The translations under genes were made by a program, and so were the position numbers. A DNA stretch of 60,664 nucleotides, counting the filler, from Trichosphaerium sp. ATCC 40318 (Eukaryota > Protista > Tubulinea), in assembly GCA_038496445.1 (NCBI GenBank). It is 4 parts of 4 records of this genome, joined end to end, with 100 filler letters (N's around TTAATTAATTAA, not from the genome) between each part and the next. Parts side by side here need not be neighbours in the genome. Positions count along the whole stretch, not along the records: positions 34,218 to 49,864 come from JALMLS010000472.1; 3 more parts are not named here. The stretch is one strand, 5' to 3'. Below are positions 1 through 60,664 of the stretch, piece after piece. Within the stretch, counting starts at the first letter, position 1, and the number at the start of each line of letters is the position of its first letter. The notes beneath the pieces were generated by a model. The model did no database searches. It was given only the letters and a program-made list of their open reading frames with translations, and was not told the origin of the DNA.

Positions 1-1856
1 CAGTATGCCTGACGATCCAGCCACTGGTCGCCCATTTCCCTAAGAGGCCTCCTATAACAGCTCGCAACAGAGGTGTGAGAGAGTGTTGACTTGGTTTTTT
101 TTTCGTAATTTCTTATGTGATACTAGTTTCTCAAGAAGAACTTCGTTATTACTTGTCTTGGTGCTGATGATGAACTGTTCCATTATATTTTATACCAATG
201 GTGGTTGGACAATGGTGGTATGAACCACTTACTTCACGTACGTACATAGATAGACAAGGAGTATTGTTTAGTTTGCGTACATTAATTTTTTTACAGTTTC
301 AACCTTTGTACATGGAGGAGTTCTTGAGGCACTACTGTCCTGATGAGACTGACGCAAAAGATATCCTATGGAGGTATTACATTACTCCAGGTATTGATCG
401 ATACTCCGATGCTGCATTCTCGTTGTATGAGACCGGAAGCAAAGAGTGCGTACACCTTTTTCTTCTTTTGCCACTTCAGCTTTCTCCTTAATCGTTCTAA
501 CACCTCTGCAGTTCGGACCACTTAATTTTGGAAGATAGAATGGAATACCTTGCTAAAGCCAGAGCGTATGCACAACACAGTATGGAACAAAGTACGTACC
601 CTGAAAGCTTTTATCCTTTTAAACGAAATTTGAAGATTTTCGCAAAGCTATTGGACTCTTTGCCCTTTTAAGTTGGTTAATTACTCATTTCTCATAGACA
701 ATGTCGATAAAAGTCAGTCAAAGATGACAACAGATGTTCTGAGAGCAATTGAAACGAGTATACAAGTGCTAACTGTACAGAGAAAAATCAGAGAAGAATT
801 AGCAAATAGCGAGCAAGTTCCTGATATTAAAGCTGCTGCCTTGCATGATCTTAACCATAGAGTGCATCCTTTGGATACTGTACGTTGTATTTGATACAAA
901 CACGATGCACATAAGCATCATACAACACCTCATCAGCTGATTTTTCTTTTTAGTTGCTTAACACATATGCGGTTAAGTTTGTACTCTATGAGTCTGCTTT
1001 ACATTGCTTTAAAGCCGCTGGTACTGTTGATCTACCTATTGTTACAAAATTATGGGCTTGTCTTCTTGAAGGAGAGATAATTAAGATTAATCTATGGGAA
1101 GTGAATAATCCAGGACAACCAGGAAACCGTAGTGAGGCGATTAAGAAAAAATTGGTTAAACTCGGTAAGAGATGTTTGCCTTGATTGTTTTGTTACTTAT
1201 GTTGACTTTAGGTACTGATTTCTATCCTTCCGATCATGTGTTCCCTGTACATGAAATAGCTGCAATAGTTGAAGACTATTCTAAGCAGATACGTGATCAT
1301 GAGGCTTCATCTGCTATTGTAAGATTTTTTGTTGATTGGCTTTTTTTTGGTTGTCTTATCTGACATTCTTTTTAGCACACAGGACTTTCTTGGGATATTG
1401 AGTGGGTAGCACAAGCTTTTAGAGAAATTGGTGTAAACTGGTTGACGATTTTTGATAGCTACTCACGTGTAGTATCGATGGTAAGTCCAAATTTTCTGAA
1501 TAATTTTTTATTCTCCGACTTTTTTTTTCCTATTTTTGACTCGATCTTTGTGTACTCCCACGTAGGCTCATTTTTTTTTCTTTTAGAGCACGTGGCAAGA
1601 GCCTTCCAAACAAATACATATTGTATCAGTTATGGCGTATGTTATTCGACAACTTGCAAAGGAGACGTTTAATGATACAAGACCTGGTGATATTGCTCAA
1701 TTCAGAATGAGACATGTTCCTGATGATTTGAATGGATTGATACAAACTATTGAGAGTATTAAGACACTTCAATCAAAAGAACTCTCTCTTAAACTTAAAG
1801 GTCTTTTAACAAATGTTACAAATGCATTACAGACAGGAAGGTTTACGCTTGAATGA
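1..1856 (+). CDS. NUP155: Nucleoporin Nup155/Nup170-like, 3' part (multi-exon; 5' end outside window)
   Basis: Spliced peptides DELFHYIFYQW, ALHDLNHRVHPLDT/LLNTYAVKFVLYESALHCF, IVTKLWACLL, FYPSDHVFPVHEI and WVAQAFREIGVNWLTIFDSY follow the Nup155/170 C-terminal solenoid pattern; short GT-AG introns; stop at 1854-1856. Confidence 0.75.
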
Positions 1857-2171
1857 TGAAAGAACAAAACATCTTTAATAAAATACAAAAGAAAATTTTT
1901 ACCACCCTCGTAAAAACCAAACTGGGTAGTACCGGTTGTAAATGGAAAGAGCAAGTGTGCACTGTTAACAAGTTGATCTTGAGCTTGCAAGCACGATAAT
2001 TTAAGCAAAGTCTCAGAGACCGAAGGACCGATTTCAAAAAAAAAAACAAACGCGAATTTTCACCTTCAAACTATCGCCACTTAAGTGAGGGCGTCCTCGC
2101 CGTATTAGTTTAAACAGTTAACTCGCAAAGTTGTAAACGCATTTGTAGGTGATTAATCACGTGATTACCAA

Positions 2172-3623
2172 ATGTCAGCAAAGATTGGCCCTTACAAACG
2201 TACTAAAACAAGACTTTATACTTTATTAGATACTCCTCATGATATACAACGTTATTTATGCACTTTCGACGCTGAAACGTTTTTTAAATTCAACTGTCTG
2301 TCTAAAAGGGCAGCAATCAACACTCATTACAATACCAAGCTCGAACAGAGTGGTATTTGGCTATATTGGTACCCTTCCGGGAAGCTACAGTATAATGTTA
2401 TGATGGCAGATGGAAAGAAGAATGGTGAAACTAAGGGGTGGTACGAGTCTGGAGGACTCAAGTTTCTTTGTATGTATCTTAATGATAAGGCTAATGGTGT
2501 ACGAAAGTCGTGGCATGAAAATGGAGAACTGAAGTTTGAAACAATGTATGTTAATGGCAGTAGACATGGTGTTGAAACGCTATGGTTTGACAATGGACAA
2601 GTTGAGGCACGGTGTAATTGGGTTGATGATAAGCTTGAAGGTTTACAACATAGATGGTTCAAGAGTGGTCTAAAAAAGGCAGAGTGTATGTATGTTAAGG
2701 GTAAAAAGAATGGTGAGTTAAAGTTGTGGAGTACCAATGGACAAATTGTTCAACATGGTTTTTATATTGATAGTAAACAACATGGTGAGTGTAAATGGTG
2801 GTATGATAGTGGTCAACTCATGGAACATTCTATTTTTCTATATGGTAAGAAGAATGGAAAGCGTTCAGAGTGGTATGAGAATGGACAACTTAAAACTGAA
2901 GTTGTTTTTGTCAATGGCAAAGAGAATGGCGAGTTTAATGAATGGCATGAGAATGGACAACGTAAAGCGCAGTGTATGTACAATAATGGTGATGAGGAAG
3001 GCGAGCTTATTACTTGGTATGAGAATGGAAGTCGTAGGTGTCAACATACTTTTGTTAAAGGTGTGAAGCAAGGACAACATAATCAGTGGTATGAAAATGG
3101 ACAACTACACATTCAGAATAACTTTATTGCTGGCAAGGAAAGTGGCATGTACAAGCAATGGTATGAAACTGGAGTACTTGAACTACAAACTGTTTATGTT
3201 GATGGCAAGGAGAATGGAACGCATGATGAGTGGTATGAGAATGGAAAAGTGAGGTTACAATGCATCTTTATCAATGGTAAGAAGAATGGTAAGTATGAGG
3301 AGTGGTATGAGAATGGAAAAGTCAAGGAACAATCGTTGCATGTTGATGATAAGTACCAAGGCGAGGTAAAGCAGTGGTATGAAAACGGGCAGCTCAGGGT
3401 AAAATGTATGTATGTTGATGGCAAAAAACATGGTGAGGCTAAGGCATGGTACGATAACGGAAAGTTGAAAGTTCAAGGCATGTTTGAAAATGGGTTAATG
3501 AATGGCGAATTTAAGAAGTGGTATGAGAATGGTCAAATTCACTCCATAAGCTTTTACCACCATGACATAAAACATGGTGTAAAGGAGTGGGCATCAGATG
3601 GTCATTTAAAGACATGGGGTTGA
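2172..3623 (+). CDS. Intronless MORN-variant (YwqK-like) repeat protein with F-box-like N-terminus
   Basis: 483-aa ORF made mostly of ~24-aa repeats WYENGQL...Y.DGK.NG; N-terminal LLDTPHDIQRYLCTF resembles an F-box start. Confidence 0.85.
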   Translation: MSAKIGPYKRTKTRLYTLLDTPHDIQRYLCTFDAETFFKFNCLSKRAAINTHYNTKLEQSGIWLYWYPSGKLQYNVMMADGKKNGETKGWYESGGLKFLCMYLNDKANGVRKSWHENGELKFETMYVNGSRHGVETLWFDNGQVEARCNWVDDKLEGLQHRWFKSGLKKAECMYVKGKKNGELKLWSTNGQIVQHGFYIDSKQHGECKWWYDSGQLMEHSIFLYGKKNGKRSEWYENGQLKTEVVFVNGKENGEFNEWHENGQRKAQCMYNNGDEEGELITWYENGSRRCQHTFVKGVKQGQHNQWYENGQLHIQNNFIAGKESGMYKQWYETGVLELQTVYVDGKENGTHDEWYENGKVRLQCIFINGKKNGKYEEWYENGKVKEQSLHVDDKYQGEVKQWYENGQLRVKCMYVDGKKHGEAKAWYDNGKLKVQGMFENGLMNGEFKKWYENGQIHSISFYHHDIKHGVKEWASDGHLKTWG

Positions 3624-4604
3624 TAAAAATGGACTATTAATTCGGAGAATGCATCAACAAGCTCCGTTATAGAAAAAACCAAATAAATCTTTAGAGAGTG
3701 AAGATTCTCCTGTTGGGTTTCCGCTTTAGGGTTGCCGTGTTTATTCAATTTTGAAGTTTACACAGAAAGAGGGTACATATGAAGTATGTGTTTGTTTGGG
3801 CAGTCTGCTTCACATTTTTTTGTTTATCTTGAAGCTTGTTGATTTATAAGTTTTTTTGTACTTCCGCAGTGGCTGTGGTGGTTTGACAAGGAAATCCCTT
3901 TATACCAATGAGCTGTAATCCAATGTCCATAACTATTTATGCCTCATGGTACAGTAGTGCATGGGAGGAAAACAAATGTTGCTCCCGCTTGCAAGCACGT
4001 ATTGATGCTAAACACATTCATAAGATTAACAAACCACTTAGCTTAGCATCCATCGTACCTAGTGTACACTTTCTTAGGCTCATCAAGTACATTATAATAC
4101 AACAAGTGATGAATCAATTGATTCATCCTTATTACAAGAACGCAGAACGTGTGGAAAGTCCGCAATGCAATACAAGTTGAGGGACATTTGAAAAGAAACT
4201 AAAATCAATAAACAAACATAACAATTGACAGTACATAATTCTCATGGCTTCGCCTCAGTACTCTACGCCATCTTAACTCTGTAAAACAATTCACTGGAGC
4301 AGCTCTAGACAGTAACAGACTAATCCAGTGTGCATGCAAACTATGTTACTTGCCTAAAGTGCGCCCACAGTACACGTCAAGTGAGTGAAAATACAATAAA
4401 AATTATTCCCTTTGCGAGTCATTAGGTTGTGTAAGGTCCTCACTCAGTAGTGCTTAAAACCATTGGACGGAAACAAAGACAGCTGCTCAGAAACCATCTA
4501 GATGTGCTTATAAACGTGACAGAAACTAGACATTCTGGGAACCAAACTTAGAATTTGAACTGTATAATGAGTTTACTGAGTACGATTCACTTAAAATACG
4601 TTAA

Positions 4605-5243
4605 GGGCGTCATCTCAGATTAGTGTTTACTAAATTGTACATGCTTTGATTTACTTTAAACTTTTGCCACACTACAAACACGTGTATACACAGCTCTGTG
4701 TAAAAAGTTGGCTTCGAATATGAACTTCGAGCATTATGATGTGCTTTTTTTAGCAGTTTTTTTTATCTCAATTGTACATTCTCAGATTTTCCTTAAACTT
4801 TATATTCAAAGTCTGCACACATATTTAAGGTGTTTTTGGCAATATCAGCTTCGAATATAAGGTTTAGGGATTGAATTTTTCTTATTTTGGAAAGTAAATC
4901 TTAATTTAGTATTTTTTCTTTTTTGCAGATGCTTGAATTTGCTTAATACGCTGATATACGGTTAATGTATGTGTGCTAAGTGCAGTCATCAAAAATGAAC
5001 TTCAAATACAGGTTTTGTCTTTAGTAATAATGTAAAATAGCCTAAAATGTGTTTATATGATAGTAAAACGCGTTTTAGACACTTTTCGGTTTTGGCACAT
5101 CAGTTTAAGCAGTTTTTTTTTTCAATTTTTCAAAGGCGACCTGTGTTGCTCTAAATCGCTATGGAGGATGCTTTGTGTGTCTGGAATGCATTGTGTAAAA
5201 AGTAGCAAATTCTGTACGCTGGGTCTAATCTGAGAGGACGCCC
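4605..5243. mobile_element. Non-autonomous DNA transposon (MITE) with TTAA target duplication, Kolobok-like termini
   Basis: 19-bp TIR GGGCGTCATCTCAGATTAG vs reverse complement of CTAATCTGAGAGGACGCCC (1 mismatch); TTAA at 4601-4604 and 5244-5247; internal CTTCGAATAT-like repeats; no ORF. Confidence 0.8.
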
Positions 5244-5332
5244 TTAAGCGTTACTTTCTGTTGACATTTATCCGTTCTTGCTAACGCTCAACCCAACGTC
5301 TACTTTGTATTTAATTGCGTTATCTCTCAAAA

Positions 5333-7975
5333 ATGAACTCAGGCAACGATTTATCTCAAATACCGCTTGAGGTGACGTTATAATGCTTGTACACAAGGTA
5401 AAATCGCTAACGTAACCGTATTAGATGGCTCACAAGATATTTATGTTAATACCCATCAAACAAACCGGCAAGTCGTTTTTGACGCGTATTTAACGCTAAA
5501 ATGAATAGGTATTCTTCCATTGGTGTCAAAGAGTTGGAAAAAGATGTATTCCGCTGAATCTCTTTGGGTACGCATCTTACGCATCCAATACTTATCCTAA
5601 CATGCGTTACAACAATAGGCGATGATTTGTAGCAAATATAAATGGGTTCGCCGTCTGCCAAAAGGTATGACATGGAAACAACTGTTCAAAGACCGATATC
5701 CACTCCATGAATACATGTCATCACTTAGACTTGTAAAAGAAGGTACGACTACAACTTTATGTTATTTATTCACGCACGTGATTTTTATTATTCTTGTAGA
5801 AGAACATGATCAACTCTTACGTTTCTCAAATGACAATACAGAGGTCACGTATGTTGGTGAAAATAACAAATCTAGGGTAAAAGAAAATACTTTGTGGAAA
5901 AAAACCAAGTGAGTTTGATGTTGTTTAGAGTTGTCAAGCATCACATCCAATGAGACCACTTCCTTTTGGTAAAATTACATCAGTATCATACTACGAGATC
6001 TATGTTATTGATACCCAAGAAGATCCTGCGTGAGTGGTTATGCTCAGTTGTGTACTAACTTCAAAATAGTGTTATTGGTATGGGTGCTGCTCTGAAACAT
6101 TTTGAAAAAACCAAGGCGTTGCCAGGATGTAGAAAGTGTTCATACGGATATCACGGGTAATACTTGATTCCAATACAAAGTGTTTATTAATTGTTTGCGT
6201 TTTTTAGAGATGATGGTGGCTTCTACTTTCGTAAGATGGGCTTTTTTGTTGTGCAATCAAAAGTGATGGACTTTATGTTTAATTTGTTTTACTTTTAGAA
6301 AATGCATGGACATACACATTTAAAGAAAAGTGGGGACTTCATGATACAATTGGATGTGGGTTTGACTTTCAAGAAAAAGAAATGTTCTTTACAAAGAATG
6401 GCAACTTTATTGGCGTTATTCCTTATGTACTACTTCTTTTTCTTTTGTTTTCCTATTTTTTCATGACTGTTGTTGTAGCCTGATATTGAAGCACAAATGT
6501 TCTTTCCAACTATTGGCATGAGATCAAACAGTGCCAAGTGTAGTGTAAACTTTGGAAAAGAACCATTTCGATTTGATGTGATTGCATACATTGACAAGAA
6601 ATGTGAACGTACAACTTTCTTTTTTTAAACTCTTCAAAATATTCATACGTTCTAAATCATCTTTGTTTAAGTTGCTGATCATCCATTGAAGAATCCAGTA
6701 GTACCCAAGGTACTTTGAATGTAATAAATTTGATTTTTAAGTATACAATAGTGGAGAGATGCCCCAATAGACTGGAACGAGTTACTAGAAGGCCACTCAA
6801 ATTTTTATTGGATGCTCGACCAGATTAGTAAGTCAAGTGCTACTTGTTAATATACTTACCACATACACAGCTATACTTGGTGTATCAGCTTTCAAAAATC
6901 GTAAATTGATGAACTACATCAAGGAAGGCCTTGCTCAAATCCCAGGCTTCGATGCAAATACAGCATCATCATCGGTAAGCTTTTTTTTTCCTTCTACAAC
7001 AAAAAGTTACTTATTGTTTTCTCTCATAACAGGATATTCATGAAATGCTTTCATACACCACACAAATTCAAACAATAAACAACATCGAGACTGCAATGTG
7101 GCGCGCATATGATGGTGAAGATCCAGGACTACGTCTACCTCAAGTTATGTCTTTGCACGAATTTTTTTTATTTATTTCAAAACCGGGAACACCATGGCAA
7201 AATGAGTTCTTACCAATGATGGAACCATTCTTCCTTGACAAAGATGTTTATAAACCTAGTACGCTTATATTTACAACATCATCAATATTGTAGATACTAA
7301 TAACGGAACTCTATCATAATAGGTGACAGCGACAGTGTGAAAATGGAACTAGTTAAAACATACATCCCAATCGTCATAGCACAACACACAAAACAATCGT
7401 ACTCTTTCTAGTGGTTTCTCAATACTTTGTTACACGTGCACATTATTGGTTTTGACTTATAATTGATAATAGGCTTGAGATGTATTTCACTTATCTTGAA
7501 TCTCCAGATATACCAGACCATCATGATTTTATCAGATTTATTGCTTTGAAATTTGTACAATACCCATCTTCTGTTACAAATGATTTTCTCACTACAGTGG
7601 TTAGGAATGTGCTGATGGGAATATATCAGATAAAGAAATGCGTGATGCAGCAAGATCGTACGAAATAAAATACATGTCATACTTTTGGTTTGAAGTCTAA
7701 CAGTATTACCTTTAGTATCTGCATTAAGATGTTTGCTGATGCTATCAACCCTCCAAAACCAAAAACGAATGCTATTACTAAAGCCTTTGATGTGTTTCAC
7801 TTTATATTCTTTCCTGTAATTTACCTATCAACCTCGTGCGTCTTCTCTTTTTATTATGGTTTATTTTAAGTAAAAACTTACTGACTTATCTATTAGGATA
7901 TACCATGTCCCTTACTATTTTATTCGCTCTGTAAACACTTTGTGGCGCTACATAAGTTCGTTGTGGAAGCGGTAG
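5333..7975 (+). CDS. F-box + SPRY domain protein, copy A (multi-exon)
   Basis: Spliced N-terminus LSQIPLEMAHKIFMLIPIKQTGILPLVSKSWKKMYSAESLW (F-box; needs one GC-AG intron); SPRY motifs YYEIYVI, IGMG, LPG...SYGYHGDDG, IGCG, FFTKNG, FPTIGM, VNFG..PF.FD; TAG at 7973-7975, frame supported by synonymous changes vs copy B. Confidence 0.8.
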
Positions 7976-8203
7976 AGTTCTAGAAGGAAGTGTATTACAT
8001 GATTTGGTTCAAACAAAACAAGAGCTTTTTAGAGTGATTGTAATCACAAAATAAAATCAAACTCAACCAACAAGTGCTCCTAGATCATAATATTCTAGAC
8101 GCTGTACCAAATATAAGAATACACTACTTCACAGGAGTAGAATGATGAAAAAACTATCACTTCAGTAACTTTAAGTAGTTTGTTATGAAAAACCTTGTGT
8201 TTA

Positions 8204-9091
8204 TTAACCAATGCTAACTGTTTTTGTCCACAGGCATCCATCTACATCTACAGCACGCAGGTTGTACACAATACCATTTCTATATACATCCACTTGTTTG
8301 AAGATTGTGGTGACTGTAGACCAACCAGCAAAGTCAACATAATAGAATGTTCCATTGGTTGCAGTGGTGGCATAGATACCGAATGTACTCACAGAAATCT
8401 GAACAAACTGTTGTGCGAATGATTCATCAAGATCAACCCATGCTGTTCCAATTGGATCTGTGGGGGTGACACCATCCCTGTAACTGATTTTTCCATTCGG
8501 TTTAATGCCGTAAGGTACACCATCTTCATCTACATCAACATACTTGAGATTACCACTGACCTACACAAGCAATGAGTGTTGTTTCAAAAACTGTGAAGAA
8601 AAGTACCAGTTGCCAAGGAGCAGTAGAGCTCGCTTTGTAGTAAATGAAGTTATTTGGATTCACACCCCAGATACCTCCACTTGGAGTCACGCTCAGCTGT
8701 TTCAAGATACCAGGTACATGAACCCAATTAGAACCGGTATTAGATCCCTGTTTAGATTGTAAGTACTTTAAAACCACTAAAAATAACGTACCGTAGAACC
8801 AAGGCGATAGAATATCAGGTTGTCATAGTTTACACCCCACACGTTACCGTTAACACCGACATCAAGTTGTTTGAGTTGTCCTGATATTCGATTGTCGTTG
8901 GGTACGTGGTAGATGGTTTCACAAGGAGTTATTCCCCATTCATCACTTGGTCCAATAGCGACCTGTACCAGATTGCGAGTGTATGGATGACGATCCCATC
9001 CTGCAACTGTAGTTGATGGTGTATCAGTACTAGTTGCAGCATACGATACGCCAATGATAAGTAAAATATAAAATAAGAGATGCGTTGTCAT
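8204..9091 (-). CDS. Secreted tectonin-like beta-propeller lectin (3 exons)
   Basis: Signal peptide MTTHLLFYILLIIGVSYA; tectonin repeats GQLKQLDVGVNGNVWGVN, GILKQLSVTPSGGIWGVN, GNLKYVDV; two GT-AG introns restore the frame. Confidence 0.8.
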
Positions 9092-9691
9092 TATTGAGAT
9101 GTTGATTGTTTTATGTTGGTGTTTTTTGTTTTATTCTTCTTTGATTTATTTGTTGAATACTGCAAACTAAAAACTAAAAACTGCCAAGTACTTCATTGTT
9201 CACACTTTGTTCCACGCACCTGAGAATATCTATGATTAGTTGAGACCAGGTACGCGTTGTATCACGAACTTACCCCAAACCGCGAGTCTATCACGTGATT
9301 TTTACAAACCACGTTTAAGTTTAACTAGGCGCTTGCGATATTGATAAAGATGATGTTGGATCTAGTTCGTTAAAGAGATGACTCGTGGAACAACTTTTTC
9401 AGTGAAATATTAATCCCGTGTCCACTCCCGCCTGATACAATACAATCATAGATTAACTCGTACTAAATGGCCTTCAGCCAAAGTGCTATCAACTTCACGA
9501 TGCCCCTTGTATTTTTATCGAACAACTTATTTCTTTGCTGGTCTGTATAAAAACACTTGTTTGCACAAGCTAAGGTAATGTATTGTAGCAACTAGCTGGG
9601 GAAACGAAAGCGTAAGGAAATATCCTGAAAAAAAAGAATGGCTGTACAAACCGGGTTTCACGGACGTTTGAGACTTAGGGAAGTTGGCGTC

Positions 9692-10048
9692 TGTCATATA
9701 CACGTCTCACGTGATGACTTAGATGACTTAAGCTTACATATTCATGGCTTATTCGTTCTTTTGCTCTTTCCTTATTTGCTAAATCTAGGTTCCTGCAAAT
9801 TAACTAATCGTTCACATATTTGCTCCGTGATGTTTCGTGTAGACTATGAAAACCATTATCGATGTCTATAGTCTATTGGGATGTTATTATCACGAAACTT
9901 GTTCACGAAGTAACTCGAAGTCTATTCAAGATGTTTCACACGCCACGAGATACACTCACTTACTAGAAACGCTCATCTAAGACATTGTAATACGTTCATG
10001 TAATAAACAGATTTAACTAATTACACAAGCGTTACAACATCTCTTACA
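9692..10048 (+). repeat. 5' LTR (357 bp)
   Basis: Direct repeat of 16679-17035; one difference seen (GATGAC vs GATAAC). Confidence 0.97.
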
Positions 10049-10049
10049 T

Positions 10050-10060
10050 TGGCGACACGA
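10050..10060 (+). promoter_or_regulatory. Primer-binding site (TGGCGACACGA)
   Basis: TGG 1 nt after the 5' LTR, complementary to a tRNA 3' end ...UGUCGCCA (tRNA-Ser-like; identity inferred). Confidence 0.7.
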
Positions 10061-10275
10061 TCATTATTTTTATACCTTTGCGTCTCCTCCCGAGACTTCC
10101 TGTTTACACAAACTACTCACGCACTTTGCTTGGTGTGGGAGAACCTATACGTCGTAACCGTAGCTTTGCCAAAATACTTGTGGGCTGGTAGAAAACGCCC
10201 TCCATAACAGCTACGTCATTACTGCTTTACGTTCATCGTCTCTTTTGAAGTTTCTCTTTATCACACATTCACATT

Positions 10276-13215
10276 ATGTCAGGCGTTCCGATTTCCGAAT
10301 TGGAAAAACAGATCAAAGCTTTGGAAGCTGAAGTTAAAGAAGCTAAACGCAGAGAATCACGTACCTTTGCTACAACTGCATACACAGTCCCTTCTTCACA
10401 TGTTACACCTCGATCGGCGGATAGACGACAACGTCTCCAGACTACAACTCCGAAAGCTCCTCTGATGCCGAACCTAACACAAGAAGCTGTCGTTAAGATA
10501 CAAAATGCAGCGCTCAAAAAAGGCACGCGAAGAACTCGGCGAACCTGAAGAAGATGCCACAGAAGATGAGAAAAAAGAACACGAAGAAGCTTTGGGAAAG
10601 AAAACTCGCGTTTATTTCACAATACAATTCCAGAAGGTATTCAGGCAGAAACAACTGGAATTAATACAATCCGAGAACTTTGAAGCTGTTTCTACCGATT
10701 TGGATGCTCCTGTGGTTCTCGAAGATGAATATGGTGGCGATAGCAATGGCACCGAGCCTGCGCCTACACAACCGGCATTTATTCCGATGATGTCGAACCT
10801 CGAGCAAGATTTCACTCCTTTTTCTGGCACGAAGAAAGAGAACGTTCATATCTGGATTCAGAACGTACATACTCGATGTTCCAAGTTATTTATGCACGAT
10901 TCCATGCGAGTGGCTTTCATCGAAGACCATCTTATCGATCACGCGAAAGAATGGTATCAAGGACACATTCGAGGCAAAGAGGTCACTGCAGATGAGCTCC
11001 TCAACGCTTTGAAAGAATTTTACAGCAGCTCTGGCAATGCTAGAAAATTTCGACAAGAATTCAAGCGCTTCTATCAAGGAAACCTTTCCGTTCGAGAATA
11101 CGCCGCTTCTAAATCCGCTAAAGCTGCTTATGCTCACCTTCCTCTAGATGGTTACTCACAGATCGAGTCTTTCACAGATAATCTCCGAGAAGATATACAG
11201 ACGCAACTTTATTGTCACACTGGCTCTGAGTTCGAGACTTGGAACGAAGCTGTCAAAGCCGCTATCCGTATTGAAGAAGCTCTCGAGCGTATTGGGCGTA
11301 ACAAGAAGCGCATACAAAAGTCCAGAGGATCTACAAACTCTACAAATTCATCAAAACCGACGAAGAATACAAAAACTGGTTCTGGTTCTACAAATTCTCC
11401 TCCTCGAATTCCACGCGACAAATGTCTGGACAAAACCAAGTGTCCAGATCCCAACAACGCCTCCGTCAACAAATGGTGTGATAACCATGGCTTCTGGTGT
11501 GCTCATTCAACAGATCAATGCGGAAAGAGCGCCAAACAAAACTCCATCTCAGTCATTCCAACCGACAAAGAAGTGGAAGCTGCCCTCACAGAGAAGATTG
11601 TCAAACCACGACGTCCAATGAATTATGATATACAAGCTGGGATGTCTAGATTCGATACGCCTCTCAGTCCGTATCACCCTCCCAACTTTGACTTGAGATC
11701 CGAAGCCGTTATCACTGAGATAATGCCTCCTGGTCAGAATTATGTGGAGATCCGACTCAATGGAACTCCAATAACAGCTTTGGTAGACACTGGCGCAGAT
11801 AGATCGGTCATTCTTGCGTGTGCTCTCAATCTCATCAACCAACCCTACTCGCTAGAAGAAGCAAATGTAACCGGTACAGTTGCTAGTGGCGGTAAGGTTG
11901 AATTCAAAAACAAAACCTCTGCCCTTCAACTTTCTTTGGCTCCAAACATTGTCGTGAACGCTTCTTTCCTAGTTTCAGATGAACTCAGCGACATTTGTAT
12001 TCTTGGCAACGATATCTTGGGTAAACACAACATCGGCATATTCCCTCAACGCGGTATTCTATTGGTCAACGATCATCACGAAGTCCCTCTCATCAAGAAA
12101 CCATATGTTTCTAAGAAGCTTCTCAAACAGTCTATTCTCCGTGCTGAAGATGACGTGGTGATTAGTCCTCAAGAGACGGTTGTGTTGGCTCTAAAGACTG
12201 ATGTTTGCCAAGGGCTCATTGGAGTTGCAAACCTCTCTAAACGCCTCGCTCATGAAGGACTGGCTGGAGCTTGTGTTTTAAACACTATCAATAAACGGAG
12301 AGCTTATTGCAAGCCACCAACTTATCGAAACGCTCCATCTACCTTCAGGCAGGTCAAAGAGTTGGGCTCTTCAAACCTCTTCGTGCAACTACACAGATTA
12401 GTTGCCTCTCGACTCATATCGGTCAGGTCTATTCAGATGCGTTTATGGAACCTGCCACCTCCTCTTTCGTACGTTCAGTTGATCCTAGTGACCCAGCTGT
12501 TTCTGCTAGCGATGAATCAGTTGTTAGTGAAGATTCCGAAGAAGCGTCAGTTTCTGAAAGTTCTAAGCTTAACTCTGTGAAATCAGGAACAGTTAACTCT
12601 GACGTACCTACTTCTTCTGGAACATCTAGAGCTGGAGATAGCGATTCCAGTCTTCGTGTAGCAACAGAAGAAGAAAGAAAACATATCTTGGAACTATTCG
12701 ATCTTTCCGATAGCTCATTGACAGCTGAGCAACTCCAACGTGCAACCAATCTCCTCGCCGCCTATTCCGACAGATTCGAAGAAGAGATTCAAGCTCCACG
12801 TTCAACAGAAGTCAAACTGAGGATCGACACAGGCGACTCTAAACCAAAGGGTCAGCCTCCAAGAAGATTTCCACCCAAATATCGCGAATTCATCGAAGAA
12901 TTCATCCAGTCTTACAAACAGCGAGGTTTGATAAGACCTTCCACCTCTCCATGGGCTGCACCTATCATGGTAGTCCCTAAATCAAATGGTAAGCTGCGAT
13001 TCTGTATCGATTACAGACAGCTTAATGGCGTTACGAAGCGTGATGTCTATCCTTTACCGAGAATCGATGATGCTTTGGATGCATTATCAGGTTCTACCCT
13101 TTTCTCGACAATGGACGCTACGTCAGGATTCCATCAACTGGAGATGGATCAGGAATCAATCGAGAAAACTGCATTCATAGATCAAACTGGTCTCTATGAA
13201 TGGCTAGTCATGCCG
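10276..13215 (+). CDS. gag-pol: Gag - aspartic protease - dUTPase-like segment - RT N-terminal half (two frameshifts)
   Basis: Gag capsid motif FYQGNLSVREY; atypical knuckle CDNHGFWCAHSTDQC; protease ALVDTGA; RT SPWAAP, RFCIDYRQLN, YPLPRIDD, YEWLVMP. Frameshifts near 10520 (A6 run) and near 12300. Confidence 0.9.
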
Positions 13216-13914
13216 TTATTGTAGGTAAAAGAGTGGCTCTTTGTACCTATTATATAAAATCAAAAACCAAACAACCAAAAAATAGGTAAAAACCAGCTTT
13301 GTGTGATCACAAGGTGAATGTAGCACAGTGTATCATCACAGACGACAACCTTGATACCAGATCAAGGTTGTCTAGGCTAGGTTTTATGTAGTATTAACTA
13401 ATATTGTGTAGTTTTAATAAAGATGGTTGTTCATGCCTTACAATGTAAAATAATGGTCGTTCAACCCTATATAAAATAATGGACAGTCAACCCTATTACA
13501 TGAACACTGTAGACACACCAACCGTCAGAATTAACCCAGCAATGAGCCATCACACATAAACACAACACAGTGTATCATCACAGACGGACAACCTTGATAC
13601 CAGATCAAGGTTGACCTAGGCTAGGTACAACAAAACAAAAGTAACAAATAAAAAATAACAAAAAAAAACAAAGTCAAAAAATTATTGATAACGAGTTACA
13701 GTGGTTCTTTGCCCCTATTATATAAAATCAAAAACCAAACAACCAAAAAATAGGTAAAAACCAGCTTTGTGTGATCACAAGGTCAATGTAATACAGTGTG
13801 TAATCACAGACGACAACCTTGATACCAGATCAAGGTTGTCTAGGCTAGGTTTTACATTCTATAAACAAGCTGTGTGGTATTTGAATATAGTGGTTGATCA
13901 TACCTATTTTATGG
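13216..13914. mobile_element. 699-bp non-coding structured insertion splitting RT motif VMP|FGL
   Basis: Removal restores ATG CCG TTT GGA; ~155-bp direct repeat (13232-13386 / 13700-13854) plus a partial third copy (~13565-13626); each has a hairpin ACAACCTTGAT-ACCAG-ATCAAGGTTG. Confidence 0.85.
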
Positions 13915-16651
13915 TTTGGACTCACTAACACTCCTCCTACTTGGCAGAGATACATGAACTTGGTTCTAGCTGGTCTCACGTGGAAGCTGTGTCTGGTCTA
14001 CATGGATGATGTTATCGTACCTTCTGTAACCTTCGAGGAACATCTTGTCCGCCTTGAAGCGGTATTAAAACGATTTAGATATTATAACGTTACACTTAAA
14101 CCCTCCAAATGCCACTTCTTCAAAACTTCGGTCGATTATTTAGGTTACGTGGTCTCTCAACATGGAATTGCGCCAAATCCAGCTAAGATAGAGTCAGTCC
14201 TCAACACCAAAGCACCTAAAGAACCACGTGACATTCAACAGTTTCTTGGGCTAGTCAACTACTATGCACAGTTCGTTCCAAAACTTGCTTCTAAAGCAGC
14301 ACCTCTTAGAGCTTTACTTAAGAAAGGTGTCGAATGGCAATGGCTTGACAGAGAGATTACAGCGTTTCAATCTATCAAACAAGCTCTCACCACAACTCCT
14401 TGTCTGGCATATCCAGACTTCTCTAAACCCTTTAAACTACACACCGATGCATCAGATTATGGTATTGGCGCTGCGTTAGTTCAAAAAAGCGAGGATGGCA
14501 CAGAGAAAGTTATCAGTTATTATAGCAGATCTCTCAATCAGGCTGAACAAAACTACAGCACTACAATGAAAGAGGTATTGGCTATCGTGGCAGCAGTTCG
14601 AAAATTCAGAGTTTATTTGCTGTCTCAACACTTCAACGTCTACTCAGACCACTCAGTGTTACAGTGGTTCTATAGACACAAAAATCCTGATTCCAAGATG
14701 GTTCGTTGGTCGATCTTCTTATCCCAGTACAACTATACAGTCAAACATAGACCTGGTACGAAGAACTCTGATGCTGACGCTCTATCAAGATCACCCATTG
14801 TTCAAAAACCTGGCACAGCGATCTATACAGCTAGAATTCGCTCTTTCAAGATGCCAGATAAACCTATGCTAAAAACTTATTATGCTCAAAGACAAGACCC
14901 AGATCTACGCTTGTTAATAGAATATATGCATTCTCCAAAAGCGTTTATTGGATATGATAAGTACAACAGGCTTAAAAAGCAGTCTGTTAACCTCTTTCTG
15001 GATGAACATGGCATTCTCAGACGTCGATGGTGCCCATCTAAAGCGCAATTAGCTGATACTGCAGAACGAGTTCAGTTAGTTGTGCCACATTCCTTAAGGC
15101 ACGATATCCTTTCTTCCATGCATGATGATACCCTCTCAGGACACCTAGGTATTGATAAGACATACTTGCGTGTTTTACAGAAGTATTGGTGGCCAGGTGT
15201 CAAGCGTGATGTTATGTATTGGATCAAATCTTGCAACCTTTGTCAAACTGGCAAAGTCAAACGTCAAGCTTGCTGGTGCTCCAATGGGAATGGTTACCTC
15301 TTCGTACCCTTTCCAAGTAATTGCTGCTGATCTTATTACAGCATTACCAGAGACGAAACTAGGTAACAAAAACATCTTGTGTGTTGTTGACTATTTCACT
15401 CGATTCGCTATCGTGGTACCAGTACCAGATAAGAAATCTTCCACTATTGCACGTGTTTTATTCGAGCATGTTATATCACAATATGGTGCTCCTGAAGTCT
15501 TTCTCTCTGATCAAGGTGGTGAGTTTGTCAAGCACATACAGGAACTTATGGATATGATTAACATGGACAAACGACAAACATCTGCATATCACCCTCAATG
15601 TGATGGATTGGTAGAACAATTTAATTCTACCTTAATACAAACAGTTAAGATGTACTGCAATGAAGATCAAAATGATTGGGATGATTACTTGCCTGCGGCT
15701 ACATTTGCATACAACACAGCAGTACATGCAGAGCTGAAAAAAACGCCTTTTTATTTGCTACATGGGTTTCGTGCTGTTCAACCTATAGATCAAGCACTTG
15801 GAGTGCTGCCTGTTTCTAAAATCCATAGCCAGTACTTAAAAAAGGTGGCCAAGACACTCAAGGTCGCTAGACACAACGCAGAAGAGGCTAGGAAGATCAC
15901 TCATGAAAAACAGGCTAAAAGATACAACGCAAAACGTAAATCTACATCTTTTGCGGTTGGTGATCAAGTTATCAAGTATCGTGATAAGCCGTTTGATTAC
16001 GGACAACCTGACAAGCTATTTTTTGCATATGAAGGTCCTTATACAATTGCTCGAGTCCTAAGTCCTATTACTTATATGCTTACTGATTGGAATGGTGATT
16101 TATTGGAGTCTGCGTATCATGTTACAAAGCTATTGCCTTATCATGATCCAGCTAAGAGATTGTATTCGTCAGAAGATATATTGGATGATGTAGAAGAAGA
16201 TATTCAAGTAGACGATGTGGATCCTGTATCAAATATTTCTTCCAACGCCCAGTCAGTTTCTGATGAAGATTCTAACTCTTCAGTTCTTACTTCTCAACCT
16301 CAGGCAGATCTTTCTTTTATTCCTGCCTTCCCTATTGCTTCTCAGTCGCGTCACACTCGTAGCCGTACAAAAAATGCTGGCTCTGCATTCAAATTGGCAC
16401 TTCACGATATGCTGGCTGAAGTGTTAAAAAGAGATTCTGAAAAAAGGTTTAGTCAACAAGTTTTTCTTCATTATCACAGTTCACTTATGGATTTATTAAC
16501 ATCATCGCATTCACCTTTTGTTACTAGTTTCCATAGAAAAGAGCATTTCCATGCTCAATTACAAAACGTTACTAAGGCTCCTGATTTTATTCAATTCTTG
16601 CGGGTATTGGTGGATCATTTCAAAGATGTCTTTAAATACGAGCTCAAATAG
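13915..16651 (+). CDS. pol: RT C-terminal half - RNase H - integrase (one frameshift near 15265)
   Basis: FGLTNTP, YMDD, FLGLVNYY, HTDASDYG, DALSR; integrase HDDTLSGHLG...CNLC, VVDYFTRF, SDQGGEF, YHPQCDGLVEQFN, EGPY; no chromodomain recognised. Confidence 0.92.
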
Positions 16652-16678
16652 ATGTTATCTCGCTCTGGTGTGGGAGAA

Positions 16679-17035
16679 TGTCATATACACGTCTCACGTG
16701 ATGACTTAGATAACTTAAGCTTACATATTCATGGCTTATTCGTTCTTTTGCTCTTTCCTTATTTGCTAAATCTAGGTTCCTGCAAATTAACTAATCGTTC
16801 ACATATTTGCTCCGTGATGTTTCGTGTAGACTATGAAAACCATTATCGATGTCTATAGTCTATTGGGATGTTATTATCACGAAACTTGTTCACGAAGTAA
16901 CTCGAAGTCTATTCAAGATGTTTCACACGCCACGAGATACACTCACTTACTAGAAACGCTCATCTAAGACATTGTAATACGTTCATGTAATAAACAGATT
17001 TAACTAATTACACAAGCGTTACAACATCTCTTACA
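16679..17035 (+). repeat. 3' LTR (357 bp), preceded by purine-rich GGTGTGGGAGAA
   Basis: Direct repeat of 9692-10048, followed by the TSD GCGTC. Confidence 0.97.
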
Positions 17036-17513
17036 GCGTCTAACGTAAAGTCAACAAACAAGAGGCGTAACAACAGGTAGAGGCAATGACTACCAATGTA
17101 CTCGGAAAAGTTGTTGGTTGTTATATTGTGTCTGTGACTTTTAATAAAACAAGGGTCTCAGGCTTCGTGACCAAGCGGTCAAGCCAAGAGATACTTTCTC
17201 CTACATCCGGTGTTGTTGTTGTTTGTAGGAACCAATGGACAATAGGGTTCTAGCACTTTTAACAAAGAAACAATAAATACACACGTGGTCTTTGCAAAAT
17301 AATTCCATTTCACAGCGTTACATGCATCTGTTACCTTTATAAACAACTTATTCGGTTAATCATTTATGTACTACAGATAAACGAGTGATAGGTATTATGT
17401 CCATTACAAAAAGGTCGAGTTTATTGTAATTACATTTCGGCTTCTGACCGTTCATGTTCTATGATTGCTTTTATTGTTTGAACCAAATCATGTATACACT
17501 TCCTTCCAGAACT

Positions 17514-19971
17514 CTATCGCTTCCACAAGGAACTTATGTAGTGCCATAAGGTATTTACAGAGCGAATAAAATAGTAAGGGACATGGTATATCCTATTAGA
17601 TAAACTAGTAAGTATTTAATTCAAAAAAAAAAAACATAATAAAAAGAGAAGACGCACGAGGTTGATAGGTAGATTACAGGAAAGAATATAAAATGAAACA
17701 CATCAAAGGCTTTAGTAATAGCATTCTTTTTTGGTTTTGGAGGGTTAACTATACTAGCATACATCTTTTTGCAGGTACTAAACTGTTAGACTTCAAGCCA
17801 ATAGCGTGACATGTATTTTATTACATACGATCTTGCTGCATCACGCATTTCTTTATCTGATATATTCTCATTAGCACACGCCTAACTCTTTTTGTGAGAA
17901 AATCATTTGTAACAGAAGATGGGTATTGTACAAGTTTAGCAGCAATAAATTTGATGAAATCATGATGGTCTGGTATATCTGGAGATTCAAGATAAGTGGA
18001 ATACATTTCAAGCCTATTATCAATTTATAAGTCAAAACCAATAATGTGCACGTGTAACAAAGTATTGAAAAACCACTAGAAAGAGTACGATTGTTTTGTG
18101 TGTTGTGCTATGATGATTGGGATGCATGTTTTAACTAGTTCCATTTTCACACTGTCACTGTCACCTATTAGGATAGAGTTCCGTTATTAGTATCCACAAT
18201 ATTGATGATGTTGTAAATATAAGCGTACTAGGTTTATAAACATCTTTGTCAAGGAAGAATGGTTCAAGGAGAGGTAAGAACTCATTTTGCCATGGTATTT
18301 CAGGTGTTGAAATATATAAAACAAATTCGTTTAAAGCCACAACGTCACTATAACGTAGTCCTGGATCTTCACCTTTGTATACACGCCACATTGCATTTTC
18401 TATTGCAGTAAATGATTGAAATCGTGCACCGTACGATAGTACTTCATGAATATCCTGCCATGAAGAACAAATAAGGATCTAAAGTAACATCTTTTAGGAA
18501 AAAAATCGTACAGAAAACGATGCTGTATTTACATCAAAGCCTGGCATTGGAGCAAGGCTTTCCTTGATGTAGTTCATCAATTTACGATTTTTGAAAGCTG
18601 ATACACCAAGTATAGCTGTATATAGTAAGTATATTAACAAGTAGCACTTGACTTACTAATCTGGTCGAGCATCCAATTAATAGGTGAATATGAATCTAGT
18701 ATTATGTTCCAGTCTATTGGGACATCCCTCCACTATTGTATACTTAAAAATCAAATTGGTTACATTCAAAATACCTTGGGTACTACTGGATTCTTCAATG
18801 GATGATCAGTAACTTAAACAAAGATGATTAGAACGTATGAATATTTTGAAGAGTTTCAAAAAAGAAAGTTGTACGTTCACATTTCTTGTCAATGTATGCA
18901 ATCACATCAAATCGAAATGGTTCTTTTCCAAAGTTTACACTACACTTAGCACTGTTTGATCTCATACCAATAGTTGGAAAGAACATTTGTGCTTCAATAT
19001 CAGGCTACAAGCAACACAGTCATTAACAAAGTATGAAACAAAAAGAAAAAGAAGGAGTACATAAGGAATAACGCCAATAAAGTTGCCATTCTTTGTAAAG
19101 AACATTTCTTTTTCTTGAAAGTCAAATCCACATCCAATTGTGTCATGAAGTCCCCACTTTTCTTTAAATGTGTATGTCCATGCATTTTCTAAAAGTAAAT
19201 CAAATTAAGCATAAAAGTCCATCACTTTTTGATTGCACAACAAAAAAGCCCATCTTACGAAAGTAGAAGCCACCATCACCTCTAAAAAAACACAAACAAT
19301 TAATAAACACTTTCATTTAGAGCCAAGTATTACCCATGATATCCGTATGAACAGTTTTTACATCCTGGCAACGCCTTGGTTTTTTCATAATGCTTGATAG
19401 CAGCACCCATACCAATAACACTATTTTTGAAATTTATTAGCAAAATTAGCTCATTAGCAAACCGCTTACCAAGGATGCTCACCGCTATCAATAACATAGA
19501 TCTCGTAGTATGATACTGATGCGATTTTACCAAAGGGAAGTGGTCTCATTGGATGTGATGCTTGACAGCTCTAAATACGATTAAGCAATGCAATACAGAA
19601 AGAAGCATTCCTCACCATAGCCCTATCTTCGCCAATTTTTGTTACCTCAGTATTGTCGTTTGAGAAACGTAAGAGTTGATCATGTTCTTCTACAAGAATA
19701 ATAAAAGTCACGTGCGTGAATAAATAACATAAAGTTGTAGTCGTACCTTCTTTTACAAGTCTAAGTGATGACATGTATTCATGGAGTGGATATCGGTCTT
19801 TGAACAGTTGTTTCCATGTCATACCTTTTGGAAGACGGTGAACCCATTTATATTTGCTACAAATCATCGCCTATTGTTTGTAACGCATGTTAGGATAAGT
19901 ATTGGATGCGTAAGATGCGTACCCAAAGAGATTCAGCGGAATACATCTTTTTCCAACTCTTTGACACTAAT
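17514..19971 (-). CDS. F-box + SPRY domain protein, copy B (inverted paralogue; 5' end lost in gap)
   Basis: Colinear reverse-complement similarity to ~5520-8010 including most introns; same peptides (MICSKYKWV.RLPKGMTWKQLFKDRYP, YLESPDIPDHHDFI). Confidence 0.82.
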
Positions 19972-20071
19972 NNNNNNNNNNNNNNNNNNNNNNNNNNNNN
20001 NNNNNNNNNNNNNNNTTAATTAATTAANNNNNNNNNNNNNNNNNNNNNNNNNNNNNNNNNNNNNNNNNNNN
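19972..20071. other. Assembly gap with six-frame-stop linker
   Basis: N-run, TTAATTAATTAA, N-run; same structure at the other two gaps. Confidence 0.95.
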
Positions 20072-20281
20072 CGCTTTACTGTACTGGTCTATAACTTGTA
20101 ACAGCTGTTTGATATTTTCTCACTATTTTACTAAATAGTGCTTCCTCGTTCAGCTACTGAAATAACCAATAAGTTTAAGTTGTTGTAAAGACATTGTGAT
20201 AATCTGCATTGAAGTGAAACAAACCAAATTATGGACAATTAACAAGTATACTACAAATATTACAAGCGCACTGTACAAATG

Positions 20282-23200
20282 CTACATATCAAAATCGCTG
20301 TCATCTTCTTCATCACTGGATGAATCCACCACTCGTCGCCTTCTCTTTGGTACCTTCTTTGGTTGCGGTCTAGATTTTCTAGCTTGTACTTCGCTTTCTT
20401 CACTATCTTCTTGTTCTTCTTCATCCTCACTGCTACTAGCAAGCTCCACAGCACGTCTTGCTTTTTTCTTTGTGTTTTTTGACGTCTTCTTGGTTTTTGA
20501 TGAAGACTTCTTTTTGCTCTTTTTTACAACAACTTCTTCCTCTTCTTCCTCGCTTTCACTTTCAGACTCATCGCTGTACCTCTTGACACGTTGTCCACAA
20601 GGAATATCATCAAAAGAGTCTTCTTCAACGCTTTCATCATCGCCACCAGCATCTGAGCTGCCTGAGTCTCCACTTTGACCGTCTTCCTCAGCGCTCTCTT
20701 CACTGCTATCACAATCCATCATGTCTTCATCCTAGACGAAATTAACAATCAGCAGCAAACCAAATAAAAAGAATCAAATCCTAAAAAAAACCGAGTCACG
20801 TGACATACCTTTGTGTTGTCCTTTTTTTTAGTTGGTTTCTTTCCACGTTTTCCTTTGGCTTTACGTCTTCTCTTTGCATCTCTACCGAAAGACTCTGAAT
20901 CAGAAGACTCATCGTTCTGAGATTGATCAGATATCCAACCGTCTCCAACTTCCTCAACATCCTCATACTCTTGACTCCTTGAAACCTTACTCTTTCTTCT
21001 CTTTCCTCCTGTTTTCTTCCCTCCAGACTTTGTACCTCCATCTGCCTTTGTTGTAGCAACATCCTTAACTAAAGTATTCGTCTGTTTATGTTGTTCTATG
21101 ACTCTTGTAATCTGTCCATCAAGTTCATCAAGACCAGCCTTAACACTTGATTTTACAAACTTTTTCGCTTTTGATACAATCCCTTGGAATGAAGAGTGTA
21201 CTGATGTATATCTTAGAGCTTTCTTGTAATACTTGAACATGTCCAAAAGTTTTTTCATCGCTTTGTCTCCATATGACATTAAAGTGAGACAATATGCAAT
21301 GTTACTCCATTGTACCGGATCTATACAACTGTTACTAGGTGACTAAATGTTGGATCACTTTGTTAGAGGGTCAGTACCTTCTGTTTGGGAGAATCTGTGA
21401 CAGAGTTTTTCTACAAGTCCAACAACTTGGACTTCTTTTTCGATGAATGCGAACAGGTATTGTACAATCTCTTTAAATTGTTCTACTGTTGTTCCTTCGT
21501 TATTGGAGAGCGCTGTTACTGTTCCAGGAAGTACGTTATATACAGCATTACCCTATGGGTGACATTAATGTCAAGACAACATTGGTATAAATTAGAAAAC
21601 TCGTTGACAACATTTTTGTCGAATTTCACATGGCGTACTTTGCATGATAACTCGTGAAAGAATAATCGAGCTAGGTTTGCTATACGTTCTTCAGGGTCTT
21701 TTAAACACATAGCAATCTCAGTCATTTGTGATTTCAACTGTTAAAACAAGTTAGCTAAAACCAAATATTTCACGTCATGAAAAAAACGCTGAAAATGCAT
21801 GCCTTGATCATGTCGTTTAGGACCAGATGTGTTACTACCATCAAAGCATTCTTTCCTTTAATAAGTTTTAGTAATCTTAGTTGTTTGTTGCTATCACACA
21901 AAGACGTACGAACACGTGATTCTTTGTCAGTTAATCTAGTAAAAATCTTTGGCGTATAAGGCTCCAAAACATTTGGAAACCGACCTGCCATATCTCCCAA
22001 TGCAATAAGGATATTGGCACGAAGTGCTGTACTTGAGTCATTCTAATAGTTCATTCCCATTAGTAAAGAAGAAAAACAAGGAGGCGGTGGCGTACTTCAA
22101 GAATGTCGAACAAAAGGTCCAAGTTCTCTTTGCAAAAGTCTTTCGAGACAATCATGGATGTAGCTAGTGTTAAAACAGCTGTTCTACGAACTACTGATCC
22201 TTGCCATTTACCAGAAGGATCCTAAAATAAATATAAGTACAAATATCCTTTAGAAATGGAAGACAAAACGAGCAGTACATACCTTCGCAACTGACATGAG
22301 AAGAGGCAAGAATTTGCCTACAATATTTTTTTTGATTAATTCCTTCTCTGCTGTCATTTGTCGCTGTTCTGCCTCTAATTCTCTTGTTGTAGAACCAACA
22401 CCCAATTCTCGTTCTATAGCTTCTTCATCAGAGTCACCATCTCTATGTCATTTCAGTGTCAATCAACAAAAACCAAAAATGAATCTTACCCTTCATTAGA
22501 CTTTTTATGCTGTAGCTCGACCTCTAGCGCTTCTATATGGACTAAATGCTTAAGCACTGTTTTACCAATGACAAAGAATATCTTTGTGAGAGTGACATCC
22601 TTTGAATCTTTTGCTTCTAATGGAGCTGAATCTTCAAGTTGATCACCATCATCATTGTCATTACTATCAAAAAGTCTTGCTGTCATATCTTTTATAACTT
22701 GCGTTATAACGTCCCCTGGCTTATCTGCTATGGCATATACAGTATTTATAGCTTGTTCAGCGCCAGGATACCAATTATCAAGAGGCATACTTGGCGCATC
22801 AATGATAAGACTTAATTTACTGAACAGAGGGTTTGACGTGCTCAATCGGACCTAAAGGCAAAAAAACTTGTAAGAAAAAAGTTATTTGATAATAGTGGGT
22901 ACCTTGTCATGACCAATATGACTCACTGCTATACATGAGTATTTAGCTATATAAGGATCCTCTCTTGCACGTTGACCCATAGCGTGTTGTATAAGTACAT
23001 TTAGTTTACCACTAACAACACCAGGCTTCGCTGCACCTATTTTTTTTGTATTATTTTACAAGTATTTCCAAAGCACTATTTAACAAAGCGTAGTACTTTT
23101 TTTACGTACCTAGCATAGCTAGCGCAATAAGAGCCCCTCTTCCTTCTATGGCTTCGCTACCCTTGGTTTTACTTGCTAAAGAAGGAAGGATTAGATCAAC

Positions 23201-25895
23201 GAAGAAATAAAGAGGAGAAAAGAAATTAGTTGAGAATGGCGCTTACCAAATAGCTCCCATAAGGTATTAATGACTTGATTAGGAACATCTCCATTTGATA
23301 CAAGTTTCTTAAGCATCTCTTCAAGCGATGTAAGTTCACCCAAAGTAGCACCTGGAGCAGAAAATTTAGAAGAAAAGAAGACGAAGAATAGAACAAGAAA
23401 AAAAAAGTTTCTGTACCGTTTGTGAGGGAAGCTATGCCTTTTGCAACAAACAAGTGACGCATTCTTATTTCATAGTTACTTGGTGGTGTCAAATATAGAT
23501 GCTTATAAGCGTTGACAACAGCTTCAACAACATTTGTCTCTTTACTCCAAACAAGAGCCAATAACTTTCGAATACCAACCTTAGCAGCAGATACATGAAA
23601 GTTATCAGCAGTCACCAAAAGTTGTATTGTTTCAAGAACATCACTCATATTCTTTGAACCAAGTAACTCAACAGCAACATTAATACCCTTATGCATAAGC
23701 TGAATGAACTCAATAGCGTCTTCATAGTACTTTATAAGCTTCACGAACTTTTCTCTTTGATCATCAAGTTCCTCAATACGTCCCATATCTGCTTCATCTC
23801 TACCTGATGCATTGAGGTGATTGAGGGTCTGATGGGCGCTTTGTAGTTTGTTCTCGAATGATGATAGGTTCATTTGAGGTGAGTATGGGTTGTATCTTAT
23901 AAGGTTTGTTATGAGATGGATAGCATTCTTTCTGACTTGAGCTGCACGATCTTCTAGTCTTCCTGTTGTTTGTTCTGACACTTTGAGGTAAAGGAAAAGA
24001 GGTAACGCTTTTTGTTGAGCTAGAAAGTCCCAAGTTTGAATAACACGGCTGCGTGTGTATGCGTTTACGTCTCTAAACCGTTGAAGAAGTAGTTGGAGTA
24101 GTGAATCACGTGTTGTTGTACTTTCAGCCTATTGAAGAAAAGAAGTGTCAAAAACATTCAATGAACAAAAAGTGCTTTAGCACTTCGTTTCTGGCTTACC
24201 TTATCATTCTGATCATCTTGTTCGCTGTCTTTTGATTTAAACGCTTTAATAATCAAGTGACCAATCGATGTGACAACACCTAACAAACACAAAATATCAG
24301 AAAAGTCAGGAATGTCAAGTTTGTATGTAAGCTACCATTTCTTAAAACGTATGATTCAGCTTCGAGGTGACGTCGTAATAAGCTATTTATGGAGTTAATA
24401 ACACTCTTACAATGAATATTGATTGTTTACCTGACACACGCGAGGACACGATGAGGTGAACGTTGTGAGAGTGTCACTAGAAAATTAGCTATTGATTTGG
24501 CTGCTGTTGTATTCCTCACGAGTTCCTTTGGTGACAGTTTGCTAATCTCTCTAATAACATCTCCAATGATTTGTGTTTGGCCATAAGGAGGATCCACAAG
24601 TATAGCCATAAATTCAGCTAGAGGTTCAGCAACGTGATCATACTATTAAATGAAATAAACACTTCAATCTAAATTCAAAAAAAAACCAAACAACCACGAA
24701 CAGTGACTGCATGTTCTTTGATTTGGTGATAACGTACTTTATTCAATAAATGCATGCTAGCAGTGACTATGTGTATACCATGCTTGTACTAAAATGAAAG
24801 TATCAGTAAAGCATTGTTGACATTTTTTCTTAAAAGTTTCTGGTTTTTTTTTTTTCTTTTATACCTTTGAAGCTAAAGTGCCAAGCACTCCAAAAATTTC
24901 CGTTCTGACAGCTTTATTCTTTGTATTAGATGTGTTTTCTAGAAGCTGGAATGCTATACAATATGTCAATAACGAAATTAAATAACGTGACATGATACAA
25001 TAAGCTGTAAAAGTGTTTGAACGAACCCGACTTATTAAACATTGTAAGAAATTCTTCCTCGGGTTTTGGCAAGTTCCATAATCGTTGTAAGTTGTTAACA
25101 CGCAATACATTCGCCATTAATCGTATCACACGCTCTTTTTCAGATGCTACATCCCACACAGAGTCGCTTGTAACTGTTTTTTTTCTTTTTCTTCCTCTCT
25201 GACCTCCCTTTATGATTTTAATGTTTAGATTATAATTATTCATGGCGTACAGGCCTTGATGCATTGATTGTTTTGCTTCTTTCTTCAAATCTACAAAAAA
25301 ATTCGTTTTAAACTTTTCGCGCATTTTTTTTTCATATTGTACCTGTAGATTAGACGCGCGAGGAGAAATACGGTCGCTTTTAGAGCGTTTCTAACTAATG
25401 TGACAGTTTCTCTATAATCAGCGGCATCTAAGCGAAGTGGTTGTTCTACTACTGAAGAAGCGCCATTTGTAAGCGATTTCAGAACGTCTGCACCGTTAGT
25501 AAGAAACACTGTCATCGCATTTTGGTGTGTACCTTCTAACATGTTGAAAAATCGCGTCTGGGTTCCAGGTGGGAGCGAATCAAACCGCCTAGCAATAGTT
25601 TAGTTATAATCGATCAATAACCGATTTGTGTTACATTGTAAGGCAGTATGTTGGTGCAAATGTCTCTGGGTCTATAATACTGGTCCCTGTAGGCTGTTCA
25701 TCATCTGCCTGTTTAAAATTTGTTTCCAGCTCTGCTGTCGCGTTAAAAACGTTCAATTAGTTAGCGTGTACCATCTAGCAGTTTGTGTAACTTTGTTTCT
25801 GGGAAACCTTCAACATCTGCTTCTTTATTGACGCTATAGGCATGACCACTACGAAATAGATCCTCAAAGTGGAGTGGGATTTTAAATTCTTGCAT
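20282..25895 (-). CDS. NCAPD2: Condensin I non-SMC subunit CAP-D2 (Cnd1/Ycs4), multi-exon
   Basis: MQEFKIPLHFEDL start; LQRLWNLPKPEEEF; QRFRDVNAYTRSRVIQTW; GRLEDRAAQVRKNAIHL; DMAGRFPNVLEPYT; ALMVVTHLVLNDMIK; EIAMCLKDPEERIANLARLFFHELS; acidic/basic tail. Confidence 0.9.
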
Positions 25896-26231
25896 GTCCC
25901 GCTCAGCACGTCAAAAACTTATAATGTTTGCAAAAAAAACAAGTTTTCAATGAATAGATCGTTTAAGTCTAATGTCAAACACAAACGCGCTAAATATCTC
26001 TGTGCGCTGAATAGGCTACAAGTCCTTTTTGTGAGCCCTACACTGTCTCAATGAATATTTTTATACAATGTGATGCTATACAGAACGGTTTGAGGTTAAA
26101 CAGATGGCCACATTGTGTTGTAGGGTTTTCTGTAAAAGTCCGAAAACTCATATTTTTTTTGTGCACTGTAGAGTAAATAACATAATTCTTGCGCAAGACC
26201 ACGTGAACGAGTAATTATTACATCTTTGGCA

Positions 26232-29200
26232 ATGAGCACACGCTACGATACTTTACGGTACGTTTTAATACAGCAATAATAAATTACAGCGTCAACCTGC
26301 TTTAAAAGTACCTACCAGGCGTTAATGGCGCTGTTGTATTTATTTGCGATAGTTTTTTCACCCAACACAGGTTAAATAGAAGAAGCATACACAAATGGTG
26401 TGCGTAGTGTAGATTTGATATCTGTGCGCAGCAAGACAAGCTCTTGTCGTGGCTAGAACTCTTTTTTTTTTCTTCTATTTCAATCACGTGATTTTCTGTT
26501 TGAAGAAACCCAAACATTCTAATGTAGTCGTAGGAACCTTGAAACCCCACGCATGTTGGAATAATCACAGCTGTCCCTGGGATGCTGTTTTCACTGGTTT
26601 ACAGTCTGTTAGTGATATTCGCGTATGTGTTGTTCTATACACAAGTACTAATAAAGTTTAGGTGATTCCCAACAACCCGACAGTACTCACATCTAACAAC
26701 ATAGATGGAAGTAGAAACACATTTATTCAGTTGTTTTTACAGCATTGCTACACAAAATATCCAAAGAGGAGGAAGGAAATAGAACATAACTATGAGGAGC
26801 ATCGCTGTGAAAAATATAGCCCTGATTTTAGTGTCCATGAAATTCCAGCTATGTTAGAAGTGTTTGTGTTTCATTTCATGCATTTGCTAACTATAACAGC
26901 GGTTGCAAATGTAAAGGTGAGCATAATAAACTATTGCATCCATGCTTCTGACACATCCAGATTACAGAGTGTCACATCAGTTGCGTATTTTTGGAGCAAG
27001 AAAGCAAAAATATTCAACTGGCTCATTAAACGTCTTTCAGTTTCAAACAACTGTCTGACTTGTAGTGAGGGAGGGTTTAAGGCTGTTGAGGTATGTAACT
27101 TTATATTATTTTGAAAACAACCTAATTTGATAATGAGTGTGACATTACCGGCTTCGATTACAGTGTATCCAAATCCCAATGTTGATCAGGACATGGCCAA
27201 ATTACCTAAGACTTTAAAGCTCCATGGAAGGTATGTAAAGACAGTTAGCGTTTGCACTTACATAAGCAGAACTTGGGAGGCAGCTTACATTTTGATGTGG
27301 CAGCCTAAACCGCATCCACATTTCACTACATATGTGAATAACAATGGAACTTGGTGGTTTATTGATTGTATGACATGGAATCTAATCCTTGTACGCTATA
27401 TTCAAAGCCTTTAACTAACACATTGAAAGGGAATGCCTCTAGGGCCCACAATAATATGTGGAAAATACAGTTGGTTGTCTACAGAGGATTACAACACACT
27501 GTATCATGTAAAGAACCGTACAAATTGCGCCCAGTGAGGCAAGTAATACAAATTGACCTGATAAGTGAAAGTGACAGTTTCAGGTATGTAAATGTTGTTC
27601 CATTGCTTTACTAACATCAAACAGTGACTATATCTTCAGTGACGCTGATAGTGACGGGAGTATTCAATCAGATGTGTCTGGCAATAGTCTTGAGTTGGCA
27701 TTTACTTCCCAAAATCAAATGGAATTGCCACGGAATATAGAATCTTTTGGGCCAAATGCAGGTGTTCAAATTGTTCAAATATTGAACAAACAAACAGCGA
27801 CAGAAGCAGAAAGAAACAAAAATGGCAATCACAAGTGGCTTCTTGAAGCAACAGTAAACGCAAAAAAGGGTTCTTGTAGGTGTTTTGTGTGGGAATGCTG
27901 TAGGTAAGTAATCTATTTTTTAAACCTCACATCTTGTTTTTCTGACCAACAATAGGTTTTAGCAAAAAGTTATCTTGTAAGCTGTTAAAAAGACACCGCT
28001 CATTGGCAAACAAATTTCCAATATCTGAAACACCTATAACTACAACTATAAAAGGGCCAACTAAACTTCCAAGGCTTGTTGTACAACGTACACTGTTAAA
28101 ACTGTGGCACCAAGTAAAAAGGTCAACAAACGAAGGTTCAAGACAGAAAGATTACTGTTGATGATACGTTGTCTTAACTTCTGTCACAGAAACACCTTCT
28201 ACAAGCTCATCAACCACTGCTTCACAGCCAACTGTTGCACCAACAACAGATGCTCCAACTATTGCTGCACACAACAACAGATGCACCTAACTGGTACTTG
28301 CTTGATATTTTTTAGCTTTCTTTCTAACTGTGATAGATGCGCCAACTACACCTACAACTGCAGCCCCTACCACAGCCACACCAACAACTGATGCTCCTAC
28401 TGCAAGTACTCCAACAATAGAACCGCTAACAACAGCTTCAACTACAGATGCTCCTATCACCAAAACCCAGCTCCAACCACCAATGTACCTACGACTGAAG
28501 CTCCAACAACAAAAGCACCAACCACAGTAACACCCACTACTGAGGCTCCTACCACTGTAGCGCCTACTACAGATGCACCTACCACCGAAGCGCCAATGAC
28601 AGAAGCACCAACAACTGAAGCTCCAACTACATTGGCGCCTACTACTGAAGCACCAACAACTGAAGTGCCAACAACAGAAGCACCAACTACAGATGCGCCA
28701 ACGGCAGAAGCACCAACAACTGAGGCTCCTACAACTGGTACTCGATCGATATAATTTTTACCTTTCTCCTAACAGTGATACAGTAGCACCAACTACAGAT
28801 GCACCTACAACTGCTGCGCCTACAACAGATGCTCCAACAACTGAAGCACCAACAACAGAGGTGCCAACAACTGAGGCTCCTAATACAGAGTCACCTACTA
28901 CGGAACCTCCAACTACCGAGGCACCAACAACACAGCATCCAACTACAATGTCACCAATGACATCTCTACCATACAGAAGCGCCAACTACTGTGGCGCCTA
29001 CCACAGAGACACTGCTCCAACTACAGAAGCACCTACAACTGTAGCGCCAACAACGGAGGCTCCAACCACAGAGGTTCCACAACTGCTGCGCCAACAACAG
29101 AAGCGCCAACAACACAGCATCCAACTACAATGCCACCAATGACGCCTCCACCAACTACAGAAGCACCTACAACTGAAACTCCAACTACTGAGGGTACTTG

Positions 29201-31262
29201 ATTTATATTGTTATCGTTTTCCATCTAACAGTAATAGATGCACCAACTACACAAGCACCAAGCACAGAAGCACCAACACCTGCAACCCCTACCACTGATG
29301 CGCCAACAACGGAGGCTCCAACAACTGCAGCGCCTACTACTGAGGCTCCAACAACTGAGGCTCCTACAACCGAAGCTCCTACCACAGAGGCGCTACAACT
29401 GAGGCACCAACAACGGATGCACCAACAACCAAAGCTCCAACGACTGAAGCTCCAACTACTGCTGCTCCTACCACGGATGCATCTACAACCGAAGCTCCAA
29501 CGACAGAAGCACCAACTACAGAGGTTCCAACAACATTGGCGCCAACTACTGAGGCGCCAACAACATTGTCGCCAACAACAGAGGCACCAATAACTGCACC
29601 AACAACTGAAGCACCAACAACTGTAGCGCCTACCACTGAAGCTCCTACAACTGTAGCACCTACTACATTGGCGCCTACTACGGAGGTTCCCACGACTGAG
29701 GCGCAAACTACACGACTGAAGCTCCAACCACAGATGCACCAACAACTGAGGCTCCAACCACTGTAGCGCCTACTACAGATGCACCAACAACTGATGCACA
29801 ATGACTGAGGCTCCAACTATAGAAGCACCTACAACTGTAGCGCCAACAAGTGGTACTTTGTATTTTACTTTCTAAAGCAACTAACTTTCTTTGTAGATGC
29901 TCCTACAACTGAAGCGCCTATGACAGAACCACCAACAACGGAGGCACCAACTATAGAAGCACCAACAACTGAAGCTCCAACCACTGAAGCTCCAACTACA
30001 TAGGCTCCAACAACGGAGGCTCCAACTACAGAAGCGCCAACTACTGAGGCACCAACAACTGAAGCACCAACAACTGTAGCACCTACTACAGCAGCTCCAA
30101 CAACAGAAGCACCAACAGCTGTTGCGCCAACAACCGAAGCACCAACTACTGAAGCCCCTACTACAGAATCGCCTACAACTGATGCACCAACAACAGAGTC
30201 ACCAACTACAGCTACTCCTACAACAGCAGCACCAACAACTGAAGCTCCTACCACTGCAACCCCTACAACTGTAGCTCCTACAACTGACGCACCAACTACA
30301 GAGGCTCGTACAACTAACGCTCCAACTACGGAAGCACCAACTGATACTCCAACTACTGATGCTCCTACAACTGAAACACCTACTACTGACGCTCCAAATA
30401 CTGAAGCACCAACTACAGAGGCTCCTACAACTAACACTCCAACTACAGAAGCACCAACAACTGAAGTGCCAACAACTGAAGCTCCAACCACAGATGCACC
30501 TACTACTGAAGCACCAACAACCGTAGCACCAACTACAGATGCTCCAACCACCGAATCGCCAACTACTGAGGCTCCAACAACTGAACCACCTTCAACAGAT
30601 GCGCCTACGACTGAAACTCCAACTACTGAAGCACCTACAACTGCAGCGCCAACAAGTGGTACTTTGTATTTTACTTTCTAAAGCAACTAACTTTCTTTGT
30701 AGATGCACCAACTACAGAATCGCCTACAACTGAGGCTCCAACCACAGAGGTTCCTACAACTGCTGTGCCAACAACAGAGGCACCGAACACAGAGGCTCCA
30801 ACAACTGAAGCTCCTACAAGTGAGCACCAACTATAGTAGCTCTTACAACGGAAGCCTCAACTACAATGGTACTTGAGTGATTAATTGGACATTACTATCT
30901 CTTTTTCAACTTAACAGTATTAGAACCAACAACCGAAGCTCCAACAACAGATGTGCCAACCACAGTAGCACCAATTACAGATGCTCCTACAACTGGAGCT
31001 CCTACTAAATCTCCAACTACAAAGGCTCAATAAATGGTACTTCCTACTTTACTTTCTAGAACTAACTTTATTTACGGAGGCAACTACAATAGTACCTTCA
31101 AGTGCTTCATCAACTGCTGAGGTACCTTGTACAGATGCATCTACAACTGATGCTTGGCTTCAACTAAATAAACTACACCAAAGACGCCTACTGCATCTAA
31201 AGAAGCTGCTTTTACAAGGCACTATTTTTATGGCTACTAAAAAAGCAATTTTGACACGCTAA
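26232..31262 (+). pseudogene. Mucin-like surface protein with a long PTTEA stalk; frame-disrupted as assembled
   Basis: Exon-like segments 26660-28100 lead into PT-repeat exons separated by short introns; several frameshifts and an in-frame TAG at 30001. The 5' boundary is uncertain. Confidence 0.5.
28190..31200 (+). repeat. 15-bp coding tandem repeat encoding (A/T/V/S)PTT(E/D/A/V)
   Basis: Long runs of GCWCCWACWACWGAR-like units in several exons. Confidence 0.95.
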
Positions 31263-31756
31263 TTAAGATGATGCGAAGATGGATGTGTATTTATGTATTG
31301 TTTTAAGTGTAATTGTATATTTACATACTCGTTGGAGCCCTTTGTACATGGGCACCCAATATGGAAAGTGTGTTGGACGTGTAACATTGTCCGAAAATAA
31401 AATATGGTTTCTGTGAACACGAAAAAAACGCTGCGGATGCTGCTCAAATTTGTTTAAGATTGTGTACGAAAATAGGAGCGCTATGGACCAGTTAACATAG
31501 TCGCCTGGGTGTGGAGAGCAGGTTTAGACAAGTTTTAGACCAATTACTAAGACTGGCGACTATTCAGCGCAAGGAGATATTGATCTTCTTAGGTATAATT
31601 GGAGTAAGTAGATCTGTAACTTTAAGCTTTTTGTCACGGTTAGATACTACTGAGTGCTAGCAAAGTGAAGGAGTCAATCAAAGTAAGCATTTCAGTTTTC
31701 AAATAAAATAGCAGTATCGCAACGCATATAGAATCCCCAACGTGATATAATAAAAG

Positions 31757-32443
31757 ATGCTGTCATTACCTCTAGAGCTCCAGTATGCTATTTTTAATGA
31801 GGATTGTGAAGTGTTTATCAAATGGCCTTTGCTTTGTAAACAAACAGCAACAACAAGATTTAATTGTGATTTAAATAAGCACGGTTTGTTTAAGTCATGG
31901 CACGACAGAACAACTGTTGCAAGGCAGTGTCGATTTAAAAACAACAAAATAAACGAAGTCTATAGATACTGGAATGATAAAGGAATACTAATTGAAGAGC
32001 GTGAGTTCAAGGAAGGTGTACTTGAAGGAACAAGCAAGTCATTTTTTCCAAATGGAAAGATAGATTGTAAGCGAACTTACAAAGAAGGAAGGCTTAATGG
32101 TGAGTACTTTTTATGGTCTACTACAGGTCTTATAATGGCTAGACACTACTATAAAAATGGTAATCTAGATGGTGAATGTATTATTTGGTATAAGAATGGA
32201 CAGTTAAATGAACATTGCTTTTATAGAAAGGGAATCAGGCAAGGCGAATGTAAGACATGGCATGAGAATGGTCAATTAGAATGTCATTGTTTTTACAAGA
32301 ATGGAAAGAAGGAAGGTGCCTGTAAGAGGTGGTATCAAAGTGGTCAAATAAGAGATGATGGTACTTACAAACAAGACAAGCTTGTTGGTACATATCATTT
32401 CTGGCACAGTACAGGACAAGTCAAGCGTACCATGAACTTTTGA
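31757..32443 (+). CDS. Intronless F-box-like + MORN-variant repeat protein
   Basis: 228 aa; MLSLPLELQYAIF (F-box-like) followed by WYKNGQL / WHENGQL / YKNGKKEG repeats. Confidence 0.82.
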   Translation: MLSLPLELQYAIFNEDCEVFIKWPLLCKQTATTRFNCDLNKHGLFKSWHDRTTVARQCRFKNNKINEVYRYWNDKGILIEEREFKEGVLEGTSKSFFPNGKIDCKRTYKEGRLNGEYFLWSTTGLIMARHYYKNGNLDGECIIWYKNGQLNEHCFYRKGIRQGECKTWHENGQLECHCFYKNGKKEGACKRWYQSGQIRDDGTYKQDKLVGTYHFWHSTGQVKRTMNF

Positions 32444-32920
32444 AAATAATGTGAAAAAAGTTCAATAAACAAGAAACAAGAATACTCATTGTACATTGAC
32501 ATGAGATGGGCAAAAATACTAATCTTTTATGCCTATTTTGTTGAAATAGTAATTGAAACCAAATTAACTGACCAATGAATACGCTTGGGTTATCTATGCA
32601 CCCAGTCAATGTCAACGCTCTAATATCAGTTTTGAACTTTCATCTTGTACACATGTGATAAGAGCTCCCAGGGCTTTTATTTTTAATGATTGTGATTGTG
32701 TAAATTGTTTCTAGTCACTGAAAATCACGTGTATTTGTTAAGACTAAACAGTGAAATGTTGAAGGATTGGGTTGATATGCTTTTGTACCCTCATATACTC
32801 AGTGAATTAAAATCTATCAACTAAAAGCAATTCTGTCAACTAGTATTTTTTGTTATGTTTTGCCTGGTTTTTACCAGTTGATAAATTGAAAGAACCTTCG
32901 ATTTATTGTTTCGAATTTTA

Positions 32921-34079
32921 TTAGAAATCATCGTCCTCAACCTTTTTCTGTAATACAGAAGCATGCAATGTTACTACTATCGAATCATCAGCAAATCTTG
33001 CAGGTATAACCAAACGTCCAGGCACATCCACAACTAAAAAGAGTTACGTCAAAAAACCAAGATGATGACGTACCTTTGTTTTCGAACCTAGTTGCATCTG
33101 CAAAGAATTTAGTGGTTACTTGTCTGTCCCAACCACCTATTCTGGTTTCGACTTTTTGTAAGAAGGCATTGAATGTTATGTTGTTAAGAGGAGAGGAAGG
33201 TCCTTTCAATTTGCATGAAAAAAATGAAGATCCAGAAGAAATAACTTGTCTTGTATTCAATTGCCATCCTCCTTCAAGGTCATCTAGATTACGTTGATTA
33301 AACTTATTGTTACAACACCTTTCTATTATGTTTTGTTAGTGTACCTTTAAACTCCTGAACATCAAGATCTTGCTCTTTTGTTGCAATGACACAAATCTCG
33401 GACTTGGCTGCTTTTGGAAGCTCAGGAACAATGATGCACTCAAAATTCTATGGCACGGTTAGTACACGGCAAGTCATGCTAATAAATTTGTGCCCATACG
33501 CACGTTTGATGACACGTCGTCTTTGATACTCGTCCATTCTTTGCTGGCAGATTCTGAGATGAATACAACGCCTTGAATAATATTATCTGCTGATGATCGC
33601 TGAGATTTAAGCACTGAGTTGACGTGTTTTAATGATGTCGAATACTGTTTGTCTAATTCTGGGTTTTTTAGTGTCATAGTATGAGGCTCAAGTGCTATTT
33701 GTCCAGCCATAAATAGTAGTGGACCGACCCTTTGAACCTAAACAACACAGGTTAAACAAAAAAAGAAAACAAAACTATTAAAGGATTGCTTGACATTTAT
33801 GTCACGTTACCTGGGAGTATGGTCCTATACATGCTGGAGCCCATTCACTTATTGATTGTACGTGTAATCCACTGCGATCATTTTTAAGCGTTGTACCAAT
33901 CATTTCAAATACAATTTTGTTTGTGTTAAAGTTTGTTTCAATACAAGCTCTACCAGGTGGATTCAATCCAAAAAAAGTCTTGTAGACAGCGTTCAGCTGA
34001 GAGAATTTTGATAAATCTGACACGTATACATTTGTGAATACAACTTGTGACAACGACAATCCTTTTGAGCCTAGACACT
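32921..34079 (-). CDS. DPH6: Diphthine-ammonia ligase, C-terminal RidA/YjgF-like domains (5' part lost in gap)
   Basis: FSQLNAVYKTFFGLNPPGRACIE, LHVQSISEWAPACIGPYSQ, LFMAGQIALEP, IIVPELPKAAKSE. Confidence 0.82.
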
Positions 34080-34117
34080 CTACACAAACAAAGGTAAGAT
34101 ATTGTCAAAAATGTGTG

Positions 34118-34217
34118 NNNNNNNNNNNNNNNNNNNNNNNNNNNNNNNNNNNNNNNNNNNNTTAATTAATTAANNNNNNNNNNNNNNNNNNNNNNNNNNN
34201 NNNNNNNNNNNNNNNNN
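34118..34217. other. Assembly gap with six-frame-stop linker
   Basis: N-run, TTAATTAATTAA, N-run. Confidence 0.95.
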
Positions 34218-34254
34218 AATGGCGTTATACAGTAAAATCTTTTTTTTTTGTAGA

Positions 34255-36529
34255 CTAGATAGAATTAACACACGTACCGGATAGTAGATCAATGAACCAT
34301 TCGAAGGCATGACGATCTCTGTTGGACCAATAAAAGTGCACTTTGTTAAGGTTTGTAAGATTTCCTTCGTCTATTTGGTAACGGATGTCCTTTAGGATGG
34401 ATGCCATTGGCGTAACACCGATACCAGCTGAGAAGAGCATCAAATTCTTAAATTTGTAGAACTCCTCTGAAGCAGCTCCATAAGGCCCATCAACGAGCAG
34501 GATAGGCTTTCCGTTTGGTGCAGTCAACATGTTTTCCTGTATAACACCAATTTCTTTTTCTGGGTTGAGAAGCTGGTAGAGTTCTCCTGTCCAATCACCA
34601 ACAATCTAAATTACATTAAATCAGCAAATTTTTTTATAACCTAGCAACAGCACAACTCAAACAGTGTGCTTAACGCCTTTCACTTTAAGCCAGAAATGCA
34701 CGTAAATAAAAAATACAACTACACGTACTCGAATATGAACTGATAAGAAATCTTCGTCAGGACTACTACTGATAGTAAAAGGATGCCACTCGTAGTCAGC
34801 AATATATGGACATTGCAAAAAGATGTATTGACCTGGCTGGTAGTTGAAGGTAGCTTTCTTCATACGAATCTCCAATACGCGTGAAGGGTGTTGTATTGCC
34901 TTTAAAATAATAGTCTTTTGAGAACCACGGATGAGTCTGATAAGACGTTCAAGAGCATAGAACGAAAATGGTCCAAGAACCCAAATCCAAAAGTTTGCAC
35001 GCTCAAGTAGCTCCAATTGACCTTTTTCGTAAAGTGTAAGTGAAAGAAATACAAAAGGATTTTTTCAGTTATGAATCTACACGCGTAACACGCGTAGTTC
35101 AAATTTACAATTACTAAATACTATTTTGTAGACTTGTTTAATATGCATAAAAACGTACCGTGCGCGGCTATGAGACCATAGAAAACAATAAAGAGATGGT
35201 GAGTGTACCAAAAGGCCTCAAACATATTGCTCCTCACGTATTGCACAGCAGACGTGTACATTAGAACCATCACAATACTAGTGAGTACCCCAGTGATACC
35301 AGGAAGGCGAGCAAACACCTACAATAAAAAAATTAAATAAATAAATCTCTTTATACCAACCAACGCAACATAGTATTTAATGACGCAATGGTGACAACAA
35401 AAAAGAACGATTTGGGAAATGAAAAAAACAAAAAAAACAAAACAAAAATGAGCGAAAATGTCGTCCTTCGTTATGCTTTATAGAAGTACGTACAACAACC
35501 CAATAAGATACAGGATCAGGTGAGAGGTTCAATGCAACCAATTCATCGGATGTAGCACGGTTACTTGTGACATTCCAGAAATTAATAAAATGAGCTCCAG
35601 AATGGAATGTAACCAAAACCATTACCCACCAAGCTACGAACTTGTGGAATACTATATTCTTATCTATAGGTAGATACGTGCCAACGAATGAGCCGCGAAG
35701 ACTAAAAATCATCAGCGAAATTTTTTTTTGTTTTTTTCAAATAAGTCTTATTTAGCTTCGTTTTCTTTGCAGTATTCGAGTTGTCAGCTTGTTTTGTTTG
35801 CTCCAAAATTACGTACAAAGATAAAAAGTTTCTCAGTACGCAAACAAGAAGAAACGCCGCGTTAAACTTAATAGCAGCTGCTGTACCGCGAGCAATACAT
35901 AAACCGTGACCAAGGACCTAAAAAAGGTATTTAGCGGCTAATTTAGTTTACTTATTCTTTCTTTAAAAACAACCCATTTACTGTATTGAGCGCGTATGTT
36001 TATAGCAAAAGAGTATTTTTGCGTACTTGAAAAGGAGTAATCTGAATACCTGGTGTAAGGTCGCTTTGGTCTTGTCTTACCATGTAATCTTTGCAATGGC
36101 GTTAGCTAATTGGAATTTCGTAATAACCGTACAGTGGTACCGTTCTCCGATTAACACAATGTTAATTATAACGTAAACTATTATGAATATCAGTTTGACG
36201 CCATCATTTACCCAGTAATCGTGTATTCGTTCGCGTATTGTCTTTTTGAGTTTAGAAGCTGTTGAAGGAGTACCAACGGGATCTATTGAGCCTTGTGGGG
36301 CTGTACTTATTCCAGCCAAAGGCTCTTTGTTGCTCTTTGCCTTTTTGCCAGGTTTTGCAGCTTTAGGTTTATCAAAACTATCGTCGTCCTGTGGCGGTAG
36401 CGCTGGCGGTGCGTTAGTGTATTGCTCAGCCGATTCATCGTCGTCCATTGGAGGCAATGGCGGAAGCCCGCGAGGATTGTTCTCTTCGGGCTCAGGAGGA
36501 AGTGGTGGTGGTGCTCGATTAGATGCCAT
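34255..36529 (-). CDS. nox: NADPH oxidase catalytic subunit (gp91phox-type, Pro-rich N-extension); 3' end lost in gap
   Basis: DKNIVFHKFVA...HSGAHFIN, PGITG, FEAFWYTHHLF, YQPGQYIFL, EWHPFTISS, VGDWT, VDGPYGAAS, AGIGVTP, HFYW. Confidence 0.93.
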
Positions 36530-36671
36530 AGTGTAACAGCGCCAAACAAGTTACTTTTGTGCAGTTTTTTGATTTGGGATAAAAAAAGTCTGGCTAACCT
36601 TTAACGGCACTGACTTTGATTAAAATTGTTTGGAGTAGCTTGTAGGCGTTTATAAACGTTACCAAACCATC

Positions 36672-38811
36672 ATGTCGGCGTATTCTGAGCAAGTGCTCGT
36701 AGATAAGCTTAAAAAACTCTCAGCTACCCAACAGAGCATCCAAAGTACTTATACATATTAATTTCACGTTTTTTGAAACTTCCTTGACGAAGCGTAGCAC
36801 TTTCACATTGGATTATGTACCATCGCAAACGGTACGCTCAGAGCGTAAAGAGATGGTATTCTGAGCTACTAATTGGTGCGTTTTAACCAATAATGCGTTC
36901 AAGTCGGTTTTAATTTCTTATTACGTCTTGATTGAGCTATACGCACGTATACTAACCCTATGGTAGCTGATACAAGTCAGAAACTCACTTTTTTATATCT
37001 GGCGAACGATGTTATGCAACAGAGTCGTAGAAAGGGTGGAGAGTTTATAAAAGAGTTTTCTAGTATAATGGGAGAAGCAATAACACACGTGATAAAGTCA
37101 ACGTCAGCTGGTACAGAGAAGCAAGTTTTACGCCTTATTTCGATATGGGAGGAAAGAAGAGTATTCCCAAAGGCTTTTCTAGATCCTATTGTGGCTTCTG
37201 TTAAAGGACAAACATCAAAACCAGCAAAGGCACGAGATTTTTTGAAAGAAACTTTTTTTTTTTTTTTTTTGGTATTCTTTTTACTGTTGGATTTTTTTAG
37301 TCTCGTGTGACGCCTGCAGGATGGGTTAATTATCGTTTAAACGAACTAACAAATACATCAAAAAAAAAAAAGTTGTAAAAAAAAAATACTTAATTAAAAT
37401 GTCTCGTGTACCCTGCAAGCGTCCAGGAGAGCAACAAAACACGTGATTTATTAATCCTATTTTTTTCTTCTTCATTTTTTTTTTGTTTTTTGGATTTTGT
37501 TTCGTCTCTTCTTTGTGTATTTATTAGTTGATACTTGTTTGTGTTTATATTTATTAATGATGTATTTAGGATACTTTGATGCCTCTGGAACTTCGTCAAA
37601 GACCTGAGAAGCCTAGAAGTAATGATCCAATACAATCTATCAAAAGTTCAATAGAAAAAACATTAATGGTAAAGGATATGCTCGTAGATGATGTTAAGGC
37701 CATAAGAAGCGATTTATTAGATGGTAAATCACTAAGCGATATAAAGAGTACGTTATAGAAAGTATTTTAACCATATACACTTCTCCATTTCGCGTCAAGT
37801 GACTTTTAAAAAAAACACCTTTTCGCAACATCTATACTTTTTCTCTCCATGCTTTTTCTCGCCTACCAAATGAGTTTACCAAGTTTTAAACATGTGATTG
37901 TTTTTATGTATAATGTTTCACTTTTAGATCAACTGCAACTACGAGAACACGCTCTAGAACTCGATGAAGGATGTAAAAAACTTGAACAATTAAAAGATAG
38001 ATTGACTCAAGAAAACAAACTTCGAAATCAATTAACACAACTACTGGGTACGATTATATCTTACCGACCAATTGAATAATTTATCCGAGTATCACCTACT
38101 TCTTACACGCTTTCATTTAGAGAAAGCCTTGGAAGACAATAAAAAATCCATGGAAACAAACAAAACGGCTCTAGAAGATTGTACAAAAAAATTAGCACAA
38201 ACAGAAGAAAGAAAGCTCGATATGAAAGTACGCGAATACACCACTCACTCGCACTATACCGCCGCTTTATTCAAACATATTGCTTATTGTATCTTATAGA
38301 AGCTATTAAGTGAGTTACCTGAAGAAAAGAAAGAGGTAGTCGGAGAAAAGAGAAAAAATCAAACAGAATCAGGAGGTGTTCCTAAAAGGTCTAAAACATA
38401 CAACCCTATACAAGCTATCCTCAACCAATTACTACCTAATCAAGGTAGTAATAATATCCCACCTACTGAAGCATATATTCCTGCGACTGTGAATACTGTT
38501 TCCGGGTTAGGAGGTGTTGTTGGGTACAACGATCAACAATGGGGAAATTATGATAAAGGTCATGGTCTCAATTATGACGGCAGTCAAGGTCCTACACATT
38601 TAGGAGATTTATATAATACAACCCAAGGTACGATTTCCAGATATATTTACTAGTATACTGTTAAAAGAAACGGGTTACGCTTCAAACGTCACCAAACTGT
38701 TTTTTTTTTGAAATATATTTTTTTTTTTTTTTGATACGTTCTGTTCAAGGTGGACTGGGTACCGTTCAGACGCAGACTGCGAATGATAATAGTCAAGGAG
38801 TAATACATTAA
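36672..38811 (+). CDS. RNA Pol II CTD-interacting-domain protein (RPRD1/Rtt103 family)
   Basis: MSAYSEQVLVDKLKKLSATQQSIQ, LSHWIMYHRK, KLTFLYLANDVMQQSRRKG, RLISIWEERRVF; coiled-coil exons follow. Confidence 0.87.
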
Positions 38812-39136
38812 AAAAAGGGTGTAAGGAATCCATATCTCTTTTTCCTCTGGCTGGACTTGTTGTCACAAAGTCTGCCTCACTTGTATATCGAAGTAGTGTA
38901 CACAAAAAAAGCAATAAACCCATACACTTGTATCATACATACTTTTTCTTTAAACCTTGCTTGGTCATCAACCAAGTTTTTTTTTATAGTTTACCATTCT
39001 TATTCTTACTGATTAAGTATTAAAACAAGAGCTCTGGCGTGTTCTACTACAAAAGTACTACAAAAAAAAAACCGTCGCACGCTTTGAATCGGGTTTTGAA
39101 AAAGTCAAATGATCGAGTATTCATACCGCCTCAGTA

Positions 39137-40875
39137 ATGGCAGAGCCGCAATCTTCGTCAGTTAATTTACAATATGTTAACCGTTTGGCCACTGGTTACC
39201 ACCATTCAATGGTAATCGCAGACGATGGCTTTGTTTACACGTGGGGACAAAACGATGACCGCCAATTGGGTAACACAGACGAAAGAAAGAGTTCTATCGC
39301 AAGACCAATAAAATCAGTCATAAATATCGTCTGTATTGCTGCTGGATGGAATCATAGCCTTGCACTTGATTCAAACGGTATTGTGTATGCATGGGGCCGT
39401 AATTCAAATGGTGAATTGGGTCTGGGTGACTTTGTGTCACGTGTTTCGTCACCAACACGTGTTCCAAATCTCAACAATATCACGAAAGTCTCTGCCTTTT
39501 TTGTGAGTATGGCATTATCAAAATCAGGTCATGTCTACTCTTGGGGATACAACTTCTATCAAGGATTGGGTCATTCATTCGACAATTTTCAAGTTTCATC
39601 ACCAGCGGTTATTCCAAATCTTCAAAATGTTCAAAAAATTCAAACTAATCAGTGTGTAAGTGGAGCAATGACATCAACAGGTCATGTCTTTCTTTGGGGA
39701 ACAACAAGAGATGAAGCAATAGATAAATCATTATTCTTGAATCCAAAGACAATTTCACGTGTTCCAAGTATTGATGATGCCACTGATATTGCCATTGGTC
39801 AATATCATGTACTTGTTCTCCTCAAGTCAGGACAAGTATTTTCTTTTGGATACAACTCGAATGGGTGTCTTGGGTTGGGTATTGATGACAAGTATGGCCA
39901 GGGTATCATCAAAGGACTCAATAACATCATATCTGTACATGCTGGTACATGGACATCATTTGCGATTGATGATGAAGGTTGTTTGTTTGGTTGGGGTTTT
40001 GGGAAATGGATTGATTCGTTCAGATCAAACAAACCATTAAAATTACCTGGAAAATATCTTGAGTTTGCCAATAAACAAGGAAATTACTTGGCAATATCTC
40101 ATGACTTTCAGTTGGTCACAGGTGGAAATAATGATTATGGTAAATCAACACCACAAAAGTTGACATTCAACAATCACCAAAAGGTACTTTGTAATCTCAT
40201 TCATCTTTCTGTCTATTTGACAAGTCATTAGCAAACAAACAAAGGTACTTGCGAAGCCGAAGACAATGACATGAAAGCAATGAATGCAGAGTTAAAAGAA
40301 GACAGAAAAGATAAGTACTTGTCAAAAGCTGTGGTTGAGCCCAATCGTGACTACACCAAGTTTGGAGATGCTCCTGATCACCTTGATATCATTCAAGATG
40401 CCCTTGAAGCCTTTAAAATACACCAAAATCGAGATGAATACATCAACAATGTAAGTATCAGAAAATAAGCGATACCTATCTCACATGGTATTTTAGGTTG
40501 ACAATCCTCGCTTGCCACTTGATGTAGACACCTCAATTGTATCTGAACAATCATGGAATGACAAGCCTCATGTTTCAGTCGCTCACACAAAGGTGTCTTG
40601 TTTTAATTTAATTTTCTTCACATTTAATTTTGTTCGTTTAGTCGGAGTTCTGTCCACCTCAAGAGAATCAATCAATCGCTACTCCCAAATATGATTGGAA
40701 GTCAACATTGGCGAGGTTGGGTATTTCAAGTGCAAGAGCACAAGAACTTGGATCGTTGATGAATGAATCAGGTATCAAACCTGGAGACATCACCTCAGAT
40801 GTATTAGAAGAGCTTGAATTCAATCCAATTGAACGTATCAAGGTCATCAAAGCAAAGCGCAAAAATGCTCTATAA
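39137..40875 (+). CDS. RCC1/BLIP-II beta-propeller protein with C-terminal SAM-like domain, copy A
   Basis: Exon 1 (39137-40183) has about seven RCC1 blades (AGWNHSLAL...VYAWGRN..G.LG); last exon WKSTLARLGI...LEELEFNPIERIKVIKA has a SAM-like pattern (inferred). Confidence 0.85.
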
Positions 40876-42418
40876 ATCGATGAAGCGCATATCTTAAGCC
40901 TCCTCAATGATGAATACACCAAAAACAATCGAATATTAACAATTGGTTTTGTAATAGTTTAGATGTCTTACAATAAATACTAGCTTGTTTTGAACAGAAC
41001 AATGACATTATATTAACACATTGAGGGTCACATAGAGAACTTTTTGCTGAGCAGATTGAAAACTAAAAAAAAACCGTCAGTGTGGTTCACAAATGTACGC
41101 TAGAAACTTTATATTACGGCTACAAGTAGACATAGTTATGTAAAACATACTACAAACATACTGGTAACCAAAAACTATCACATGGCTGTAAATTCGTAAA
41201 AAACTGAAAAACGAATGTGCTTGTTTTTGATAATTTTCATTCGAATGGTAAACAGTTTCTGAAAGCCAAAATCACTTTTCAATGGTGCCTTACTATACAT
41301 ACAGTATCTTACATTATGTTACAAAGCTCCTGGGTTCAACTACGGATTTCAACATAAAATATGGCAGAACGCGACCGCCTGTTTCTAAGGCAACGGAAAT
41401 ACATTTCTCTGTATCTAGAAAGGGTGGTACCAAAGTTTCAAAACAGGGCTTGCTGGTCTACCTTATCTTTACACAAATACTCACCAAAGTATAGTACACG
41501 CGATTATACGCGTAGAAAAGAACAATAAGAAGAACTTTTCTTGTTTATTCCAGTCAGTCGTATCCACAGCGCTCAAATACGTTTATTAAATCCATTACAA
41601 CCTATTTAGTACTGTAGTGACCTGCAAGAGTAAACAAGTGGTAGTGGTTCACGGAAAGTATGTTTTACAGTTTTTTCAAGCCAAAAAATGTGCCGAGAAA
41701 GTTCTCGGATCAGGTGCAATTATTGTACACTCTACGTTTACCCAGTGTGTTCTAAACGCATTTTACATGCAAGATATACTTATCGACTACCTAGTAAAAA
41801 GCTCTACACTCAGTCAATTGACTTGTGATAAGAAATGTTAACTAGGGACAGTGACATTCACATTTACCTTTGAGAATATTGGGTAAAACACTAGGCTTTG
41901 GACTTATGTATCAAACACTAACGAAGTCAAAGCCATTGAGAGCATATAAAACGTAAAAAAAGCATGTGGTGCCATGGTACAACATCAACAAAATCACACA
42001 TTTTTAAACGGTTTAGCTGATTTCAGATTTTGTTGCTGAGTTTCTTAGCCGTCAGTTAACCAGCTACAGATTTTTATAGCTGGCTTAGTTGGTACTGGAC
42101 CACGACCAACTCTATTTGTAAACATTGCGCCATACAATATCACCAATAAACAACTATTGCTATTGACTTCAATTTTTTTTCATTTTTTCATTTTTAGTAG
42201 TTTACAGTTTTCTCAACATCGTAGTGCTCCGTTAATTACGCTATTTCTCCAAAAACCCCAGCACTACAGTATCGCTTACACTTGATATCCCATACATACG
42301 TCACGTGATATCAAGTGACTTATACTGATATTTTCATTTTCTACTATCCGAAGTAATTTATTGTACTTTATTTAGGATGCTTCATACTATCGCAGTAAAA
42401 CGAGATACTTGTCACCTA

Positions 42419-43240
42419 TTACACCTCCCACCCAAGATTTAGCTCGATATTATAGATTTGACGCATCAGTATCAGTGTACCTATGCTATCCACTGCTTCC
42501 AAAGCGTACTGCAATGAGCACAAGGTACAATAAAGAGTTGAAAAAGCATGGAAAATGGCTTCGACCCTAAAAAAGAAGTCAGTAACTGAGAAAAAAAAAA
42601 CCACTACAACACACAAGAGCACGTACACAATCATAGACAACTTTGAGGAGGTTCTTCTCTGGGTCTACTTTTTCATCTGCACCGCAAGGGTAGATTATTG
42701 GAGCGCCCTTATCGTTACAGATAACCTTACGAATACCTGTGAAGCTGATTTTTCCAGAATCTGTTTTTGGGCATTTCATGACCTTTCTCTCATCTCCATT
42801 GGCATAGTGAATGTAGCACAATTTTGTAGCGAATGGCATGGTATCATGGTTAACCTTCATTAGGAGTCCACGACCCATACTGAAACTGACCTATCAACAA
42901 AAGATAAGATACAAAGAAACTTAAACTCCAAGCAACTTTGTAACGTACACATTGGACAGAGAAGGCCATCAGCAACAACAACCTTCAAGATTTTTGTGAC
43001 AATTGCATAGTTGATACCATCACCTTGAATTACGTTGTATCTACATAGTAAAACAAAATCGTCAGTAAAGATCAAAATGAGAAAAAAAAAAGATATGCTT
43101 ACCCTTTTTACAACCTTGTTACCCCTTTGAGTTAGTTTCAAATCCGCCAGTCTTAGCACCTGCCTTCAAACCAGCAACAACACAGTCTTTTGGATCACTA
43201 GAATCTAGGCAAATAACCATGATTGAGTTACCACGCTCCT
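42419..43240 (-). pseudogene. NAMPT: Nicotinamide phosphoribosyltransferase C-terminal fragment, degenerate
   Basis: VICLDSSDP (for VIRPDSGDP), TNSKGNKV, VIQGDGINY, GMGRGLLMKVNHDTMPFATK, PKTDSGKIS; no N-terminal half recognised upstream. Confidence 0.75.
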
Positions 43241-43854
43241 AAAGGGCTGTGAGAAAAGAAAATACTCGTCGAATAAAAAAAAAACAAAAAAAAAAAAAAC
43301 AGTTTCAATCTGTGCATTATAAAATTGCTCGTGTTTAGCTTTACAATCTTCACGTGGGTAGGTTCATTTTGTTAGATGCAAAGTTGAGTTTCGCGTTCTT
43401 TTTGTGGATGTAGCACTCAAAAGTACTTGCCAAGACAAAGACAATCGTTTAAATAGGCGCAGGAACAGGCGTTTTCACGTGTTTACTTGGTAATTGGCCT
43501 TACAAACGCCCACGTACCATAATTGATGTTTATTTAGTTCCAACGAACGCTAAAATTATCGCTGTTGAGCCTGTTGAAGGTACGAGTATCTAGTGAGGTG
43601 GTTTAAACCAACATCTATGTACCTATGTTTTTATGTCGCTTTGATATCCTCTAACGCTATTAGACAATGAAGTACATAACGTAAAAAGGGTTGAAGCGAT
43701 TCGGTTTTAGAATTCTAAGAGTATCAATGCTACCCCTTATTGTAATGTAGTAACTCATCTGCGGCAGGTTTAAAACCTACCATAAGAAATGGCGTCAAGC
43801 TTAGTAGTTCAAAAGCCAACGAATATTGAGCACGTCACGTAACCTAACGTTTTA

Positions 43855-45892
43855 ATGGCAGAGCCGCAATCTTCGTCGGGTAATTTACAATATGTTAACC
43901 GTTTGGCCACTGGTTACGCACATTCAATGGTAATCGCAGACGATGGCTTTGTTTACACGTGGGGACTAAACGAGTACCGCCAATTGGGTAACACAGACGA
44001 AAAAAAGAGTTCTATCGCAAGACCAATAAAATCAGTCATAAATATCGTCTGTATTGCTGCTGGATGGCTTCATAGCCTTGCAGTTGATTCAAACGGTATT
44101 GTGTATGCATGGGGCTGTAATTCAGATGGTAAATTGGGTCTGGGTGACTTTGCGTCACCTGTTTCGTCACCAACACGTGTTCCAAATCTCAACAATATCA
44201 CGAAAGTCTCTGCCTATGAAGTGAGTATGGCATTATCAAAATCAGGTCATGTCTACTCTTGGGGAGACAACAGATGGGATGGATTGGGTCATTCATTCGA
44301 CAATTTGCAAGTTTCATCACCAGCGGTTATTCCAAATCTTCAAAATGTTCAAAAAATTCAAACTAACTCGTATGTAAGTGGAGCAATGACATCAACAGGT
44401 CATGTCTTTCTTTGGGGAACAACTAAAGATATCTGGGAAACAACAAAAGACGAAGCAAGAGATAAATCATTATTCTTGAATCCAAAGACAATTTCACGTG
44501 TTCCAAGTATTGATGATGCCACTGATATTGCCATTGGTGATTGGCATGTACTTGTTCTCCTCAAGTCAGGACAAGTATTTTCTTTTGGACACAACCACAA
44601 TGGGTGTCTTGGGTTGGGTATTGATGACGATTATGGCCAGGGTATCATCAAAGGACTCAATAACATTAAATCTGTCCATGCTGGTTACTATACATCATTT
44701 GCGATTGATGATGAAGGTTGTTTGTTTGGTTGGGGTCAAGGAAAACTTATTGATTCGTTCAAATCAAACAAACCATTAAAATTACCTGGAAAATATCTTG
44801 AGTTTGCCACTAAACAATATCATTACTTGGCAATATCTCATGACTTTCAGTTGGTCACAGGTGGTAGTAACTATTGTGGTCAATCAACACCACAAAAGTT
44901 AACATTCAACAATCACCAAAAGGTACTTTGTAATCTCATTCATCTTTCTGTATTTGACAAGTCATTAGCAAACAAACAATACAATCGACACTCAACAATT
45001 GGATGAACAGCCAATCAACAAGTCATCGATCAAAGTACATCCATCCGAAGAGATGTACATGTCAAATAAGGCCATTCGAGATGTACCTCAGAAATTTGGA
45101 CAAACAGAACAAGATCTTCAGATTCTCGAAAATGCTCGTCATCTCATTCAATCCAAACAGCAAAGTAAGTGCTCATCACTATTCTTATGTTTTGTAACTC
45201 TTTTATACTTTAAGGACAAGAAGCCTCTATTGATTCAATCAACTACAATCCACCCACCAATGAATCAAATCAACATCCACCTTTAATCGATGTTGATGAG
45301 TTTGTATCAAGACAATCATGGGTTCAAGATAAGTTTGAAACGATCAACCTTGGCAACGTACAACCAAGATATTTCATTTAACACATATTTATTTACGTCA
45401 ATGTTAAGGATGCTTCTTCCGATTCAATTGGAGCCAAGTCTACCTCTTCGCACTTCAATGGCGATTCATCCATAAAGAACCCTTCTCAACCTTCTGTTGA
45501 TGTAGATGACCTTGTTTCACAACAGTACTGGAAGAACAAGATTGAATCTATTAATATTGATAAGAGAGATGTATCAATACCAGTTGTACCTGAAACAGTA
45601 GACATTGGCAACGTACGACTCTTTCTCTCAGGAGCGATACATCACCTAACTTTTATTGCAGCCTTCAGCATCAGCTCCAGTTGTACCAGAACAACCGTTG
45701 AGAGGGAAAGTTGAATGGGTGAATATCTTGATATTGGCAGGGATTGAGAGATCAAGAGCTCAAACACTTGGATCAATGTTGGATGAAGCATGTATTGAGA
45801 TACAAGAGTTAAAAGGAGAAATAATGAAAGTGTTTGATTTTACAGCAATTGAGCGTGCAAAAGTTATCAAGTATAAAAAAGACCATTGTTAA
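43855..45892 (+). CDS. RCC1/BLIP-II beta-propeller protein with C-terminal SAM-like domain, copy B
   Basis: Exon 1 (43855-44922) is near-identical in scaffold to copy A; middle exons differ; tail WVNILILAGIERSRAQTLGSML...FTAIERAKVIKY. Confidence 0.85.
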
Positions 45893-46552
45893 ATCAATAA
45901 TAAATAGTAGTTTACAAAAAAAACGTGTTTATTCTCATTTCTGCTGATTCATGTCGATCACATCTCAACAAGTTCCACTTGTGTACACTGCGTATTTGTG
46001 CTTATTAAGTAGTGAAGGGGTGTTGGAGGCAACTATGGCTATTCTTGAAGGTTTCTTTTAATTATCTTTCGACTGGGAGTCACATTCACAAGTCGCTACA
46101 ATTGAGCTCACAAGTGGAATGCAAAATGTAACTTCTTTATCAGCTCAAGCGATTTCGTCCTTTTTGGCACATGATGACTTTTTTTTTAATTACTATTGGA
46201 TGTATTCTTGGCGTTATATTGTTGATTGGCCTAATCTGTATGTCACGTTTTTTGTTGTTGCCTTTTTTTTTTCTGAAAACGACGCGGTCGTCAGACAGGG
46301 TGACTCAACATTAGACAGGTTTGGGCTTGAAAAGGTACAAAGTCCAAGACGCTATGCCACGTGTTTTAATAGTTATTTTCGCACGTAAATCTAAACATAA
46401 ACAGTACACTACGGTTCAATAAAAAGTGAAATAATAAAGTTGTCTACCAAGCAAGAGAACTTTTAAATTAATTGGTTCTACATCTAATAAATGTGACTTT
46501 TTTTTTTTTGGTGTGATATTGTGCTTTCTACCTAAGTTTGTCCGTGACATAC

Positions 46553-49500
46553 TCAAAATCCAGGTACCCTTTCAGTAACAGGTGAACATCTATTTGAAGA
46601 TCCTGGACATGTCGCTTCAATGTAACACTTCCACAAGCCTGACTGCCTAAAGAATTTGTTTAGATGAGTTTTTTTTCTTTTTTCTTGTGGTTTGAATTAA
46701 CCTTACCTCAACAATTCTACAGTTCCCTTCCTGAAAACAGAGCTTGCATTAGGGTAACTTGTTTTATCTCTGAATTTAAATAACAGAAGACCAGCATTGC
46801 TATCCCAATGCCAAGCAAGAGAATCAGGAGAAGACCAAACCTGCAAACACAAAATTGTTCAGTTTTCACAAACGCTAGTTTTTGTTGTTTAACTGGTACC
46901 TGACTTGCAGAGTTTACCCTACGTCCATTGAATCGTGCTGTGTTACCATTCTCTTTACAATAAACAGTAAAACTTGATGATCTCGGATAATGAAATCCAG
47001 TAACAAGACCTTCTTCATTAGAACGATACCAAATGCGACCATCGATTATCAACTTTTTTGGTGTACCATCTTTATACCAAAAATGCCATCCTATATTTTT
47101 CTCAAGAGGTCCACAAACGCCTTGCAAAGTTAGAGCAGACTAAAATCCATAGTATGGTAAGTATTGTACCTGTGTTTGGTGTGATGATAACACTTCTCTT
47201 TGAATTGATTTTAGAGCCAAACAAAGACGCTTTTCCGATGTGATATGTTGTACCTGTAAATAGACGTTAACCAATTCTCATTACATTAGAACTATTGTTT
47301 TCTATTACCAGCTTGTCCGTTCTGATCTACAGCAGGTAAATCATTGTCCATTATACCAGGTGATTCAACATTAAGCCATCCAACTCTTCTAACATTATTT
47401 GGGTCTTCACAATACCACACGTTCAAAGTTGAGTGTAAGTTACAGTTTGCACCGAAGTTCCACCAATCATTAGTGTATCCAGACGCTGAACCCCATATAG
47501 TTCTCTACCATACACAATAAGAAACGGACAGAGAAGTAAAGTAATAACAACAAGAAAACAATTTTCAATTTATACGTACTTTGTTGTTACCAATGATAGT
47601 TCCATCCCAATCCACAAGATTCCAATATCGCCAAGCGTTATTGTTCTTCTCGACTGTAATACGTGGGTGAAATCTAAAGCGTACAGGAGAGTTGATAAAC
47701 TTCATATTAGACTGCGCACTAATCCCCTAAAACACAAAGAAAGTTAAAAATAAAACCAACTGTCATCTTAAAGTCGAACCTGAGGCGTGAAAAAGTCGCT
47801 GTGCGTTAGAGAGTCAATGGCGTATCCAGTTATAGAAGGGTTTCTATGGAATCAAAGGTAAGATAAAATGTCAAATATACTAAGGTGCCTTGGGTGTTTG
47901 TTGTAATTCACCATTGTACAATCTAATAGTATTGCTTGGCTTGATGTATCATAGTACCGAAACCCTTCAGTTGTATCGCTGTTTTTATAATACACGGCAA
48001 CATTAATATTATCAGTGTATTGTTGAATGATAGCGTGATTAATGAGACCTTCACCAAAGAGCATACCAGCTAACAGAAAGCGTCAACAAAAAAAAACTTG
48101 CAAATCAAAAAAAAAGTTGTACCTCGTCGAATGTCATACGCTTCATAGTTGATCACTTCTGGCCTCATTCCCCAATGATTAATACCCATATTAGAAGCCC
48201 AAATGCGTGTATTTCTGAATATCATAGATACTTGATTATTTGTGACTCCATCACGTGAAACTCTTCCTTTTCTTCCTGTAAAATACCTCAAAGTATTGCT
48301 ATTCCCAACATAACTCAAGTCCCCTCCGACATAGACACATGCTACATTCTCCCAGAATGTACCTGATGAATGACATTCATTACCATCAAACTCTTTGAGT
48401 GGTCTTCGCATAGGTCTTTCGTTAACATTTCTGTGATTTCCAATCGGTTTTTCGAAGTTTGGAAACGTGAATCCAGCGAAACCTCCGCTAGCGCTGTTAC
48501 CAATGATTGTATTCCATGCATTAGAGAAGTAAAAAGCAGACGCGGCAATATCGGCAGGTTGTATGAGGTTTGAATGACCATCAACTGTTGTACCAGCTTG
48601 ACCTGTTCCAAGAAGCCAGTTTCCATTTTGAGCTGTCTTAAAAAAGATGTTAGCACTTCGTTCTAAAAACTTAAAATATCTTGTTGTTTGAACTACTTTA
48701 GTGCTAACAATCGACTTTATTATGGGTTGTAAAATTAATGAATAACGCAGTCATAGACATAGTTGGTAAGGCATAAAGTGGCTTTTTGTTTCAAACAAAA
48801 AAAAAACAGGATAAAAAACGCAACTGGTGGAGAAATGAGTCTAATGAAAGCGCCCAGGTTGTATGATATTGTATTATCCTCTTCTACGCCATCCTCAATA
48901 TAGAAACAATGACCGTTAGTATCATATGCAACATTCTCGGTTACAAGAACATTGTTTGTTCCTACATCTTTTTAGTTTCCAAGACAACAAATATGACTTC
49001 CTTACCGTGAATGGTTATGCATCTGAAGTACGAGAATGTGATAGAATTGTCAGAAAAGTAGCTATTAGATGGCGTCCCAGCCATGTGCCTGTAAAATAAC
49101 ACTTGTCAATCTTTCTGCAAGACAGTATAGAGATACGCACATATGCAAAGGATAGCGTGCTATGTGATTGAGTTGACCAAACCTTATTGTTCTGACGCCG
49201 GATATTCTTCCTTCGTTTGAAATAAGCACGTGGCCACCGTATTTATCTCCATCAGAAGAAGCATGTGATTCCAGGACAATCTTCCTAGACAACAAACCAA
49301 CCTAACAAAGCAGTTAAGGTTTGTTTTTTAATCTTTGGTTACGGACCTCGGCCTGATATTCTTTTCCAGCGTAATGGTAGTATTTTAAAGGTTCATTAAC
49401 TTGTATACGATTGTTACTCACTTTCGTTAGTGTTCGTATTTCGTTTTCAGTGTAGCGAATATTATCAACATAAGTAGATGTGATAAAAACAACTTCTTGA

Positions 49501-49864
49501 CCAACTTCCCAGTTTACATTCTGTTGAAGAACCACCTTAATATCACCAGGATATACTACAAGTATTATAGTTAAGAGCCAAAATTGTAAATCAAATGTTT
49601 AGATGCATCTAAAGGTACCTGTTCTAGCAAGGCGAGTCCAGGTCGGAAAGTAACGTTTTCCGTGAATATCAATTTCGCCATTTCCATAAACACCAATTCC
49701 CTTTCTAGACATTGCTGTTAGATGCTATGGCATTGTTTCTGAAGAAATTTACTTCAAAATACGCACGTGATAATATTAGGATTAAAAGAAGAAGGCTTTG
49801 AACCATGGAAGATAATACGGATGTTGCTGTTGAGACGACAAGTTGGAGATCCGATTCTCAATTG
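46553..49864 (-). CDS. G8-domain / parallel beta-helix protein (CEMIP/PKHD1L-like architecture); 5' end lost in gap
   Basis: IGSPTCRLNSNIRIIFHG, IDIHGKRYFPTWTRLART, NWEVGQEVV, YQAEVGLLSRKI, GQLNHIARYPLH, RCITIHG, GHCFYIEDGVEEDN. Confidence 0.8.
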
Positions 49865-49964
49865 NNNNNNNNNNNNNNNNNNNNNNNNNNNNNNNNNNNN
49901 NNNNNNNNTTAATTAATTAANNNNNNNNNNNNNNNNNNNNNNNNNNNNNNNNNNNNNNNNNNNN
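49865..49964. other. Assembly gap with six-frame-stop linker
   Basis: N-run, TTAATTAATTAA, N-run. Confidence 0.95.
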
Positions 49965-52900
49965 GGAGTTTTCAGCACTCTTCTGCCTCTTCTTTGTTTC
50001 CTTGGTGGCAAATCAGCTCTCTCTACCAGTTGTTCAGTTATGATTTCTTCTTCTCCTCCTTCTTCTTCTTCATCATCATCACTTTCTTCTTCTTTACCTT
50101 TCTTATTATCTTCCTCCTCCTCTTCTTTGCTCTCTTCATCATCTTCACTCAACTGGGTCAAATCTATTTTACCAGCTACAAAAAAAAACTCCAAGTAAGT
50201 CATGTGAAGTTTGCGTAAAAAATGCTATATTTCGAACAGGAAAAATACGTGTCGGCGACCGACCGCGAGCTCGCGGTCACGTTCGAACACAGAAAATGTG
50301 TGTTAAAAAATCGGCGAAAGGAAAAAATTAATATAAAACTTGCCTTTGATCAAGGTGTCACCAGACTTTGATTCAGGATCAATAACCAAGGTGAGGTGCA
50401 ATCTTCCATCCACTTTTTTAATCAAAGTAGGCATAGACAACAATTGGAGCATCTCTTCAGTCTTTGCCTTGTAAAATTTTTGCAACAACCCCTTTCTCAA
50501 AGCCAAACTTCTTCTCCTCTTGGTTCTTGGAGTTAGAGGTTGAGTGGATTGAGAGCCATATTGAGAGGAAGAGGCAGCAGGCTTCTCAGAAGAAGATTCA
50601 CCATTGTTGGATGGTGCAAGTGCTAAGTAAGAACAACATGAGTACTGAGTTATGTCAAAAACAAAAAAAAACAAAAAAAAAAAAACCCTCCGAGCTATTT
50701 TTCAACAGGTAAAACGCGTGTCGGAAACTGACCGCGAGCTTGCGGTCTAATGCGAACACGGAAAATATGTGTTTGCATTTAACGTACCTCGTTTTAGTCT
50801 CTGACTGCTTCTTGTGGTCATCTTTGTTGGTCCTGACCTTTTATTTACATCACGTTTTGATGTAGAAGGCTGTGGTTTATCAGAATCTAAATAACATCAA
50901 CTGGTACATTGGTTTATGAAGAAAAAAAAAAAAATGAAAAAAAAAAGAAAGGAAAAACCAACACATCGCGATCGTGTTCGTACCGAGTACGATCGGTCTG
51001 TGAGTTACTACACTTTCAAACCAAGGCTCACTTGATTTTTTGAACAACCCATGTGCTCTGCTGCTTCTTCTTGGTCTTTTTTGCAGCTGGATTTCTTCTG
51101 AAACCTCATCCTCATCACCATCCTCACATCCTCATCTTCTTTTTTCTTCAAAATCTTCTTCTTCATCTGATGTAGGAGGAGTTGTTTTAACCATAGGCTT
51201 CTTTTTCTTGCCTTTGCCTTTACCTTTTTTTTTATGCCTGTTTATGGCACTGCCTTCACTTGCCCTTGCATTGGCAGTGTTCTTGGCCCTTGTATCTCTA
51301 AAAGGTAAGTAGGCATTCTCCAACATGGCTTCTAACTGAGGAGCTACAAAGGACATTAGTTTAAAAAGTAAACTAGGGAGAGAAAAAAAAAAAAAAAAAG
51401 AAAAAGAAAAGAGTACGACCGCTACGTTCGACGAACAGGCGATTCGCGTGTAGCACCGAGCGCGACATTGGATGTATAGTGTAAAAAAAAAAATGGCACT
51501 TACTTGCTTCTTCCACCTCAGGCAAATCCAAGCACTGCATAGACAACAGAGCAGTGTGAGAGAAGGAGAGCACATCTGCTGCTTGCTTGTACTTCATTTC
51601 TTCTATAACCATTTTGGGCAATTTTTGGCCATCTTCTGTGGTGCCGGTCCAAAGCAAGTGCAGGTCGTACATCAAAAGCTGGCGAAATATACACGGACGC
51701 AGGCTGTTCGCGAAATTCACGTGCTCCTCCTCGGTGCTCGTGTCCCACGAGAGCTCGTACCAACCGAGCTCGTTCAGCTGTTTCAAGGCCTCGAGTTAAA
51801 GTTAGATGACGGTGGAGGGAGAAGAAGAAAAAAAAAAACAACAAAAAAAAAAAACTGACCGATTGGTTTTTTTTTTTTTTTGTACCTGTGTGATATATTG
51901 GCTGCAGTTCTTGTACCTCTGCAAATAATAGGATTGATTGGTCTCATGATGATACACCCTGCAGGTCAGTGCCTTGACAAACTAAATGTACAAGTTTAGA
52001 CACAAACCCTTTTTTCAAAAAAACAATATAAAAGGTACTTGACTTACTGCTATTCTGGCATGGAGAGGTAACTCTGCCCATGCAGCATGAGCCAATATTC
52101 TAGTCCTGTAGCCCACTGGATGTTTGGTGTGTGCTATGATGAGAGTGTGAGTGAATGGCGAAACTTTGTACGACACACAAAATGCGTGTTCGAATCCGAC
52201 CGCGAGCTCGCGGTCCGTACTTCGACACGTGAAATGCGTGTTCTAATAAAGACGAAAGCCTACGTACCACATTTTCAGCAGATGCAACCAATTCTGCTAT
52301 CAGAGCACTGTCCAATGGCTCAAAAAACATGCCAGCCTTAACAAACTGCTTGCTTTCTTTCCAGTTGGTCACATATGGAAAGTATAGATTCATCTTAACC
52401 AAAAACTAAACAAAACAATCAGTTATAACATACAAATAAAAAAAAAACAAACTAAAAATCGTCGGTTTTACAACAGAGTATTTTAATGTTCGCACGTGAC
52501 CGCGAGCTCGCGGTACGATATACGACACGCGAAACCTCTGTTTAAAAATACTTGCGAAAAAAAAAAAAAAAAAAAAAAAGATTAAAATAAAAAAAAAAAC
52601 AACCCTCACCTCTTTCCATTGAGCAGGACTGAGCTGAGGTTTGACTCTGCTGGCTCCCCATATCGCAAAATTCACCTTACCTATATCTCCCGCCTCCGCT
52701 TGGTAATCGAAGACCTGGCCCGCGTCGTCGCACCACATCTTGAACAGGTGGCGGTAGCGATCCACCTTGGAGTCTGGAGTGGTCAGACTTTGCAGAAAGT
52801 TGATCTTGGTGCAGTAGATCGCTATCGCTTGCATCTTGGCGAAAGGATTTATCCACTCCACATTTTTGATTGCAAATTTGCAGGTTGTAGCTGCATTTTG

Positions 52901-53462
52901 TCTGAGGCAAACAAGTAAGAAACAATTGAACAATAAGGTAAGGAAAAGCAAAAAACCAGAAAAACAAAAAACAAAAAAAAGGTTCGTCGTTCGAGTTATT
53001 TTTTACAACAGGAAAATCTCGTGTTCGAACGTGACCGCGAGCTCGCGGTCGGTCGACCGACACGTAAAAAACGTGTTCGAAAATATTCGCGAACGTACGC
53101 CAACTCTGTCAAAAGACAGTGTGCTCCATCTCCAACTCCAAAGCCAACAATAGGGTCTGCATTGTACTCATCACACCAAACAATAGGCATAGGACAAAGC
53201 ACAAACCTTTTGGTGAAGGTTTCATAAATAGGCATCTTTTGTATAATGTTCCTGGGGTTGACTCCTCTGACATTCAAAAAACAAGCTATGTGTGACATGT
53301 CCAAGGGGCCTTTGTAAAATGAGGGCTTTTCACTCTCAGATACTTCTTGTTGATAGAGTTGGCAGCAATCCCTCTTAACAGGCCCTTTTGTATTGATGGC
53401 TTTATGATGCAGCCATTCAATTTATTGGTGCCTGTCTTCATGTAGCTACATAAAAGTTAAAA

Positions 53463-53518
<56 letters not shown>

Positions 53519-54151
53519 GACGACGTTCGTTTTCGAACACGTAGAACGCGTGTTAAAAATATCGCGAAAATTGTTACTTACTCCACAAAGAGATGGAAAT
53601 CTGAATCATTGCCAAAGCTCAAGGAATCTCTAAAATGGACCAAAAGAAGGGCAATGTAGTACCAAGAATCTGTGACATGAAGTCCCATGGCTGTGTAGAA
53701 TATGCCAGTCCAGAGTAGCACCTGCCAATACAACTGTCTCCACTTGCAGCTTATAATCCATCTATTTTTCTTTCTCCTCTACCTCCGATTCCTCATCTCC
53801 GTGTTCTCTCGGCATGGGTTCGTGCTCCTTGTAATCTCTGGTGTAGTTGCCTTCGAAGTGCATCGGCTTCCACCACTTTTCTTCGTCCGAGGAGTAGATT
53901 TTTCTGACGTCTTTGATAAACTTCTGCAGTTGGTCTACTCCTTCAACAAATGGAAATCTCTCCTAAAGAAACAAATTAATTTAAAAAAAAAACAAAAAAA
54001 AAAAAAACCAAAAAGCCAACGATTTTACAACAGGATATTTAAGTGTTCGTACACGACCGCGAGCTCGCGGTCACACGTTCGACACATGAAAACTGTGTTA
54101 TGAATACTTTAGGAAAAAAAATCAAAAAATAATCAAAAAAAAAAAAATCAG

Positions 54152-54191
<40 letters not shown>

Positions 54192-55645
54192 GAAATAAAA
54201 CGAACACGGCCCGCGCGTGTATGTATCGGAAAACGTACCTTGAATGCTGCCTTCAGCTTGTTGTTAGGAGTTATTTGAGACTCCAACACATTATCAAAGC
54301 TGGCAGCAAAAAACCCATTTAGGCATCTCTTCATCCTCTTGATGGGCATGGTTTTAGCATAAACCAACTGGTTGGCTATGATAACACCTCTACATAGATA
54401 AATTAGTTGAAATGAATTAAAAATTAAAAAAAAAACAAAAAATAAAAAAAAAATATAAATGACAGCTACGTTTACGAACATGCGCCGCGCGTGTTGCGTC
54501 GAACGCGAAATTAAATGGGTAAAAAAAAAAAAAAAAAAACACCCAACTTACTCAAAACCAAAGATAACATCTCTGTGTTCTCCAATGAGAGTACCCACAA
54601 TTTTTGTTTCAGTGTTGTGGTTTCCATGGGTACTCACAATCATCCAACCAGGGCTTGTTGGAGCTAAAAAGAGTATTAGAAGATGGCACATTAAATAAAT
54701 ATACAAACACGTTTTTTTCTGTGTGGAAAATATGACCTCGAGCTCGCGGTCGGAAACGAACACATTAAAAACGTGTTACGTACACAACGGCAAGCTTGCA
54801 GTCAGTTATAAAGCAAGACTTTCAAAAAAAAAAACGGTTTTTAAAAAGTACACACTTTTTATGTGTACAAAAACCGACCGCGAGCTCGAGGTCAGGTACG
54901 AACACAATAAACATGTGTTGTATACCATAAAGCAAGCTTGCAGTCAGTTATAAAGCAAGACTTTTAAAAAAAAACGGTTTTTAAAAAAGTACACACTTTT
55001 TATGTGTACGAAAACCGACCGCGAGCTCGAGGTCATGTACGAACACGGTAAAAGCGTGTTTAAAGTCGTACAGCGAGCTCGCAGTCTGTAAAAAAAGCAA
55101 AACAACAAAAAAAATATTAAAAAAAAAGTACACAATTAAATTGTGTACCAAAACCAACCGCCAACTAGCGCGACATGCGAACACGCGATATACGTGTTCT
55201 AATACCGCGACGAGCTCGCTGTTGAAAATTGAAGCAAAATAAAACAGTGTGAACCAAAACCAAACGAAAAAACAACGCACACGCGTTCTGCGTGTTACGA
55301 AACCCTCGTTTGGGTTTGGTTCTACCATGCAAAAAAACCGCATGGTAACGGAAAAATCGTACACATGAAAACCGTGTACAAAAACCGTCATTTTTTTTCG
55401 AAATTTATTTGAAAAATTAGGGGTTTTGAAAAAACCATTTAAAAGCAAAAAAACCCCCTTTATTAGTCTTTAAAAATTAAAATAAGACTAATAAAGGGGG
55501 TTTTAAAAAAAACAAAGAGTAAAAAAGAGGTTAGTACCTAGTACTCTCTTCTCCTGAGCCTGGGCTTACCATCAGCTTCTTTGGAGGGCTCATCCTCATC
55601 AGAAAACTCAATGTTTATGAGAGAGAGGTCTTCATCTGAGCTCAT
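49965..55645 (-). CDS. Large unknown multi-exon protein with a central ParB-like motif pattern and acidic/basic tail; one in-frame TAA, 3' end in gap
   Basis: At least 13 GT-AG-bounded exons, e.g. MSSDEDLSLINIEF, APTSPGWMIVSTHG, ERFPFVEGVDQL, FLNVRGVNPRNIIQ...VGDGAHCLLTELA, AIYCTKINFLQSLTTPDSKVDRY, LKQLNELGWYEL. TAA near 53424; shifts at A-runs. Confidence 0.65.
54791..55090. repeat. ~142-bp tandem duplication of the motif cassette in intron 1
   Basis: CAAGCTTGCAGTCAGTTATAAAGCAAGACTTT... starts at 54791 and 54933; main palindromes are spaced 142 and 141 bp. Confidence 0.85.
55450..55504. repeat. Perfect 21-bp inverted repeat with 13-nt loop
   Basis: AAAACCCCCTTTATTAGTCTT (55450-55470) / AAGACTAATAAAGGGGGTTTT (55484-55504). 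Confidence 0.9.
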
Positions 55646-55961
55646 CCTTGATTTATGAAAAGTCAAAAAAGTAAAATGAGGCTTTTTTTCCCCCAATAAT
55701 TGCGTTGAGAAATAGACAGGAAAATTTCGTGTTTCGAAATGTGCACCGGAAATTTCGCCTGTTTTAAAAAAGTAAGAAAAAAATGAGAATTTGACAGTTT
55801 GCAAGATTGTTGATGAGGTCTTGGGTTTGTAAAAAACCCTATCTTGCTGTAACCCTACAGGGAGATTGTATGTGCAAAAAACATAAAAAAAAGCCAAAAA
55901 AATCGAAAAAATTTTACAACAGGGTAGAGTAGTGTACAAAAAAATACGGTTGGTACATACT

Positions 55962-56101
55962 CCTAAACCCTAACCCTAAACCCTAACCTAGTTTACAAAC
56001 CCTAATGTTCGGTGAAAACCCTAGTATCACTGAAATAGGGTTTTGTACACTAGGGCTTAGGGGTTTAAACCCTAGTGTTCGCTGATTCTCGTTCAGCGAA
56101 C
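55962..56101. repeat. Telomere-like CCCTAA(A) units followed by a 9-bp stem-loop
   Basis: CCTAAACCCTAACCCTAAACCCTAACCTAG, more AACCCTA/TAGGGTT motifs, then GTTCGCTGA-N7-TCAGCGAAC. Confidence 0.6.
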
Positions 56102-58092
56102 CAACTACCAAAAAAGGCAAGTCTTGCTCATTAAGCAAAAATATACACTAAATATTAAAAAACTTAGTACTTCTACAAAAACACCTCATAACTATACACC
56201 AAGGTAATATATATAACTCATACTTTATACACAATAAATTAAGGCATATTGACATAAGATACATCAAGCGCTACATGTATGATGATATACATGGTGAGTA
56301 ATCAAAGCAACCCTAATGGATAAAACTATAAAATGGAAAAAATTATTTATTTGCTATCACTACTAAATACCATGATCATTTAGAACCAAATCATTGTTAT
56401 TTCTATGTAGCTACAATATAATACTTTATAAAAATATATTGTATGATAACATAGATGATATTAAAACTGTTATTTATATCATTTTTTAGTACAAATAGCA
56501 TTTTTGTATGTTGACATTGAGAAAAAACCTTTATTTTAGCACTAAGATGATATATTCTTGAATAAAAAGTATGTTATATATCTAATAATCAAATATAAAA
56601 ACAATTATGTATGTAATTTTAACATAGGTGGCCTTGATAGGCCTATATACCACAAAAAAAAATAAAAAAGCTATAATTCTCAATAAAACATCTGTGTCGC
56701 TGCATTAAAAACATCTATTGTATTCATGTTTCACAAGTCATCAACCACCATGCTTGAGATCATGTATGTGCAATAGATTGCACATATATGATATAAGTCC
56801 AACAAAATAGATGAATTACAAAAACACACACCAAAAAAATTATTGGCACTATAAAAAGCTCTATGCCAATATAATTTTACATCCATGATAACATTCCTAA
56901 ATGGATAGAAAGTAGCCATATAACAAAGATATATGGCATCAAGAGGTACCATGGAGGCAAAGCTGTTTTTGGCAAAAATGACATTTTTTTGGTTTTTTTA
57001 CCATAAAGTATGATTGTAGGTAGCTTCATCAAGATCATCTATGTATATATAGTAAATTATAAGATGATGCCATGATGTTTGTTAATAGGAAAATGAAGAA
57101 TCGCACACCATAGATAATATATGGGGGGCCTGGTGCATCAACGAACAATGTCATCATTTTTGGCCAAAAAGGGCACGAACTCAAAATGCTTCTAAGCCTT
57201 CAAATCCAACCATCATTTTTGTTTTTATATAGGCTTATATAAAGTATATTAAGATGGCATAACATTTAAAGTAAATATTCATAGGGGGTATGGTGAACGA
57301 CCACTAAAAAATGAAAAAATGCTGGAAATTTCTACATTTTCCTGATTTTGGATCGCATATATCCCACCCCACCAAATAAACTGTATACCTCTTATTATTG
57401 CTATGCTAGGTACTATATATCCTCAGTCGCCATCGATCCATCATGTTGTTGGCTGTGACCATTTTCGAAAACATGTGCTATAAAAGGTAAAACATATAAA
57501 TGAACTAATAACTATTCATGATGCATAGGTATGACAAAATAGATAAATGCATTGGATTCCTTGAACAAAATGGCATACATGTATATGTATAAGTGAAACA
57601 TAGGTGGTCGTGTAACTGCAGCCTCCAAGCAAAAATGTATCCAATTTTTTGCTAAAAAAATCCCATTGGAAAAATCAAAAAAAATCCAAAAATCAAAGAA
57701 TGGCTCACCAAATCGACGTATACTGCTATAAAATCCTACAAACCATCAGCAATCGGGTAATTTATGCCAATGTATAAGGTACAAAAAACGAAATTGGCTT
57801 AAGTGATATGATAAGGTATGCGGTAATGCATGGTTCAAATTAAATCCCTAATCCTACCTCAATAGTAGTAAATCGTAAGCTTGTAAGGAAAAAAATACAC
57901 AATGTCAACACAACCCTAGCATAATTTTATGCACGTATTTAATGCTACATAGCATAGGATGAAGCGCCATATTAATTCAGGCACGAAAATGCCTTTGGCA
58001 TTTCCGCACCTACCCGCGATAGCCCGTACGGGGCGATATTCGGTGAACGAAAATCACATAGTCCCTAACCCTAACCACTTCCTTAATGTGAT

Positions 58093-58449
58093 CAGTCCTG
58101 TGATATAGTATAGGCAATGCCTTATATATGAATTAAAATACAAGGCATATATTGCTTAAAAAAATAAGGCATAATAAAGGCATAAAGTACTTGCAATATG
58201 GGGCATTACTTGATTTTATGCAATGCCAAAAAATGCAATACAAGGCATTACCTGATTTTATGCAATGCCAAAAGATGCCCAAAAATGCCTGGTATTAATG
58301 CCTTTTTGATGAAGGCATTGCCTTTTTGTAAAAATGCCTTATTTTATTGGGCATTGCCAAATGCAAATGCCTTGATTTTGCCATCTAATGCCAAATGTTA
58401 GGAATATGCATCATTTTTTAAGACAATGCCTAGCTGAGTTTCAGCCCTG
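58093..58449. mobile_element. Possible short non-autonomous element with AGGCATT/AATGCC repeats
   Basis: Imperfect ends CAGTCCTG...TAGGCAATG and CAATGCCTAG...CAGCCCTG; dense GGCAT/ATGCC repeats in both orientations; no TSD found. Confidence 0.4.
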
Positions 58450-60092
58450 ACTCGGTCGTAAATTCAATCCAGATTTCACTAATTTCATTCCCAGTTATTA
58501 GAAGAATAACTTTTATCAATCTGTTTTCTGGCAAGTATGCAGACATGAATGATGAAGCTTTTGATAAAGTTGGTTTTAACATTGCTCGTTTGTTAAACAC
58601 TTCGATGCATGTTGCAAACAATTTTTACAACATTTTCAATTCTAGAGAACAGGATTTGTACGACTTATTATTTTAACTTACAATATCTAAATCAGGTCTA
58701 AAAAAATATACCAGTTTTTTTGGTATATACCACTTTTATACCACTTTTTTATACCAGTTTTTCATGGTATATACCACTCTTATATACCACTTTATGCCTA
58801 CTTATGGTACACCTGCAATTCCAGAAAATACACTTTATTTAATACACAGTTTGTGAGTTACAAGTTTTGGACAATGTCCACTACAGTTACATTACTATGG
58901 GCGTCTGGAAAATTCGTCCATCTCCATGAGCTTGCTGTACCTACTGTAAAAACATGCTGCGCACCTAATGAAAGTGGTTCCACCTGAATCTATCAATTAC
59001 TAAGGCCTACAGAGGTCGGTTAATGTATATCAAACGAAAATAAAATAACACTTTGTCTGGTACCCACGAACGTCTGTATAATACCTGCAATATAGTTTCC
59101 TTAATGGTGGTACTGGAATCAGGTCCTGCGGTTTGAATGAGCTTGGTTTGGTTAGATTCTATCATATACTAAGGTCCCTATGCACCGTTCAATGTATGAC
59201 GTCTATGATCGTTCAACAAGAAAACCCATTACCAAAAAGCTCCTTAATGACCTTCTTGAAGCATACCATAAAAGTGGTATATACCAATAAAAAGGTGGTA
59301 CCACATACCATAAAAAAGTGGTATATACCACCTTATATACCATTTTTAGAAGGTCTCATTATGTGAATGAAAAGTGGTATATACCACTTCCATATACCAC
59401 TTTTTTATTCACTTAATTTCTAAAAAAAGTGGTATTTCAAAATGGTATATACCAGTTCATATACCATTTTGTTGAAAAAAGTGGTATATACCATAAAAAA
59501 ACTGGTATATACCACTTTAATTTTTAGACCTGATACATGATTTTAGAGTCACTCAACAAATGATTAATGAATGTATTCTTCCTGTTGAACATGAAGCTCC
59601 ATTAATGTTGCAACAAATAGTGCAAGCTACCATAGATGATTTGCCAATGATCAATGAAGAAGTGATAACTAGACGTATCAGGGTGTTGAAACATCTTCGT
59701 AAAGAATTGCCTTTACCCGAAGACAGGTATACTTTTTATGAACCTGACATTGTATCAAGTTCAGATGAAGAAGAATTTGTTGACATTGTGGAAATCCAAT
59801 CCAACAATGCAAGTTATGACAGCGATGATTATTTGAGTGTAGATTCAAACATTGAATTGGATGTATATTTCAGTGATGAAGAATGTACGATTGAATTAAA
59901 ACTTATTATTTATTAATCTCTTTTACAGCCAAGTATGACTTGATCGATATGTATGTGTCTAAGGAAAATGAAATTATTTGTGTTGTGCAAATGGATGATG
60001 ATCACGATGAAGAAAAGTGGACTTTACAACAAGCTTTAAAAAGAAATGTTGTGGTAGATAGTTTCTTAAAAACTATTTTACCAAAAAAATAA
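58450..60092 (+). CDS. Hypothetical 3-exon gene or gene fragment; first intron contains a MITE
   Basis: The frame is kept across GT-AG junctions: ...NSREQDL/VTQQMINEC...FSDEES/KYDLIDMY...ILPKK*. The 5' end abuts the putative element ending at 58449. Confidence 0.5.
58693..59532. mobile_element. MITE with CAGGTCTAAAAA TIRs and subterminal TGGTATATACCA palindromes
   Basis: CAGGTCTAAAAA ... TTTTTAGACCTG, flanked by AT on both sides; many GGTATATACC / ATACCAC repeats near both ends. Confidence 0.8.
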
Positions 60093-60664
60093 AAAATTAT
60101 CTTAGTTACCAATAAAAGATTATCTTATATTTCATAGTCATGAATAGATATGAAAATAAATAATATCTCATTATGTTGCCATGTATGTATAAATATGAAT
60201 TTAAATTACAATTTAGCTACACATGATATACTAAAAACTTTGTGTATATGAGAAGTGTGCATACATATTTTTTACCAAAAAAAAAAACCAATTACAAACT
60301 CAAAATCGCTTACATTTATATAACTCATCACTATAGATACCTACAAATCAATTATTGCTTGTACCATGTTTATATGGTCTAATAACATATATGTACATAC
60401 ATAAAGTAATTAAAAATACATTTGTAAATGCAGCCTCCAAATGCAACTGCATGGTAAAAATATCTCAAAATTTGCAAAAAAAAAAAGTTCATGTGTCACT
60501 CACGGGCCATGTAGTGCATGAATATCATTTTCGATGCTGCACATCATAATAATACATGCCTGTGCCTAACAGCACAGCCATGAAAGTAGCAAAATCTAAT
60601 AAAATCGAAAAAGTAAAAGTTTAAGTAACCTTAACCCTAATTGTTATCATAATCTATTAGGGCT

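Follow-up and report, generated by a model that had tools for sequence, protein, structure and literature searches.

Diversity-generating retroelements (DGRs), templated antigenic variation (vlsE and the VSG mosaics) and micro-conversion in the MHC all place variable residues on a binding surface and leave multi-base patches of change. [quoted passage not shown] Here, we compare with these systems two genes, A and B, from Trichosphaerium sp., which lie within a window of 60,664 nt (the whole stretch of DNA analysed, filler included). Each begins with an RCC1 propeller; the two scaffolds are near-identical, and the differences cluster on the partner-binding face. This is a pattern like that of fungal immune receptors, and we found no report of it for the RCC1 fold; similarly, our literature search, which subscription journals lay largely outside, yielded no description of a variable-face RCC1 family.

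Gene structures and expression

The two genes share the same intron 1, apart from a 2-nt indel, whereas the proteins encoded by their second exons are only weakly similar (shuffle P = 0.03; Table 1). The gene A protein comprises 531 aa in total, and one RNA contig matches the gene exactly across 40103-40183. For gene B, a protein of 613 aa is predicted, in which exons 2-5 would encode a linker with two D-V-D motifs and a C-terminal helical domain. A hydropathy check of the joined models revealed neither a signal peptide nor a membrane segment in either protein; these joined models served only for this and for frame checks, the database searches having used the exons singly. There was no Rfam match and no tandem array. 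The GC content of the DNA here is 37.1%; the values given for Trichosphaerium sp. are 37.7% GC and a mean intron length of 75 bp (PMC10521059).

Table 1. Coordinates (window numbering) and supporting evidence for the features of genes A and B
Feature	Position	Strand	Evidence
Gene A exon 1, seven-bladed RCC1 propeller, complete, 349 aa	39137..40183	+	Pfam WD40_RLD/RCC1; AF2 model; RNA contig
Gene A intron 1, 48 nt, GT..AG	40184..40231	+	RNA contigs end/jump at 40183; acceptor 40231 inferred from frame
Gene A exon 2, linker	40232..40450	+	DNA identity to B lost after 11 nt
Gene A exon 3, linker, one D-V-D-x-x-x-S motif	40497..40592	+	RNA contigs join across the preceding intron, 40451-40496
Gene A exon 4, C-terminal helical domain, possibly SAM-like	40642..40875	+	Preceding intron 40593-40641 in 4/4 RNA runs
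Gene B exon 1, RCC1 propeller, 356 aa, other loop residues	43855..44922	+	Pfam; codon alignment; RNA-contig letters
Gene B blade-4 loop, 21-nt tandem duplication	44413..44454	+	Units differ at 6/21 bases
Gene B intron 1 (46 nt) and first 11 nt of exon 2	44923..44979	+	3' end of the A/B shared tract
Gene B exons 2-5	44969-45164, 45215-45357, 45409-45612, 45662-45892	+	Predicted: open frame, GT..AG introns

Genes A and B are members of a larger, expressed family, as the earlier note had supposed. Four RNA runs from three studies gave, respectively, 141, 100, 35 and 15 contigs on 37550-41300, with identities of 80-100%; most of their depth is on gene A, and they include spliced joints. The contigs carry third alleles in the same loops, together with other tails. 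Among the 36 best-supported places, letters absent from both A and B fall in the loop windows (defined below) for 9 of 17 codons (P = 5e-4), a partly independent sign of the clustering described there, and the variant letter is that of B at 16 places; elsewhere (e.g. 39428), neither A's nor B's letter is seen in any RNA contig. One variant contig was found again in three studies; therefore, this variant is stable and not somatic.

Distribution of the differences between the two propellers

The RCC1 repeats of exon 1 make a seven-bladed propeller: the Pfam matches are above cut-off, the AF2 model (built with an alignment) has a pLDDT of 86, and Foldseek superposes it on UVR8 with a TM of 0.85 (0.79-0.85 for UVR8 and HERC2 together). 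Codon alignment of 39137-40183 with 43855-44922 gives 42 replaced and 9 synonymous codons, with a 21-nt in-frame insertion (a 7-aa duplication) in B relative to A, and 7 of the 9 synonymous codons adjoin a replaced one (P = 2e-4), in agreement with the approximate counts made earlier by eye. The earlier note had also seen changes recurring at two places per blade. Accordingly, loop windows were defined as the G-x-x-H turn plus the six codons after W-G; they were chosen with that list of variable sites known, but applied uniformly to all seven blades. They cover 56 of 349 codons and contain 31 of the 42 replacements (hypergeometric P = 5e-20). Many of these are indeed multi-base, two or three bases being replaced in 15/31 loop changes vs 1/11 outside, and six loop codons have more base changes than their amino-acid pair requires. 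The reported richness in Y/W/D/H was tested instead for Y/W/F/H, for which it holds (24/62 variable loop residues vs 35/293 scaffold residues; P = 2e-6).

At the level of DNA, the scaffolds are 98% identical, and the 75 base differences between the two exons, 25 of which are at third codon positions, fall in 23 clusters, where 39 would be expected if they were uniform (5000-shuffle minimum 27). An example of the dense patches is 39548-39562, with 8 changes within 15 nt; only one synonymous difference, at 40162, is isolated. Multi-base mutations combined with selection could imitate short conversion tracts. Scaffold dN and dS are 0.018 and 0.030, respectively, and the corresponding loop values are 0.48 and 0.32 (loop pN vs scaffold pS, P = 3e-16; loop pS vs scaffold pS, P = 2e-4). 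The proposal of strong selection with micro-tract conversion is upheld in part: both selection and recombination in tracts are implicated, but the loop dN/dS of 1.5, from two sequences only, does not exceed 1 significantly (P = 0.19).

The earlier note had equated these loops with the ligand-binding face, and mapping onto the structure model agrees: the variable positions are not scattered, but cluster on one face of the propeller, matching the ligand contacts of HERC2 RLD2 and UVR8. Assuming a 3-residue tag offset, positions 72, 88 and 91 of B, all of them variable, correspond to L3267, D3283 and H3286 of HERC2, and position 90 to D3285; these four HERC2 residues contact a DxDKDxD peptide on the top face (PMC13748646). 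Additionally, positions 71-72 align with W285/R286 of UVR8.

Origin of the pattern

The DNA identity between A and B begins 2 nt before the ATG, spans intron 1 and ends 11 nt into exon 2. The DNA upstream is unrelated (P = 0.31), and the tails, which are of low complexity and 182-257 aa long, end in C-terminal domains that are 38% identical (E = 8e-13). Moreover, the divergence between the duplication units in B implies that the duplication predates the scaffold similarity. A and B are old paralogues, despite their near-identical scaffold and intron 1. The strongest argument for concerted evolution in the family is that the tails are old homologues, which the earlier note did not consider; in the two full genes compared, these tails follow a scaffold and an intron that are young, in keeping with such evolution. 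The C-terminal domain itself is possibly SAM-like, a lead given by three SAM clusters among its Atlas matches (0.79-0.84); it had no Pfam or PDB match, and searches with the C-terminal exon found no close homologue.

We consider it probable that conversion homogenises the scaffold, whereas diversifying selection keeps and swaps the loop variants, producing a repertoire of cytosolic binders. Each would consist of the propeller, a flexible linker and the small helical, possibly SAM-like, domain. Ectopic recombination (gene conversion among family members, often in short patches) would repeatedly overwrite exon 1 and intron 1, and this would keep the scaffold nearly the same. On the ligand face, homogenisation of the 14 top-face loops would be blocked by diversifying selection, and older loop variants, with neighbouring silent changes, would be swapped among paralogues in short tracts. 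The outcome would be one frame with many specificities, and the binders would most likely signal via the tail after sensing foreign proteins, whether of giant viruses, intracellular bacteria or non-self cells; by analogy with known systems, A and B may be recognition receptors.

The sharp ends of the shared tract would also suit a single, recent copying of the exon 1 cassette onto an old tail, followed by divergence of the loops through positive selection without exchange; serial replacements can alter all three codon positions, and the spread of paralogue identities, 85-100%, fits birth-and-death evolution. Such a history is nevertheless unlikely, given that silent changes in unchanged codons are enriched beside the loops (5/52 in or adjoining them vs 4/255 elsewhere; P = 0.009), that loop dS is about ten times scaffold dS, and that divergence between the duplication units of B far exceeds that of the scaffold.

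Targeted mutagenesis, offered earlier as an alternative to conversion, finds no support here. The source bases A, C, G and T change in proportion to composition (ratios 0.93-1.14), a spectrum unlike those of DGR, RIP or AID, on which mutagenesis of these types was rejected. Short donor templates, a check that the earlier note had suggested, were sought in the 15.6-kb piece carrying both genes, where no donor or template rose above chance (15 scattered, unclustered 11-mer matches), no further RCC1 fragment was found and no reverse-transcriptase-like ORF was noticed. These results, and the stability of the variant common to three studies, make it doubtful that the loops are rewritten continually in clonal lineages, whether silent donors or pseudogenes serve as templates for micro-conversion or hypermutation is directed to these sites, even though dense patches such as that at 39548-39562, the many variants of a single sample and a seemingly frameshifted transcript that is abundant and could be a donor point that way. 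Such rewriting would resemble vlsE, chicken immunoglobulin or DGRs. Its more specific form is just as improbable, namely that, as clones grow, a dedicated mechanism rewrites the top-face RCC1 loops alone, in short conversions templated by other paralogues or pseudogenes; if this is true, a single-celled eukaryote would have a receptor repertoire that, like antibodies, is anticipatory.

We give still less credence to the idea that the diversification is real but serves substrate adaptors or inhibitors (e.g. pathogen-enzyme decoys, or a host-kept derivative of a giant-virus F-box-RCC1 protein) and not immune sensors. BLIP-II, of the same fold, is an inhibitor, the structural neighbours include F-box-RCC1 proteins of Pithovirus and Marseillevirus, and the top protein matches are intronless F-box-like RCC1 proteins; their identity of 33-37% is, however, only of generic RCC1 level, A and B contain introns and lack an F-box, and searches of viral and metagenome contigs brought up no relative. 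More widely, a set of 5.8 billion proteins held no close homologue (>39% identity), and a search against representative proteins gave only giant multi-repeat proteins. That A and B are assembly chimeras of collapsed paralogues or alleles is very improbable: although no RNA contig spans a whole gene and the gene between them has a 1-nt frameshift that may be an assembly error, every change preserves the frame and falls on a single face of the structure, the genes differ in flanks and tails, independent RNA contigs carry B-specific letters and an A-specific loop, and chimerism may regroup loops without altering the pattern of variability.

Comparison with known systems

A variable-face RCC1 family would be a concrete candidate for the receptor repertoire with which phagotrophic protists recognise giant viruses, intracellular bacteria or non-self cells, and would make the question of this recognition testable. 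Furthermore, the variation marks propeller positions that tolerate free substitution, as in a natural binder scaffold.

UVR8, HERC2 RLD2, RPGR and BLIP-II have the fold of A and B, and their top-face binding residues match the variable positions, but they keep this face conserved for a fixed partner, whereas in A and B it is the most variable part. The giant-virus F-box-RCC1 proteins (Pithovirus, Marseillevirus and Orpheovirus types) resemble A and B in their repeats and score best in the sequence searches, and their paralogues likewise differ more at these loops (few positions compared); however, they are only 33-37% identical to A and B, and their scaffolds, at 34-63% identity, are not homogenised. 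Unlike them, A and B have a propeller starting at about residue 14 with no F-box, spliced genes and eukaryotic neighbour genes. With DGRs, vlsE/VSG mosaics and MHC micro-conversion, A and B share multi-base patches and variability on a binding surface; unlike DGRs, they show no adenine bias, and no template repeat, RT-like ORF or donor cassette was seen in the 15.6-kb piece.

The Podospora HNWD proteins are also β-propellers; their hypervariable codons, a few in each blade, lie on the interaction surface, and their very conserved scaffold is under concerted evolution within and between genes. Proteins of HNWD type further show positive selection at single sites (dN/dS above 1) and trigger cell death on recognising non-self. 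Hypervariable codons at fixed blade positions on the binding face are likewise present in A and B, but the internal conservation of HNWD type (>80% between repeats) is absent: blades within one gene are 7-38% identical (mean 24%), which suggests that whole domains are homogenised between paralogues, unlike the Podospora repeats within a gene. A and B are, moreover, of RCC1 fold and from a protist, not WD40 and fungal, and their propeller is N-terminal, with a small helical tail and neither a NACHT nor a HET domain (exon 1 matches RCC1 only, the scanned tail exons have no NACHT or NB-ARC match in Pfam, and the tails are too short). The A/B family resembles the Podospora HNWD WD40 sensors in its working, yet is not a member of them; it would add an independent case, in another fold and another lineage, of the regime known from fungal WD40 sensors, in which the scaffold evolves in concert and the face diversifies.

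Differences between the two propeller exons

The first exon of each of the RCC1 paralogues A and B encodes a complete propeller. The counts reported for this exon in the earlier note are exact: the copies differ at 42 replaced codons, nine synonymous codons and a 21-nt insertion, and seven of these nine silent changes sit directly beside a replacement (P = 2 × 10−4). Loop windows were placed on both motif positions (the G-x-x-H turn and the six codons after W-G) in all seven blades, amounting to 56 of the 349 codons; these hold 31 of the 42 replacements (P = 5 × 10−20), and aromatic residues are enriched among the variable residues (P = 2 × 10−6). The 75 differences between A and B fall into 23 clusters, against 39 expected, and a clustering tendency is also seen among the scaffold differences (P = 0.03). 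The duplicated units of B mismatch at 6 of 21 bases. The hypervariable-loop pattern is real and well supported, and is larger than could be seen in the initial reading.

In an alignment-built model (pLDDT 86; TM 0.85 to UVR8 and 0.79 to HERC2 RLD2), the variable sites occupy the turn between strands A and B and the start of the C–D loop which, by the geometry of the four-stranded meander, lie on one common face. Positions 71–72 align with W285/R286 of UVR8 (located via the W285A mutant chains), the residues that form the interaction surface of UVR8. The match to HERC2 RLD2 is ungapped: positions 72, 88, 90 and 91 correspond to L3267, D3283, D3285 and H3286, respectively (numbered by an offset inferred from the construct), all of which contact peptide on the top face (PMC13748646).

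Gene anatomy and genomic neighbourhood

Gene A has four exons (531 aa), with introns 2 and 3 visible as joints in RNA contigs, and gene B five predicted exons (613 aa); neither protein has a signal peptide or membrane segment. DNA identity starts 2 nt before the ATG, continues through intron 1, where the only difference is a 2-nt indel, and breaks off after the first 11 nt of exon 2; the upstream sequences show no relationship. The tails, each a linker and a C-terminal helical domain, share a distant homology, with hardly any similarity in exon 2 and 38% identity in the last domain. A young propeller exon on old tails implies recombination. The C-terminal domain may be SAM-like, although this is a lead only, with no support from Pfam or the PDB. 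The linker of A has a single copy of the motif D-V-D-x-x-(V/I)-(V/S)...Q-x-W, and that of B has two; every copy occupies a separate exon, suggesting that exons carrying this short linear motif were duplicated.

The surrounding 15.6-kb piece (34218–49864; GC 37.1%) is eukaryotic, with introns of ~46–180 nt. We found no evidence tying the NADPH oxidase functionally to gene A. The phosphoribosyltransferase-like fragment shows no obvious 5' half, and its frame shifts by one base near 43120; it is either a pseudogene or an assembly error. No Pfam match was found among the exons tested of the large minus-strand gene.

Features of the RCC1 locus
Feature	Position	Strand	Remarks
NADPH oxidase (respiratory burst oxidase type)	34218–36529	minus	Multi-exon, with an N-terminus rich in proline; located 2.6 kb upstream of gene A
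RPRD1-like CID/CREPT gene			Neighbour in the 15.6-kb piece
Gene A, exon 1	39137–40183	plus	RCC1 propeller
Gene A, linker exon with motif	40497–40592	plus	Single copy
Phosphoribosyltransferase-like (nicotinamide/nicotinate) C-terminal fragment	~42480–43245	minus	Between genes A and B; weak Pfam match and manual reading
Gene B, exon 1	43855–44922	plus	RCC1 propeller
Gene B, linker exon with first motif copy	45215–45357	plus
Gene B, linker exon with second motif copy	45409–45612	plus
Large multi-exon gene	~46560–49864	minus	G8-domain/fibrocystin-like by eye; predicted C-terminal membrane segment

Expressed relatives in RNA contigs

RNA contigs from four runs in three studies (X1, X2, X3 and X7) were aligned to 37550–41300, a stretch that spans the RPRD1-like gene and gene A. 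The RPRD1-like gene is spliced and near-identical in X1–X3, and hence those runs hold RNA of this species; X7 is without coverage of that gene. In X2, it shows a few base differences and a 3-nt insertion relative to the window (38188, 38197 and 38458), which suggests a second strain or allele. The numbers of aligned contigs (141, 100, 35 and 15), which say nothing on copy number or expression level, have depth concentrated on gene A, at 80–100% identity, with a single variant common to as many as eight contigs. Among the 36 best-supported exon 1 variant letters (from the best 40 of 476 variant rows), 23 fall in loop windows (P = 1 × 10−10) and 16 match the letter of B; for new alleles in the best-supported rows, 9 of 17 codons lie in loops (P = 5 × 10−4). 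Another paralogue carries an insertion of ~18 nt in the blade-4 loop, the same loop as the duplication in B, and further tails are visible in the loose ends of the contigs. In an abundant paralogue contig (X2, X3 and X7; three studies), the first blade is rearranged upstream of 39242. Should the loose letters directly adjoin this position, the contig is frameshifted and represents an expressed pseudogene or an N-terminally shortened member, as well as a possible conversion donor.

Origin of the loop diversity and comparison with known systems

Scaffold dN and dS are 0.018 and 0.030, respectively, and those of the loops 0.48 and 0.32, the latter being a value that path-averaging can inflate. 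Loop replacements lie far above scaffold silent divergence (P = 3 × 10−16); at 1.5, the excess of loop dN/dS over 1 is not significant. Loop dS also exceeds scaffold dS (P = 2 × 10−4), in agreement with a cleaner count of silent changes in unchanged codons (5/52 near loops versus 4/255 elsewhere; P = 0.009). In six of the loop codons, there are more base changes than the replacement requires. Such silent hitchhikers would be accounted for by loops older than the scaffold, as patchy conversion among many paralogues, together with diversifying selection, would produce. We lean towards a receptor function and a conversion mechanism. A single recent duplication, followed by selection on single point mutations in the loops, does not predict silent hitchhikers at the observed scale. 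The data do not point to a mutator: the source bases of the changes follow composition and the 15.6-kb piece contains no template or donor, although donors may lie elsewhere in the genome. Programmed diversification of the loops is improbable.

The best sequence matches, F-box-RCC1 proteins akin to those of giant viruses, are 33–37% identical, which is too distant for a claim of viral origin for A and B. Two short contigs (L001 and L002) carry tandem intronless F-box-like RCC1 genes (proteins P0001–P0003, P0010 and P0011) that are probably giant-virus derived; in the few positions compared, divergence among these paralogues likewise peaks at the top-face loops that vary in A and B (identity 0–33% versus 34–63% elsewhere). 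Our literature search found no hypervariable RCC1 family. The regime proposed for A and B closely matches that of the HNWD WD40 sensors of Podospora, whose genes evolve in concert both internally and with one another, while four codons of every repeat, located on the interaction surface, are diversifying (PMC12222747, PMC4986451). However, A and B fall outside the HNWD family, as they lack a NACHT domain and adopt the RCC1 fold; moreover, unlike in HNWD members, the average similarity between the blades of one gene is only 24%. Overall, the A/B family represents a known evolutionary strategy in a new form, here in a protist and on a fold new to that strategy.

Follow-up and report, generated by a model that had tools for sequence, protein, structure and literature searches.

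Why should a single gene carry the same palindromic module, with the same internal spacing, in most of its introns? The locus that raises this question belongs to Trichosphaerium sp. ATCC 40318 (GCA_038496445.1) and lies in a 60,664-nt stretch of DNA (the window), which consists of four records of that genome joined with filler. It is nuclear and has spliceosomal introns. From a six-frame reading together with GT/GC-AG sites, we manually modeled a multi-exon gene without functional assignment on the minus strand (49965 to 55645), with its ATG at 55645 and at least 16 exons; the 3' end of the gene runs off the edge of the piece. The modeled exons, all on the minus strand, are 55645-55570, 54663-54552, 54389-54239, and 53962-53783 (exons 1 to 4); 53721-53582, 53445-53344, 53266-53099, and 52901-52610 (exons 5 to 8); 52405-52268, 52133-52048, 51981-51886, and 51789-51504 (exons 9 to 12); and 51343-51032, 50886-50788, 50622-50344, and 50175-49965 (exons 13 to 16). 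Exon phases are consistent at every junction except one (52268/52133), and they are still consistent downstream of an in-frame TGA in exon 13 (51132 to 51134, minus strand). The TGA and one or more frame breaks in this copy fit poorly with ongoing selection on the gene here, unless they are assembly errors in homopolymer-rich sequence. Exons were searched one at a time, and none matched Pfam, leaving no recognizable DNA-binding or other domain; the encoded protein had no PDB match and no sequence homologue, and a 97-aa exon had none among 1.84 billion representatives. Transposon ends were not found at the locus, with the 3' end of the gene outside the piece; the 5' flank contained no terminal inverted repeats, and Pfam detected no transposase domain.

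The simplest component of the module is an ACA-N11-TGT dyad. We counted 32 dyads in 49965-55936 and one in 55937-60664, compared with 2.29 ± 1.43 (maximum, 8) in 500 dinucleotide-preserving shuffles of 49965-55936, which bears out the excess (about 30 versus roughly 2) estimated in a first-pass annotation of this DNA. Spacings of N8, N10, N12, N13, or N15 instead of N11 gave just one to three matches each. According to the gene model, 26 of the 32 dyads are intronic, 4 are upstream of the ATG, and 2 are exonic. The second component is an 18-nt core palindrome, which had 0 occurrences in shuffled sequence and is present, with zero or one mismatch, at all nine positions that had been listed for it (50261, 50730, 52198, 52498, 53033, 54055, 54734, 54876, and 55017); an extra copy with three mismatches lies at 55069. 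A strict full-cassette pattern (dyad, 8 or 9 nt, 18-nt palindrome, 8 or 9 nt, dyad) matched exactly nine times, with plus-strand starts at 50236, 50705, 52173, 52473, 53008, 54030, 54707, 54850, and 54991. Full cassettes occur in 7 of the 15 introns and single-dyad deletion derivatives in 4 more (11 of 15 altogether), and the 5.7 kb of the gene locus holds at least 14 element instances. In line with the first-pass annotation, neither the core palindrome nor the element is found in the 4.7-kb flank, which includes another intron-bearing gene and one lone dyad.

Beyond the first intron, the full cassettes, all on the minus strand, are located in intron 15 (50236-50303; core, 50261-50278), intron 14 (50705-50772; core, 50730-50747, with one CpG transition), intron 9 (52173-52241; core, 52198-52215), intron 8 (52473-52541; core, 52498-52515), intron 7 (53008-53076; core, 53033-53050), and intron 3 (54030-54098; core, 54055-54072). 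The cassette in intron 7 has its inner segment inverted relative to cassette 50236, and the outer arms in intron 8 (ACAGAG/CTCTGT) are complementary to each other and not inside each dyad. On the gene strand, a dyad reads (CGA)ACAC(G), a T-rich loop, and (C)GTGT(TCG), and the core is the perfect 18-bp palindrome GACCGCGAGCTCGCGGTC. In each of the nine cassettes, spacers of 8 or 9 nt separate dyad and core, giving dyad-to-core distances of 25.5 to 26.5 bp and dyad-to-dyad distances of 51 to 52 bp. Thus, the earlier claim that spacer lengths are conserved stands, but the claim that their sequences vary freely does not, as they invariably open with (T)CG on the dyad side and those of cassettes 50261 and 53033 are almost identical once one is reverse-complemented. 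The repeat is also longer than the ~69 bp initially assigned to it: on the gene strand it has a TCGCGA-type box on its 5' side, and on its 3' side the second dyad, often with a terminal CCTGTTGTAAAA, is followed by a T run. The whole cassette is an imperfect palindrome, the inverted-repeat form expected of a MITE or fold-back element. Cassettes lie 15 to 68 nt from the 5' splice site, and four of the introns bearing them start with GTACGT. In a ten-intron alignment with 37% mean column identity, the cassette and its adjacent boxes alone align. Copies keep one orientation relative to the gene, though the inner segment occurs both ways round. Loops and spacers differ widely between copies, so these do not stem from a recent burst of one master.

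Intron 1 contains a tandem array (54734-55086, minus strand) of 2.3 to 2.5 units of 141 to 142 bp, as determined by TRF and a three-unit alignment. Each unit holds two cores, the first decayed and the second intact, each followed by a dyad, and then a T run. The units have diverged by about 14 to 18% and include the full cassettes 54707-54776 (where the single N12 dyad reported earlier is located, at 54707), 54850-54918, and 54991-55059. A degenerate part of the array (55130-55377, minus strand) carries dyads at 55130, 55181, 55279, and 55361 and, at about 55205-55222, a core-like palindrome that has decayed; a 17-bp inverted repeat (55251-55267/55306-55322) encloses the dyad at 55279. All five single dyads reported earlier are present, as minus-strand single-dyad derivatives in intron 2 (54478-54494), at the 5' end of intron 3 (54204-54220), in intron 5 (53537-53553, where a TCGCGA box lies 5' of the dyad), in intron 12 (51435-51451), and in intron 13 (50961-50977). 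The dyad in intron 12 is followed by a half core, AGCGGTC, and therefore looks like a cassette without its center. The 5' flank of the gene (55705-55937, minus strand; repeat family D4) holds partial elements, including a fold-back (55705-55765) formed by a pair of CCTGT-type half dyads and, at 55905-55937, the end motif ACAACAGG with a dyad; upstream copies placed by the first-pass annotation at 55715, 55857, and 55919 were found at 55716, 55857, and 55919. The dyad it had noted in coding sequence, at 51691, is in a CpG-rich, GC3-rich patch of exon 12 (51640-51775, minus strand) together with GTTCGCGAA and CGAGCTCG. This patch has 47 7-mers in common with the introns, compared with 24.5 ± 5.7 in shuffles (0 of 300 as high). 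Collectively, these copies show that the repeat was copied from intron to intron within the locus and duplicated in tandem and that it rearranged as palindromes typically do, with its inner segment inverted or its center lost.

We then considered what has been kept constant in these copies. ACA and TGT are invariant in 18 of 18 core-anchored dyads, and the core 18-mer has zero or one change per copy across the nine cassettes. Each core variant breaks a base pair, and among pair-breaking variants G-U is not in excess over A-C; because pairs are broken without compensation, sequence identity rather than folding appears to be under constraint. The core is self-complementary through its exact center (AGCT), which an RNA hairpin can do without but which is required of a dimer site on duplex DNA. 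These features favor recognition of the kind made by dimeric DNA-binding proteins. We consider it improbable that the cassettes act instead as RNA, either as intronic hairpins that aid splicing or as a small-RNA source (a mirtron or hairpin-siRNA cluster) that regulates the locus. Such a role would suit the uniform orientation of the copies in transcribed introns and their folding as three hairpins or one long hairpin, which is more stable than in shuffles (z from -1.2 to -4.2); stable predicted structures have also been reported for fungal introner-like elements (PMC3609843). However, covariation is at shuffle level for both candidate folds (244/500 and 177/500), internal loops of 8x8 and 7x7 make the long hairpin a poor Dicer or Drosha substrate, the inner segment is found in either orientation, and partial elements also lie upstream of the ATG. 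A miRNA or mirtron cluster or a described RNA family was accordingly rejected, as no Rfam family matched the cassettes and covariation stayed within the shuffles.

The distribution of CpG provides a second view of constraint. Within the same copies, CpG is retained at 29 of 32 core sites versus 14 of 32 sites in dyad arms (Fisher p = 1.2e-4). Among the three tandem units of intron 1, 9 of 11 non-core CpG sites were lost by transition in at least one unit, compared with 0 of 4 primary-core sites (p = 0.011). The core, the ACA/TGT triplets, and the spacing were held constant while neighboring bases, including CpGs, decayed. On a larger scale, 13 exons contain 2 CpGs in 1970 nt versus 41 expected at the flank observed/expected ratio (o/e) of 0.50 (P about 1e-15), and intron CpG has an o/e of 2.0 that is located entirely in elements. 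Introns that lack a cassette are short (61 to 96 nt); introns 4, 6, and 10 among them have 0 CpG, so CpG tracks the element and not intron status. CpG-rich, GC3-rich patches without cassette vocabulary are present in exon 8 (52660-52845) and exon 4 (53783-53912), both on the minus strand. The CpG richness of the cassettes could simply reflect young copies.

The reading that we tentatively prefer is that this repeat was amplified locally, that its conserved parts serve as duplex-DNA sites for one or more dimeric proteins, and that it lies in a lineage-specific and probably selfish locus. The two dyads would share one face of the helix, about five turns from each other, with the core half-way between them on the opposite face, and the binder may be a self-encoded protein, a transposase encoded elsewhere, or a host factor. 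A protein without homologues and exons purged of CpG point to a selfish locus, and from its sequence the array looks like the binding-site array of a selfish element. It would form part of a transposon-like locus and be maintained by selection on that element, and the CpG-rich cassettes would be islands spared when methylation-driven loss of CpG depleted the rest of the gene. A neighboring transposon, on the same piece, likewise has an array of a short palindrome, TGGTATATACCA, suggesting that transposons in this genome commonly carry such arrays. The argument for selection uses nine copies found via their cores and is to that extent subject to ascertainment bias; about ten more element instances have decayed or deleted cores. 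Conservation could also date from active source copies, prior to their insertion, rather than from selection at this locus. The first-pass annotation had inferred selection for binding of dimers in fixed geometry, "not simple copying." Constrained bases and spacing favor the former; the latter is too strong, because the 141- to 142-bp tandem array, the common flanking boxes, and the deletion derivatives are those of homologous copied repeats.

In the main competing account, which we consider somewhat less likely, the cassettes are an ordinary introner or MITE-like family: recent or intron-creating insertions of a genome-wide, nonautonomous palindromic element whose conserved core and arms reflect transposase requirements, with no local role, and whose CpG richness reflects youth. 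Homology over the whole element including the flanking boxes, the position near the 5' splice site, the fixed orientation, and the shared GTACGT starts are all consistent with this, and the deletion derivatives and decayed copies indicate many instances without maintenance, while the short, CpG-free, cassette-less introns resemble exons and look like an older layer. Inverted-repeat introners are known in many lineages (PMC9860276), and symmetrical introns that proliferate without target-site duplications are known in Hypoxylaceae (PMC8469720). As in introners, a common sequence with inverted-repeat architecture occurs in introns at different positions, adjoins the 5' splice site, precedes a pyrimidine run, and is fixed in orientation (PMC9860276, PMC3609843); here, however, the similarity covers a module of roughly 70 to 130 bp and not the whole intron, and whereas introners are defined by their spread over many genes, all copies seen here are in one gene within the 10.7 kb of genome examined. 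The Hypoxylaceae (stw)introns likewise combine high symmetry and proliferation without flanking duplications with degenerate "cropped" derivatives, but they have a nested intron and 45- to 55-nt terminal inverted repeats that reach the intron ends (PMC8469720), whereas the module here is internal, has three palindromes, and is much more diverged between copies. Against an introner family, no target-site duplication was seen at any of the 15 junctions (nothing beyond the obligatory AG/GT, although old copies could have lost theirs), and at least 14 instances in the gene versus none in the neighboring 4.7 kb would require strong local hopping. In addition, loops and spacers are diverse, yet cores are intact where dyad-arm CpGs have decayed, and the primary core was spared in the diverged tandem units. 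The same evidence of constraint would also suit a reading in which a host factor binds the cassettes, in an ordinary but fast-evolving host gene, as cis-regulatory or chromosomal sites such as a cluster of enhancers or insulators within introns, an origin of replication, or a hot spot of recombination; CpG-rich palindromes may resemble sites read by methylation-sensitive factors. We consider this very improbable: one composite site that recurs in 11 of 15 introns and has been tandemly amplified, flipped, and deleted is more typical of repeats than of host enhancers, and the gene has no homologue and bears disruptions.

Several known systems resemble the array in part. In En/Spm elements, many copies of a short, 12-bp motif bound by TnpA occur in both orientations within one element, and demethylation of the element has been linked to the binding of TnpA. 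Here, too, a short motif is present in many copies, as in the neighboring transposon; however, known subterminal arrays of DNA transposons lie within a few hundred base pairs of the element ends, whereas these sites are dispersed through introns over 5.7 kb. An En/Spm (CACTA)-type array was rejected, as Pfam gave no Transposase_24 or _21 match and the 5' flank showed no terminal repeats (the piece stops short of the 3' end). GC- and CpG-rich palindromes scattered in AT-rich DNA, with inversion and center-deletion dynamics as here, are typical of fold-back elements, palindromic MITEs, and the palindromic clusters of AT-rich organelle genomes; the present array differs in being nuclear and spliceosomal, with fixed geometry and conserved identity at one locus. 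ParB/parS, which pairs a ParB-family protein with 16-bp parS sites on a bacterial or plasmid replicon, had been proposed as a parallel and is an analogy only, since the gene is eukaryotic, has spliceosomal introns, and showed no ParB-like domain.

The other proposed parallel is the sequence-specific anti-silencing system VANC/VANDAL of Arabidopsis. VANC21 sites lie in introns and other noncoding parts of VANDAL21, with local CG hypomethylation; the motifs accumulate, partly in tandem, at the ends of one element and in its introns and intergenic regions, and CG methylation is lost locally as a result of binding, whereas coding parts remain more methylated (PMC5735166, PMC10398659). Here, 26 of the 32 dyads are intronic, 4 are in the 5' flank, and a tandem array occupies intron 1; CpG persists in the intronic elements and is purged from exons, as judged from sequence alone. 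The systems differ in that VANC motifs are nonpalindromic words of 8 to 9 nt without fixed geometry, compared with a three-part palindrome at fixed spacing, and Pfam on every exon and homologue searches detected no VANC-like or MULE protein in the gene. By analogy, an element that coats itself with its own protein and so counters silencing would fit the CpG pattern: CpG kept in the elements and scarce in the exons is the footprint to be expected of an anti-methylation protein that acts locally, such as VANC21.

The analysis was confined to positions 49965 to 60664 of the window, an AT-rich, clearly eukaryotic piece (25 to 44% G+C in 500-nt windows) with introns of 60 to 280 nt and no sign of human origin. 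The dyad ACA-N11-TGT has one copy in the last 4.7 kb but 32 copies in 49965-55936, against 2.29 ± 1.43 copies (maximum, 8) in dinucleotide-preserving shuffles of the region, which bears out the excess reported in the first-pass annotation. The 18-nt palindromic core, GACCGCGAGCTCGCGGTC, is present with zero or one mismatch at all nine positions listed there and with three mismatches at 55069, and it had no match in the shuffles. Exactly nine full cassettes (dyad, spacer, core, spacer, dyad) were recovered by a strict whole-cassette pattern, and the spacers are 8 or 9 nt in nine of nine, in keeping with the conserved lengths described in that annotation. The dyad centers therefore lie 51 to 52 bp apart and each lies 25.5 to 26.5 bp from the core center, a spacing from which we infer about five helical turns from dyad to dyad and about two and a half from dyad to core. 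The cassette motif is absent from the flank, the 4.7 kb beside the gene region (55937-60664).

The main gene was modeled manually, because the automatic splice model, now discarded, retained open intron sequence. It runs on the minus strand from an ATG at 55645 until it leaves the piece at 49965, with at least 16 exons; 14 of its introns are GT-AG and one is GC-AG (intron 15, 50343-50176), where an apparent GC donor (GCAAGT) is joined to a normal AG acceptor. Full cassettes are carried by seven introns (three cassettes in intron 1) and single dyads by four; the four introns with no dyad are short (61 to 96 nt). Phase agrees at all junctions except 52268/52133 (exons 9/10), where one base is missing or extra. 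An in-frame TGA lies in exon 13 (51134-51132, minus strand), with phase still kept in all three later exons, and two stretches, 53782-53722 (61 nt) and 53343-53267 (77 nt), could each be a small intron or a break in the frame. The TGA, the phase clash, and the two short gaps may be genuine decay or assembly errors at homopolymers.

The conceptual product has 909 residues, of which roughly 640 form a globular part; its tail is charged and of low complexity. No main-gene exon matched Pfam, and a PDB search gave no match; in searches with individual exons, no VANC-like, MULE, or other known domain was found. Exon 8, compared with 1.84 billion representative proteins, gave a single match, a repeat protein found via summed weak stretches, and its single-sequence AlphaFold model (pLDDT, 44.8) was too poor for use. 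A homology search with exon 12 gave no match, and an exact look-up of ten ORFs in a protein collection found none present. A tRNA scan found none. Near the 5′ end of intron 1 lies an inverted repeat with perfectly matching 21-bp arms and a 13-nt loop (55450-55504), unrelated in sequence to the cassettes; its Rfam matches to bacterial antisense or pseudoknot RNA were weak, below threshold, and surely spurious.

The cassette sits within a longer repeat. In gene-strand orientation, a TCGCGA-type box lies 5′ of the first dyad, and the second dyad often ends in CCTGTTGTAAAA, followed by a short CG-rich stretch and then a T run. In extended form, the dyad reads CGAACAC(G), a T-rich loop, and (C)GTGTTCG. 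Every spacer begins with (T)CG next to the dyad; spacer sequences are therefore not free, contrary to the first-pass annotation, which had them varying freely. The single-dyad introns can be aligned with one another, intron 12 retains AGCGGTC after the spacer, and all of them look like cassettes that have lost their centers. Intron 1 contains 2.3 to 2.5 tandem units of 141 to 142 bp, each with the order decayed core, dyad, intact core, dyad, and T run, and more degenerate copies lie upstream of this array. The cassette-bearing repeat has been copied. Where selection on binding sites had been proposed as opposed to simple copying, the constrained sites and spacing held, whereas the denial of copying was too strong, given the shared longer repeat and the tandem units.

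The inner segment (spacer, core, and spacer) is found in both orientations relative to the oriented outer parts. The cassettes with cores starting at 50261 and 53033 match with a score of 14.5 if one of them is inverted and −2.5 otherwise, and an asymmetric core variant with CTCGAG is in opposite orientation in cassette 54734 versus cassettes 54876 and 55017. During replication, palindromes invert between their inverted arms and lose their centers, and these dynamics account for both the inverted inner segments and the lost centers. The T runs were considered as retroposon poly-A tails, which was rejected because each element is followed by a run that is T on the gene strand; so placed, the runs act as polypyrimidine tracts. 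Two A runs with few or no interruptions, one of 59 nt (53459-53517) and one of about 80 nt (54114-54200), both T on the gene strand, sit between elements and 3′ splice sites and far exceed what a polypyrimidine tract needs.

Dyad invariance was scored after anchoring on the cores, so as to leave the dyads themselves unselected. In 18 of 18 core-anchored dyads, ACA and TGT do not vary, and the core has zero or one change; arm positions 4 to 6, loops, and spacers vary. Core CpGs are kept at 29 of 32 sites with one transition (eight independent cassettes), versus 14 of 32 for the arm CpGs of ACACG/CGTGT, ten of which are now TG or CA (p = 1.2e-4), a comparison subject to ascertainment in that cassettes were located via their cores and about ten more instances have decayed or missing cores. 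A three-mismatch search gave only one intermediate, so a core is there intact or not at all. Among the three tandem units of intron 1 (84 to 86% matches by TRF), one or more units carry a transition at 9 of 11 non-core CpG sites and at 0 of 4 primary-core sites (p = 0.011). The secondary cores of these units have changed from GACTGCGAGCTCGCTGTA to GACTGCAAGCTTGC, and CpG decay therefore operates in intron 1. Covariation was no better than in shuffles, both for three hairpins and for one long hairpin (244/500 and 177/500), and the core variants all break pairs. The change from ACACG/CGTGT to ACACA/TGTGT was rejected as compensatory, since it consists of two CpG transitions whose co-occurrence is not above chance. 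Cassettes fold more stably than shuffles (z, −1.2 to −4.2), as any palindrome does. We conclude that cassette identity and spacing are constrained and pairing is not, an argument from selection that draws on nine to about twenty copies at one locus. The core is also self-complementary through its center, and taken together this speaks for dimers recognizing duplex DNA more than for an RNA or single-strand structure.

The introns hold 181 CpGs in 2953 nt (observed/expected [o/e], 2.0 at 35% G+C), and the main-gene exons hold 38 in total. Thirteen exons (1970 nt) contain 2 CpGs versus 41 expected at the flank o/e of 0.50 (P about 1e-15); even assuming an o/e of 0.2, the probability is 1e-5. TpG+CpA is raised in exons (1.36). 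The other 36 exonic CpGs fall in three minus-strand patches of 125 to 190 nt with near-normal CpG and a GC3 of 0.55 to 0.9. Those in exon 4 (53783-53912) and exon 8 (52660-52845) have no cassette vocabulary; that in exon 12 (51640-51775) has a dyad, GTTCGCGAA, and CGAGCTCG, and has 47 7-mers in common with introns versus 24.5 ± 5.7 in shuffles. The cassette-less introns 4, 6, and 10 have no CpG at all, so CpG tracks the element and not intron status, and exon-only methylation was rejected as the cause of the partition because these introns are also CpG-free. The elements would either postdate a thorough, methylation-driven loss of CpG from the gene or have been protected from it.

A second gene on the plus strand (58430-60095) comprises three or more exons and encodes an acidic, serine-rich product; a homology search with its 118-amino-acid ORF gave no match, and this ORF has an ordinary CpG content (o/e about 0.45, hand count), unlike the main gene. 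At about 58691 to 59535 (about 845 bp) lies a nonautonomous DNA transposon, probably within an intron of a plus-strand gene, with short terminal inverted repeats ATCAGGTCTAAAAA and TTTTTAGACCTGAT. Its subterminal regions both carry the 12-bp palindrome TGGTATATACCA, in eight exact copies altogether and usually after AAAAG; this genome thus has transposons with short-palindrome arrays. A third type of short inverted motif in the piece, the word GGCATT/AATGCC, is densely repeated in both orientations (58110-58400). Telomere-like or telobox-like words, AAACCCTA/TAGGGTTT, cluster at 55830-56095 and also at 58060-58075 and 60630-60664 (11 copies in the flank versus 2 in the gene region). The clusters 200 to 450 bp upstream of the ATG are accompanied by a 13-bp tandem repeat (CCTAAACCCTAAC, 2.1 copies) and several small palindromes made of the same word. 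The clusters could be promoter elements or ends of small transposons.

VANC21, an anti-silencing protein of Arabidopsis, binds motifs in introns and other noncoding parts of its transposon, VANDAL21, and CG methylation is removed locally, with coding parts less affected (PMC5735166, PMC10398659). Over time, such action would produce precisely the CpG map observed at this locus. A candidate anti-silencing system at this locus would be like VANC or TnpA, the En/Spm transposon protein, but with a composite palindromic site and in a lineage with none known; unlike VANC/VANDAL, the locus showed no VANC-like or MULE domain in the exons searched. No transposon ends were found for the main-gene locus within the piece, beyond which the 3′ end of the gene lies. 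A metagenome scan with the bare 18-nt core gave at least 120 stretches with one match each; among the matches listed, none has flanking dyads and none is below 45% G+C, and these matches are therefore due to chance. In viral contigs, the core had six matches, all by chance, and exon 8 had none. A literature search for the core sequence gave no match.

We tentatively favor the reading that this repeat was amplified locally and that its constant parts are protein sites on duplex DNA, kept by selection in a lineage-specific, probably selfish locus. Selfishness is suggested by the orphan product, by exons that resemble long-methylated DNA beside a neighboring gene whose ORF has ordinary CpG, by the disruptions in the gene copy, and by the absence of the cassette motif from the flank. 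The self-coating, silencing-resistant element proposed in the first-pass annotation is a subset of this binding-site reading; the VANC21 comparison lends it one indirect support, and it seems unlikely to us. An autonomous selfish element with a product of its own, or a partner protein, that binds the three-part palindromes as fixed-geometry dimers and keeps the islands methylation-free seems to us distinctly unlikely; dimer binding would in that case spare the palindrome islands from DNA methylation, with CpG retained there and lost from the exons.

An ordinary introner or MITE family, its conservation imposed before insertion, is possible and less probable than the favored reading. It accounts for the copying, the orientation, the position beside the 5′ splice site, and the decayed copies. 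Strong local hopping would be required, and intact cores beside decaying CpGs are hard to explain in this way. Action of the cassettes at the RNA level is improbable, as covariation does not exceed that of shuffles, the inner segment is orientation-free, and Rfam gave no match. A host regulatory cluster is the least probable of these readings.

Should the cassettes be maintained binding sites, this locus would be a natural example of a protein-DNA array whose grammar is readable from sequence alone, with half-sites of two kinds, a spacing set to the base pair, and an inner segment that may be inverted. In that case, the CpG map would show which 70-bp islands had been spared methylation over evolutionary time, and sequence-specific anti-silencing or transposon self-recognition would be extended beyond the few known plant cases. 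If they are a palindromic introner family instead, the locus would be a useful case of intron colonization concentrated in one gene, and its flip and deletion dynamics would bear on movement without target-site duplications.
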